Shown here: positions 1 to 55,571 of the stretch, one piece after another
Layout of the letters: every line of letters begins with the position of its first letter
How positions within the stretch are numbered: position 1 is the stretch's first letter
DNA from: Thermoplasmatota archaeon
GTDB lineage: Archaea; Thermoplasmatota; E2; DHVEG-1
DNA length: 55,571 nt
Assembly (NCBI GenBank): GCA_029762575.1
Contig: JARVGL010000003.1
Span: 1-55,571 of the forward strand
Direction: 5' to 3'
The notes under the pieces: generated by a model
What the model saw: the letters and a program-made list of their open reading frames with translations, nothing else
Told to the model about the DNA's origin: nothing
The model's database searches: none
Translations under genes and position numbers: made by a program

Positions 1-1
1 C

Positions 2-1966
2 ATGAAGGAATTTGAAGAATTATTACAACAAGTTCCTATAGAATCTATCCTATTTCATTCACGGCGAAATCATTTTTCGAACTGGCTTATGGCCAGATGT
101 GAATTCGGTCTTGCTCGTAAATTACGACAGATCAAAGTATCCGATTTTTCAGATGTCACTTCTATGAGAGATTATCTTATCAGGGTTTTTAATGATACAC
201 GGAGAAATAAGCAACGAGGCATTATAACAGATTTCTCAGGTCAAAAATTCGAATTCGATTCTTCTTTCACACGTCTAAGAGGAGATTCTCTTGGAGGAAA
301 AGGACGAGGGCTAGCGTTTATGCGTGCACTCATCACACGATACGCTCTCGATAAAAAATATGAGGATGTGGTTATTAAAGTCCCAAATACCGTTGTGATT
401 GGTACATTAGAGTTCGATAGATTTGTTGCTGACAATGATCTTTATCGATTCATACGAAATGAAGAAAGCAATGACGAAGAAATAGCTCGAGAGTTTATTT
501 CATGTGAGATATGTGATGAACTCAAACAGAATCTTGCAAGAATCCTAGAACATTTCACGGCACCTATTGCGGTTCGATCATCTAGTCTTCTTGAGGATTA
601 TCAAAATCATCCTTTCGCAGGTATGTATCATACCTTTCTATTACCTAATAACCATAAGGATGATTCGATCCGCTTACAGCAACTCTGTCATGCGATAAAG
701 CTTATCTACGCATCCGTCTTTTTCAAGGAACCCCGTTCATATGCAAAATCATTATCATTAAAAATAGAAGAGGAAAAGATGGCAATCATCATCCAAGATC
801 TCGTGGGACAACAATACAACGGTCATTTTTATCCAACGATATCAGGTATAGCAAAATCATATAACTTCTATCCTATTTCTCATCAAACCGCGGAAGATGG
901 TATAGCAAATATTGCAGTTGGTTTTGGTAATACGGTGGTAGGCGGCGGGAAAGTCTTTCGTTTTTCCCCGAAGTACCCTAACGTTAATCCAGATTTTTCA
1001 ACCCCTGAATCGATCTTGGAGAACTCGCAACGGGATCTTTATGTCCTTGGCACCTCAAACAACGATACCTATCTTGATACGCCTTTTATTGATACTCTTA
1101 AGAAATTAAACGTGTCTGAGATCCGTTCGGAAGGATCCCTTGATCTTGTAGCAAGCACCTATGATAGAGATGATGCAATGATAAGAGATGGACTATCTGA
1201 GGGCGGGTTTCCGCTTATAACCTTTGCAGGTATTTTGAAATATGATGCATTCCCTCTTTCGTCGATCCTCCAGGATCTCTTAGAGCTAGGTCAAAAAGGA
1301 ATGGGTTGCCCCGTCGAATTCGAGTTTGCGGTATCAATCGATCCTGAAAAGAGAACACCGCCCACTTTTGCTATTTTGCAAATACGACCATTTGTCATAA
1401 ACAAAGAAACAATAGACCTAGATTGGGACATTATAAAACAGGAGCAGATATTCATTCGATCAGACCGTGCACTGGGAAACGGGTTGATAGAAGAAATAAA
1501 AGATGTTGTTTATATACCTTTGAATACGTTTGATTCAGCAAGAACCGTTGAAATGGCCGATGAGATCGGATCGATTAATAATAAATTGACATCAACTTCC
1601 TCGCCCTATTTGTTAATTGGTCCAGGTAGATGGGGTACTCAGGATAGATGGCTTGGCGTACCAGTTCGTTGGGATCATATATCTCAGGTCCGGGTCATCG
1701 TTGAAACTGCACTTGAGTCTTTCAATATTAAGCCATCGCAGGGCACGCATTTCTTTCAGAATATGATCAGCCGAGGTATTGGATATATAGATATTCCCTT
1801 ACATTCAAAAGACTGCTTTGTTGATTGGGGCTGGTTGGAGAAGCAAAAAGTTCAGAATAAACTGACATATGTCTCCCATATTCGTCTATCCTCTCCTCTC
1901 ATTGTAAAACTCGATGGGCGGCAAGGATACGCAGTTATACTTAAACCAGAAAAACGAAAAAAATAG
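2..1966 (+). CDS. PEP/pyruvate-binding (PPDK_N, ATP-grasp) domain protein, PEP synthase-like; probably 5'-truncated by the window
   Basis: Motifs GGKGRGLAF, AVRSSSLLED, FAGMY, EEKMAIIIQ, ILQIRP, GPGRWG, SQGTHFFQN; no phospho-His swivel domain visible; ORF starts at window edge. Confidence 0.8.
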   Translation: MKEFEELLQQVPIESILFHSRRNHFSNWLMARCEFGLARKLRQIKVSDFSDVTSMRDYLIRVFNDTRRNKQRGIITDFSGQKFEFDSSFTRLRGDSLGGKGRGLAFMRALITRYALDKKYEDVVIKVPNTVVIGTLEFDRFVADNDLYRFIRNEESNDEEIAREFISCEICDELKQNLARILEHFTAPIAVRSSSLLEDYQNHPFAGMYHTFLLPNNHKDDSIRLQQLCHAIKLIYASVFFKEPRSYAKSLSLKIEEEKMAIIIQDLVGQQYNGHFYPTISGIAKSYNFYPISHQTAEDGIANIAVGFGNTVVGGGKVFRFSPKYPNVNPDFSTPESILENSQRDLYVLGTSNNDTYLDTPFIDTLKKLNVSEIRSEGSLDLVASTYDRDDAMIRDGLSEGGFPLITFAGILKYDAFPLSSILQDLLELGQKGMGCPVEFEFAVSIDPEKRTPPTFAILQIRPFVINKETIDLDWDIIKQEQIFIRSDRALGNGLIEEIKDVVYIPLNTFDSARTVEMADEIGSINNKLTSTSSPYLLIGPGRWGTQDRWLGVPVRWDHISQVRVIVETALESFNIKPSQGTHFFQNMISRGIGYIDIPLHSKDCFVDWGWLEKQKVQNKLTYVSHIRLSSPLIVKLDGRQGYAVILKPEKRKK

Positions 1967-2045
1967 CTAAACCCACTTCTCCATAAATATAATTAAAGAA
2001 TCTTGGATATATCCATTTATTAAAATCGATGGGTGTGTATGATTC

Positions 2046-4258
<2,213 letters not shown>

Positions 4259-4562
4259 GATGAATCCCTTTTTTCATATTTTCTTCTAGATATGGTATGT
4301 TGTTTTTAGCATTCGCCAACATATATTATAATGAGGCTTTAAGGGGGGAGAGGGGTGAGACATTTTTATTGTTGTCTTTTGTGCTTTCATTATATTTCAC
4401 GGCAATCTTTAAATATTACATATGTTATAAATATTTTTTATTGGAAGGGGTGTAACAACCTTTTTTTTATAACATTCTTACACCCTTTCTTCCCTCCCTC
4501 ACATCTTTTTTAGCAATTGGATATATGCTTAAAGACAAAGAACGAATTGAAAGATTAGTCCA

Positions 4563-5870
4563 TCAGCTGGAGGGATTCTCAACAGCACCCATAAATAGTA
4601 TGGTTCCTGTATCCCGATGATGTAAGGTGAAGAGGAATGGATGGTCACAATCAAAGACGATTCGAGAACTACCACCGCCATTGATCGATTTTAATTCCAT
4701 TATGACTGCGGTAGCCGCAGCAGCCTCTGTGCCTTCTTCATTTACATCGATATATGCTTTATGTAGAACATCACTGATCCGTAACTCTTTGTTTCCTGTT
4801 ATCCCTGAAAAATCTGCATTCATGCCAAATGCATCTCTTATGCCAAGGTTTTGGAGATAGTCATTTAAAGTAAGGACTGGGGTTTCGATTTTGAATGTTG
4901 GTAGATAGATATCAACCTCTTGTTTCTCCATAGATTCGAACCATCTGTTATATGCTGTCTCATCTATCGACTCTACTACAGTCGAAAGATCTGTTTGTGT
5001 TTTAGGTAGGATGATGACCATGGAAAGAGAATTGCCTGCATAGGGGAGTTCAAGGATCTGAAGTGTATCGGTCTCAGTATAGTTGAATCTCTCTTTCGTT
5101 CCCACCATTGTCATTGTTGGTACATTTGTTATAATTCCTTCCGATACTTCAAAATCTCTATTGGTGGTGTTCTGTTCATCGAATTGTACTTCCCATGTTC
5201 CTTTGAAATAGATAGCGTTTGTAAGGATCAATCGACACAGTACAGGATCGATAGCATCGGGTGGTATGAGGTCTTTAATGAGATTGTTTGTATTGTCTTC
5301 GACCCATTGGTTTATGATCTGTGCTGCTTCCGTTGGATCTGAAAAATCAATTGATTGAGACGCTGCATGATAATAAGTTTCAACAGTTGAAAGATATGAG
5401 CTGAGGATTTCATAATTCTCCTTGATCCATAGAGCGTTTGCAGTACTGAGGGTGTAGAGATCCTTTTGGTTTAGATATGAATAGAGAGAACTAACGTAGG
5501 TATGAAACGAGATATTGTCCTGGGGGATCTTTAGGACATCAGCCATTTCGCTAGCTGTCTTTCCACTAGCGCCCTCATAGGTCATTGCAAGAGCGGTAAA
5601 AACACTATAAGGAGAATAAAAGAGGTTATCTTCCTTTAAAGGGTCATTGGTCATTTGTTTTAAGAGATCAAAAGCAAAACTATTGATCGTTTTCACATAG
5701 GCTGTGCTATCTTCCTGGTTTAATGATGGTATAGTGTTTGAAGGATCATCAAATATACTATCATCTGAAACGTTCAAAGGGTTGAAGATAACATATACTG
5801 ATATTACAGAGAGTACAACAAATGACGCTAGAAAACAAAAGATCATTTTTCTTTTCGTCATATTCATCAC
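4563..5870 (-). CDS. Serpin with N-terminal membrane anchor/signal; inhibitory-type hinge
   Basis: NLFYSPYS, INQWVEDNTNNLIKDL, LTNAIYFKGTW, hinge EEGTEAAAAT, FDCDHPFLF, ILFMG. Confidence 0.95.
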   Translation of the reverse strand: MMNMTKRKMIFCFLASFVVLSVISVYVIFNPLNVSDDSIFDDPSNTIPSLNQEDSTAYVKTINSFAFDLLKQMTNDPLKEDNLFYSPYSVFTALAMTYEGASGKTASEMADVLKIPQDNISFHTYVSSLYSYLNQKDLYTLSTANALWIKENYEILSSYLSTVETYYHAASQSIDFSDPTEAAQIINQWVEDNTNNLIKDLIPPDAIDPVLCRLILTNAIYFKGTWEVQFDEQNTTNRDFEVSEGIITNVPTMTMVGTKERFNYTETDTLQILELPYAGNSLSMVIILPKTQTDLSTVVESIDETAYNRWFESMEKQEVDIYLPTFKIETPVLTLNDYLQNLGIRDAFGMNADFSGITGNKELRISDVLHKAYIDVNEEGTEAAAATAVIMELKSINGGGSSRIVFDCDHPFLFTLHHRDTGTILFMGAVENPSS

Positions 5871-6040
5871 ACATAATAATGAACGGGGACATGATATTTA
5901 AAAATAAAGATATTGTTTGGAAAAAACCAACATAAAAGACATTAGAAGAAAAACAAGAAACAGTGGGGGCTACGAGACAGCCTTACAATAGATAAATGAG
6001 TACTTAATTGAAAAGGTGGATCTGATGAAAGGAAAGGCAT

Positions 6041-7696
6041 CTACGCAAGTTGCTTTATCGCGGTCTTATCTATATATTCTTTTTTTTTAGCTGCTGCTTT
6101 GATGAACCCATTGAACAAAGGTGATGGTTTAAGTGGACGTGATTTGAACTCTGGATGGGCCTGTGTCGCTACAAAGAACGGATGATCTGGTAGTTCTAAG
6201 AACTCCATAAGGACGCCATCTGGTGAATGACCTGAGAACATAAGACCACATTTCTCAAGTGTCTCAACATATTCTGGGTTCACCTCATACCGATGTCTAT
6301 GTCTCTCGGTGACCTCTGTAGCATTATAGAGTTTATTGACGATTGTTCCTTTTTTGATTACTGCGGGGTATGATCCCAGTCGCATGGTTGCCCCATATCG
6401 GGATTCCTGTAGGATGTTTACTTGTTCAGGGATATAATCGATGACTGGATATCTTGTATGTTTATTGACCTCTTTGGAATGAGCGCCTTCTAATTTACAG
6501 ACATGTTGCGCATAATCAACGACAGCTAATTGCATCCCTAGACAGAGGCCAAGAAATGGAATGTTGTGTTCACGTACATATTTGATTGCATCGATCTTTC
6601 CTTGTATCCCTGAGAGACCAAAACCACCGGGGATGATGATACCATCTACTGATTCCAATGTTTTAAGTTTCGTTGGATTGTCTTCAAAATCCTTGGAATC
6701 GATCCATTGTATCTTTGGTTCAAGGTTGTTTGCCCATGAGGCATGTTTCACTGCTTCGATTACAGAGATATATGAATCAGATAGTTTCGATGTACCAATA
6801 TCAAAATATTTTCCAACGATGCCAATCGTGACCGCCGTATCAAGATTTCGAATATTAGTGATAAACTCCTTCCAGGGTTTGATGTCCTCAACATCCTTAC
6901 GGAGATGTAATTTCTTAAGTATCTTCCTACAGAGATCTTGTTCCTCGAAAAGCAGGGGTACTGCATAGACATGATCGATATTAGAATCGGAGATGACATC
7001 ATCCTCATGAATGTTACAGAACAATGCTATCTTTTCCCGTCTTACAATGTCTAGGGGGTCATCTGAACGAGCGACGATAAAATCAGGTTGAATACCGATC
7101 TCCCTCAGTAGCTTTACCGAATGTTGTGTTGGTTTAGTTTTCGCTTCACCTAATGCATCAAGGACTGGAACATAGGTTACATGGATGAAAATGACCTTAT
7201 CTCCTTCAAGTTTCATCTGACGGACCGCTTCAAAGAATAAGACATTTTCATAGTCACCGACGGTCCCACCGATCTCTACAAGAACGAAATCGAACTTTCC
7301 TTCTTTTGCCGGTCGTCTCACTCGTTTCTTGATCTCATCGGTGACATGTGGAATAGGTTGAACAGTTTTTCCAAGATATTCTCCTTTCCGTTCTTTTTCT
7401 ATCACTGCACCATAGACCTGACCTGAAGTGATATTATGATGTTTTGGAATATTTATATCAAGGAATCTTTCATAATGGCCAAGGTCCTGATCTATCTCTC
7501 CGCCATCTTCAGTGACCCATACCTCTCCATGTTCTGTTGGACGTAACGTTCCTGCATCACAGTTGATATAGGGGTCTATTTTCATAGCGGTGACATTGTA
7601 TCCATGGAGTTGAAGGATCTTGCCAACCGATGCTGTAGTGATACCTTTACCTAACCCTGAAACAACTCCACCTGTTACAATAATATAATTGACCAT
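6041..7696 (-). CDS. pyrG: CTP synthase
   Basis: TGGVVSGLGKG, KIDPYIN, KTKPTQHS, GLCLGMQ, ERHRHRYEVN, QAHPEF. Confidence 0.98.
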   Translation of the reverse strand: MVNYIIVTGGVVSGLGKGITTASVGKILQLHGYNVTAMKIDPYINCDAGTLRPTEHGEVWVTEDGGEIDQDLGHYERFLDINIPKHHNITSGQVYGAVIEKERKGEYLGKTVQPIPHVTDEIKKRVRRPAKEGKFDFVLVEIGGTVGDYENVLFFEAVRQMKLEGDKVIFIHVTYVPVLDALGEAKTKPTQHSVKLLREIGIQPDFIVARSDDPLDIVRREKIALFCNIHEDDVISDSNIDHVYAVPLLFEEQDLCRKILKKLHLRKDVEDIKPWKEFITNIRNLDTAVTIGIVGKYFDIGTSKLSDSYISVIEAVKHASWANNLEPKIQWIDSKDFEDNPTKLKTLESVDGIIIPGGFGLSGIQGKIDAIKYVREHNIPFLGLCLGMQLAVVDYAQHVCKLEGAHSKEVNKHTRYPVIDYIPEQVNILQESRYGATMRLGSYPAVIKKGTIVNKLYNATEVTERHRHRYEVNPEYVETLEKCGLMFSGHSPDGVLMEFLELPDHPFFVATQAHPEFKSRPLKPSPLFNGFIKAAAKKKEYIDKTAIKQLA

Positions 7697-7848
7697 GGAA
7701 AATCAACAGCATCACGTAATGTTTGTCCCCATTAAAATTATTTTGCCTAACGTCTCGTCATTGATTTATCAATAAAATTTGATGTTAATGATGGAAAAAG
7801 GAAAAAATAAGGGTTATTCTTTTATAGTTGATTTGGTGCTTTCTGCCC

Positions 7849-8139
7849 TTATTTTGTTGATAAAGTTATTTCGATTGATGAGACGTTTGAACTCCTACCT
7901 TCTTCATTAGTTATAGTCTCTGTTCCAATCACAATGTCTTTTACTTTTGCGTCTTTGACAAATCGATTCCTCACTATTTCCGCGGTGTCAACTGCTCTAC
8001 TGATGGCTCGGCCTCTTGCTTTGATCATGACAATATCTGATCCGCCGTTGAACTGTGTGACAACTGCTAGAACGTAGCTCATTGGTGGTTTGTTCCCTAC
8101 AAATATGGTGTTTTCGTCGTTTCTTTCATTTTCTGTCAT
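7849..8139 (-). CDS. albA: Chromatin protein Alba
   Basis: [35 protein letters not shown]; GGAGGT RBS upstream on minus strand. Confidence 0.97.
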
Positions 8140-8404
8140 ACTTCTTTACCTCCCGAAGCACTTTTGTCTTTTTGATGTTACTAGTACGCCTCAAAACATA
8201 TCTAGAATTAATAAACCTTTCGTTATAAGTATTAGGAGATATGATATGTGGGGGGACATGAACTCATAAAATAACTCTGATATAAGGTTTAGATCTCTGT
8301 AACTAGTTTTAATCGTTTCATACTACCAATTTTTTGAAATAATTCAAAATATTTAAATCACAATATTATATTTTGTATGTGGATATGGTCGGGAGGAGTG
8401 AGGA

Positions 8405-9397
8405 ATGAATATACGATTCATCGCATTATTAATTATTGTGATTCTTGTAACTGCTGGCGTAACCACACTTCTTCATAGTGAACCTACTATCAAGAGATCA
8501 CCAATTATACGGGCTTTTGCCGACCCATGCTCCGGTAAAGCTCCTTTTACAAGTTCCTTTTCCTTCGAAAAGATAGATGCCCAAGCAAGGATCACTTCCG
8601 TTCTTTGGGATTTTGGAGATGGCACTAGTTCCTCTCAACATGTAACGAACAATACCTATCCTTTGGCCGGGCATTATCGTGTAGAACTCACTGTTTGGTC
8701 TAGTGAGGTCTTTGTCACTGAAACCATTGATATCACCGTATTAGATTTCCCTATACCAATCGTGTCTATTTCTGCTGATACTACCTGTGGAAAACCACCA
8801 TTCACCGTCTCATTCACAAGTAACTCATATGATACCGATGGTTCTATCGATAGATATCTATGGGATTTTGGAGATGGAACTACATCATCAAAACAGTACC
8901 CGAAACATACCTATGAAGAACCCGGTGTCTATTATGTCTGGCATACAGTTATCGATAATGATGGTCAACAAAATTCTGCTAGACTTCAGATAAATGTTAT
9001 TGAAAATTATCCCCCAGTTGTTACCATATCCGCAGACATTACTTCAGGAAGAGCTCCTTTGACCGTCAACTTTGTATCTGAATGTCAGGATATCGATGGT
9101 GATGATCTCGTGTATCGTTGGGTGTTTGAAGATACGTTACTACCTAAAAATAGAGAGAGCACTTTGCAAAACCCGTCCCATACATTCTGGCTTCCAGGCA
9201 TCTATGATGTCAGGGTCTATGTGACAGATGAGGATGGAGCGATGGATACGTCTACGATTAGGATAACCGTACAGGAAAGTCTGTTTTCCTGGGCTCTTCA
9301 AAAAGGTCTTACCTCTCTTATACATCGAGCCTTGCCTGAAACAGGCGGCCCAGTTCTAGGTTTACTTCTTGATAGATTGGTGAACATTATCATATAG
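8405..9397 (+). CDS. Secreted/surface protein with three PKD domains
   Basis: N-terminal hydrophobic helix; three repeats starting GKAPF/GKPPF/GRAPL with WDFGDG or WVFED and YxxPGxY-like motifs; GGGAGGAG RBS. Confidence 0.88.
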   Translation: MNIRFIALLIIVILVTAGVTTLLHSEPTIKRSPIIRAFADPCSGKAPFTSSFSFEKIDAQARITSVLWDFGDGTSSSQHVTNNTYPLAGHYRVELTVWSSEVFVTETIDITVLDFPIPIVSISADTTCGKPPFTVSFTSNSYDTDGSIDRYLWDFGDGTTSSKQYPKHTYEEPGVYYVWHTVIDNDGQQNSARLQINVIENYPPVVTISADITSGRAPLTVNFVSECQDIDGDDLVYRWVFEDTLLPKNRESTLQNPSHTFWLPGIYDVRVYVTDEDGAMDTSTIRITVQESLFSWALQKGLTSLIHRALPETGGPVLGLLLDRLVNIII

Positions 9398-9432
9398 TAA
9401 AGAATCAAAAACAAGAGTCTGATGACCCGAAC

Positions 9433-10779
9433 CTATATTTCCTCCTTTATATTCTTTAGTTTTTCAATGACCTCGATAGGTGTTTTTCCTAAGAGTCGTA
9501 TCATTGGTTCCTTTCCGATCCCTCCGGTATCAAAGATGATATCCGGACAGACGGTTGTATCCTGTAGCGCAGTGGTTGTCCCCCAATCCATTGAAGATAC
9601 CTGTGGTGGTTCCTCAGCTCGGTCAAATGATGTGACAGTATACCCTGTTTTTGTACATAGCGAAAGAATTTGTGGAGAGTACCGGATATTCAATGCACAT
9701 CGTATCGATGGATAATATCTAAGGGTTGCAAGGATGATTGATGCGATATGTTTGGAAGCACCAAATCGTAGTGGTCCACAACGATAAGGTTTTGCTGTTC
9801 TTCGAACGATTCTTCCATCGAGAGCACAGATATCAGTGTGAGCCTTTGCATGAGGAATCGCATATCCAATGTTGCACCCTACTTCCGGGATATAGGATGT
9901 GGGAAGAGTAGTCAAAAGGCTTGACAATGCTGCATAGAGGGTCATCCATGTATCTGTATGGTCTTGCGTTAATAGGTCAAAGGGAGCATCTTCAACAGTT
10001 GATTGAGAGACCGCTAATACATCTGCACCCTTTCCTATGATATAACCTGAGTTGATCATCTGCCATAATATCGGTTTTGCTTGAAAGAACGATTCCTGTA
10101 CCGTGTATCCTTTTGCAAGAAAACCGGTTATCAGAGCTGAAAAGGTACATCCTGATCCATGGGCTTTTTTACTAGGTGTCTTTGGTAACTCTTGTTTGAT
10201 GAGTGTAGTGCCATCATACAATAGGTCACAAGCAGTATTTCCTAGGAGATGTCCACCCTTAACAATAACGTTTTTTGTTCCTAAACCATAGAGCAACTTT
10301 GCGGCCTGACCCATATCCTCAACTGTTTTGATGTTCATAGTGGCCAGTGTTTCTGCCTCAGAGATGTTAGGGGTGATGATCTCAGAGAGAGGGATAATCG
10401 TTTTTTTAAGAGTCATTACAAGATCAGAAGAGGAAAGGGTATCCCCGCTTGTTGCGATGAGAACAGGGTCAACAATAAGATGCCAGTTATATCTCTTCGT
10501 TGCCTGTGCAACCCTCTTTGCGATATCTGATTGATAGAGCAACCCTGTTTTAACGAATTGGACCGGTATATCTTCCATGATCGTTTCGATCTGGGCGGTG
10601 ATAAGGTCTGGTGGCAGTGGAAAGATGTGTTTTACGGTCTGGGTGTTTTGAACAGTACTACTTGTAAGTACACTTACTGGATGAAGGCCAATGCTCTGGA
10701 ATGCTTTAATATCTGTTTGAATACCTGCTCCACCGGATGGATCAGATCCGCCTATCGTCATAACTGGGATAGGTTCCAT
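9433..10779 (-). CDS. thiD: Bifunctional HMP/HMP-P kinase and thiamine-phosphate synthase (ThiD-ThiN fusion)
   Basis: IGGSDPSGGAGIQTD, VDPV, TPNISEA, KGGH, HGSGC; C-terminal IPEVGCNI, FGASKH, SSMDWG, GKEPMI. Confidence 0.93.
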   Translation of the reverse strand: MEPIPVMTIGGSDPSGGAGIQTDIKAFQSIGLHPVSVLTSSTVQNTQTVKHIFPLPPDLITAQIETIMEDIPVQFVKTGLLYQSDIAKRVAQATKRYNWHLIVDPVLIATSGDTLSSSDLVMTLKKTIIPLSEIITPNISEAETLATMNIKTVEDMGQAAKLLYGLGTKNVIVKGGHLLGNTACDLLYDGTTLIKQELPKTPSKKAHGSGCTFSALITGFLAKGYTVQESFFQAKPILWQMINSGYIIGKGADVLAVSQSTVEDAPFDLLTQDHTDTWMTLYAALSSLLTTLPTSYIPEVGCNIGYAIPHAKAHTDICALDGRIVRRTAKPYRCGPLRFGASKHIASIILATLRYYPSIRCALNIRYSPQILSLCTKTGYTVTSFDRAEEPPQVSSMDWGTTTALQDTTVCPDIIFDTGGIGKEPMIRLLGKTPIEVIEKLKNIKEEI

Positions 10780-10914
10780 AGAGAAACGGTAAGGTTTTGG
10801 GTTATGTATATGTTATGATTGGTTGCTGTTGATATTTTTTCAAATAGTTCGTTTTCCAATTCCATTATATATACTTGTATTAGACAGATATGTAACGTAC
10901 TGAGGCGATACAAT

Positions 10915-11019
10915 ATGGTCTATCAACTTCGTAAACAATGTGAAGAGAAATATGTAAGATATCTAGAGAAAAGATACGGGAAGAAACGAGCACTTCTCTT
11001 TTTACAGCACTCGTCCTAG
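10915..11019 (+). CDS. Putative 34-aa basic small protein MVYQLRKQCEEKYVRYLEKRYGKKRALLFLQHSS
   Basis: TATA-like TTATATA at ~10865, GAGG 10902-10905, ATG 10915; sits in an otherwise empty gap; helical-looking sequence. Confidence 0.45.
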   Translation: MVYQLRKQCEEKYVRYLEKRYGKKRALLFLQHSS

Positions 11020-11045
11020 CTAGCATACATAGTTTTTGTGTCGTT

Positions 11046-11561
11046 CTAGAAGTATTGTTGTTTTATTCGAACCAAACGCTCAACAGGGTTCTCGTACTTC
11101 TGTTTCATTGAATCATACTGTAGAGGATTCTTTTCTTCCCATTTCTCGAACTTAACCACATCAACATACATCTCAGGGAAATCATGGAACATATATTCCT
11201 TCTGCTTATCTGTTACAAAGAGATCATCAGTATCAAAAGCAAGGAAATAATCGATAAGAACCTGTTTGGCTCGTAAGAGATCATGTTCGAATTGTGGGTT
11301 ATCCTTTTGTTTTTCCTTGATATGGCGGAGGACAGTTTTTTCCTTGAGTTGTTTTTCAACATCTTTTTTAATATGGGTTTCTTGTTCATCCTGCATTCGT
11401 TCTTGTATTGAGTTTTGAACTAGTTTAGATAGGCTGATGTTATGTTCGTAGAGAAACGCATCCATGTATTTTGGTATGCTGACGTTCTTGCGTACATGGC
11501 TATACATCTCTTCTGTTGATAGAGAATCATATTCCTTTGTTATATCCTTTCGTTTTCCCAC
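11046..11561 (-). CDS. Hypothetical protein with N-terminal ribbon-helix-helix-like segment
   Basis: RKNVSIPKYMDAFLYEHNISLSKLVQNSIQERM fits a beta-alpha-alpha RHH pattern; start moved to GTG 11561 after AAGGGTGG. Confidence 0.6.
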   Translation of the reverse strand: MGKRKDITKEYDSLSTEEMYSHVRKNVSIPKYMDAFLYEHNISLSKLVQNSIQERMQDEQETHIKKDVEKQLKEKTVLRHIKEKQKDNPQFEHDLLRAKQVLIDYFLAFDTDDLFVTDKQKEYMFHDFPEMYVDVVKFEKWEEKNPLQYDSMKQKYENPVERLVRIKQQYF

Positions 11562-11584
11562 CGAGTCCACCCTTAAACAAGTAT

Positions 11585-11604
11585 TTACACAATATTTTGT
11601 GTAA
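11585..11604. promoter_or_regulatory. Perfect inverted repeat TTACACAA-tatt-TTGTGTAA, candidate operator
   Basis: 8-bp arms, 4-bp spacer, 24-43 bp upstream of the RHH gene start. Confidence 0.55.
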
Positions 11605-11640
11605 TGTGATGGGGGGTTAAATTTTTTTTCATTTATTCGA

Positions 11641-13470
11641 TTATGGATACCCGCCAAGCCGTAGACTTGGGTCTCCAACAAGGATGAACTCTTCCAAGGT
11701 GATACATTCCTTGCCAACAGTATGTATGTATTCAGTTTGGGTCTGGGTCATGAGCTCACCTAAATATTTTCCCGGTGTATACGCCTTGTAGAAATTTGTG
11801 TTCAAGAGCCCTGCACCCCAATGAGCCCCATTTGCATCAACACCAGTGAAAGCGACCCGGGTTGATCCAACTGCTGCGATGCCCCCTCCTACTCTTTTAT
11901 TGAGTATCTCCCAGGTGAAGGTAGGATATAATGAATCCATCTTATATGAGACGCCAGAAGCAAACGAGAACAATTTGACAAGCGGCGTTGGATACCATTC
12001 ATGAAGATCTTCAACAGTGAAATCAAGTCGAGTTGTGGAACAAGCATCAAAGAAGATGACGGGTAGTTTATCATGATTGAAAATACCATAAAGATACGGT
12101 GAGAAATATTCGATTCGTTGTTCAACATTAGGCGGAGAGGTACCAAAACCCTGTTCATATCCATGTCCTGAGTAACTAATGAACCCTGCACCTTTATTGA
12201 TCTCCTTATTGATGTTCAAAGGTCTAAATGTTCCAAGCGAGGTCCAGAGTTTAATTGGTTCAAAGCCATATTGCTGCATATGATCTGCGATAAAACCAGT
12301 GACAACCTCCCCTTCTATCACGCCATGATTCGGGAACGTATCTCCAGCAAGAAGTAGTATCCTTTTATACCAATCACTCCCATATGTTTGTGTCTCATAG
12401 GTGATGATCTTCTCAACCATGAGATCTACTTCCTTTGTCGAATTGCAAGGAAGTCGACCCACGTGAAGATCTGGGTAGAGGTCTACGATATCAATTAATC
12501 CATCCTGCCAGTTATATTCACTGAACTTGTTGTTATTATTAGAATCCCAGCTACTGAAACCTCCATATGCATCATAGATATCTGCATAATAGAGGTCTGT
12601 GAGGATGTCATCATCATGATAGACCCGTATCGCTGCACGTCTCATAGGTGTCTTATCAACGTTTCCGACGAGAAGAACAAACGTGATCTTCGAGTCTTCA
12701 GATGTATCAAAAATAAAATACTTGATCTTTTCCGGCGCATCTCTTCCGCGAGTGTGTGCAAGGATCGATTCCACACTAGCAAATACTGTTCTAACACCAT
12801 ATGACTCCTTATGGGTGATAAGTGGTTGAAGTGCTTGTTCATATTCATCTGGTGCAATGATCAAAAGATCATACGCATCATTTGTTTGAGTCGCCTCAAC
12901 AGTACTCGTATAGAAAAAACGGATGCTTGCCTTGTTTGTGTATCTCATCTTTTGCTCGCTAGGGTAATACTGAAGAGGATACCAACGAATGGTAGCATAC
13001 GTTACCTGTTGGTCATCGTTTATCCCGGTGCCAATGGAAACCTCATATTGCTTTTCAGGAAAGGGTAGCGATCGTGTATAGATTCTTTCATCCATGGTAT
13101 ACTCAAAAGCGTTGATCCCTAACGAAACAGGATTCGGATAAGGAACGGGACGAAGAGGTTTTTGGAGGAAAAGATCCATGGTCAGTATTGGATCGTATTC
13201 AACAGAAGAGATGATCGAACCAAATGGAAGGATATATGTTTGAGAGAGAACAGGTACTTGGGGATACCCTGGCTGAAGGGTCCACGATGCATGTTCACTC
13301 ATTCGTAATATAGTAAATGAGTCCTCCTCTTCAAAACATGGCTCAGAAAAACTCAAGGTTGTTTCAACAAGCAGTGTTCCCTGTTCCTCCTGTATGGAAA
13401 AAACTTGTGGTATTGTGCCGATTGGTATAATCAGTAATGCTATGCATAAGCCGATAGAGATAGATTTCAT
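11641..13470 (-). CDS. C25 (gingipain-family) cysteine peptidase with signal peptide and propeptide
   Basis: PGYPQVP propeptide, LLIIAP, TDLYYAD, LHVGRLP, catalytic His SYSGHG, Cys FDACST, GGGIA, LVGDPSL. Confidence 0.9.
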   Translation of the reverse strand: MKSISIGLCIALLIIPIGTIPQVFSIQEEQGTLLVETTLSFSEPCFEEEDSFTILRMSEHASWTLQPGYPQVPVLSQTYILPFGSIISSVEYDPILTMDLFLQKPLRPVPYPNPVSLGINAFEYTMDERIYTRSLPFPEKQYEVSIGTGINDDQQVTYATIRWYPLQYYPSEQKMRYTNKASIRFFYTSTVEATQTNDAYDLLIIAPDEYEQALQPLITHKESYGVRTVFASVESILAHTRGRDAPEKIKYFIFDTSEDSKITFVLLVGNVDKTPMRRAAIRVYHDDDILTDLYYADIYDAYGGFSSWDSNNNNKFSEYNWQDGLIDIVDLYPDLHVGRLPCNSTKEVDLMVEKIITYETQTYGSDWYKRILLLAGDTFPNHGVIEGEVVTGFIADHMQQYGFEPIKLWTSLGTFRPLNINKEINKGAGFISYSGHGYEQGFGTSPPNVEQRIEYFSPYLYGIFNHDKLPVIFFDACSTTRLDFTVEDLHEWYPTPLVKLFSFASGVSYKMDSLYPTFTWEILNKRVGGGIAAVGSTRVAFTGVDANGAHWGAGLLNTNFYKAYTPGKYLGELMTQTQTEYIHTVGKECITLEEFILVGDPSLRLGGYP

Positions 13471-13678
13471 GGTTTGATCCCCTATATTAAGAAATATGAC
13501 TACTTACATATATAAATTTTGATTTACGATTCTTGTACAATCATACACATGTGAAAAATATGTTTTTGATGAATCTTGTAAGGATTTATAGCTGTTTGGG
13601 TTAGATTTATATGGTTTCTAAAGTTCACCAGTTTAGAGATACGAAAACGTAGTCACTCATCATATGGGGAGACCTTTC

Positions 13679-15556
13679 ATGCAGATCATAGATGAAAAAT
13701 CGAATAAGACGATATTACTTTTAGGAAATGAGGCTATTACAAGGGGCGCTATTGAAGCAGGGGTCGATGTCGCAACGACCTATCCAGGGACACCCTCTTC
13801 TGAGATAGCTGACACATTCTCAGCGATCGCAAGATATCTTAAAAGTCAAAATCAAACACCATCCTTTTACTTTGAATATTCGACCAATGAAAAAGTATCG
13901 CTAGAAGTTGCAGCTGCAGCATCATTCTGTAACCTTAGAAGCCTTACCTGTATGAAACATGTCGGGCTCAATGTAGCTAGCGATGCATTCATGACCTATC
14001 TTTATGTTGGGTGTAAAGGCGGCCATATCATTGTTTCTGCTGATGACCCTGCGTGTCATTCCTCGCAGAACGAACAGGATAACAGATATTTCGCCTTATT
14101 TGGGAGCGCACCGATGCTTGAACCCACTACTCCACAGGAGGCAAAAGAGATGACCCGTCTTGGATTCGATCTCTCAGAACAGTTACGTTTACCTATACTT
14201 CTTCGCACTACAACTCGTCTTAATCATGCACGAGGCCCCGTCAAACTCCTTAAACCAAAGCAATCAAAAGGTAAAGGATTCTTTGAAAAGGACCCAGATC
14301 TAGTGACCGTTCCCTCTGTTGCACGGAAACAACACCCCATCCTTTTAGAGAAAATGGAGAAAGCAGCTGCGCTTTCTGATGTATCCCCATTTAATGAGAT
14401 CATTACTCATGGAAAGAAGAACCGTATGGGTATTGTGACCTCTGGAGTCTCTTTTAACTATGTCACAGAGGCAGTTAAGGATCTAGGTATTGAAGCTTCC
14501 ATTTTAAAATTAGGGATGACCCATCCTTTGCCACCACAGATGTGTAAACGTTTCATTGAGACCTGCGATACTCTTGTTGTAGTAGAGGAGTTGGAACCTT
14601 TCCTTGAAAACCAATTCAAAGCAATGGCCCATGATATGGGCTCATCTGTTAAGATACTAGGGAAATCAACCGGGCATTTCTCACGTTTATCTGAATATAA
14701 TCCTGATATAGTTACAGGGACTTTAGCTAAGATATTTAAAAAGAAGAACCCGTTAGTAGTGCCAGCCGCTACCACAGTAAAACTTCCTCGAAGACCTCCT
14801 GCGCTCTGTCCAGGGTGTCCCCATCGAGCAACCTATTATGCGGCAAAAAGGGTTGCTCCAGAAACAACGGTATATCCTACTGATATCGGTTGTTATACCT
14901 TAGGAAAGGAACCACCGCTTGAAATGGCCGATCTCTTATTATGTATGGGGTCAAATGCAGGGACGGCGTGTGGTCTAGCAGTAGCAACTGATCAAAAGAT
15001 CATCTCCTTTATGGGGGATTCAACCTTTTTTCACTCTGGTATCCCACCAGTAGTCAATGCTGCTCATCATAATCATGATGTCGTCATCACTGTTCTAGAC
15101 AATCGGACAACCGCGATGACGGGTCATCAACCTCATCCTGGAACGGATACAGATGGTATGGGGAACAAAGCAAAAAGGATCCTTGTGGAGGATGTCGTCA
15201 AAGGATGTGGTATTGAACATATCGAAGTGGTCAACCCAAATGTTATTCGAAAGACCTCTGAAGCATTCAAACGAGCTCTTGATTTCAAAGGTCCTTCAGT
15301 AGTTGTCAGTAAAGCACCCTGCATCCTTCTTGAAAACAGGGATAAACGACGTCAGGGAAAAAAGATACATACCTTTATGGTAGATCAAATTAAATGTGAA
15401 GGCTGTGATATCTGTATCAATGAATTTGGCTGCCCTGCGTTCTATCATGATGAGAAAGATTTGGTTCAGATAAATGAGACATTATGTAATGGATGTGGGA
15501 ACTGTGTGCAGGTCTGTCCGGCCCATGCAATCAAAGTTCGAAAGGAGGAGGAATAA
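13679..15556 (+). CDS. iorA: Indolepyruvate:ferredoxin oxidoreductase alpha subunit
   Basis: LLGNEA, YPGTPSSEI, MKHVGLNVA, SSQNEQD, LCPGCPHR, GDSTFFHSG, two C-terminal CxxCxxC clusters; ATG 13679 after GGGGA (alternative 13664). Confidence 0.95.
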   Translation: MQIIDEKSNKTILLLGNEAITRGAIEAGVDVATTYPGTPSSEIADTFSAIARYLKSQNQTPSFYFEYSTNEKVSLEVAAAASFCNLRSLTCMKHVGLNVASDAFMTYLYVGCKGGHIIVSADDPACHSSQNEQDNRYFALFGSAPMLEPTTPQEAKEMTRLGFDLSEQLRLPILLRTTTRLNHARGPVKLLKPKQSKGKGFFEKDPDLVTVPSVARKQHPILLEKMEKAAALSDVSPFNEIITHGKKNRMGIVTSGVSFNYVTEAVKDLGIEASILKLGMTHPLPPQMCKRFIETCDTLVVVEELEPFLENQFKAMAHDMGSSVKILGKSTGHFSRLSEYNPDIVTGTLAKIFKKKNPLVVPAATTVKLPRRPPALCPGCPHRATYYAAKRVAPETTVYPTDIGCYTLGKEPPLEMADLLLCMGSNAGTACGLAVATDQKIISFMGDSTFFHSGIPPVVNAAHHNHDVVITVLDNRTTAMTGHQPHPGTDTDGMGNKAKRILVEDVVKGCGIEHIEVVNPNVIRKTSEAFKRALDFKGPSVVVSKAPCILLENRDKRRQGKKIHTFMVDQIKCEGCDICINEFGCPAFYHDEKDLVQINETLCNGCGNCVQVCPAHAIKVRKEEE

Positions 15557-16144
15557 ATGAAAACAAGTATTGTACTCTCAGGCGTTGGTGGACAAGGAGT
15601 TATCACTGCAGCTAACATCCTAGGTAAAGCAGCGGTGAATGGAAAGGTCAACGTACATACCTCTGAGGTCCATGGGATGGCACAACGAGGTGGTTCAGTA
15701 TATTGTACGGTGCGAATGGGTGACGTCTCCGGCCCCCTTGTTGCGAGTGGAACTGCCGATGCTCTTATCAGTACAGAGCCTGTCGAGGCACTTCGATATA
15801 TCCAGTTTGTCAATAAAAAAACAAAGGTAGTCACCGATATCAATCCCGTGGTCCCTTTCACGGTTGCAGTGGGTGGTGAGGCCTATCCATCCTTAGATGA
15901 GGTATTTAAAGAGATAGGATCACGCGCGATATTGTATACGGTCGATGCGTTAGGGATTGCAAAAAAAGCTGGCGGGTCCATTACAAGAAACATCGTCATG
16001 CTTGGTGCACTAGCTGCAACAGACGTTCTCCCTTTTGATGCTGATATCCTACTTGAGACGATACTTGAAAACGTCCCTGAGAAATTCAAGGCCGTGAACA
16101 AGAATGCATTCAATGGGGGTATGCAGGCACTTACTAGACGTTAA
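15557..16144 (+). CDS. iorB: Indolepyruvate:ferredoxin oxidoreductase beta subunit
   Basis: GVGGQG, SEVHGMAQRGGSV, NIVMLGA; abuts iorA; GGAGGAGG RBS. Confidence 0.95.
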   Translation: MKTSIVLSGVGGQGVITAANILGKAAVNGKVNVHTSEVHGMAQRGGSVYCTVRMGDVSGPLVASGTADALISTEPVEALRYIQFVNKKTKVVTDINPVVPFTVAVGGEAYPSLDEVFKEIGSRAILYTVDALGIAKKAGGSITRNIVMLGALAATDVLPFDADILLETILENVPEKFKAVNKNAFNGGMQALTRR

Positions 16145-16165
16145 ACGTGTCTGTTATTTTTTCAC

Positions 16166-17071
16166 ATGCGGACACAACAGATGTTCATCATCCTCCTGCT
16201 TATCTTTTCAAGTCTCACATGGGCAGGTAGTTTTGTCGCTGTGAGACTGGTTTATACTGATCTTTCACCGCTCTATCTTGGATTCCTTCGATTCGTCGTT
16301 GCAGCACCTCTTATGGTCCTTGCAACAGCCCTTCTTAAAAAACCATTATTTTTACCAAAAAAAGAGTTACCTTCTCTCTTTGTATTGTCTTTAACAGGGG
16401 TGACATTATTATATATCTTTCAATTCTTTGGAGTTGCATATACCACCGCAGCGACCGCATCTGTATTGATAAACACAAACGTCCTCTTCATCAGTTTCTT
16501 CTCCCTTTTATTCTTAAAGGAGCAGTTCACCAAGAAAAAGACTGCAGGTATCCTGTTATCCTTTGCAGGGGTCATCCTTGTTGTCTATGCACAGATGACT
16601 AATGATACTATTCTTGTGGATTCGATGTTTCTCTTTGGTTGTCTTTTGGTACTTCTTTCTGCAATATGCTGGGCCGTCTATTCGATTGTTGGGAAACGCT
16701 TACTCGCGCGTTATGACCCTTTTACAGTTACCACCAATGTCTTTATCGTAGGTGTTCTCTTGTATGTACCTCTCGTGATGCCAGGTGTTTTCTCAGCGGT
16801 TATAAGAATCACGATACCAAGTCTGATTGCAATACTCTATCTAGGGCTTTTTTGTTCTGTATTTGCCTATGCTGCATGGTATTATGCTTTGAAACACCAA
16901 CAGGCCGCGGAATCCGCGGTGTTTCTCACGTTGATCCCTCTCTTCACCATGATACTCTCTTTTTTTATCATTGGAGAACGACCTACACTTCTTTTTTTCC
17001 TAGGAGCAGCCTTTATAATGTATGGTGTATATCTCACACAGAAGAAGAACAAGTTTGTACAAAAGGTCTGA
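16166..17071 (+). CDS. DMT/EamA family transporter
   Basis: About 10 TM helices in two repeats; WAGSF, LRF, FLKE, IIGE. Confidence 0.9.
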   Translation: MRTQQMFIILLLIFSSLTWAGSFVAVRLVYTDLSPLYLGFLRFVVAAPLMVLATALLKKPLFLPKKELPSLFVLSLTGVTLLYIFQFFGVAYTTAATASVLINTNVLFISFFSLLFLKEQFTKKKTAGILLSFAGVILVVYAQMTNDTILVDSMFLFGCLLVLLSAICWAVYSIVGKRLLARYDPFTVTTNVFIVGVLLYVPLVMPGVFSAVIRITIPSLIAILYLGLFCSVFAYAAWYYALKHQQAAESAVFLTLIPLFTMILSFFIIGERPTLLFFLGAAFIMYGVYLTQKKNKFVQKV

Positions 17072-17074
17072 TAT

Positions 17075-18118
17075 ATGTTCTGTGTTGACTGCGGTGAAGA
17101 GAAACCAATATTTCGTGAAGGATCCTGTGTGGAATGTTACCTTAAAAGACATCAGTTCACCACAGGTCCTCCATTCATTGATATCCCCGCATGCGCCCAT
17201 TGTGGTTCACTTAAATATAAAAGCCTTTGGACCACTGATACCTTAGAGACCATTGTTAAAAGAAATGTCAAGCAGTTGTTCTCAATAAGTAATGAACTTG
17301 AAAACATTACAATCGAAGTGGTTTGTACTGAGGAACAAGAACGTTTTTCCTGCAACATCACCATCTCTGGAAATGTTGAAGGTATCCCTATCTCTGAAAG
17401 TAATCATGTATTTGTTCGTTTGAAACCACATTCCTGTGATATGTGTTCAAAGCAGTTCGGTGGATATCATGAGGCAATCCTACAGATACGGCCACATGAA
17501 AAGAAGATTCCTAAAGATGAACTTTTTAAGATTAGACAGTTCGTTGAAGCCCTTATCGTTTCAATGAAACAGCAAGGACATCGAAACCTATTCATTGCGG
17601 ATGTGGGAGACGAACATGGAGGTATCGATTTCTATCTTAGTGACAAACAAGCAAGTGCCACCATCATACGAAAGGTCCAGGAACGCTTTGGAGGTGTACT
17701 TACCACCTCATCAAAGAACATTGGGATGAAGGATGGCATTCAGTTGTACCGGGTCACCTATCTTCTCCGTCTTTTTCCATACCGTCAGGGCGATTTACTT
17801 GAAATCAATAAACACTATTACTATATTCTCTCACTCTCACATCACTCTATTCATCTTTTCAATCTAACAACAGGGGAAAAACGAAGTATTCCTCCTAAAG
17901 AACTTGAATTGGCTAAGATAATTGAAGGTAAGGATCAGATACGAGATATGATTTTTATTAGTCAAACCGAGAAGGATATACAAGTGATGGATCCTAAGTC
18001 CTATAGGGTTTTTATGGTAAAGAAATTGTTCCCTTTCACCTATGAAACGGAGAACATACGTGTTGTATATATTGATGAAAACGCTGTATTTCTTTTTCCT
18101 TGTGAAAAACAAAAATGA
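17075..18118 (+). CDS. nmd3: Archaeal Nmd3 family protein
   Basis: Four CxxC pairs (FCVDCG, CVEC, CAHCG, CDMCS), GYHEAILQIR, GIDFYL, YRVTYLLR. Confidence 0.9.
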   Translation: MFCVDCGEEKPIFREGSCVECYLKRHQFTTGPPFIDIPACAHCGSLKYKSLWTTDTLETIVKRNVKQLFSISNELENITIEVVCTEEQERFSCNITISGNVEGIPISESNHVFVRLKPHSCDMCSKQFGGYHEAILQIRPHEKKIPKDELFKIRQFVEALIVSMKQQGHRNLFIADVGDEHGGIDFYLSDKQASATIIRKVQERFGGVLTTSSKNIGMKDGIQLYRVTYLLRLFPYRQGDLLEINKHYYYILSLSHHSIHLFNLTTGEKRSIPPKELELAKIIEGKDQIRDMIFISQTEKDIQVMDPKSYRVFMVKKLFPFTYETENIRVVYIDENAVFLFPCEKQK

Positions 18119-18191
18119 TAAATAGTGTTTATGGTATCTGCGAATCAAAATTACACAAAAATTCAAATGTAATGTTGAAAGGAGAATTATT

Positions 18192-18581
18192 ATGGCAGAA
18201 AAGAACACGTCTATGAATATGGAAGAAAATGTTGCAAGCGCGTTATGCTATGTGTTGGTTTGGGTGACGGGGATTATCTTCTTTTTCTTGGAAAAGAAAA
18301 GCAAAACAGTGAAATTCCATGCGATGCAATCGATATTGACCTTTTTACCACTTTCAATACTTGGTTGGCTGTTTGGTTGGCTCGGTGCACCAAGTGTTAA
18401 CTGGAGCGGTGGTTGGGCTTATTCCTATAATCCTGGGATACCAGCACTTCTTTATCTCTCATGGATCATCTGGGTTTTAACAGTTATTCTCTGGATCCTG
18501 CTGATATTCAAAGCTTATTCTGGAGAGATGTTTAAACTTCCTGTTATTGGCGACATCGCAGAGAAACAGGCAAATAAATAA
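18192..18581 (+). CDS. DUF4870/Tic20-like membrane protein
   Basis: EENVASALCY, VKFHAMQS, KAYSGEMFKLPVIG; AAGGAG RBS. Confidence 0.85.
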   Translation: MAEKNTSMNMEENVASALCYVLVWVTGIIFFFLEKKSKTVKFHAMQSILTFLPLSILGWLFGWLGAPSVNWSGGWAYSYNPGIPALLYLSWIIWVLTVILWILLIFKAYSGEMFKLPVIGDIAEKQANK

Positions 18582-18599
18582 TCTCTTTTTCCTTTTTTT

Positions 18600-19892
18600 T
18601 TATCTTTTTTTCTCGTTAAAATAAGTTTTTTCTGGTGTTTCAAAAGAGATATCTGTCTTCATCAATATTTTGATCTGTTCTTTAGTATCTCCATGTGTAA
18701 GAGCCCACATAAGCTTCACATATGCAGTCTCTGCAAGCATCGTCTCAAGAGGGATCACTCCTGCTTTAATAAGATCTCTACCTGTTGAATACACATTCAT
18801 GTTGACCCGTCCATGGATACATTGTGAGGCCATGATGATTGTGGCTCCCTTTTCGATGAGTTCCTTTATCCTTGGAACAAGACTTGTTGAAATATGGCCT
18901 AGGCCGGTTCCCATGATAACAAGACCCTTTTTTTCCGGGATATCTTCTGGTTTCATCCCGGGATATGCATAGATGATAGCGACATCTTTTTCAAGAGCGG
19001 TGTCGGTCGTTACTGGTCCATTTCCTGGTTTCCTATATGCTTGTTTAAGTGTTATTTCCCCATTGTCAACATATCCAAGGATCGGAGTATTAACCGAAAC
19101 AAACGCATCTCTTCGAGAGGTATGGCATTTCCGTACGCATGTTCCACGATGTATCGCGGTCTTTGCATCAGAACTATCTAAATGCATCATAACAACTACC
19201 TCTCCAATTGATCCAGCTGCAGCTACACGTACTGCATCTAGGAGGTTTTGCGCTGCATCTGATGATGGCCGATCACTAGATCGTTGCGCTCCTACAAGGA
19301 CCACTGGACCTGTTAGATCTTGGAGCATGAATGAAAGCGCTGCAGCAGTATACCCCATGGTATCGGTCCCATGTGGTATAACGACCCCTGTTGCTCCATT
19401 GTTTAATGCACTAGCTATCTTTTCTGCAAGGATCTGCCAATGGTCTGGTTCAATATTCTCACTGAGAAGTTGATAGGCTACCTCTGTTTTCACATTGCAG
19501 ATATCAAATATCTCAGGAACAGAGAATGCAAGATCCTCTGAAGATGTCGCAGGATGCACCGCGCCTGTCCTATAATCAACATAACAGGCAATGGTTCCAC
19601 CTGTACCAATGATATGTATCGTTGGTTTTGTCTTGTCAACTGGTATCGCTCTCTGTTTTTTCTCTTGTGCTACCAGTTTCTTAACAAGATTTATCTCTGT
19701 CTCCTTGTTGATATGAAGACCAATGTTGTATCCATTGTCAAGTTTGATGATGAGGATGTCAGGGTCACTAAATTGATGATGCGGCATCAGCACACCAATA
19801 AAATTATCCTCTGGAAGATTAACCGCGATAATGTCACCGGGTTTAGCATTGAGTGCTGAGAGCTTTTCCATTATAAATCCTGCATGTGTCAT
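18600..19892 (-). CDS. gatD: Glu-tRNA(Gln) amidotransferase subunit D
   Basis: IKLDNGYNIG, TGGTIA, VDYRTGAV, HGTDT, GAQRSSDRPSSD, HTSRRDAF. Confidence 0.95.
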   Translation of the reverse strand: MTHAGFIMEKLSALNAKPGDIIAVNLPEDNFIGVLMPHHQFSDPDILIIKLDNGYNIGLHINKETEINLVKKLVAQEKKQRAIPVDKTKPTIHIIGTGGTIACYVDYRTGAVHPATSSEDLAFSVPEIFDICNVKTEVAYQLLSENIEPDHWQILAEKIASALNNGATGVVIPHGTDTMGYTAAALSFMLQDLTGPVVLVGAQRSSDRPSSDAAQNLLDAVRVAAAGSIGEVVVMMHLDSSDAKTAIHRGTCVRKCHTSRRDAFVSVNTPILGYVDNGEITLKQAYRKPGNGPVTTDTALEKDVAIIYAYPGMKPEDIPEKKGLVIMGTGLGHISTSLVPRIKELIEKGATIIMASQCIHGRVNMNVYSTGRDLIKAGVIPLETMLAETAYVKLMWALTHGDTKEQIKILMKTDISFETPEKTYFNEKKR

Positions 19893-19980
19893 GAGGCTTC
19901 AACAGTTGAATAGATAAGGATTTATAAATCATTACCTAGAATTTATAATGATACATTTGTTTCTTCTTTCTTGATTCTTG

Positions 19981-20754
19981 ATGAGAGTTGCAATACAATT
20001 CGCTTATAATGGAGATGGTTTTCACGGCTATGCTAGACAACCTGGTTTAAAGACCGTTGAAGGAACCCTTCTTTCCTCTCTCATCTCTGAAGGATTCATT
20101 GAGGATGTCTCCATTGCACGGTTTCGCTCCTCTAGTAGAACGGATAAAGGGGTATCTGCTCTTTGTAACGTAGTTGCTTTTGATACCAACATCAAAAAGG
20201 AAGACCTTACTTCAATATATCACTGTTCAACAGATGAAATCATCATCTATGGCGTTGGATTAGTAAAAGACTCATTCTATCCTCGATATGCATCTCTGCG
20301 AATCTATCGATATTATCTTCCAAAGTACGTCATCGGTCTTGAGGCATTGCTTTCAATGCTTTCTCTTTTCACTGGAGAACATGATTTCTCTAATTTCGCT
20401 CGAGTTGAACAAGGGAAAAACCCTGTCCGTATCATTGAAAACATCATTGTGGGATATGATGATGAATTTCTTTGGGTTGATTTTTATGCACAAACATTTC
20501 TCTGGCATCAGATACGACGTATCATTTCATCAATACTACACCATGGACGAGGTAAGATAACAAAGAACGATATCATACAAGCGTTGGAACAACCTACTGT
20601 TCAGGTAGATTTCGGGTTGGCACCCTCAGAACCACTTATCCTTAAAGATATCAGGTTCAAGGATATCATCTTTTTTTTTCTCCCAGACCAAAAAAGAAAG
20701 ATCTCTTGTATAGAGACCACAGTAAAAGACCGATCTAAATATCTCTTTTCTTAA
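19981..20754 (+). CDS. truA: tRNA pseudouridine(38-40) synthase
   Basis: AYNGDGFHG, RQP, SRTDKGVSA catalytic Asp, GEHDFSNF, FLWHQIRRI. Confidence 0.93.
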   Translation: MRVAIQFAYNGDGFHGYARQPGLKTVEGTLLSSLISEGFIEDVSIARFRSSSRTDKGVSALCNVVAFDTNIKKEDLTSIYHCSTDEIIIYGVGLVKDSFYPRYASLRIYRYYLPKYVIGLEALLSMLSLFTGEHDFSNFARVEQGKNPVRIIENIIVGYDDEFLWVDFYAQTFLWHQIRRIISSILHHGRGKITKNDIIQALEQPTVQVDFGLAPSEPLILKDIRFKDIIFFFLPDQKRKISCIETTVKDRSKYLFS

Positions 20755-21580
20755 AGAATATATAAGCGATGATGAGGGAGATAGCTATCCAAAGGAAAAG
20801 GATTGTTGCCATAAGCTCTGATGAATAAAATGCTGGGTTAGAAAATGCCTGTTCGGTAAACGATGAAGATACAGGGCCAACGTTCAATGAAACAAGTGTA
20901 CCATATGCTGAGATTGGATTGATGATGTTTATTGCGTAATACCAATCAGGGAAACCCGAGGTAAATGCGGTTTCAACGTCCATAGAGAGCATCGCGACCC
21001 CTAGCATAATGATGCCCCATATCATGGTGAAGAAGAACCAGAGGAAGATGGCTAGTCCCATTGCTGTAGAGCGGTTATGAAAGAACGATGATGCTAAAAG
21101 GGAAAGAGCCACAAATACAAGTCCAAGAAGCACTGACGCTAGCAAGAATATGAGATATTGACCGATATCGACCTCAGAGACATTAGCGCTAATGACGATT
21201 CCCGCGATACCGAAACCAACAAGAAGTGAGAAAGAGAGGACGCCACCAAGACCAAGGAATTTACCGATCAGAACCTCTATTCTCTTCAATGGAAATGAGA
21301 GAAGTGCGCTCATCGACCCTCGTTCTATCTCTCCAACAATAGCAGCATATCCAAGCATCAAACCAATAATTGGTATGAGATATTGTACTAGGGCCATCAT
21401 ACCAGCAATGGTCAATCCAAGATCCTGCCACCCTTGACCTAACGATCCAAAGTAGGATATAAGTAACGTAAGAGCTGCAAAAATACCCGTCATAAGAAGG
21501 ATCCATTTGTTTCGAATATTATCCATTATCTCTTTTTTTGCGATGAGAACGATTGGATGATGTAAGAAGGATATATTCAT
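20735..21580 (-). CDS. ABC-2 type (NosY-like) permease
   Basis: IAKKE, GEIERGS, EVLIGKFLG, FKKRDI; six TM helices; follows ABC ATPase. Confidence 0.9.
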   Translation of the reverse strand: MNISFLHHPIVLIAKKEIMDNIRNKWILLMTGIFAALTLLISYFGSLGQGWQDLGLTIAGMMALVQYLIPIIGLMLGYAAIVGEIERGSMSALLSFPLKRIEVLIGKFLGLGGVLSFSLLVGFGIAGIVISANVSEVDIGQYLIFLLASVLLGLVFVALSLLASSFFHNRSTAMGLAIFLWFFFTMIWGIIMLGVAMLSMDVETAFTSGFPDWYYAINIINPISAYGTLVSLNVGPVSSSFTEQAFSNPAFYSSELMATILFLWIAISLIIAYIFFKKRDI

Positions 21581-21582
21581 GT

Positions 21583-22644
21583 TTAGTCCTCCGTGAATCT
21601 CATAAAAACATCCTCAAGGGACGGCTCACGTATCTGAAGGTTCATGATGTTGCCACCAGCTTTCACGACAGAGAGGATGACATTTGCTTTTGCAGATGCA
21701 AGACAGTTCACCTCAAGTAGCGTTCCTGTTGTTTCGACATGATCAACGTCTTTGAGCTTTTCAACTGCTTTTAAGATCTTCTCTGTCATTTTTTCTAAGA
21801 GTATGACGATTTTTGGTCGAAGATGCAACCGTGTTCCTAGATTATCGATCCTATCAACAGCAACGATCTTTCCTTTATTGATGATACAGACACGATCACA
21901 CATCTCCTGGATCTCTCCAAGTATATGGGAGGAGACGAGGACTGTTGCACCTCGTTGTTGCATATGTTTGATTTTCTCTCTCATAAACACAACACCCCGA
22001 GGATCCAGTCCACTTGATGGTTCATCAAGGATAAGGATCGATGGATCGCCCATGACCGCTCGAGCCATCCCAAGGCGTTGCAACATTCCTTTTGAGAACG
22101 CACCAACCTTTTTATCCACTGCATCAGCTAGACCAAATTCATTTAAAAGTGGTTGACAACATTGTTTAGAGACCTGTTTTATCTCAGCATAGAACATAAG
22201 ATTCTGTAACGCTGTTAGATTATCATAGAATGCAACCTTCTCTGGAAGATAACCTATCTGGGATTTCGCTTTTTTCTCATCGGTAAAAATGTTGGTACCG
22301 TTGATACGGATCTCTCCCTTATCTGGATAAAGTAAACCAAGGATTGCTTTGATGGTCGTTGTTTTCCCAGCACCATTAGGGCCAAGGAAACCAAAGATCT
22401 CTCCTTTCTTTATATGAAACGTTGCAGAATCAACAGCAGATACGGATTCAAAGGTCTTTGTTAACTCCACGACAGAGATAGCAGAAGAGGTATCATCAGA
22501 CGGGTGTAACGAAGGATCTTTAGGAAATTGAAAAGCACCGACATTGTTACAGGAGGGGCATGTGATCTTAACCGTCTGACCTGGTTCACCGTTCACGGTC
22601 TGAACAAAATCGCAAGAGGGGCATCTTATCTTTTTTTCAAGCAT
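21583..22644 (-). CDS. ABC transporter ATPase with N-terminal zinc ribbon
   Basis: CPSC-x17-CPSC, Walker A GPNGAGKTT, signature FSKGM, Walker B LILDEP, SSH. Confidence 0.93.
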   Translation of the reverse strand: MLEKKIRCPSCDFVQTVNGEPGQTVKITCPSCNNVGAFQFPKDPSLHPSDDTSSAISVVELTKTFESVSAVDSATFHIKKGEIFGFLGPNGAGKTTTIKAILGLLYPDKGEIRINGTNIFTDEKKAKSQIGYLPEKVAFYDNLTALQNLMFYAEIKQVSKQCCQPLLNEFGLADAVDKKVGAFSKGMLQRLGMARAVMGDPSILILDEPSSGLDPRGVVFMREKIKHMQQRGATVLVSSHILGEIQEMCDRVCIINKGKIVAVDRIDNLGTRLHLRPKIVILLEKMTEKILKAVEKLKDVDHVETTGTLLEVNCLASAKANVILSVVKAGGNIMNLQIREPSLEDVFMRFTED

Positions 22645-22714
22645 ATCTCTTCAGTACTCCTTAGAGGATTCCATGGAAAGTTACCTTTTTGGTCCATTTA
22701 AATGTTTAGGATGG

Positions 22715-22822
22715 TTAGCCGTTTTTCTTTTTTCTAAATGCAATAAAGAGAAAATACGCTAGGCTGCCATAGATGACGATGATGCCAACAAGAAGCATAA
22801 TAATCGCAGATACTGGTAGCAT
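22715..22822 (-). CDS. MetS-family small subunit of NSS transporter (35 aa)
   Basis: MLPVSAIIMLLVGIIVIYGSLAYFLFIAFRKKKNG single TM; TAATG overlap with NSS stop; AAGGAG RBS. Confidence 0.8.
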   Translation of the reverse strand: MLPVSAIIMLLVGIIVIYGSLAYFLFIAFRKKKNG

Positions 22823-24294
22823 TATACTATCTCCTTTTGTGATCTTTTCATAACAAGTATTGATAGAAGTATGATTGTCACAAGGGGTATGACCCCGACG
22901 AGTATTAAAACGAACCAGGGATAGTCCATGTAGGGATGAATGATGTTTTCGATGATAGAGAGCGCAAGAAGAAGGATGAGGACAGAAGGAATAATGAATT
23001 TGATGAGCACGAGCCACCAGTTTCCAATGTGAACCTCAGATGTTTTATTGGCATAGTTTTTAAGACCATGTAATGGTCCGAACCAGCCGATGAGGATACA
23101 TTCAACTAGACCCACTGCCACAAGTCCAAAGTTTGCAACGAAATGATCCATGAGCTGTAAAAGATAGAGTCCATTTCCAGCGGTAAAGAAAAGACTAAGA
23201 ACAAACCCGACAAAGCAAAGAATCGCGGTGATTTTTTCTTTTGTTATCTTGAAACGATGATTGATGCCTGCAGTGAGCGGTTCTATCATGGAGAATGCTG
23301 AATCGATTCCAAAAGTAAGTAGTGCGATATAGAATAGTATCCCAAAGATCGCTGCAGCAGCGGGGAGAAGGGAGATTGCTGTTGGATAGGTCACAAAGAC
23401 TAGAAAAGGACCTGCGATGCCAAGTTGATCGATACCGACGCCTTGGCTAGCTGCAAGATATCCAATGACAGAGAAGACGGTGAATCCTGCAAAAAACGAT
23501 GTTCCTGCGTCTGCAAGGGCAGTAATGATCGCGTTGTTGTTTATATCTGAGGTCTTTTTTAGATAGCTTGCATAGGTGATCATGATACCTTGTGCGACTC
23601 CTATGGAAAAGAATACTTGTGCATAGGCTGCTAGCCAGACATTAACATTTTTCAGAGCACTGAAATCTGGTGTAAGATAGTAGCTTATCCCGTCTATTGC
23701 CCCGGGTAATGTCATCCCTCGTATGGTAAGGATGAGAAGTAGTATCGTTGGTAATGGGACAGTGAGAAGGACTACTTTTCCTATGCGTTCAACTCCTTTG
23801 TAGAGGACAAGAAAGATCATCGTCCAAATAGCGATAAGTCCTAGTATTACAGGGATGCTCATGCCTCCGAATTCCAGTGGTCCTTCTGTCACCCTTAGGA
23901 ATGTGTGAAGGAAAAATGATTCCGTATTTGTTCCCCATCGAAGGTTTATAGCATAGATCATGTATGCAAAACACCACGCCATGATAACGACGTAATAGAT
24001 TGATACAAGAAACGGGATACATGATGCCCACCAACCGGTCCATTCCCATTTTTCGTTCATCTCTTTGAACGCAGCTGGAGGTGGTTTTTGTGACCAATGT
24101 CCTATTGTGAATTCGAGGATAAGAAGGGGGATGCCTGCGGTGAACAATGCGATGAAGAACGGAAGAAGAAATGCTCCACCTCCATTTGCATAACAGATAT
24201 AGGGGAATCTCCATACATTCCCAAGACCTATTGCAGAACCGACTGCCGCCATGATAAATGCAAGCCGAGAATTCCAATGTTCTTTTTGACTGAT
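22822..24294 (-). CDS. Sodium-dependent NSS/SNF family amino-acid transporter; conserved N-terminus begins at ATC 24294, first ATG is 24252
   Basis: EHWNSRLAFIMAAVGSAIGLGNVWRFPY, NGGGAF, QVFFS, GIDSAFS. Confidence 0.92.
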   Translation of the reverse strand: MSQKEHWNSRLAFIMAAVGSAIGLGNVWRFPYICYANGGGAFLLPFFIALFTAGIPLLILEFTIGHWSQKPPPAAFKEMNEKWEWTGWWASCIPFLVSIYYVVIMAWCFAYMIYAINLRWGTNTESFFLHTFLRVTEGPLEFGGMSIPVILGLIAIWTMIFLVLYKGVERIGKVVLLTVPLPTILLLILTIRGMTLPGAIDGISYYLTPDFSALKNVNVWLAAYAQVFFSIGVAQGIMITYASYLKKTSDINNNAIITALADAGTSFFAGFTVFSVIGYLAASQGVGIDQLGIAGPFLVFVTYPTAISLLPAAAAIFGILFYIALLTFGIDSAFSMIEPLTAGINHRFKITKEKITAILCFVGFVLSLFFTAGNGLYLLQLMDHFVANFGLVAVGLVECILIGWFGPLHGLKNYANKTSEVHIGNWWLVLIKFIIPSVLILLLALSIIENIIHPYMDYPWFVLILVGVIPLVTIILLSILVMKRSQKEIV

Positions 24295-24329
24295 CGGTAT
24301 TCCCCCAAGTATTGAAAGATTGCTAAACA

Positions 24330-24361
24330 GATTATTTTAATAAGGAAATGATTATTTTAAT
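24330..24361. repeat. 12-bp direct repeat GATTATTTTAAT, 20-bp period
   Basis: Copies at 24330-24341 and 24350-24361 between divergent NSS and EamA genes. Confidence 0.6.
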
Positions 24362-24465
24362 TTATTGGATTGATCTATTTTCGGTTTTTTTGTATGAAAA
24401 CTATTTATGCAACAGTAATATACGAGCAATGTCCCTTATCATGAAATGTTTTAAAGGCTGCGGTC

Positions 24466-25416
24466 ATGAGCGTTGCACAATCTTCAGATAAATCCTTAAA
24501 TGAATCTTCTGCGTTGTTCATGATCATCATCTCTGTCATCTTTTGGGCTTGTGCTTTTCCTTTAATCAAGGTTGGTCTGACAGGTTTATCGCCAGAAAAC
24601 CTTGCAATCCTCCGGTTGTTTCTCGCTTCTTTAATTTTTTTAGCATTCTATCTTTTAAGACCAACAATGTTCTCCCGATTAAATAGAAAAGACATCCCTG
24701 TTCTCTTTGTACTAGGTTTTACTGGAATATCTGTATATCACCTAGGTTTGAATTATGGTGAACAATTTGTTTCAGCAGGTGCTGCGAGTTTGATCATTGC
24801 AACGATACCTATCTATGTGGTCATTCTTGCGGTTATCTTTTTAAAAGAGCACGTATCACTTAAAATAGGTCTAGGGATTATTATTTCCCTAGTAGGCGTT
24901 GTGGTCATCTCTTTATGGGGTAATCCCGAGACCGTAATCGAGATCAACTATATCTTAGGTGCACTAGCGGTCGTTGTTGCTGCATTTGTCGGGTCAGTGT
25001 ATACGATCGTAGGGAAAAAACTCTTGCAGCGCTATAATGGTTTTTCATTGACAGCGTATGCGTTTCTCTTTGGTAATCTTGGCTTAATCGTCTTTGTTCG
25101 TGGGTCTCTCTTCGAAGAGGTTAGTTCATTGTCACTTGAGATATGGGCAGCGGTTATTTTTTTGGCATGTTTTCCAACGGTAATTGCGTATTCATTATGG
25201 TATATAGTGCTTCAAGTAAAATCAGCTTCAGAACTTAGCGTGTTCCTGTATATAACACCGATATTGTCAACATTGATTTCAACTCTCTTTTTTGGAGAGA
25301 AGATAACTATCTATTACATTTTAGGTGGAATCCTCATTATTGGTGGGTTGTATATTGTCAATAAAAAAAAGGGAAAACGTCAGTATGCACCTTCATTACG
25401 CGTGGATCAAGGCTGA
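24466..25416 (+). CDS. DMT/EamA family transporter
   Basis: FWACAFPLIK, LRL, FLKE, FFGE; about 10 TM helices. Confidence 0.9.
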   Translation: MSVAQSSDKSLNESSALFMIIISVIFWACAFPLIKVGLTGLSPENLAILRLFLASLIFLAFYLLRPTMFSRLNRKDIPVLFVLGFTGISVYHLGLNYGEQFVSAGAASLIIATIPIYVVILAVIFLKEHVSLKIGLGIIISLVGVVVISLWGNPETVIEINYILGALAVVVAAFVGSVYTIVGKKLLQRYNGFSLTAYAFLFGNLGLIVFVRGSLFEEVSSLSLEIWAAVIFLACFPTVIAYSLWYIVLQVKSASELSVFLYITPILSTLISTLFFGEKITIYYILGGILIIGGLYIVNKKKGKRQYAPSLRVDQG

Positions 25417-25471
25417 CCTAAATCTTTATTACTGTTTTCCTGTTCTCAGATTGGGTTCGATTATTGATTTT

Positions 25472-25556
25472 GCAGGGGTAGCCAAGCCAGGTCAACGGCG
25501 ACAGACTCAAGATCTGTTCCTGTAGAGGTTCGGGGGTTCAAATCCCTTCCCCTGCA
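25472..25556 (+). tRNA. tRNA-Leu (anticodon CAA), intronless, CCA not encoded
   Basis: Acceptor GCAGGGG/CCCCTGC plus A, anticodon arm ACAGA-CTCAAGA-TCTGT, long variable arm, T arm GGGGG-TTCAAAT-CCCTT, T-tract after. Confidence 0.97.
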
Positions 25557-25589
25557 CTTTTTTATATTCATAGTATATAATGTGTTATT

Positions 25590-25925
25590 ATGCAATATTA
25601 CAATGAAGAAATAATGAAAAATCTCAGATTGAAAATTGAAAAAGAAATCCTTAATTGGCCTGAGGTAACTACGAAAAAAATGTATGGTTGTCCCTGCTAT
25701 AAGCATAAAGAAAAATTATTTGCATTTCTTGTTACAGATGGTGTTGTTCTTACGAAAGCAAGTGAAAGGGACAAACTAGAATTGTCTAAGGAATTTCAGA
25801 TAAAACCTTTTCAAGCGGCAAATAGAACGATGAAAGGGTGGCCGCAGATACCAGTTGATGAGACGTCTGATCTTGGAAAAATCCTTGTATTCATAAAGAA
25901 TAGTTATGAAAATTCTAAAATCTGA
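25590..25925 (+). CDS. TfoX-N/YjbR-like small protein
   Basis: KKMYGCPCY...KLFAF, MKGW, terminal SYE pattern. Confidence 0.65.
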   Translation: MQYYNEEIMKNLRLKIEKEILNWPEVTTKKMYGCPCYKHKEKLFAFLVTDGVVLTKASERDKLELSKEFQIKPFQAANRTMKGWPQIPVDETSDLGKILVFIKNSYENSKI

Positions 25926-26219
25926 AAATATCTTCTATTTCTTTCATTGATCAATATCAACAGCTCAATTTTTGGAATATCACAAAAAAAACAGAACAGT
26001 GCTTTCCTTTTTCTGTAACTTTCTTTTCAATACTATTGGGTGAGTCATATTCGATTAATAACCTAACGGTATTAGATTTAGATAAGTTATCAGTTGGAAT
26101 ATTATTTGTTTTTGCGGTTGGAGCAGTATATAGGGTCATTATTGGTCTTATGGCCCAAGATATTGATCTCCAGAACTAGTAAGAATGATTTCGCAAGTGA
26201 GATGATCAAGTATAGCACT

Positions 26220-26996
26220 TCAAAAAGGGATCAACGGAAACAGTACGTAGAGGATTATATCTGCGGAGAAATGTGATATCATTGCTGATTCCAATCCTTT
26301 TTTCCAGTAAAGCCACCCAAAGATGACCCCGCCGATGCCGTTGAGCAAAATTGCACGAACAAGGATCAATGGGGTGATAGAGGTGATTGCTGCGGTAAAC
26401 GGAAGATGTACAATTCCAAAGAGAATAGCAGCAAGAAAAATGGCAAACCATACAAGACGATTTGTTGCTTTTTTATTTTCGGTTTTCTTTATTTTTAAAC
26501 ATATCCATATAATAAGGCTCATGAAGAATAATCGAAGCATTATCTCCTCATTTATAGCTCCATAGAATGATGCTAAGAACCCTTGCCAGACTGGTATAGC
26601 ATACGTTGTTAGATCTAAGTTTACATTTCCTAGACGGGATACAATGTAATCTCCAAGGAGTATTAGCACGCCTGCGATGATACCTAGTCCTATCGAGAGT
26701 CTCGTTATTGATCTAATAGAGGTTTTGACTTCTTTTTTTTCAATCAATCTTTCCAAAATGGGAGCTCCAAATCCGATTTTTTTTGATATGACTAGACCAA
26801 CTAATGTCAGCATGAAGAACATAATTGCACTTTGAACAATTGATAGAAGAATGATCACGGGGAAAGGAAGAGGGACTTGTTCCAAAAGGTCTTGTTGAAT
26901 TGTTAATGCAAAAGGCATTACAGCGATTACTCCGAAGATACTTGCTCCAAAGAGAATCAAAAACACTTTCCAATTTATTAATGAACCTCTTGTCAT
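26220..26996 (-). CDS. CPBP (Abi/Rce1-like) intramembrane glutamic endopeptidase
   Basis: EEIMLR, FGIVH, GWLYWKKGLESAMISHFSAD; GGTGA RBS. Confidence 0.9.
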   Translation of the reverse strand: MTRGSLINWKVFLILFGASIFGVIAVMPFALTIQQDLLEQVPLPFPVIILLSIVQSAIMFFMLTLVGLVISKKIGFGAPILERLIEKKEVKTSIRSITRLSIGLGIIAGVLILLGDYIVSRLGNVNLDLTTYAIPVWQGFLASFYGAINEEIMLRLFFMSLIIWICLKIKKTENKKATNRLVWFAIFLAAILFGIVHLPFTAAITSITPLILVRAILLNGIGGVIFGWLYWKKGLESAMISHFSADIILYVLFPLIPF

Positions 26997-27097
26997 TTTT
27001 CTTCACCTTGCGTAAAAGAGGTTGATATATTATCTTTTCTTAAATATGCTGCTTAGATGAAAAAACCGATGGTTTCAATACCCAAAAAGATTATTTT

Positions 27098-29029
27098 TTA
27101 AGGAAGGTAGTAAACTATCGAGTTATTCTTTATTTTTGACCATTTCTTATTGTTAATAAAAAACAATACTGCGATTACACTAAATATCATAAAATTAGCT
27201 CTTTCAAGATGCATAAATAAGCTAGGCGCCTCATCATAAAGTTCTGAATTGTAGAAACAATCTGAGGATAACAGATATGATAAAATAAGGGTGTCAAATC
27301 CTTCATTAAAATATCCCTGTGTTATATTGTAAGAACCTTGTTCAAATAACCGTTCAGCCTCTGGACAGGGGATGCCTGATGCATGGCATAGATCTATAGA
27401 AGTTTTTGTGATGTTCAATACTATTTGTATGAGCGAATCCTGTAATAACTCTGTATCTTGTATCTTCTGTAGTTCGAAAAAAGCCTCTTTCATTTGATAT
27501 AGACTCGTCGTATAGCTCTCATTATAGGTTTCCTTAAACAGGGATAATAGATCCTCTTGGGTCTGTTGCTCAAACACAGTAGCTATCTCTTTATAGATCT
27601 GAAGTAACATCCATGCTTGGTATTGCATTGAGATATCTGAAAGTGTTATGGCTAAAGCGACCTCTAAATTGTTATCAAGTGAGGTTACTGCCCACTGTTC
27701 AAGTCGATGGTTTTCAAAGAGAAACACGTTTTCTACGTCTTTAATGAGCGGTTGTAACGTGTCAAAATATGTTTGAGAGAGTTGTGAACATAGCACTGAT
27801 ACCTCACCAGTCTCATATGGTTCATAGATGTCAATATTACAGATATGAAAAGGGATAAAAATACTAGAATGGGCATGATTGGCAGCAAACCATCCATTCC
27901 CTAGAACATAGGGGTATTCTTTTGGTATCTTATAGATGGCTGATCCTTCGTAGATGAACTTGGGTTCACACATTGGTCGTAGACCTTTTAGCATTGATTC
28001 GTTCAATCGCGCCCACTCCATCATATCCTGAACGGTTATCGAACCAAGTGCTGGTTCAATGATCTGTTCCATTTGTCTTTGCCAGGCATGGTGCACTGTT
28101 TCAACATGGACCAATGCAGAAGATCCCTGTATATCTAGTACTGTAACACTATAGTCTCCAACTGTTTCTCGATTGCCAAGGGTTATAGTTACAGGATCTT
28201 TTATAAAGACAGGTTTTCCATTCTGGTAGGATATAAACGTAAAAAAAGGGATTTGTTTTGCACTAACGCTTGTATCAGTAACATTGGTAAACTGTATTCC
28301 TTGAAGTGAATTCAGAGTGATGATATTACCTTTCTTGACCAATTGCTGCTTTTCTATATCAAATGAGGCTGCGATGGGAAGCGTCCTAAAGAACTGAGTG
28401 TTCCATAGTTCTCTTGGATAATTTGAGATGACATCATATCCATTGACTATCTCTTTGATATGATAACGATACGCATCTGCTTCTACCACATATCCTTTGT
28501 CAGGTCCTAGGACAAAGAGATTTTCTGATACGCCGGGTGCATGTAACGTATCAACTACATCGTTTGTCAACAGTTCCACTGCTTCTTTTGTGGTTTCAGC
28601 TTGTTCACAAGCATATCTGATCCAGTCGAAATCATCCCAAGCATACTTAGTTGGGTTCACCCATCGTGAAAGAGAATCAGCATCTCCAAAAGCAAGCCCA
28701 GCATCAGTTAACACCATCCCAGATTTCACAATTGCCGGAGGGGTATCATTGCTGCTAGTGACCCCAATATACTTGTGAGCGGTAATGATGGAAATTTCTT
28801 CACCGGTCCATGGATGATGATACTCATACTGATATCCTTCTGGTATCATACAGAGCACTTGGTATCCTGGGCGGCTAGGATCACGGACTTTTAGAAGAAG
28901 GTTATATTCTCCCTCTGTTGCATTTCCGCAGACAATGATATCCTTACAAGCTGAGACATCTGGAAAGAAAAGTAGTAGGAGTACCATGGTGAAAAGAATC
29001 ATACTATTGCGTGCACATGTCTTTCCCAT
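27098..29029 (-). CDS. Secreted, C-terminally anchored Ntn-hydrolase (C69/C45-like)
   Basis: Signal peptide ending VSA directly before Cys (CKDIIVCGNATEG...LLKVRD); ACEQAETTKEAVELL; ISNY; SIFIPFH; C-terminal TM. Confidence 0.65.
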   Translation of the reverse strand: MGKTCARNSMILFTMVLLLLFFPDVSACKDIIVCGNATEGEYNLLLKVRDPSRPGYQVLCMIPEGYQYEYHHPWTGEEISIITAHKYIGVTSSNDTPPAIVKSGMVLTDAGLAFGDADSLSRWVNPTKYAWDDFDWIRYACEQAETTKEAVELLTNDVVDTLHAPGVSENLFVLGPDKGYVVEADAYRYHIKEIVNGYDVISNYPRELWNTQFFRTLPIAASFDIEKQQLVKKGNIITLNSLQGIQFTNVTDTSVSAKQIPFFTFISYQNGKPVFIKDPVTITLGNRETVGDYSVTVLDIQGSSALVHVETVHHAWQRQMEQIIEPALGSITVQDMMEWARLNESMLKGLRPMCEPKFIYEGSAIYKIPKEYPYVLGNGWFAANHAHSSIFIPFHICNIDIYEPYETGEVSVLCSQLSQTYFDTLQPLIKDVENVFLFENHRLEQWAVTSLDNNLEVALAITLSDISMQYQAWMLLQIYKEIATVFEQQTQEDLLSLFKETYNESYTTSLYQMKEAFFELQKIQDTELLQDSLIQIVLNITKTSIDLCHASGIPCPEAERLFEQGSYNITQGYFNEGFDTLILSYLLSSDCFYNSELYDEAPSLFMHLERANFMIFSVIAVLFFINNKKWSKIKNNSIVYYLP

Positions 29030-29145
29030 ACAATAAGATAAAAATATTTATCCAGCTATATAAAACATTGGTCTTGTTCTTCTACTCCTAAGCGGTTTGA
29101 TATGAGCAAATATATTTGTAACATGAATGTGCTTCTAGTGGCCTT

Positions 29146-30057
29146 GTGAACGAACGATTCATCCTCGTACGATATGGAGAACTAGCATTAAAGAAGAGAG
29201 AGACTAGGAGACATTTTGAAAACACTCTCAAAAGGAACATCACCTCCGCATTCGCAAGTCAACACATCGATTGCAGGATAGAGACAAGTTGGGGGAGATT
29301 GTTTGTACATACCTCCGATCTATCAAAGGGCATGAATATCCTTCAGCATATCTTTGGTATCACCTCAATTAGTCCAGTTGTCTTATCCTCTTCAGATCTT
29401 CGCGCTCTTTCAAAGGATCTCACCTCGTATCTTACTGGAAAGATCTATTCCAACGATTCCTTTGCATTGAGAGTGACTCGGGTAGGAACCCATACGTATA
29501 CAAGCCAGGAGGTAGCAGTTCAACTTGGTGATGATATTAGACATACTTTTTCAAACAGGGTGGATCTAAACAAACCGGATAATGAGATATTTATAGAGAT
29601 CCGTGATGACAAGGCTTATATCTATTTAGAAAAAATTCCTGGTCCTGGTGGAATGCCATTAGGCACGCAAGGACGGGTGTGTGCCGTTCTTAGATGTGAA
29701 GATGATGTTGTCGCATCTTGGTTCTTATTAAGACGTGGATGTTCCATGGTTTTTTTCCTTCTAGACCCAACTGTTGAGGATTCTCTGTCCCTTCTTACAG
29801 ATACATGGTTTGTTCCTTCAAAGATATACTACAAAACAAAAACACAGGATTCTTTAAAACATCTCGATTTATTTTTGGTCTCTCACCACTGTATAGCTCT
29901 TTGTACAGGTGATAGTTTTTCGAAGAAAAAGAAAGATCTGATGGGGGAGTTACATGATATGAAGAAAGGTATCTCTCGACCAATATTAACCCCGCTTATT
30001 ACAATGACTGTCGATGAAATAGAACAGAAAAAAGTATCCTTAGGCTTGAAACCATGA
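29146..30057 (+). CDS. THUMP-domain ThiI-like protein with degenerate PP-loop
   Basis: ILVRYGELALK, FGITSISP, SFALRVTR, VDLNKPD, GPGGMPLGTQGR; SGGIDS replaced by RCEDD. Confidence 0.85.
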   Translation: MNERFILVRYGELALKKRETRRHFENTLKRNITSAFASQHIDCRIETSWGRLFVHTSDLSKGMNILQHIFGITSISPVVLSSSDLRALSKDLTSYLTGKIYSNDSFALRVTRVGTHTYTSQEVAVQLGDDIRHTFSNRVDLNKPDNEIFIEIRDDKAYIYLEKIPGPGGMPLGTQGRVCAVLRCEDDVVASWFLLRRGCSMVFFLLDPTVEDSLSLLTDTWFVPSKIYYKTKTQDSLKHLDLFLVSHHCIALCTGDSFSKKKKDLMGELHDMKKGISRPILTPLITMTVDEIEQKKVSLGLKP

Positions 30058-30956
30058 ACATTGTCATATATGGAGCAGGGGCAATAGGATCCTTAATCGG
30101 CGCAAAGCTTTCAAGAAATAACAATGTCTTTCTCATCGGTCGAAAACCCCATATCGATGTTATCCGTTCGAAAGGATTGAACATCACTGGTAAAACAAAA
30201 TTTACTCAAACACTTCAAGCATCGGATAGTGTCTCTGATGTTACATTCAACGTGGACCTGTTGATACTAACTGTGAAATCCTATGATACACTTGATGCAA
30301 TGATACAAGCTAGACCACTAGTCTCGAAGGATACGATGGTGCTTACGTTACAAAATGGCCTAGATAATATTGAAAAGATCAAGACTGTGGTGCCTAAAGA
30401 ACAGATTCTAGCAGCTATCACTACACATGGTGTTGTTTTCAAAGAGCCCGGCAAGATCCATCATACAGGATTTGGACGTACGATACTAGGTGAACTTGAT
30501 GGGAAAAACACCCAACGTCTGGATACTCTAACTGACTTATTTAATAAGGCAAACATCCCAACAATAAAAAGCAACGATATCCTGAGAGATATCTGGCTGA
30601 AAGGTATCGTTAACTCTTCGATTAATCCTCTTACAGCACTCTTTACATGCAGAAATGGATATCTCAAAGAAAACCCTATCCTTTATCATCTGGTCCTTTG
30701 TCTCTGTGAGGAATCAGTTACTGTTGCTAGATGTATTGGATATCAATTCACGGCTAAAGAGTTGGCAGAACAAACATTCCAAGTGATCGATGAGACCGCT
30801 GAAAATTATTCATCGATGCTACAAAGCATCATACGAGGATCTAGAACAGAGATCGATTCAATTAACGGAATAATTGTAGCGAATGGAAAAAAGAATCATA
30901 TATCAGTTATGTTAAACGAAATCGTTTGCAATCTCATCAAACAACTGCATACATAA
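30054..30956 (+). CDS. panE: 2-dehydropantoate 2-reductase
   Basis: GAGAIG, VKSYD, LQNG, WLKGIVNSSINPLTA, SSMLQ, TEIDSING; ATGA overlap with upstream gene. Confidence 0.93.
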   Translation: MNIVIYGAGAIGSLIGAKLSRNNNVFLIGRKPHIDVIRSKGLNITGKTKFTQTLQASDSVSDVTFNVDLLILTVKSYDTLDAMIQARPLVSKDTMVLTLQNGLDNIEKIKTVVPKEQILAAITTHGVVFKEPGKIHHTGFGRTILGELDGKNTQRLDTLTDLFNKANIPTIKSNDILRDIWLKGIVNSSINPLTALFTCRNGYLKENPILYHLVLCLCEESVTVARCIGYQFTAKELAEQTFQVIDETAENYSSMLQSIIRGSRTEIDSINGIIVANGKKNHISVMLNEIVCNLIKQLHT

Positions 30957-31117
30957 AAAAAAACACATGTTTGCAAATATTTTCTCATTAATCTTTTAGC
31001 CGTAATACCATTTTTTTCGCTAAAATTTGATTATCCGATATCTTGGTACTATTTTTTATAATGATTATATCATACTATTTTTGTTGTGATTACAGAAGTT
31101 ATGGAGGTAGAAGGTTT

Positions 31118-32092
31118 TTGAAAATTTTTGTGACACGAAACATCCCTGAAAAAGGAATAAGGATGTTAGAGGAACAATATGAAGTTGAGATCAATCCGTA
31201 TAACCGTGTTCTTACAAAGACGGAGATCCTCAAAGGTGTAAAAGGGAAGGATGGTCTTCTTTGTTTACTTACCGACCACATTGATAAGGATCTCATTACT
31301 GCTGAACCACGGTTGAAGATGATTGCAAATTATGCGGTAGGTTACAATAATATAGATGTTCAGACTGCAACTATCCAGGGTATCCCTGTGAGCAATACAC
31401 CTGATGTGTTAACTGATACGACTGCAGAGATGGCCTGGGCTCTTGTATTTGCTGTTTCCAGACGTCTTATCGAAGGTGATACGTTTACAAGATCTGGAAA
31501 GTTTGACGGGTGGGCACCGATGTTGTTGCTTGGTCAAGATATTTCAAGAAAAACACTTGGAGTGATCGGTGCTGGACGGATTGGTACAGCGTTTGCATTG
31601 AAAAGCAAAGGGTTTGATATGAATGTACTCTATGTTGATGAAAAAAGAAACAAAGATCTTGAGAGACATCTTCATGCAAAAAACGTATCATTGGAACAGT
31701 GTTTACAGGAATCTGATGTGATCTCAGTTCATGTACCATTGAACTCAAAAACGCATCACCTTATCGGTGAAAAAGAATTAAAAATGATGAAGAAGACCGC
31801 TCTATTCATTAATACCTCTCGCGGACCGGTCGTTGATGAGGATGCATTGATACATGCATTACAAAATAAATGGATATATGGTGCAGGGCTTGATGTCTAT
31901 GAACATGAACCATCAATACCGATAAAATTACTAAGGTTAGAAAATGTTGTATTGCAGCCACATACTGCATCAGCAACGACAGAGACTCGAACGAACATGG
32001 CCATCATGGCTGCTGAGAATATGATAGCTGGTTTAAACGGTGGGATCCCCCCTAATTGTGTCAATCCTGAGGTATTCAAAAAAGCTATTTAG
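31118..32092 (+). CDS. gyaR: Glyoxylate reductase / D-glycerate dehydrogenase
   Basis: AVGYNNID, NTPDVLT, GAGRIG, INTSRG, GLDVYEHEP, PHTAS; TTG start 31118 after GGAGGT. Confidence 0.88.
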   Translation: MKIFVTRNIPEKGIRMLEEQYEVEINPYNRVLTKTEILKGVKGKDGLLCLLTDHIDKDLITAEPRLKMIANYAVGYNNIDVQTATIQGIPVSNTPDVLTDTTAEMAWALVFAVSRRLIEGDTFTRSGKFDGWAPMLLLGQDISRKTLGVIGAGRIGTAFALKSKGFDMNVLYVDEKRNKDLERHLHAKNVSLEQCLQESDVISVHVPLNSKTHHLIGEKELKMMKKTALFINTSRGPVVDEDALIHALQNKWIYGAGLDVYEHEPSIPIKLLRLENVVLQPHTASATTETRTNMAIMAAENMIAGLNGGIPPNCVNPEVFKKAI

Positions 32093-32727
32093 AGAGTAAA
32101 AACCCAAACCTCTGGGTCGCTTGGGATCTCTGTTTTTTCGATATCGATCTCATTTCCAACCCGCAGTACTGGCAAAGGACTCTGTTCAATGAACTCATCA
32201 ACTGGTGCAATGGGAAGGGAGAGACCTTCTATCTTATAATGCATAGGGATGGTTACCCTTGGTTTGATTTTATTGATTATCTCCCATGCTTTCTTTGCGT
32301 CAATGGTATAGGTGCCACCAACAGGGATGAAAAGAATATCTATGTCCTCTAAGGATTCGATAGTTTTATCATCAAGGTCATGGCCGAGATCTCCAAGATG
32401 TACAAAAGATATATCATCAATAATTGTCTTATATATGATGTTCTCTCCACGGCGTTCTCCCATAGATTCATCATGGTAGCTTGGAAACCCCTTTATCAGT
32501 ATCTGTCCGATCGTTCTTTTACGTCCATCTGTGATGATCTTTGTCCCTTCTTTCTCCACTGTTTTCACACTGTTATGGTCGTAATGGTTATGTGAGACGA
32601 GGATGATATCTGCAGAAACAAGCGGTGTGGGGATACCAATCGATTTGCCATCATGGGGATCGGTTACTATCGTTATGTCGTCTGCTATTTCAAAACAGGA
32701 ATGGCCATGCCATCGAATAAGAAGCAT
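32089..32727 (-). CDS. MBL-fold metallo-hydrolase
   Basis: WHGHSCF, SHNHYDH, HLGDLG, IPVGG, PMHY. Confidence 0.9.
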   Translation of the reverse strand: MLLIRWHGHSCFEIADDITIVTDPHDGKSIGIPTPLVSADIILVSHNHYDHNSVKTVEKEGTKIITDGRKRTIGQILIKGFPSYHDESMGERRGENIIYKTIIDDISFVHLGDLGHDLDDKTIESLEDIDILFIPVGGTYTIDAKKAWEIINKIKPRVTIPMHYKIEGLSLPIAPVDEFIEQSPLPVLRVGNEIDIEKTEIPSDPEVWVFTL

Positions 32728-32788
32728 ATTTTTTTCCTCAACCCAATTATCAAGACATATGATGGATTTAGGTGACTCTATAAATAAG

Positions 32789-33847
32789 TTATGGCCGAAG
32801 TCGACTTATCGAAAGATATGTTATCGTTTTTCCTTTGTTTTGTACAAGCGCAAATATCATTTTCTTATTGACCGCATGAGCAAGTCGTACCGCACGGCTC
32901 AGTTCAGACCATACGATGGGATCTTTTCCTTGTACCGCATGGATTAGATATTCTGCGTGTGTCTTGTTTGGTGTTTGTGTATATGCGCGGAAATGAGTGC
33001 CGAATTTGAAACCTGTTTTTACGATTAGTTCACGGTTTTTTAGATCTTCAAACACATGGGATATAAACGAAAGATTTGGTTGTTGTTCGTTCATTTTTTT
33101 TAGTAGGGTTTTTCCTTGTAGATTGTTTCCTTGTGCGGTGGTGACATGAAGAATCCTTTTTTTTGTAAGATATGCTGCTTCAACAAGAGAGAGTTGCAAG
33201 CCTTGAGCAAATGGTTTGCCGAAGAACTCGTTTTGATGCATGGTCCTACTTATTTCTTGGTTGAAGAGTATTACTCTATTTGCAAGAAGTAACCCTGTTG
33301 TTTTTCGATAACTTTGATTTGAGATGTTTCCGGTAGGTACTAGTGCCTCGAGGATATAATAGGTGATATCTCCTTCTTCATCGGCAACTGCTATCCAATA
33401 GGTGCCTTTAGCACTATCAAGAAGATCTTTAAGGTGAAGAAATGTGGATGTTTCTCTTTCTGAGAACGCGATGATAGCGGTATGATGTTGATTTTTCTTT
33501 TTATGATCCGTCTGATTGAAGAAAAAAGTGAATTGCTGGTTCTTTTTTATTATATCTAGCTGCAAACCTCTTTTTCTTAGATCTTGGAATACAAGATAAT
33601 GTGTCTCAAAGGAATCATCATATGATGCCGCGTAATGAAATAGTTGATCAAAAAACACTTCTCTTTTGTCTTGGAACACCCTAAGTTTTTGTTCCTCCAT
33701 GAGAAACAACGCTTCGATAAAGCTAAGTTTTAAGGTATTACCTGTTTGAGTGATGCCAAATCTACTTTTACCATACAGTTTTCCAACGTCTTTTGGTCTA
33801 TGTACCTGGATGTATGATTCTTTCAACTCCGCTGATGCAGGTTTCAT
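32789..33847 (-). CDS. endA: tRNA-intron endonuclease, alpha2 (two-repeat) type
   Basis: Two repeats (LSFIEALFL / LSLVEAAYL), VADEEGDITYY, KTGFKFGTHFRAY, HAEYL, VRLAHAVNKK. Confidence 0.93.
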   Translation of the reverse strand: MKPASAELKESYIQVHRPKDVGKLYGKSRFGITQTGNTLKLSFIEALFLMEEQKLRVFQDKREVFFDQLFHYAASYDDSFETHYLVFQDLRKRGLQLDIIKKNQQFTFFFNQTDHKKKNQHHTAIIAFSERETSTFLHLKDLLDSAKGTYWIAVADEEGDITYYILEALVPTGNISNQSYRKTTGLLLANRVILFNQEISRTMHQNEFFGKPFAQGLQLSLVEAAYLTKKRILHVTTAQGNNLQGKTLLKKMNEQQPNLSFISHVFEDLKNRELIVKTGFKFGTHFRAYTQTPNKTHAEYLIHAVQGKDPIVWSELSRAVRLAHAVNKKMIFALVQNKGKTITYLSISRLRP

Positions 33848-33870
33848 ATATGGTTGACAAGACTAGTCCT

Positions 33871-36048
33871 TTATTTGTTTTTTTTGTAAAAATCATAGAT
33901 GTTCTGTGGAAAGGATTCTTGTGTATATGCTGTTTTTCTTATTTCTGGATAATACGTCTGAATGTTTTTTTGAGCTGTTTGTTGTATAGGGCCTTGCTGA
34001 TCTTTTTTGAAGAAGAGCAGTCCAATAAAAAACCCGATGAGGATTCCACCTACTGCCCAGATACCCGCAAAAAAGATCATATACGTAGTGTATTGGATGG
34101 AAGGGGGCAATCGACTTTGACTACCTGAGATGGGTATGCCGACATATCGGGAGGATGTGTTAGATCTGCAACTACTTGAAAGAGTTAATACTCCTGTTAT
34201 CATATTACTATATTTATAGTAAAACAAAGAATTCTCGACATTGGATTCCAAGAGGCTTTCTGCATATTCGTAATAACTTACGGCTAATACTGGTTCAATA
34301 CCCATCGATCGACTTTCGCTGATACCTGCACTTGCGCTTTCATTTGCTCGTTCGAGTTTGCTTTGTATCCGTTCCGTTGTTGTTGCATCAAAGATTTCTA
34401 ATGCAAGATTTCCTTTAGATAATGCTTCTAATGCTTCGAATAATGCTGCAGCATAGTATCCTTCTTCATTGTTCGATCGTGCATTTTCCAGCATTTCTTC
34501 AGCTTCAGTAAGTAATGAAGAAGTTTTTCCAAGTTCTTGGAGGATCACCTGGGAATAGATGATGGATTGTTGCGCATCCTGGATATAGTCGTTAGCCAAC
34601 GATTTCACATCGTCATGTTCAATGTCATTTGTATCGTTGAAAGATGATTGTAGACCAAGCCACCATCCAATGCTTTCCGTTCGTTGTATCGCAAAAGCTA
34701 TTTGGTACAGTGCGTTGAAATCATCATTTCTTTGAAGATTGTTTTGAGCCGCAGAGAGATAGGCTGCTGCCTCTGATGCGCGTTTTTGCGCTGCACCGAC
34801 ACATTGAAGAGAGATTGCACCAGTTACTGGTGTCTGTTTGGCTTTGCTGCTTTCATTTGAGTGATATGATTGAGCATTTGATAGGAGAGTTTCAAGATAG
34901 TTTTCTTTATTATCGCTGGAAAAATATTCACAGGCTAGTGATACGAATCGAGAGTTTATCAACGATTGGAATGATTTACTCGTACTTGAATAATAGAGGT
35001 CCTTTGAGAACCATTCATGAGATTTTATATTGGCGTCTTTTGCATAATTAAGATAATCGGTTATTTGGTTCCGATAATAATAAGGGAAATAATTAGGGAT
35101 GGTTGTTGTGTTAAATGCGTTGCTTGAGTTAGCATAATTTGTTTCTGCTTGTTCTAATAGAGTTGTTGCAAGAGGCTTCATCGAATCGACGTATTGTTCT
35201 GTTGAGATACTATCATTTGAACTGGTGAGAGGAACAGTGTATCCTGTGTAATACTCCAACACATCGTTTATATCCGTAACTTCCGTGACCACGATTCCAT
35301 AGTTTTCCATTGCATAGTCAGTGACGCTTTTTGTAACGGTTCGACTTACGATTTGCTGACCCCATGAGGTTGTGACCGTCTCATATATCTGTTCTGTGTA
35401 TGAATCTTGACCTTCAGGTATGAGAAATCGTGTTGCTCCAACTGAATGAGCTGCATCGATCTTGTAGGGTATACCGCCGATAGGTCCTATGCTTCCATCT
35501 GGATTGATCATGCCGGTCATGACGGTTTTTTCATCCATGTCCCAGTTTTCTAAGAGGGAGATAACCGCCGAGGTCATGATCCCTCCGGCCGATGGTCCTC
35601 CGATGATGGGTGAATCTGTTCGTATGACAAAGAAGTAATCATATGTTGAGGGATTGATAGGACAGTTTTTGTCTTTTGAGACATATGCTGTTGCAACGTT
35701 TACAGCGAGTCGTGCTGATCCTTGCATGTCGATTTGAGCAAGAGGGAGCGTATCGACAAAGACCCGTCCTGAGCCATTTGATTGGATGGTTATGGTTATT
35801 GTTGAGATAACTCCAGTATATCCTTTTGTTGTTTGACCAACGGCTGGAGCATATACTGTGACGTTCCTATATTCTATTGCAAGTTCATCGTTATTTATGA
35901 TGCCTGGGGTGACGATAGCTGTAGATGCAGGGATGATTAGCAAGAAACAAAGGGTAAGGATCTGTAAGAATAGTATCGTTTTTTGTACATGGTTTGAATA
36001 GGTGCCTTTTATGCCGCTATCCTTATTGTTGAGGGTATTTTGCTTCAT
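33871..36048 (-). CDS. Archaeal S16 (Lon-like, no ATPase) serine protease with TM anchors at both ends
   Basis: APAV, GSGRVFV, DMQGSARLA, GPSAG (Ser), TGMINPDGSIGPIGG..KIDAA (Lys); helical C-domain. Confidence 0.9.
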   Translation of the reverse strand: MKQNTLNNKDSGIKGTYSNHVQKTILFLQILTLCFLLIIPASTAIVTPGIINNDELAIEYRNVTVYAPAVGQTTKGYTGVISTITITIQSNGSGRVFVDTLPLAQIDMQGSARLAVNVATAYVSKDKNCPINPSTYDYFFVIRTDSPIIGGPSAGGIMTSAVISLLENWDMDEKTVMTGMINPDGSIGPIGGIPYKIDAAHSVGATRFLIPEGQDSYTEQIYETVTTSWGQQIVSRTVTKSVTDYAMENYGIVVTEVTDINDVLEYYTGYTVPLTSSNDSISTEQYVDSMKPLATTLLEQAETNYANSSNAFNTTTIPNYFPYYYRNQITDYLNYAKDANIKSHEWFSKDLYYSSTSKSFQSLINSRFVSLACEYFSSDNKENYLETLLSNAQSYHSNESSKAKQTPVTGAISLQCVGAAQKRASEAAAYLSAAQNNLQRNDDFNALYQIAFAIQRTESIGWWLGLQSSFNDTNDIEHDDVKSLANDYIQDAQQSIIYSQVILQELGKTSSLLTEAEEMLENARSNNEEGYYAAALFEALEALSKGNLALEIFDATTTERIQSKLERANESASAGISESRSMGIEPVLAVSYYEYAESLLESNVENSLFYYKYSNMITGVLTLSSSCRSNTSSRYVGIPISGSQSRLPPSIQYTTYMIFFAGIWAVGGILIGFFIGLLFFKKDQQGPIQQTAQKNIQTYYPEIRKTAYTQESFPQNIYDFYKKNK

Positions 36049-36409
36049 TTATTTCATCACCATTTTTTTTGATTTCTTACCACGACAGTTATTGTCTTTT
36101 TAGATATAGTGGTCTCTGTTTTTAAGTATGACCTACCATATTCTTATGGTGTGGGGGGGTAGGAGAGGGGGAGAAAAAAAGATAAACAAGAGTTTTTCTC
36201 GGGAGGCAAAAGGGAGGGAAAATCCTCAAAAAACTTATGTTTGCAACCCCCTCTCGTTGTAAATATTGTTTGTTGAATCGATGGTAGATGATTCTGCAAT
36301 ACCTTTTTGGGATGATACAGTAGTATAATGGAAAGTTCGGATAGTGGTTTTTCCATTTTTTGAGTTTTTGCCATTGTTTTATCATCTCTTGGTATTTCAG
36401 CCTTTTAGC

Positions 36410-36439
36410 GTTACACAATGTAACACTACGAATTATAGT
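36410..36439. promoter_or_regulatory. Two abutting TAC-N5-GTA boxes, candidate BlaI operators over a divergent promoter
   Basis: GTTAC-acaat-GTAAC 36410-36424 (perfect) and ACTAC-gaatt-ATAGT 36425-36439 (1 mismatch); minus-strand TATA TTTATAT at 36453-36459. Confidence 0.65.
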
Positions 36440-36513
36440 ATATATGATGTCATATAAATAATTTTCCCATCAATCCGTAAAAATCTCGGAAAAATAATAG
36501 TAATAGTAATATG

Positions 36514-36545
36514 TCTACAATATGTAACGTGACAAAGTATAAATA
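36514..36545 (+). promoter_or_regulatory. Third TAC-N5-GTA box plus TATA of the blaI-like operon
   Basis: TCTAC-aatat-GTAAC 36514-36528, then TATAAATA 36538-36545, 26 nt before ATG 36572 (leaderless geometry). Confidence 0.65.
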
Positions 36546-36571
36546 CTATGTTTTTATTCTAAAATATATAT

Positions 36572-36955
36572 ATGATTAAAAACATCGGACCACTAGAACA
36601 AAAGATACTGGCAATCCTCTGGCAGAACCATGAAGCAACAGCACGAGATATTTGCAGTAGTCTAGAGGAACTAGGTGAACGAAGGGCATATTCCACCGTT
36701 CGAACGATAATAAACAGGCTCGTAAAGAAAAATATCGTCAGCCAACGATTAGATCCAACAGAAAGAATATATATTTATACCCCTATTTATACAAAAGGCG
36801 AGCTTGAAAAAAGGATCATTCACGGTCTCTTAGGTGAAATGCTAAGGAAGTTTGAACAAAGTACCATTAACTATCTTGCAGAAGAACTATCAGAAGATGA
36901 AGAGGAGATAAAAAGAATAAAGCAAAGGCTTGCTGAGATGAAAAAACATGGCTGA
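36572..36955 (+). CDS. BlaI/MecI/CopY family transcriptional regulator
   Basis: GPLEQKILAILW, AYSTVRTIINRLVKKNIV, YIYTP; 8-bp overlap with M56 gene. Confidence 0.92.
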   Translation: MIKNIGPLEQKILAILWQNHEATARDICSSLEELGERRAYSTVRTIINRLVKKNIVSQRLDPTERIYIYTPIYTKGELEKRIIHGLLGEMLRKFEQSTINYLAEELSEDEEEIKRIKQRLAEMKKHG

Positions 36956-38612
36956 AGAAATCCTAACACTTATCGGTATCTCAATAGTGCTATCATTCGT
37001 AGTGTTCTTATCAGCAAACTTTTTAATAAATATAGGGCGCATCAAACACCCTAAAAACCGATTTTCGATTTACCTTATAGTCATTGTGACCATTACTGCT
37101 ATCATCTATGCTCCCCTCTTATCGATGCCTGCCATCTTGTCAAAGGAACCATCACAGATGCAAAACAATTGCTTCGATAACGACTCGCCACCGGTATCAT
37201 TGATGGTAAGCTATGGTAATGAGGAAATGATCTTTCAATCTCCCCTTGAAAATATCATAACCGGTGTCGCATCCTCATCCCGTTCAGACGAAGAAAGTGT
37301 AAATCCTACAGATTCGATGAATTCATCCCTTCAAAGAGCAGTATGTATCTCAATCCTCTACGAGAAATTCTTTAAAAATGGTAACAACTGCTCATTTAAC
37401 ACACTCTTAAAAAGATATGACCTTCAACTTGATGAAAAAAAGATACAGCAATCTAGTGTTAGCGCGATTCTAGCAGAGATCATTGCATTGCAACTAAACA
37501 CCTCACTTTCAGAGTATTCTTCCTATCCTATCACTTGTAAATTCGTCCTCAACAGTGGACAAGACAACGAGAATCAGACCTCTGCGTCATTATCTGTTCC
37601 CCCTTCCCAAACCCAAAATGAACCCCCGTTCCTTTGGCTTTATCTAGGGCTCTATAGCCTCTTGATCATAGGTGTCATATATCTTTTCTTCAGTCTTACC
37701 CTTGGAAAAAAAATGACACTTAAAGCTCTTCAAGCAAAACCTTGCAAAGACGACTCAATTCTTTCCATTATCCGGGAAGTATCCAAGCAGATGAACATTT
37801 CTATGCCAAACGTGTTCATCTCACAAGGAAATCCCAATGCGTTTGTCTTTGGCTTTCCTGTTACCCTTGTTCTCTCACAAAACCTTCTTTCATTGTTAAC
37901 AAAAGAAGAACTAGAGATGACCGTACGTCATGAACTATCACATATAAAGAACAAGGATATATTCATAAAACCTGCATTACAAATGCTTCGCATCATCCTC
38001 TGTTTCAACCCCATCATCCATCTTATCGTCCCAAGAATGTTAAAACAACGGGAGACAATGGCCGATGTCCTCTCATTTTCAAATAAAAAGGATAAGATCA
38101 CCTTTATGGATGCACTGATAAAGATAGAAGAATTCATGATTCGTGCGCCGGCAAAACCTTGCTTATTCCCTTTGCCGAGTGCCTCATCGCTTTTAGATCA
38201 TACGAAAAAACAACCATCCCTTGAAGATCGCTTCAACTGTTTATTTGAAGATACCCATCCGAAGCGTTTCCTCTCTGTTTCAATATGCCTTCTTTTGATC
38301 ATAACAAATCTCTCCATCATGGCTGTTGCATATCAAGTCGTTGCCCCCACGGCTCCTGCACAAACGCCTCTTGATATGATGAATGGTACAGAGTGTATGC
38401 CACAAAAGGAAAGCTACATCTATGAATGTACCTTTTATGTTGGCGACCATGATATCATGTGCCAAGAGATCGTCATGTTCAAATCTGATCTTGGCAGAGG
38501 GAGTTGGATACAGTATCAAACAGAGATATTGCCGCTAGCTCCATATCTTTTTACAAACGCATATATGTATCCCCAACCTTTAACTGAAGAAACATATGAA
38601 CCAAATTTTTAA
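36948..38612 (+). CDS. M56 (BlaR1-like) membrane metallopeptidase signal transducer
   Basis: Four TM helices, PNAFVFG, HELSH..NKD, FNP, ETMAD, LEDRF; no penicillin-binding domain. Confidence 0.88.
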   Translation: MAEEILTLIGISIVLSFVVFLSANFLINIGRIKHPKNRFSIYLIVIVTITAIIYAPLLSMPAILSKEPSQMQNNCFDNDSPPVSLMVSYGNEEMIFQSPLENIITGVASSSRSDEESVNPTDSMNSSLQRAVCISILYEKFFKNGNNCSFNTLLKRYDLQLDEKKIQQSSVSAILAEIIALQLNTSLSEYSSYPITCKFVLNSGQDNENQTSASLSVPPSQTQNEPPFLWLYLGLYSLLIIGVIYLFFSLTLGKKMTLKALQAKPCKDDSILSIIREVSKQMNISMPNVFISQGNPNAFVFGFPVTLVLSQNLLSLLTKEELEMTVRHELSHIKNKDIFIKPALQMLRIILCFNPIIHLIVPRMLKQRETMADVLSFSNKKDKITFMDALIKIEEFMIRAPAKPCLFPLPSASSLLDHTKKQPSLEDRFNCLFEDTHPKRFLSVSICLLLIITNLSIMAVAYQVVAPTAPAQTPLDMMNGTECMPQKESYIYECTFYVGDHDIMCQEIVMFKSDLGRGSWIQYQTEILPLAPYLFTNAYMYPQPLTEETYEPNF

Positions 38613-38686
38613 GAAAAAAATCCCTTTTCAAACGCTATGTCCCCCCGATATAATTAAGTAGAGGAATAGGATACCATGCAGCAATC

Positions 38687-38705
38687 AGGAGATATGATAT
38701 CTCCT
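38687..38705. promoter_or_regulatory. Palindrome AGGAGATAT-g-ATATCTCCT upstream of pycB
   Basis: Perfect 9-bp arms, 1-nt spacer, about 50 bp before the start. Confidence 0.5.
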
Positions 38706-38755
38706 TTCATCACGCTATGAAATATAATAAATATCGATAAATGGAGGCAAGAGAC

Positions 38756-40573
38756 ATGGTCCAATTACATGAATTGATTTTAAGAGATGCTCATCAGTCT
38801 ATGCTTGCAACAAGAATGCGAACAGAAGACATGTTACCCATTGCAGACAAACTTGATCAAGTTGGATATTTCTCCATGGAAGTATGGGGTGGTGCAACCT
38901 TTGATGTTTGCATCAGATATCTCAATCAGGATCCCTGGGAGCGTCTACGACTCTTGAAAAAAGCAATGCCCAACACACCCTTACAAATGCTTGAACGGGC
39001 AATGAACATTGTGGCATACTGGAATTTCCCCGATGACGTTGTAAAAAAATTCATTTTCCTTGCAAAGAAGAATGGTATCGATTACTTTAGGATATTTGAT
39101 GCGTTAAACGATCTTCGAAACATGCAAGTCCCAATGAAGACAGCAAAAGATGAAGGGGGTCATGTACAAGCCTGCCTCAGTTATACCATATCACCGATAC
39201 ACACCGTTGACTATTTTGTTGAAAAATTCAAGAAGCTCGAAAAGATGGGAGCAGATTCACTCTGCATCAAGGATATGGCAGGTATGATCTCCCCTCAACG
39301 AGCCTATGACATCATCAAAGGAGTCAAAGATGCAGGTGTGAAGATACCAATCGATCTTCATTCCCATTACACCAGCGGTATGACTGGAATGGCCTATCAA
39401 AGAGCAGTTGAGGCCGGTGTTGACATACTTGATGGTGCAATCTCACCAATCTCCGGTGGTACTGCTGCACCTGCAACAGAAAGCATCGTTGCAGCACTAC
39501 AAGGAACAGAATGGGATACAAACTATGATCTGGAACTACTAATAGAAATACGAAAATATTTCCTTGAAATATGGGATAAATATCGGCATTTACATCGCTT
39601 TAATGCACTCAAGGTCGACCCAAGTGTTACCCTTCATCAAGTCCCCGGCGGCATGCTTTCAAACCTGATCTTTCAACTGGAACAACAAGGCGCACATGGA
39701 AAATACCAGGAGATCCTCCTAGAGACCGCACGGGTCCGTGAGGAATTAGGATATCCTCCTTTGGTCACACCAACAAGTCAAGTTGTTGGAGTCCAAGCGG
39801 TCATGAATGTGCTACATGGACGTTACAAGGTCATTACAAAGGAAACAAAGGATTACTGCCGTGGTATGTATGGCCAACCACCAGGGAAGATCGACCCAAA
39901 GATCATGAAAGCGGTCCTTGGAAAAGATTGGAAGGACGAGGTCATTGATTGCAGACCTTCTGATCTTTTAAAACCAATGTGGAGCACCAGGAAATCTGAA
40001 CTTAAAGAACATTCAGATATCGAGATCACTGAAGAGAACATCATGACCTATGCAATCTATCCACAAGTAGGTTTGAAATACCTTAAAGGTGAGGCAACTG
40101 CTGAGTTTACCTCTGCAGAGTTACCTCTCCCTATCACACATCCTTTGATACGCGGGATGGTAAAACAATCATTCCCTAAGGAAAAAGAATTATGGTTAGA
40201 GAACGAACCTCCAGAGAATAGATCTGGACCTGCGCAGATCCCTACAGAGTTTGAGGTTGAGGTAGATGGTGAACCTTTCGAAGTCAAGGTCACTCCAACG
40301 GGTGGATTCCTTGTTGCAGGGGGTTCAGGCGCTGTGGCAGCACAAAAACCAAAGGATGTAGAAGGCGGTGTGAAATCAAACATGCAAGGTACGATTCTCA
40401 AAATAAAGGTTAAAAATGGTGATAAGGTCAAGAAAGGAGATGTCCTTGCTACCATTGAAGCGATGAAGATGGAGCAAGAGATCCTCTCAGAAAAAGATGG
40501 AGAGGTCAAAGACGTCTTCATCAAAGAAGGAGCTGCAGTGAACAACGGTGATGTGTTAATGCAGATCCTTTAA
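38756..40573 (+). CDS. pycB: Pyruvate carboxylase subunit B (carboxyltransferase plus biotin carrier)
   Basis: RDAHQS, WGGATFD, CIKDMAG, HSH, HQVPGGM, LVTPTSQ, EAMKM; ATG 38756 after GGAGG (alternative 38741). Confidence 0.9.
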   Translation: MVQLHELILRDAHQSMLATRMRTEDMLPIADKLDQVGYFSMEVWGGATFDVCIRYLNQDPWERLRLLKKAMPNTPLQMLERAMNIVAYWNFPDDVVKKFIFLAKKNGIDYFRIFDALNDLRNMQVPMKTAKDEGGHVQACLSYTISPIHTVDYFVEKFKKLEKMGADSLCIKDMAGMISPQRAYDIIKGVKDAGVKIPIDLHSHYTSGMTGMAYQRAVEAGVDILDGAISPISGGTAAPATESIVAALQGTEWDTNYDLELLIEIRKYFLEIWDKYRHLHRFNALKVDPSVTLHQVPGGMLSNLIFQLEQQGAHGKYQEILLETARVREELGYPPLVTPTSQVVGVQAVMNVLHGRYKVITKETKDYCRGMYGQPPGKIDPKIMKAVLGKDWKDEVIDCRPSDLLKPMWSTRKSELKEHSDIEITEENIMTYAIYPQVGLKYLKGEATAEFTSAELPLPITHPLIRGMVKQSFPKEKELWLENEPPENRSGPAQIPTEFEVEVDGEPFEVKVTPTGGFLVAGGSGAVAAQKPKDVEGGVKSNMQGTILKIKVKNGDKVKKGDVLATIEAMKMEQEILSEKDGEVKDVFIKEGAAVNNGDVLMQIL

Positions 40574-40601
40574 GGTTGTAACTGTAGGAAGTGAATATTT
40601 C

Positions 40602-42062
40602 ATGTTAAATAAGGTTCTGATTGCAAACCGAGGGGAGATAGCCGTCCGGATCATGAGGGCCTGCAAGGAATTAGGCATACAGACGGTTGCAGTATACTCT
40701 GATGCGGATAAGAACGCATTGTTTGTCAAATATGCGGACGAGAAATATAACATCGGTCCGGGTCCTGCAAGTCAAAGCTATCTAAAAAAAGAGGCAATTA
40801 TCGATGTTGCATTGAAAACCGGTACGCAGGGCATACATCCAGGCTACGGGTTCATGGCAGAGAATGCGGATTTTGCAGAGATGTGTCATAAGAATGGTAT
40901 CGAGTTCATCGGTCCCCCAGTTTCTGCTATGAGACTGATGTGTTCAAAGATCGATTCAAAGAAATCAATGATACAAGCCGGTGTCCATGTTGTACCAGGG
41001 GTGACTGAGGCTATCAGTGATCATGAACGAGCAAAGGATATCGCATGCGAAATTGGTTTTCCTGTCATGCTCAAAGCATCTGCTGGCGGTGGCGGTATTG
41101 GTATTAGAAAGGTCGATGATGAGAAAGAGATGGAGAAAGCATTAGCTAGTGTACGTCAACTCGCTAAGAACAGTTTTGGTGATGACTCCGTGTTCATTGA
41201 GAAGTTCATCGATGACCCACGACATATCGAATACCAGATTATTGGTGATAAAAAAGGCCATATCATTCATTGTTATGAACGTGAATGTAGTGTCCAACGT
41301 CGTCATCAGAAGCTCATCGAAGAGACCCCGTCCTGTGCGTTGACCCCAGATCTTCGTGAAGAGATTGGGAAACAGGCGGTGCTTGCTGCAAAGACCGCAG
41401 GATACTATAATGCAGGAACCTGCGAGTTCATGTTTAAGGATGGTAAATATTTTTTCCTTGAGATGAACACACGTTTACAGGTTGAACATCCTATAACAGA
41501 GGCTATCACTGGTGTGGATCTTGCAAGAGAACAGTTACGGGTAGCCTCAGGTCTTGATCTGGAATATGGACAATCGGATATCAAACCCCGTGGTCATTCC
41601 ATTGAATGCCGTATCAATGCAGAGGACCCTCTTAATAACTTCATGCCAGCGCCTAGTAAGATAGTTCGATATGCTGAACCAAGCGGGCCAGGTATCCGAG
41701 TTGATACAGGCGTATATCAAGGCTTTACTATTCCTCCGTTCTATGATTCTATGATAGCAAAACTTATCATATGGGCAGAAGACAGACCACGTGCCATCGC
41801 AAGGACAAAAAGAGCGCTCTGGGAGTTTCAGATCGGTGGTGTTCGACATAATATCCCATTCCATGAGATCGTCATGGATGACCCTCAATGGATCAAAGGC
41901 AACTATAATACGAGTTTCATCCCCCGATATAAGATCCTTGATAGGGTTGTTGAGTATGTAAAAGCCAAGAAAACCCAATCATCATCTCCTAAGGTAGCTG
42001 CGGCTATGGCTGCAGTTCAAGCAGTCAATGCTTCATTTATAAGTTCACAAAAGAAAAAATAG
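40602..42062 (+). CDS. pycA: Pyruvate carboxylase subunit A (biotin carboxylase)
   Basis: ANRGEIA, HPGYGF, GGGGIG, RECSVQRRHQK, EMNTRLQVEH, ECRINAEDP, YDSMIAK. Confidence 0.92.
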   Translation: MLNKVLIANRGEIAVRIMRACKELGIQTVAVYSDADKNALFVKYADEKYNIGPGPASQSYLKKEAIIDVALKTGTQGIHPGYGFMAENADFAEMCHKNGIEFIGPPVSAMRLMCSKIDSKKSMIQAGVHVVPGVTEAISDHERAKDIACEIGFPVMLKASAGGGGIGIRKVDDEKEMEKALASVRQLAKNSFGDDSVFIEKFIDDPRHIEYQIIGDKKGHIIHCYERECSVQRRHQKLIEETPSCALTPDLREEIGKQAVLAAKTAGYYNAGTCEFMFKDGKYFFLEMNTRLQVEHPITEAITGVDLAREQLRVASGLDLEYGQSDIKPRGHSIECRINAEDPLNNFMPAPSKIVRYAEPSGPGIRVDTGVYQGFTIPPFYDSMIAKLIIWAEDRPRAIARTKRALWEFQIGGVRHNIPFHEIVMDDPQWIKGNYNTSFIPRYKILDRVVEYVKAKKTQSSSPKVAAAMAAVQAVNASFISSQKKK

Positions 42063-42138
42063 TCAACCGATACCCCTACGTTACCCTTCTTCAATTTTCT
42101 CTACGATTTGAAGATATGACCAATGGAAAAAAGGTCCG

Positions 42139-42696
42139 TTATCTTCTTAAAAGATCAAGTGAGGTAAGTTCATCAGTGAGTTTTTGTATGGCAAGGGATA
42201 CATCTTCAGTCTTTCGTGCACCGGTACAAACGAGCTTACCTGACCCAAAGAGAAGCATAGCAACCTTTGGTTCATCGATACGATAGACAAGACCAGGGAA
42301 TTGCTCTGGTTCATATTCCACGTTTTCAAGACCAAGACCTATTGCAACCTCGTTGAGATTCAGTTCAGATCCAAGATCTGAGATGGCAACGATGTTTTGG
42401 ATAACGATTTTCAACTCATTATTTTCATAGACCTCTATACCTAGTTTTCGTAATTTGTCTGCGATGATATCAATGGTCTTTCGAACGTTATCAACATTTT
42501 TTGCTCCAGTACAATTCGCTTTTCCACTCCTGAAAAGTAATGTGGCGGTTTTTGGATCTTCCAGTCTATAGACAAGGCCAGGGAATTGCTCTGGTTCGTA
42601 TTCAGCTTCTTCAAGTGCTTGCGCGATTGCATCTAGATCCAGTTTCTCTGCAAATGAGGTTGATGCGACAATATTCTCAACGATTACTTCAGGCAT
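42139..42696 (-). CDS. tbp: TATA-box-binding protein (canonical)
   Basis: Two repeats each with NIVA, EYEPEQFPGLVYR, LLFxSGK, CTGA. Confidence 0.98.
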   Translation of the reverse strand: MPEVIVENIVASTSFAEKLDLDAIAQALEEAEYEPEQFPGLVYRLEDPKTATLLFRSGKANCTGAKNVDNVRKTIDIIADKLRKLGIEVYENNELKIVIQNIVAISDLGSELNLNEVAIGLGLENVEYEPEQFPGLVYRIDEPKVAMLLFGSGKLVCTGARKTEDVSLAIQKLTDELTSLDLLRR

Positions 42697-43255
42697 GTTT
42701 CCCCTCCGTGTTTTCTAGGATCCCCTTCAATGTAAGAGTATGTTTCACAGAGTTCAATGCTGCTTTTATCTCTTCAAGGGTTGTGTGTCCCGTTAGGATT
42801 AGTTTTCCCGAGGGAAAGAATAGTATTACGAGATGTTCCGACGGATGGTATTCAAGCCAGGGTGATTGGTTCGGTTGATATGATACTAGTTCAATGGGCA
42901 ACGCTTCATTGACCCTTGAAAGCTTAAGGGATTGTCCCACATCATAGGATGCGGTAATGGTATGTATCTTAACTGGGCATGTATCTTGGATTCCGATACC
43001 TGTTTTTTTAACCATATCCATAACATTGTTCAAAGTCTCATTTGCAACATCAAAAGAGGGAGATCCTGTACAAAAAAACTGACCATCAGAAAGAATGAAC
43101 ACCGCACGTTTAGGGTCAGAAAAACGGATAACACAGACAGGTTGATCAATCGGATTGTACGTTATATCTGGGAACGATCCAACCAACGCATCAAGCGGGA
43201 TTTGTTGATGGATATGTGCTACAGCAATGACGTTCTCGATAAGAAGTTCTGTCAT
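42689..43255 (-). CDS. Divergent TBP paralogue
   Basis: Colinear with tbp: IENVIA, YNPIDQP, RFSDPK, CTG; second repeat YQPNQSP, FFPSGKLILTG; TTTATATA box and AGGAGG upstream. Confidence 0.85.
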   Translation of the reverse strand: MTELLIENVIAVAHIHQQIPLDALVGSFPDITYNPIDQPVCVIRFSDPKRAVFILSDGQFFCTGSPSFDVANETLNNVMDMVKKTGIGIQDTCPVKIHTITASYDVGQSLKLSRVNEALPIELVSYQPNQSPWLEYHPSEHLVILFFPSGKLILTGHTTLEEIKAALNSVKHTLTLKGILENTEGKHA

Positions 43256-43336
43256 ACAAATACCAGCCTTCCCTCCTTAAAGTATATAAAGGATATTTAA
43301 AAGGATTTCGTTACTTGTAGGCACGCTTCTAGGTTC

Positions 43337-44032
43337 TTACCAGATGCGATCGATATCAAGATCTTGTTTCTTCTGTTGGCTTTGTTGAGCTTTTTCTTTG
43401 TTCATCTCATCAAGTAACGCCCTGAACTCATCGGTACGATATTCAATGCGTTGTTCACAACTTGCCACCGCTAGTTCTCCCCTTGTCTTTTCTATAAGAC
43501 TGCGGGTGATATCTTGCTTTCTTTTAATAGGGATAAGAGATGCAGGATAATCGAATCGAAGTATCGCATCATAGATTGCTTCCATGTTGATTAGGTAGCT
43601 ATATGCTTCCTTTGCTTCCCCATTGAGAACGGAATCAATTGCCTTTCGTCTCAGCTCGCCTACGACATCACATAGACCTTCCAAATAAGACGTATAGGAG
43701 GTATGGAGTTCATCAGGGTCGGGGAGGTCCTTTTCTAGCAAGATATTCAGTAGACAATTCGCTTCAACGAATTCTTGAGATGCATTCTCGACAAACCCCG
43801 CATTTGATAGATCCGGATAGTTCTTTGTTTCATCAGAGAGATCGCTAAGTACTTTAGAAGCTTGGGTTATGAGTTCCTCAGACTCTTTGAAATGTCCTTG
43901 GTGGAGGTGTTGAATCGATTTTCGACAAAAGATGATGATGGTTCTGGAATATCGAAGAGCAATCTCACGTACCTTTTCTTTATCATCAATATTTTTTTCA
44001 ATCTTAGTAATGATCTCTTCTAGATTCTTCAT
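43337..44032 (-). CDS. Translin/TRAX (C3PO-like) family protein
   Basis: All-helical; REIALRYSR, QEFVEA, YLEGLCDVVGELRR, KRKQD. Confidence 0.85.
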   Translation of the reverse strand: MKNLEEIITKIEKNIDDKEKVREIALRYSRTIIIFCRKSIQHLHQGHFKESEELITQASKVLSDLSDETKNYPDLSNAGFVENASQEFVEANCLLNILLEKDLPDPDELHTSYTSYLEGLCDVVGELRRKAIDSVLNGEAKEAYSYLINMEAIYDAILRFDYPASLIPIKRKQDITRSLIEKTRGELAVASCEQRIEYRTDEFRALLDEMNKEKAQQSQQKKQDLDIDRIW

Positions 44033-44063
44033 TGCGCACCTAACAGATTTACTTCTCTAATCT

Positions 44064-45020
44064 CTACACCATCATGGATTTGTTCACCCAGTGATCCGGT
44101 GTTTCACCTTTAAGGGCTTTATCGACCTGCTCAGCGCAAATCGTACCCGCTCGTATCTGCCCTTCTTTAGTGTTTGCTCCAATATGTGGGGTTAATACGA
44201 TATTTGGAAGATGGAGTAGATCCGTGTCCCCGGGTGGTTCCTTTTCAAAGACATCAAGAGCGGCTCCAGCTATCTTTTTTTCTTTCACCGCGTGATAGAG
44301 TGCGTGCTCATCCACGGTTCCACCACGAGCACAATTTATAAGAAACGCGGTTGGTTTCATTAATGAGAACATCTCCTCGTTCATGATATGATGGGTCTTT
44401 TCGATGTGTGGGATATGCATCGAAATAACATCAGATTGTCTTACAAGGCTTTCCAGTTCATCTACCTTTTTGATATTGTCTTTCTCCATATCTTCTTTTG
44501 AGATATATGGATCGTATCCAATGACTCTCATGCTGAACGCTTGGGCAAAACATGCGGTCTGCCGTCCAATGTTGCCACAGCCAATAAGGCCAAGGGTCTT
44601 TCCATGAAGTTCTGTACCCTTCAACTTTTTCTTTGCCCATTCCCCTTTTTTCATCGTTGCATCAGCGACAGTGAGATATCGTGAAAGAGAGAGCATATGG
44701 CCAATCGCGAGTTCAGCAACACTTACTGTTGCGCCTGTTGGAGCATTGACGACCTTTATACCAAGGGATGCAGCTGTTTTGATATCGATATTGTCAACTC
44801 CGATACCCGCTCTACCGATTACCTTAAGCGATCCTTTTGCCCCTGCTTCAACGATCTCTTTTGTTGCCTTGGTCCTACTTCTAACCATAAGCGCATCATA
44901 GTGTGAAATCTCTTTTAGAAGTGTTTCAGCATCCATCTCTTGATATGTTATCGCATGACCTGCATCTTCCAATACTTTGACTGCTTCATCAGCCATTTTA
45001 TCGGTAATAAGTGTCTTCAT
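44064..45020 (-). CDS. serA: D-3-phosphoglycerate / D-2-hydroxyacid dehydrogenase (SerA-like, no ACT domain)
   Basis: VRSRT, GRAGIGVDNID, SVAEL, GCGNIG, NCARGG, ALDVF, TPHIGANT; ATG 45020 after GGGGG. Confidence 0.8.
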   Translation of the reverse strand: MKTLITDKMADEAVKVLEDAGHAITYQEMDAETLLKEISHYDALMVRSRTKATKEIVEAGAKGSLKVIGRAGIGVDNIDIKTAASLGIKVVNAPTGATVSVAELAIGHMLSLSRYLTVADATMKKGEWAKKKLKGTELHGKTLGLIGCGNIGRQTACFAQAFSMRVIGYDPYISKEDMEKDNIKKVDELESLVRQSDVISMHIPHIEKTHHIMNEEMFSLMKPTAFLINCARGGTVDEHALYHAVKEKKIAGAALDVFEKEPPGDTDLLHLPNIVLTPHIGANTKEGQIRAGTICAEQVDKALKGETPDHWVNKSMMV

Positions 45021-45064
45021 CGAGGTAACCCCCAGCAAGAGTATCCCTCATCGTGTAATAAAAG

Positions 45065-46354
45065 TTATGCCAGATGATCAACACGAAAATCAATACCGGG
45101 GTATTCTGCCTCTTCTCCGAGTTCTTCTTCAATACGTAACAATTGATTGTATTTTGCATTACGATCACTTCTGGCAGGGGCACCTGTTTTTATTTGTCCA
45201 GCACTGGTTCCCACGACCAGATCTGCGATAAATGTATCCTCTGTTTCCCCGCTTCGATGACTCACCACAGCCGTCCATCCTGCATCATGAGCCATTTTGA
45301 TTGCATCAAGTGTCTCAGTGAGAGTACCAATCTGATTCAGTTTTATTAGAACGGAGTTAGCAGCTTGGATTTCGATCCCTTTTTTTATTCTCGCTGTATT
45401 TGTTACGAAGAGGTCATCCCCAACGATTTGTATCTTCGTTCCAAGTTTTTTGGTTATTTCGACCCATGAGTCCCAATCATCCTCAGCGAGACCATCTTCG
45501 ATGCTAATGATCGGATATGTTTTACATAAGTCGACATAGAAATCGACGAGTTCGCCACCGGAGAACGATTTCTTTCCTATCTTATATGTTCCATCGTAGA
45601 AGAACTCGCTTGATGCAGGATCTAACGCTATCTTCATCTTACCGTCGTATCCTGCATTATCGACAGCTTTGAGCATGATATCGAATCGATCAGTAACAGA
45701 GGTTATTTCTTGAGGGGCAAATCCTCCTTCATCTCCGATAAGGATTGATGCTGCACCATATGTTTCTTTAAGGATTTTTGATAGATGATGATATGATTCG
45801 GAGATCATACGTATCCCCTCATGAAAAGTCTTAGCACCTGTAGGCATGAGCATATGTTCTTGGATGCTGTTCTCCTGTCCAGCGTGTTTCCCCCCATTAA
45901 TCACATTACACATAGGGACTGGTATCACTTGTGGTAGAACGCCAAATAATTCAGCAATATACCCATATAAAGGTAATTCCTTAGCAGCAGCACCCGCCTT
46001 TGCAATTGCCATAGAAACAGGTAATATTGAGTTTGCGCCAAGTTTTTCCTTGTTCTCGGTACCATCAAGTTTCATCATGACATTGTCCAATGTCTCTTGA
46101 TATTTACAATCCATACCTATGATCTTAGGGGCGATAACCTGATTTACATGTTTCACAGCATTCAAGGTTCCTTTCCCTAGATATCTTTTTTTATCATTAT
46201 CTCTTAACTCAATTGCTTCATGTTGACCAGCACTTGCACCACTAGGTGTCATCGCTCGAAATAAACCATCTTTTGTTATGACATCAACCTCTACGGTTGG
46301 ATTGCCACGGGAGTCAAGAACCTCACGTGCTTTCAATTGTAAGATTTCGGTCAT
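45065..46354 (-). CDS. eno: Enolase
   Basis: DSRGNPTVEV, PSGAS, NGGKHA, GDEGGF, VGDDLFVTN, SHRSGETED, QIKTG. Confidence 0.98.
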   Translation of the reverse strand: MTEILQLKAREVLDSRGNPTVEVDVITKDGLFRAMTPSGASAGQHEAIELRDNDKKRYLGKGTLNAVKHVNQVIAPKIIGMDCKYQETLDNVMMKLDGTENKEKLGANSILPVSMAIAKAGAAAKELPLYGYIAELFGVLPQVIPVPMCNVINGGKHAGQENSIQEHMLMPTGAKTFHEGIRMISESYHHLSKILKETYGAASILIGDEGGFAPQEITSVTDRFDIMLKAVDNAGYDGKMKIALDPASSEFFYDGTYKIGKKSFSGGELVDFYVDLCKTYPIISIEDGLAEDDWDSWVEITKKLGTKIQIVGDDLFVTNTARIKKGIEIQAANSVLIKLNQIGTLTETLDAIKMAHDAGWTAVVSHRSGETEDTFIADLVVGTSAGQIKTGAPARSDRNAKYNQLLRIEEELGEEAEYPGIDFRVDHLA

Positions 46355-46498
46355 AATCTTCTTTTCCCCATCTATACTGACTTTTTCAGAGTATGTGTTC
46401 TTTTCTAATAAAATTGTCTATTTTACCATTTAGTAGGAAAAGAAGAGAATATGTGTAGATAATGACTGAATAGGGTGGTACAGCTGGTATGATATAGG

Positions 46499-49400
46499 TT
46501 ATACATCAACGAGGAACGGCTCTTGTAGGGGGCTATAATCAAATTTGAGTTGAGAACGGATATTCTGAGTGTTGTCATGAACACCATTTATCAATTTTGG
46601 CAGAGGGATACGAGTGTTGAACCTTAGCCCGATCCAATCATCCCAGTAATTAGAAGTGAATTTTGTTTGTTTTATCTCTGAGAATTGACACTGTTGTGTG
46701 TTCGCTAGGAAATTATTTAATGTGACATCTCCTTGTTTTACATCATTAAAGAAAAGACCAACTCGGTTATTCTCTATAGTGTTTCCAAGTATGTTTACCT
46801 GTTTTGTTTCCAGTAGATATATGCCGTAATTGTTGCTTGATAGGGAATTGAGAGATACGTCTATTCCACTGGTACCACTTTTGGAATAGATGCCAAAATT
46901 ATTGTATACTATATCGTTTTGCAGTATGTTGATGAGCGGGTTCAATATTTTATGGGGGGCATTGATGTAGATGCCGCAATTCTTGTGATCTCTAATAATG
47001 TTATGTTCAATGATGATTGGTTTTGGTCTTACGGTCCTTTTTGGTTGGATACTGATACCTGCATTCCACGGGTCTTTCCCACAATGTTGAATAGTGAACC
47101 TAGATATGGTAACATCATCAGAAATGATCGATAGAACATCATCGTTTCCACCTCCATCTATGATCGTTCTTTCCTTGTTTTCACCAAGAAGGATGCAAGG
47201 TGTTTCTATGGTGATGGATTCAAGGTAGGTTCCCTCAAAAACGTAGATGGTATCCGAGGATGTGGAATGATCGAGAGCATCTTGGATAGAGTTCCAACGA
47301 GTTATACCAAATCCGGTTGTTTCACTAGTGTAATCATCATCTACTGGTCGTGCGGCCGTATAATATAACCAGTCCTCTTTACCATCCAGTGATTCTGATC
47401 TAAGAAGCATAAGTGGTCCAGCTGAGGGAGTGAACTGTATCGTTGCATTCCCGTCATGGGTTGCATGTGTTGATAGAGTGACTTCTACATTTCTATATTC
47501 TCCGGTTTCGACCTGTTTGACATTGATGAATGGAGAATCTGTAACACTTTCGTATCTAGTTTGTTCATCAATAGCATGAAGACCGATTGATCCATTATAT
47601 TCCATGCTCACTGATTCGTAAGGGATCATACCAACTGGTTGAATGGAGGATGTCTCAGGTTGCCGATATGAGACTTGTTGAAACAAGCGTTCTGGTAATA
47701 CTAAGGCAGGATCACCAAGGAGAATAAAACCAAAATAATGATACTGGTTCCAAAAATCGGTCATATCGTTATCCTTTAGATATGTTTCTGCTGCAAACAT
47801 TGTAAGATCCCCTAGATGGCGCACGTTGTTTTTGTATGCTTGGTTGACATACGTCAAAAGACCCGCCATGTATGTTTCCTTTGAGATTTCCACGCGTCCA
47901 TTCACTATGGTCAATACGGGGTATCCCATATTGGTTCGAGATCCACCGATATAGGCGATCCCTCCACCTTTTGAGACAACGACTCCTTCACCAAATGATG
48001 TACGGTCAAAAGAATATCCTTGTCTGATGATATGGGTATCATATGATCCACTACTGCACGCAATACAGCTTACGATCGGTGCTTTGGTGTTCTTAGGCAG
48101 GTTCCCAAGAGTTCTAGCTGATATCCTCCCGTCCTCGACAGCGACAAGATTCGCGTTACCATGGCAGATCATATACAAGAGGCCATAGTTATTTTGTAAT
48201 GCTGAGAGGATATCTGTATCGCCAAACCGTTCATCGGTCCTATAATACTTATCCACCTGTAATCCATCAAAGAATCCTTGGTTCACTGAATCTATGGTGA
48301 TAAGCTCACCAATGAAAAAAGGTGAGTTAAATGGGATCCCACCGGCTATTGCAACATTATCCATTTGATAGGTTTCAGGATCCCATTGGATAATCTTGTC
48401 CACGGTTCTTTTCGCTTCTAGGATACTATCTACGGGAAGCCTCCCAACACGATAATTCTGGATTAGATCAAGATCTGGTGACGCATAGAAGAAATCTGTT
48501 GGTACCGGATAGTAACTATATCCGAAATAATAACTTGGTGGGACGTGGATTGCATTTCCAAACAAGGTGACGAACTGAAGATGAGGATTAGTGGATTGGC
48601 TCTGTAAGAAGGAGATGATTTTTAGGGAAAGGTCCTCATCGTATTTTCGTATACGCTCCCGAAATGAAAAATCTTTATACCCCATAAATGGGGGATACGG
48701 TGCTTGATCATAGTTTTCCTTTATCCATGTTGTTGTAACAACACTTGATTGGATGCCTTGACTATTATGGAATTGCTGTAATCGTTGGGCTTGTTGAACA
48801 AATAAGGGGCGGGTAATGATGATGTTTTCAAAAGAATCCATATTCGTAGTTGAACAAGTATCATCATCTGATTCCATTGTATAAGAAACAGTAAGTGTTC
48901 CATTGGTAACTAGATATGTTTCCTTTGTATCAAAATGATGCTGGATAGGAAAAAGATACACAATAACAGTACAGTTCGTATTGTTTTTCCCTATTATATA
49001 TGAATGTGTTGAACCTGGATATATGTTCTCGTGTTTTGCCTCAAGGATTCGTTTTTGTACGATTTCATCAACATGGATATGTAAGGGTGTTTCATCGATA
49101 CTCCAGAACAGTGGTTTTGGGGTGAGCATAAATGAAACAGGTGTTAGACTTCTTTGTACAGAATAATTTTTGAGATCAATAGAGAGAACGGTACTGTTTT
49201 TCGGTAAGGAGATCAGGATTTGTCTCATTGGGACAAGTGGAAGCCCAGGTTGATTCAATAGAATCGAATCTGAAAGGGTGAGACCAAATCTATCATTACC
49301 GATTTCTTGGATTTGTATGTCTTCCGAAGAAATCAAAAATGAATGGTTTTTGAACAGGACTTGTTGAGCCTCTTTTTTCATTATCTCTGTTGAATCCTGA

Positions 49401-49576
49401 AGCACACTATCATTATTCTGAGATGGGTTTTGGATAATCATCTCCTGTTGATATATCTCATTACTTGGTTTGCTCTGTATCATTGTCTCTTCAGCGGGCA
49501 CGGTTAAAACGCTCGAAAGAATTGAAAGAAGAAAGAGAATCATTACAATGATGCCGATACGTTTCATACTACTCAA
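46499..49576 (-). CDS. C25 gingipain-family peptidase fused to C-terminal NosD/CASH-like beta-helix
   Basis: Signal, PGLPLVP, TDFFYA, VGRLP, His MICHG, Cys IACSS, GGGIAYIG, LLGDPAL; then SIQDALD, GTYLE, TIIDG, N-x-I repeats, NYWDDW. Confidence 0.88.
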   Translation of the reverse strand: MSSMKRIGIIVMILFLLSILSSVLTVPAEETMIQSKPSNEIYQQEMIIQNPSQNNDSVLQDSTEIMKKEAQQVLFKNHSFLISSEDIQIQEIGNDRFGLTLSDSILLNQPGLPLVPMRQILISLPKNSTVLSIDLKNYSVQRSLTPVSFMLTPKPLFWSIDETPLHIHVDEIVQKRILEAKHENIYPGSTHSYIIGKNNTNCTVIVYLFPIQHHFDTKETYLVTNGTLTVSYTMESDDDTCSTTNMDSFENIIITRPLFVQQAQRLQQFHNSQGIQSSVVTTTWIKENYDQAPYPPFMGYKDFSFRERIRKYDEDLSLKIISFLQSQSTNPHLQFVTLFGNAIHVPPSYYFGYSYYPVPTDFFYASPDLDLIQNYRVGRLPVDSILEAKRTVDKIIQWDPETYQMDNVAIAGGIPFNSPFFIGELITIDSVNQGFFDGLQVDKYYRTDERFGDTDILSALQNNYGLLYMICHGNANLVAVEDGRISARTLGNLPKNTKAPIVSCIACSSGSYDTHIIRQGYSFDRTSFGEGVVVSKGGGIAYIGGSRTNMGYPVLTIVNGRVEISKETYMAGLLTYVNQAYKNNVRHLGDLTMFAAETYLKDNDMTDFWNQYHYFGFILLGDPALVLPERLFQQVSYRQPETSSIQPVGMIPYESVSMEYNGSIGLHAIDEQTRYESVTDSPFINVKQVETGEYRNVEVTLSTHATHDGNATIQFTPSAGPLMLLRSESLDGKEDWLYYTAARPVDDDYTSETTGFGITRWNSIQDALDHSTSSDTIYVFEGTYLESITIETPCILLGENKERTIIDGGGNDDVLSIISDDVTISRFTIQHCGKDPWNAGISIQPKRTVRPKPIIIEHNIIRDHKNCGIYINAPHKILNPLINILQNDIVYNNFGIYSKSGTSGIDVSLNSLSSNNYGIYLLETKQVNILGNTIENNRVGLFFNDVKQGDVTLNNFLANTQQCQFSEIKQTKFTSNYWDDWIGLRFNTRIPLPKLINGVHDNTQNIRSQLKFDYSPLQEPFLVDV

Positions 49577-49748
49577 ATAAAATATATCACAATCATTCTA
49601 TATATACATAATTATCAGAAAGCTCTCTCTGTTTTTTCATAAAACGTATAATTTAACTATACAGATGTTAACAAGAAGAACCCATCGATGAAGGGTCTGT
49701 TGCAAACATTTAAAAGCGCCTCTTGTTTTGTATGTGCGAGGAAAGATC

Positions 49749-50510
49749 ATGGTAATATACATTCTCTTTGTAGTGCTGTTGTTTTTAATGATGATTTTAG
49801 CATCGTCTATTAAGATAATGGCGGAATATCAAAGGATAGTCATTTTTCGATTAGGTCGTTTACAAGGAATAAAAGGCCCTGGACTTGTTTTCATCATCCC
49901 TATCATTGATTCTATCATCAAACTTGATCTGAGAACCCGGGTCATCGATGTACCAAAACAACGGGTCATCACTGAAGATAATGTCACTGTTGATGTGGAT
50001 GCGGTTGTCTATTTCAGAGTGGTCGATCCTCAAAAGGCAATTGTTGAGGTTCAACGATATGAGATGGCAACAGGCCTTCAAGCTCAAACGACCCTAAGAG
50101 ATGTGTTGGGTCGTCAAAATCTCGATGAACTTTTATCAAACCGTGAAGAGTTGAATAAAAGCCTTCAGACTATCATTGATTCTGCGACAGATCCTTGGGG
50201 TGTTAAAGTCTCTGCAGTGACGATACGTGATGTGTCTATTCCTGATAGCATGCTACGAGCGTTGGCAAAACAAGCTGAGGCAGAACGAGAGAAACGTTCT
50301 CGAGTGATAATCGCAGAAGGTGAATTCCAAGCATCGAAAAGGATGACCGATGCTGCAAAACTATATGAGGCGACACCTATGGCTATGAGATTACGAGAAT
50401 TGCAAACACTCTCAGAGATATCCCGGGAAGGGAATGTGATCGTGGTACCTGGTAGTTCAATGGGCGACATGGTAGGTATTGCAAAGGCGGTTGCAAAGGA
50501 TAAGAAATGA
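49749..50510 (+). CDS. SPFH/stomatin (slipin) protein
   Basis: FRLGRL, GPGL, ITEDNVTVDVDAV, AQTTLR, PWGVKV, QAEAERE, LRELQTL. Confidence 0.93.
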   Translation: MVIYILFVVLLFLMMILASSIKIMAEYQRIVIFRLGRLQGIKGPGLVFIIPIIDSIIKLDLRTRVIDVPKQRVITEDNVTVDVDAVVYFRVVDPQKAIVEVQRYEMATGLQAQTTLRDVLGRQNLDELLSNREELNKSLQTIIDSATDPWGVKVSAVTIRDVSIPDSMLRALAKQAEAEREKRSRVIIAEGEFQASKRMTDAAKLYEATPMAMRLRELQTLSEISREGNVIVVPGSSMGDMVGIAKAVAKDKK

Positions 50511-51835
50511 TGAGGCGCTTACCTCTTTTCCTTTTTTTAATATGTCTTATCTCTCTTAATACAACTTTTGTAGCATCTGCTGCAGATCGATCAGTTCTTC
50601 TTGTGGAATTGACCGATACGATCGACCATATCTCAAAAGATATCTTCACTGATGCCCTTGCACAAGCTCATGATATGGATGCAGCGGCAGTTATCCTTAT
50701 CCTACAAACTCCAGGTGGTGGGTTAAAGGAGACTTTTGAGATAGCGGAATCTATTGATACAAGCGAAATCCCTGTTGTTGGGTACGTCTATCCAACGGGT
50801 GCCAGTGCATGGTCCGCGGGGACATTCATCCTTCTTAGCACACATATAGCAGCAATGGCTGATCACAGTATCATTGGATCCTGTCAACCAGTTGAGATAG
50901 GTTTTACAGGTTCTCGGGTCATCAATGATTCAAAAACGATAAATGCTCTTGTACAATGGCTTACAGAACGAGCTAGCATCTACGGACGTAACACAACACT
51001 TGCAGAGGAATTCATACGGATCAATAGAAATGTGAATGCATCAGTTGCCTTGGAACAGGGAGTTATCGAGTTCACTGCAAATACTCTAACTGAACTGCTG
51101 AGTTCAATTGATGGAAAGATGGTAAAAACAACCATAGGCAACACTACCCTTGAAACAGCCAATAGCTGGATCAGATGGTTTTCTCCACCACTTCAGACTC
51201 AGATACGTAAGATCCTCTCCAACCCTGTTCTCTCCTCTCTCTTACTTATGCTAGGGATATTCTCGCTTCTTGCAGGTATCTCAGCACCAGGATACGGGGC
51301 GGAGGTGTTTGGTGTTGTTGCAATCCTCTTATCGCTTATCGGGTCGGGGTTTGCGGTCACAGAGCTAAGTATCCTTTTTATAGTGATAGGTGTTTTACTT
51401 TTGGTTCTTGAACTATGGGCCATTCCAGGTTTTGGCGTTGTCGGAATTGGAGGAATCATATGTCTTGTAATAGGATCGGTTTTTTTGATACCTACGTATC
51501 CAAATCAACAATGGGTGATATCTATGGCATGGGTTGATACTTTTCTTGTCGTTCTTATCGTAACCGTGATTCTTTTTGCAGTGTTCTTTTTGTTTCTTTT
51601 ATATAAGATTGTTGAAGTACGCAAGAAGAAACGTGTTGTAGGAGAGTTTGTTGGTGAGACTGCATTGACCGTTGATACCCTTACTCCCGATATGATTGGT
51701 TACGTACGCTTCAAAGGTGAGTTATGGCAGGCGTCCTCAGACCAAATCATTGAAAAGAATACAAAGGTATTGATAACTGGGAAAGATGGGGCTGTTTTAT
51801 TAGTGGTTCCTCTAGATATCAGTCCCAAACATTAA
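50507..51835 (+). CDS. nfeD: NfeD long form (S49 protease, TM, OB fold), stomatin partner
   Basis: TPGG, AWSAG, IGSCQP, PGFGVVGIGG, GYVRFKGELWQA; ATGA overlap with stomatin gene. Confidence 0.92.
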   Translation: MMRRLPLFLFLICLISLNTTFVASAADRSVLLVELTDTIDHISKDIFTDALAQAHDMDAAAVILILQTPGGGLKETFEIAESIDTSEIPVVGYVYPTGASAWSAGTFILLSTHIAAMADHSIIGSCQPVEIGFTGSRVINDSKTINALVQWLTERASIYGRNTTLAEEFIRINRNVNASVALEQGVIEFTANTLTELLSSIDGKMVKTTIGNTTLETANSWIRWFSPPLQTQIRKILSNPVLSSLLLMLGIFSLLAGISAPGYGAEVFGVVAILLSLIGSGFAVTELSILFIVIGVLLLVLELWAIPGFGVVGIGGIICLVIGSVFLIPTYPNQQWVISMAWVDTFLVVLIVTVILFAVFFLFLLYKIVEVRKKKRVVGEFVGETALTVDTLTPDMIGYVRFKGELWQASSDQIIEKNTKVLITGKDGAVLLVVPLDISPKH

Positions 51836-51869
51836 TCAACCCCTTTTTCCCTATCCGGCCTGAACATTC

Positions 51870-53114
51870 ATGGTAAACGATATGCACCTACGCTTTCTTG
51901 GTGGTAGTGACAGAGTTGGCAGTCTTGCAATGCTTTTGGACATCGATGATACACACCTTCTCTTTGATTATGGGATGACCCCTAGTAAACCTCCTGAGAT
52001 CCCGCTTCCAGCTCCACCGGTTGATTATGTTTTTCTCTCTCATGCTCACTTGGACCATTCAGGTATGCTTCCAGTTCTCTCTGAAAACGGTTCCGTTCCC
52101 ATTTATTGTACGAATATCACTAGTGAGATCAGTCATTTACTCCATAAGGATTCTTTGAAGATAGCGGAGACCGAAGGATATTCTCCACCATATAGTACGC
52201 TTGAGATCAAGAAAATAATGCATTTGTTTGAAGTGGTCAAACCAAAGGAATCCTTTGAAATCAGTTCGATGTATGACGTAAGGTTTCATGATGCTGGGCA
52301 TATCCCTGGCTCACTCATGGTTGAGATCTCAGGGTCCAAACGATTATTGTTCACTGGTGATTTCAACACCATTGACACCCATCTTGTCAAAGGCACTAAA
52401 CCTGTTGACTGTGACATCCTTGTTATGGAAGGAACATATGCAGGAAGAGATCATCCTATGGGTCGAGAGGAACTTGAGAAAGAGTTCATAGACAAGATCG
52501 ATGAGGTCGTTGGCCGCGGTGGGGTAGCTGTTCTTCCAGCATTTGCTGTTTCACGGTCCCAAGAGATAGCTTTAGTGTTACGGAAGGCTGGTTTTGATAT
52601 ATGGTTTGATGGTATGGGGCGAAAGGTGTCTAAGTTATTCTTGAAACATCCAGAGTATCTCAGGGATGCAAGTGCGTTAAAACGGGCTATGAACGATATC
52701 AATCTTGTTCATTCGGACCATGGGAGAAAACTTGCTTTAGAATCCGAGGTCATCCTTACATCAAGTGGTATGATGGATGGCGGACCAGTGTTACATTACA
52801 TGAATAAATTAAAGAATGATCCTAAAAGCGCGGTACTTCTTACAGGTTATCAGGTGGAGGGGACCAATAGTAGGCTTCTAGTTGATCATAGGAAACTTGA
52901 TTTCTATGGGGTCCTTGAAAGTGTATCCTGCGAGGTTCAGTATTATGATTTTTCAGGTCATGCTGGGCACAGTGAGCTCGTTAGCTTTGCCAAAGCATGT
53001 AGTCCAGAAAAGATCGTTCTCATGCATAGTGAGAATCGTGAGGTCCTTGCGGAATCATTGAAGGATTTCTCTGAAGTGATCCTCCCGCATAATGATCAAT
53101 ATATCTCTTTGTGA
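51870..53114 (+). CDS. beta-CASP MBL-fold ribonuclease (aCPSF2-like)
   Basis: SHAHLDH, AGHIPGS, TGDF, EGTY, PAFAVSRSQE, SSGMMDGG, FSGH; no KH domains; alternative start 51882. Confidence 0.9.
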   Translation: MVNDMHLRFLGGSDRVGSLAMLLDIDDTHLLFDYGMTPSKPPEIPLPAPPVDYVFLSHAHLDHSGMLPVLSENGSVPIYCTNITSEISHLLHKDSLKIAETEGYSPPYSTLEIKKIMHLFEVVKPKESFEISSMYDVRFHDAGHIPGSLMVEISGSKRLLFTGDFNTIDTHLVKGTKPVDCDILVMEGTYAGRDHPMGREELEKEFIDKIDEVVGRGGVAVLPAFAVSRSQEIALVLRKAGFDIWFDGMGRKVSKLFLKHPEYLRDASALKRAMNDINLVHSDHGRKLALESEVILTSSGMMDGGPVLHYMNKLKNDPKSAVLLTGYQVEGTNSRLLVDHRKLDFYGVLESVSCEVQYYDFSGHAGHSELVSFAKACSPEKIVLMHSENREVLAESLKDFSEVILPHNDQYISL

Positions 53115-53224
53115 CAACGGTTTTTCCAGTAGATGGTTTTGTAATATGAGAAATCTATTTAGCAATGGTTATTGATTTGAGAAATGAAGGATACGACATA
53201 GAAAAGGAGTAAGGTACGGATACG

Positions 53225-54475
53225 ATGACTGAGTTATCTCAACGACAGAAATATGATTTGAAACGTCAGTTAGAAGAGCTTAAGGCTTGTAGAGGAAAGC
53301 ATACTGAGCTTATTTCGTTATATGTTCCACCAACAAAACAAATATCTGATGTGACCTCGTATCTACGTAACGAGATATCTGAGTCGCAGAACATCAAATC
53401 AAAGACAACAAAAAAGAATGTGTTATCAGCTATCGAATCCATCCTCAGCAGGTTAAAGATGTTCCGTCAGCCACCGGAAAACGGTGTTGTCTTCTTTGTT
53501 GGTCATAAGAGTATAGGTAGCGATCAGACAACGATGGTTGCATTTGTCGTGGAACCACCACTTCCAATACAAACCTTTCTCTATAGATGTGACTCCCTGT
53601 TCTTTATTGAACCATTGGAGCAAATGCTCACGGAAAGGGAGCTCTATGGGTTATTCCTTATCGATCGACGTGAATGTACCATAGGCCTTCTCAGAGGAAA
53701 TCGTGTTGAGTTACTGAAATATATGACGTCTCAGGTTCCTGGTAAACATGGTCGTGGAGGTCAATCTCAGAGGCGTTTTGAACGATTAACAGAGATAGCT
53801 GCCCATGAATGGTTTCAGAAATGTGGTGAGAAAGCTAGTGAGATCTTTCTAGCAGAACCAGATGTTAAAGGAATTTTAATTGGTGGCCCAGGTCCTACGA
53901 AACGGTATTTCAATGAAGAAGGCTATCTTCATTATGAGATACAGGATAAGGTCGTTGATCTGTTCGATACTGGGTATACCGATGAGTATGGACTTCGGGA
54001 ACTTGTCTCCGTTGCATCAGATACCATGATGGATTTGAAGATATCTCAGGAAAAAAAGGTGATGAAACGGTTCCTTAGAGAGATAACAAAAGGAGATAAT
54101 AGTTTAGCTGTCTATGGAGAACATTTTGTTAGAAAGGCTCTTGAGATGGGTGCGGTAGATAGCTTGCTTCTCTCTGAAGATCTTAGAAAATATCGGATAA
54201 CGTTACGTTGTCCAACCTGTTCATATGAAGAAAAAAAAACGATTAGCGAGGACGTATTAGAAACATTTGAACCACCGATGTGTCCTACGTGTAAGACACC
54301 GACTCAGATGGAGATCACTCAAAAAATCGATATCATTGATGAGCTCTCAGAGCTTGTAGAAGCGACCAGTGGAAAAGTCTTTTTGATATCTCAAAGTAGC
54401 GAGGAGGGGGATTCCTTGAAAGCAGCATTTAGCGGTATTGCTGCTATCTCTCGTTATCCACTTAAACTTGTGTAA
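53225..54475 (+). CDS. prf1: Peptide chain release factor aRF1
   Basis: TELISLY, NIKS, YRCDSLF, GGQSQRRF, Zn-finger minidomain CPTC/CPTC. Confidence 0.97.
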   Translation: MTELSQRQKYDLKRQLEELKACRGKHTELISLYVPPTKQISDVTSYLRNEISESQNIKSKTTKKNVLSAIESILSRLKMFRQPPENGVVFFVGHKSIGSDQTTMVAFVVEPPLPIQTFLYRCDSLFFIEPLEQMLTERELYGLFLIDRRECTIGLLRGNRVELLKYMTSQVPGKHGRGGQSQRRFERLTEIAAHEWFQKCGEKASEIFLAEPDVKGILIGGPGPTKRYFNEEGYLHYEIQDKVVDLFDTGYTDEYGLRELVSVASDTMMDLKISQEKKVMKRFLREITKGDNSLAVYGEHFVRKALEMGAVDSLLLSEDLRKYRITLRCPTCSYEEKKTISEDVLETFEPPMCPTCKTPTQMEITQKIDIIDELSELVEATSGKVFLISQSSEEGDSLKAAFSGIAAISRYPLKLV

Positions 54476-54615
54476 ACCCTGAAAATTATTCAATGGTTTA
54501 ATATCAAGAGAATTTTTGAGTATGGTTGAATCCTTTTTCAAAAATTTCTCAAAATGTTAGTTTAAATAGAACATTTTATAAATGGGGAAATATATTATTA
54601 GGGCGGTAATGTGCG

Positions 54616-55571
54616 ATGACATCTCGAGAAGACTTTCTCTCTTTTATTCCTGCCAACAAGAAGATACCCGAATTAACAATAAAAGCCGTGCTTGTCGGAG
54701 CACTTCTTGCTATCATTTTAGGTTCAGCAAATGCGTATCTAGGTCTTTATGCTGGAATGACCGTTTCTGCGGTTATCCCTGGAGCCGTTATGGCCTTTGC
54801 ACTCCTCAAACCTTTTAAAGGAAATATCCTTGAAGTAAACATTGGGATGATGGGTGCAGCAGCCGGTGAAGCCCTTGCTGCAGGCGTCATCTTCACTATC
54901 CCTGCAATCGTTCTTCTTGGAACATGGACCGAGGTTCATTATCTAGAGACAACGTTGATAGCTGCATTAGGCGGAGTCCTTGGCGTTCTCTGGATGGTTC
55001 CGCTGCGTCGGGCGTTGATCATTAAAACTGATCTTCCTTTTCCTGAGGGGGTCGCTGTTGCTGCAGTTCTTACAACTACTGTGGGGGGAGATGAAACCGA
55101 GAAACAGAAAACAGATGACAAGGGTAAGGTCAGTGGTATATGGCTGATCGTTGGTGTCGTGCTCGCAGGATTATTGAAATTCGGTCAGGTCTCCCTGAAA
55201 GCATTCAATGGAACCGTTAATGGAATTGTAAATATAGGTAAATATAATATCGGCAGCGGAGAGAATACTGGTGTGTTATATGGTGGTGTGGCAACATCAC
55301 CTGCGCTGTTAGCAGTGGGTTGGATCATTGGTCCTAAGATTTCTTCTTTTGTCTTTGTTGGTGGTCTTCTTGGCTGGGTCATCCTTGCACCACTCATTGC
55401 ACTTGCAACAGGTCTTCCAACACCAAGCCCTGATCAGTATACAGATGCATTAGCCTATGGTGGTGGTAATTTTGAAGTTGGTAGCATGATCTGGGGTTTC
55501 TACAAAATATGGGGTGATTATATCCGTTATATTGGTGTAGGGGCTATGGTTGTTGGTGGATTATTTACTAT
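54616..55571 (+). CDS. OPT family oligopeptide transporter, 3'-truncated by the window and absent from the ORF track
   Basis: Hand translation from ATG 54616: MTSREDF...PELTIKAV...ANAYLGLYAGMTVSAVIP...GVIFTIPA...LPFPEG...SPALLAVGWIIG. Confidence 0.9.
   Translation, partial: MTSREDFLSFIPANKKIPELTIKAVLVGALLAIILGSANAYLGLYAGMTVSAVIPGAVMAFALLKPFKGNILEVNIGMMGAAAGEALAAGVIFTIPAIVLLGTWTEVHYLETTLIAALGGVLGVLWMVPLRRALIIKTDLPFPEGVAVAAVLTTTVGGDETEKQKTDDKGKVSGIWLIVGVVLAGLLKFGQVSLKAFNGTVNGIVNIGKYNIGSGENTGVLYGGVATSPALLAVGWIIGPKISSFVFVGGLLGWVILAPLIALATGLPTPSPDQYTDALAYGGGNFEVGSMIWGFYKIWGDYIRYIGVGAMVVGGLFT

Follow-up and report, generated by a model that had tools for sequence, protein, structure and literature searches.

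Archaeal basal transcription is usually described in terms of TBP and TFB, with regulation via gene-specific factors, and a second TBP-fold gene placed directly before tbp raises the question of what such a protein does. The question was posed by a stretch of 55,571 nucleotides from a Thermoplasmatota archaeon (contig JARVGL010000003.1; hereafter, the window), in which a 188-aa TBP-fold gene had been predicted upstream of tbp with an 8-nt overlap. Two minus-strand ORFs bore this out, and they are called UP (upstream) and DN (downstream) below.

42689-43255, minus strand: UP, a divergent two-repeat TBP-fold paralogue of 188 aa, first cistron (ORF with Pfam TBP match; start ATG 43255-43253, stop TGA 42691-42689)
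42139-42696, minus strand: DN, the canonical tbp, 185 aa, second cistron (ORF; start ATG 42696-42694)
42696-42689, minus strand: 8-nt UP/DN overlap ATGCCTGA, with the DN start codon within the final UP codons and stop
42707-42701, minus strand: GGAGGGG resembling a Shine-Dalgarno site of DN, within the end of the UP coding sequence and 4 nt ahead of the DN ATG

The -8 overlap was also found in the relative genome G004, and the ...HA* end of this UP subclade is conserved because of it. A GGAGG-like motif was read by eye a few nucleotides ahead of the DN ATG in most other pairs. In the host genome (94 % complete), one TFB gene and three TBP-fold genes were found.

When UP and DN were compared with Pfam TBP (PF00352; cut-off 22.9 bits), UP scored 91 bits (E-value 4.3e-26) and DN 201 bits, with two repeats each. 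The single UP repeats scored 47.8 and 46.2 bits; both lie above the gathering threshold, as expected of the TBP-domain superfamily. BLASTP of UP against DN gave 58/178 identical residues (33 %; E-value 1e-33) and three gap positions, all outside repeat 1. The AlphaFold2 model of UP (pLDDT 91.0, pTM 0.82) is a TBP saddle of two alpha/beta repeats, each arranged S1-H1-S2-S5-H2, and when it was used in Foldseek, ranks 1 to 44 in the PDB were all TBPs (TMq 0.79-0.87; for example 1mp9_A, E-value 3.7e-15). The two Pfam repeats, the saddle model and the identity to DN identify UP as a real TBP paralogue, and we are confident, judging by the model, that it keeps the TBP fold. In the case of the NCBIfam TBP models (NF001592-NF001601), UP fell below all ten cut-offs (116.5 vs 288 for the best score, 111.9 vs 255 and 104.6 vs 181). 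DN passes NF001597 (256.6 vs 255) and NF001593 (208.4 vs 181), and the third TBP paralogue of the genome passes NF001593.

The relatives were then searched for the tandem pair, as the original prediction had proposed. UP followed by DN (same strand, gap of -20 to +51 nt) was found in 27 of the 35 sampled genomes of the order, the host genome included, in all three sampled families, as well as in 23 of the 80 named Thermoplasmatota loci. The two genes are 12-51 nt apart in most genomes. All UP frames are open and encode 173-188 aa, one of them ending at a contig end. A word-based protein search with UP returned four close homologues. A pattern search with the single UP protein found no relative in genome or metagenome contigs, and one pattern from the UP alignment found none in viral contigs; both are blanks and no proof of absence.

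All 45 UP-type rows fell on one side of a branch in the phylogenetic tree (SH-aLRT 89), and in a careful tree of 90 rows the AU test did not reject a single UP clade (p 0.44). The window UP clusters with other UP genes of the order, nested in family f1, and its genus clade has support of 100/100. Because UP mirrors the families of the order in its branching, a recent duplication was rejected. Gene conversion was also rejected, as no stretch common to UP and DN was found; the sole direct repeat is internal to DN, between its two TBP repeats. Some lineages dispense with UP: L054, whose DN is sister to that of the genus, has a translin-DN arrangement lacking it, and in G017 and G024 a DN-type gene is present but UP is missing. 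Conversely, G018 has a UP-type gene without adjacent DN, and G009 retains a complete, PWIEY-bearing UP-type gene at the locus syntenic to the pair, from which DN is absent. A role as leader ORF of DN therefore does not by itself explain why UP is kept.

Seven UP pairs from families f1 and f2 gave dN/dS values of 0.20, 0.20, 0.38, 0.37, 0.08, 0.17 and 0.21, all below neutrality (p < 1e-4), and the value in family f3 was 0.01. DN gave 0.01-0.04 in the same pairs, and non-synonymous change is about 10-30 times faster in UP than in DN. Within the genus, UP proteins share only about 30-54 % identity, with a pairwise median of 0.34 in the N lobe and 0.32 in the C lobe. A decaying pseudogene was rejected, as dN/dS stays well under 1 in each of the eight pairs. 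Such a decaying duplicate, absent or frameshifted in relatives and with dN/dS near 1, was the very outcome that the original prediction had named against itself; what we found instead was a pair present in 27/35 genomes, with intact ORFs and dN/dS of 0.08-0.38.

Canonical archaeal TBP carries two pairs of DNA-kinking Phe (PMC5501381 and PMC4230888), and two Glu in its C lobe touch Arg and Thr of TFB/TFIIB (PMC7221094). We compared these positions in 23 UP sequences of the genus type, 35 UP sequences of other genera in the order and 40 DN orthologues. The complete set of four Phe, two Asn and two stirrup Glu pairs is present in 40/40 DN orthologues. The window UP retains one of the four kinking Phe, F147 in FFPSGK, and thus neither complete pair. 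Its repeat 1 aligns without gaps and has F38->Q and F55->L; in repeat 2, EQF became NQS (the first C-lobe Phe position being S131), QN became HT with loss of the Asn, and YR became YH. The stirrups read YNPIDQ and YQPNQS instead of YEPEQF. CTG, SGK and DPK are retained, SGK in repeat 2 only. Each of these substitutions and retentions had been read correctly in the original prediction, and the changes are far beyond chance because DN retains all of the residues in 40/40 orthologues.

Across the genus type, F38, F55 and the first C-lobe Phe are each found in 0/23 sequences and the last Phe in 17/23. The C-lobe strand FPGLVYR of DN became xPWLEYx:

42857..42871, minus strand: codons of PWLEY (P132-W133-L134-E135-Y136) in UP, genus-specific, replacing canonical PGLVY in C-lobe strand S3'

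W133 is present in 22/23 sequences, E135 in 18/23 and R139 in 1/23. The position of W133 is Gly in DN (40/40) and in the third paralogue (66/66). W133, E135 and Q17 are near-invariant residues across the genus that are new in UP, and W133 and E135 presumably face the concave side, by homology to yeast TBP residues F190, I194 and R196. The positions of the TFB-contacting Glu pair are Q127 and N129 in the window UP and acidic in 6/23 and 11/23 genus-type sequences, against Glu in 40/40 DN orthologues at both. The C-lobe stirrup differs in almost every member of the genus; helices and stirrups vary freely.

In UP of the other genera, the N-lobe Phe pair is often lost (F38 in 18/35, F55 in 15/35) and the C-lobe pair is kept (33/35 and 35/35). 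The TFB Glu positions are often changed or charge-reversed, with Lys or Arg in 12/35.

With the Phe lost, the strand rebuilt as xPWLEYx, the Glu pair gone and the NCBIfam cut-offs failed, UP of the window's genus appears unlikely to nucleate a canonical TBP-TFB-TATA complex. It had been proposed as a non-TATA-binding protein. The TATA-kinking residues are indeed gone; the loss of TATA binding itself would be the expected consequence, and UP may retain some DNA binding.

Ahead of UP, an operon promoter was observed:

43283..43310, minus strand: operon promoter, BRE-like CGAAA (43310-43306) and two TATA boxes
43302-43294, minus strand: TATA box 1, TTTTAAATA
43290-43283, minus strand: TATA box 2, TTTATATA
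43271..43276, minus strand: GGAGGG, placed 6 nt past TATA box 2 and 15 nt ahead of the UP ATG

Of the 42 distinct regions upstream of UP, 39 have conserved the double TATA box, and its strict form occurs once in the 55.6-kb window. It was also found ahead of 14 of 67 single tbp genes without UP, all of them out-groups; the double box therefore needs no UP. GGAGGG holds its position relative to box 2 across families, and its 15-nt spacing to the ATG is, from sequence, long for a ribosome-binding site. In the window, no TATA-like box was seen over the 72 nt leading up to the DN start. A scan for sigma-70 promoters and intrinsic terminators gave two promoter-like sites, fewer than the shuffled mean, and no terminator, but these bacterial models are meaningless for archaea.

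RNA library X14, which contains 9 % of the sampled words, consists of contigs only, without transcript ends or strand, and with possible DNA carry-over; stretches that it leaves uncovered carry no information. In it, a 199-nt contig lies inside UP with one mismatch, a weak hint that UP is expressed. A 292-nt contig of a relative (32 mismatches) extends from DN across the junction, and its loose end, by eye, continues into a G004-like UP end; a two-gene contig is no proof of a single transcript. UP and DN are probably co-transcribed and translationally coupled. That UP is made together with tbp, as had been predicted, is supported by the pair in 27/35 genomes, co-transcription itself being the presumed route.

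Our preferred explanation, to which we give an even chance, is that UP is a TBP-fold protein with a function under selection, translated from the transcript that also carries tbp, and that in the window's genus it would no longer be a TATA-kinking, TFB-recruiting factor. An ancient tandem duplication basal to the order would have placed two copies of canonical TBP behind the ancestral double-TATA promoter of tbp. The upstream copy would then have drifted, with the N-lobe Phe pair lost first in about half of the lineages. In the window's genus, the first C-lobe Phe would have been lost, the DNA-facing FPGLVYR rebuilt as xPWLEYx and the TFB-contacting Glu pair released from conservation. UP could thus be a modulator of basal transcription that binds protein with its remodelled concave face instead of kinking DNA. 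The first candidate partner would be the co-produced TBP, whose saddle UP may cap or which it may hold in reserve; the original prediction likewise had UP possibly heterodimerizing with TBP or sequestering it. Against this explanation, UP is absent in L054, G017 and G024, and a partner of the invariant TBP should have a conserved interface, whereas UP is only about 30-54 % identical within the genus and varies freely in its helices and stirrups. The possibly weak short-range constraint seen in the strain comparison below also speaks against it, as do the DNA-facing residues that are still TBP-like.

A narrower reading, for which we see only a small chance, is that UP is a dedicated TBP antagonist or chaperone in the tbp operon, with its underside (Trp133, Glu135, the loss of Phe and Arg) docking onto the DNA face of TBP. 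If UP is made in step with TBP from the double-TATA promoter, the operon would itself set the free TBP pool. Such blocking of the DNA-binding face would resemble the action of TAF1-TAND, Mot1, NC2 and Thermococcus TIP26, which cap or sequester TBP. The Foldseek matches of UP include TBP structures in complex with TAF1, Mot1 and NC2. Unlike UP, none of these four is a TBP paralogue, and the UP-TBP contact proposed here is hypothetical.

We also considered that UP binds DNA with a partly intact saddle but recruits no TFB, so that it would compete or repress at TATA-like sites. A candidate site would be one TATA box of its own promoter, resulting in autoregulation of the tbp operon. At the positions that presumably face DNA, about half of the residues are still TBP-like in the genus type (N8 23/23, L145 23/23, T63 22/23, T155 19/23, R44 14/23), and all of these except L145 are polar or basic. 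UP of the other genera fits as well, with its C-lobe Phe pair kept and its TFB Glu positions often changed, and so does the double TATA box, conserved ahead of UP and rare elsewhere in the window. However, three of the four Phe are absent in 23/23 genus-type sequences, R139 is lost in 22/23, and Glu (18/23) and Trp (22/23) replace Val and Gly on a strand that presumably faces DNA. The double box also stands before single-copy tbp genes without UP (14/67, out-groups). We consider this alternative unlikely.

The closest precedent for UP is given by the haloarchaeal TbpC-like paralogues, which are described as lacking a Phe pair (PMC4230888). The layer of control that the original prediction called unrecognised is to this extent already in print. 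Like UP, these are TBP paralogues of archaea in which the two-repeat fold remains but intercalating Phe are lost; they, too, are long-branched and may be dispensable (PMC4230888). UP of the other genera shows the TbpC pattern, N-lobe Phe pair often lost and C-lobe pair kept. The window UP departs from it, as its first C-lobe Phe is also gone (S131), and UP of the genus has in addition lost the TFB-contacting Glu pair and gained PWLEY. Unlike TbpC, UP is the first gene of a tbp operon, has an ancestral promoter and is under measurable purifying selection. An independent origin within the Thermoplasmatota order is likely because of the operon position and the order-limited distribution; our trees contained no haloarchaeal sequence. 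In the literature covered, neither a Thermoplasmatota TBP paralogue nor a double TATA box at an archaeal tbp was found.

It is very doubtful that UP is a TRF2-like alternative initiation factor, which would recognize a non-TATA element and still bring TFB and RNAP to some of the genes. Methanosarcina TBP paralogues keep the canonical DNA-binding residues and are separate genes, and to our knowledge archaea have no TFIIA. In favour of a TRF2-like role, several TBPs with a single TFB are known in Methanosarcina (PMC5501381), much as three TBP-fold genes stand beside one TFB in the host genome. According to PMC4422821, TRF2 is defined by keeping the fold while lacking the kinking Phe, and TRF2/TBPL1 and UP are both TBP-core paralogues in which the TATA-contacting Phe are not conserved and a conserved Trp lies on the DNA-facing side. 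This Trp is found two residues after the lost C-lobe Phe in UP and at one Phe position, N-lobe L5.1, in TBPL1 (PMC7221094). UP clusters within its own order and is not an orthologue of metazoan TBPL1. PMC4422821 also reports that TRF2 keeps TFIIA and TFIIB binding and directs Pol II to TATA-less promoters. UP, by its sequence signature, has lost the C-lobe Glu pair and has a variable stirrup although the genome holds a single TFB. As TRF2 itself still binds TFIIB, the analogy made in the original prediction is weakened, and support for a TRF2-like role is weak. The 10-30 times faster non-synonymous change of UP would be unusual for a factor docking TFB, DNA and RNAP, and UP has been lost in some relatives.

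Least probable of all, in our judgement, is that UP is a functionless relic, open only because it lies between promoter and tbp, its translation aiding tbp expression and purifying selection acting only against misfolding. Tree branch lengths of 0.3-1.4 for UP against 0.01-0.09 for DN point that way, as do the lineages without UP and a near strain (97.4 % identical contig) in which the listed differences (14 of 40 being unlisted) comprise nine non-synonymous and three synonymous changes in UP and five and seven in DN, which would fit weak constraint on UP at short range. Halobacterium TbpC is likewise easily deleted, and its transcript was not detected (PMC4230888). The relic is made less likely by dN/dS well below 1 in all eight pairs, by the new genus-wide residues W133, E135 and Q17, by an ORF intact in every pair seen in three families, by the ribosome-binding site of DN itself and its distance of 12-51 nt from UP in most genomes, by the UP-type genes of G009 and G018 without adjacent DN, and by the rarity of a clean UP deletion, which L054 proves possible. 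If UP should nonetheless be functionless, it calls for caution in annotation, being a Pfam TBP match that is not to be counted as a TATA-binding protein.

An uncultured Thermoplasmatota order keeps a second TBP-fold gene before tbp, and in one genus this gene gave up the residues that kink TATA and contact TFB, is still selected and has acquired invariant residues of its own on the surface. Should UP act on TBP or promoters, it would represent simple and tractable control at the level of a general factor, for which two small soluble proteins and one promoter suffice for experiments. In that case the order would also hold the intermediates of a TBP paralogue losing DNA binding, with UP canonical in family f3, half-degenerate in other genera and remodelled in the window's genus. 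If the antagonist reading is true, UP would be an archaeal, paralogue-based counterpart of the eukaryotic control by TAND, Mot1 and NC2.

When UP (the 188-aa degenerate TBP paralogue) and DN (the canonical TBP encoded by the following cistron) were searched against Pfam, two TBP repeats were found in both proteins (91 and 201 bits, respectively; cut-off 22.9), and the two share 33 % identity (E-value 1e-33). The AlphaFold2 model of UP (23-row alignment; pLDDT 91.0, pTM 0.82) has both repeats complete, and ranks 1-44 of a Foldseek search with this model were TBP chains (TMq 0.79-0.87). UP fell below the cut-off of the NCBIfam TBP models in 10/10 cases, while DN and the third paralogue, a further canonical TBP on another contig, each passed at least one.

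Every substitution named in the original prediction was found again in UP by an alignment check. In DN (40/40) and in the third paralogue (66/66), none of the four Phe, the two Asn or the C-lobe Glu pair (the TFB contacts) has been replaced, and the N-lobe stirrup Glu are likewise intact except at one third-paralogue position (64/66). Across UP sequences, the loss of TBP features is graded, with family f3 still canonical, other genera partially changed and the window's genus at the extreme. In UP of other genera, the C-lobe Phe pair is retained (33/35 and 35/35), the N-lobe Phe pair is often missing (18/35 and 15/35) and K or R occupies the second TFB-contact position in 12/35. The loss is greatest in the window's genus (alignment A1, with 23 sequences): none of the 23 has F38, F55 or the first C-lobe Phe, while 17 retain the last Phe, two the repeat-2 Asn and one R139. 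At the two Glu positions, an acidic residue stands in 6 and 11 of the 23, respectively. These sequences gained W133 in place of the Gly of FPG (22/23) and E135 in place of Val (18/23), and Q17 is almost invariant. W133 and E135 presumably alternate on the DNA-facing side of strand S3', an assignment we take from homology to yeast TBP F190, G192, I194 and R196. With the Phe and Arg gone and these positions taken by a conserved acidic residue and a bulky Trp, an altered binding surface would be a better match than one that kinks DNA.

UP therefore belongs to the TBP-domain family, but neither its curated scores nor its defining residues are those of a TATA-box-binding protein, and it is probably unable to nucleate the canonical TATA-TBP-TFB complex. 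Most likely, the rebuilt concave face would act on a protein partner, for which TBP itself is our first, still tentative, choice.

The pair is arranged in the window as follows.

43337-44032: translin-family gene, upstream flank of the operon
43310-43306, minus strand: CGAAA of the conserved promoter upstream of UP
43302-43294, minus strand: TATA box 1 of this promoter, TTTTAAATA
43290-43283, minus strand: TATA box 2 of this promoter, TTTATATA
43276-43271, minus strand: GGAGGG, a few nt 3' of TATA box 2
43255-42689, minus strand: UP, ORF of 188 aa
42707-42701, minus strand: GGAGGGG, ribosome-binding motif of DN, 4 nt 5' of its start
42696-42139, minus strand: DN, ORF of 185 aa (ATG 42696-42694)
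40602-42062: convergent gene of 486 aa downstream of the operon, ending at 42062

The predicted 8-nt overlap was borne out, as the DN ATG sits within the last UP codons (…AAA CAT GCC TGA). A 2-hydroxyacid dehydrogenase gene beside the translin-family gene is the other upstream flank (43337-45038 spans this side), and the convergent gene looks by eye like a putative biotin carboxylase. This gene order seems to be kept in relatives (L012, L054), judged on ORF sizes and order alone. Within DN, the repeats share an 81-nt stretch (42266-42346 and 42551-42631; identity 77 %), the core of which, 20 nt without a mismatch, encodes EPEQFPG; direct-repeat comparison of the pair found no such stretch common to UP and DN. 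The third TBP lies at G000:C84:28237-28785 (locus L039) of the window's own genome, which is 94 % complete and in which one TFB gene was found.

Of 42 distinct regions upstream of UP, 39 have a double TATA-like box (window 43283-43310, minus strand; L008-L069). Among 67 single tbp genes, 14 have it; these are without exception out-group single-copy genes (L018, L045, L104-L126), and none is a third paralogue of the window's order. UP thus seems now to be the first gene behind the ancestral tbp promoter. Within the 55.6-kb window, the strict form has a single occurrence. At Thermoplasmatota tbp genes the general form is CGAAA, TTTATAAA, 3-7 nt and TTTATATA; the third paralogue has a different conserved upstream region without the double box. 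GGAGGG keeps a fixed place after TATA box 2 in three families, 13-16 nt from the UP start, a long spacing for a ribosome-binding site. The double box, of which our literature search found no report at tbp genes, may be a site of TBP autoregulation. That UP itself is a DNA-binding competitor or autoregulator there is unlikely.

Because the conserved promoter precedes UP and no TATA-like box was seen within 72 nt upstream of the window's DN start, we infer on good grounds that UP and DN are co-transcribed and, in the window's lineage, translationally coupled. In many f1 genera (L022-L056), the last UP codons read G(V/A/I)L-stop and spell TTATAA or TTTTATAA, a TATA-like string some 15-28 nt 5' of the start of DN. 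It could serve as an internal promoter from which DN is transcribed without a leader; the window lacks it. Weak hints of expression came from a 199-nt contig of one metatranscriptome, which maps inside UP with 1 mismatch, and from a relative's RNA contig spanning the UP/DN junction.

The nearest named records are MAGs of uncultured Thermoplasmatota or 'Thermoplasmatales archaeon'. Of 34 other sampled genomes from the window's order, 26 carry the pair, with UP followed by DN on one strand at a gap of -20 to +51 nt (16 in f1, 8/8 in f2 and 2/2 in f3). Two have a UP-type gene without adjoining DN (G009, G018) and two a DN-type gene without UP (G017, G024); the other four could not be placed, owing to a contig end or because genomes of 64-83 % completeness gave poor matches or none. 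None of six class-level relatives had the pair. Of 80 named loci that surround a DN-like gene, 23 had it; Thermoplasmatales proper, Methanomassiliicoccales-like and DHVE2 records had a single gene only. L012 and L054 are reciprocal exceptions at one syntenic locus. L054, near the window's genus, keeps translin, DN and the convergent gene with no UP (182-nt gap after the translin-like gene), and L012 (G009:C47) keeps translin, UP and the convergent gene with no DN there and three canonical TBPs elsewhere. An exhaustive protein search also gave odd TBP-fold proteins (P0010, P0019, P0056 and P0139), comprising a three-lobed protein of 272 aa, a eukaryote-like double TBP of 376 aa, a 317-aa TBP whose lobes are separated by an insert of ~130 residues and a 702-aa protein matched in four stretches.

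In the 151-row tree, 45/45 UP-type rows fell on one side of a branch (SH-aLRT 89). The careful 90-row tree placed one long-branched UP outside the UP group, and a single UP clade was not rejected on it (AU test, p 0.44). The UP clade of the window's genus has 100/100 support and a stem of ~0.8, and end branches are 0.3-1.4 changes per site for UP vs 0.01-0.09 for DN. As UP tracks the division of the order into families, one old duplication is the simplest reading of its origin. DN, the third paralogue and other Thermoplasmata TBPs form a starred clade. The third-paralogue group is restricted to f1 and forms a clade with DN (support 97, starred).

For UP and DN, respectively, dN/dS (Nei-Gojobori) was 0.20 and 0.01 (G003/G011), 0.20 and 0.012 (G010/G001), 0.37-0.38 and 0.013-0.018 (two further genus pairs), 0.08 and 0.014 (f2 pair) and 0.17 and 0.04 (window/G004, dS saturated); in the f3 pair UP gave 0.01 and DN was not estimable, dS being saturated. 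UP is therefore under selection, far looser than that on DN. A decaying duplicate, the alternative raised against the original prediction, was ruled out by the UP values (0.01-0.38, all p<1e-4 against neutrality). However, comparison with a 97.4 %-identical strain contig gave non-synonymous/synonymous counts of 9/3 for UP and 5/7 for DN, from a partial list of 26/40 differences, 24 of them within UP or DN.

The closest precedent for UP is the haloarchaeal TbpC-like group, described in PMC4230888 as having lost the N-lobe Phe pair and as possibly non-functional. TRF2/TBPL1 resembles UP in Phe loss and a conserved Trp (PMC4422821 and PMC7221094) and, according to the former, retains TFIIB binding; a TRF2-like alternative initiator is an improbable role for UP. 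Slightly more doubtful still is the view of UP as a relic without function whose frame stays open owing to where it lies. UP is very likely a selected and functional TBP-fold protein, which would be co-produced with TBP.

Methanosarcina has several TBPs and one TFB (PMC5501381), and our literature search found nothing on a Thermoplasmatota TBP paralogue. New here are the genus-level extreme, with three to four Phe lost and the C-lobe motif PWLEY in place of PGLVY, the graded loss from family to family, the finding that UP and DN can occur apart, and the promoter.
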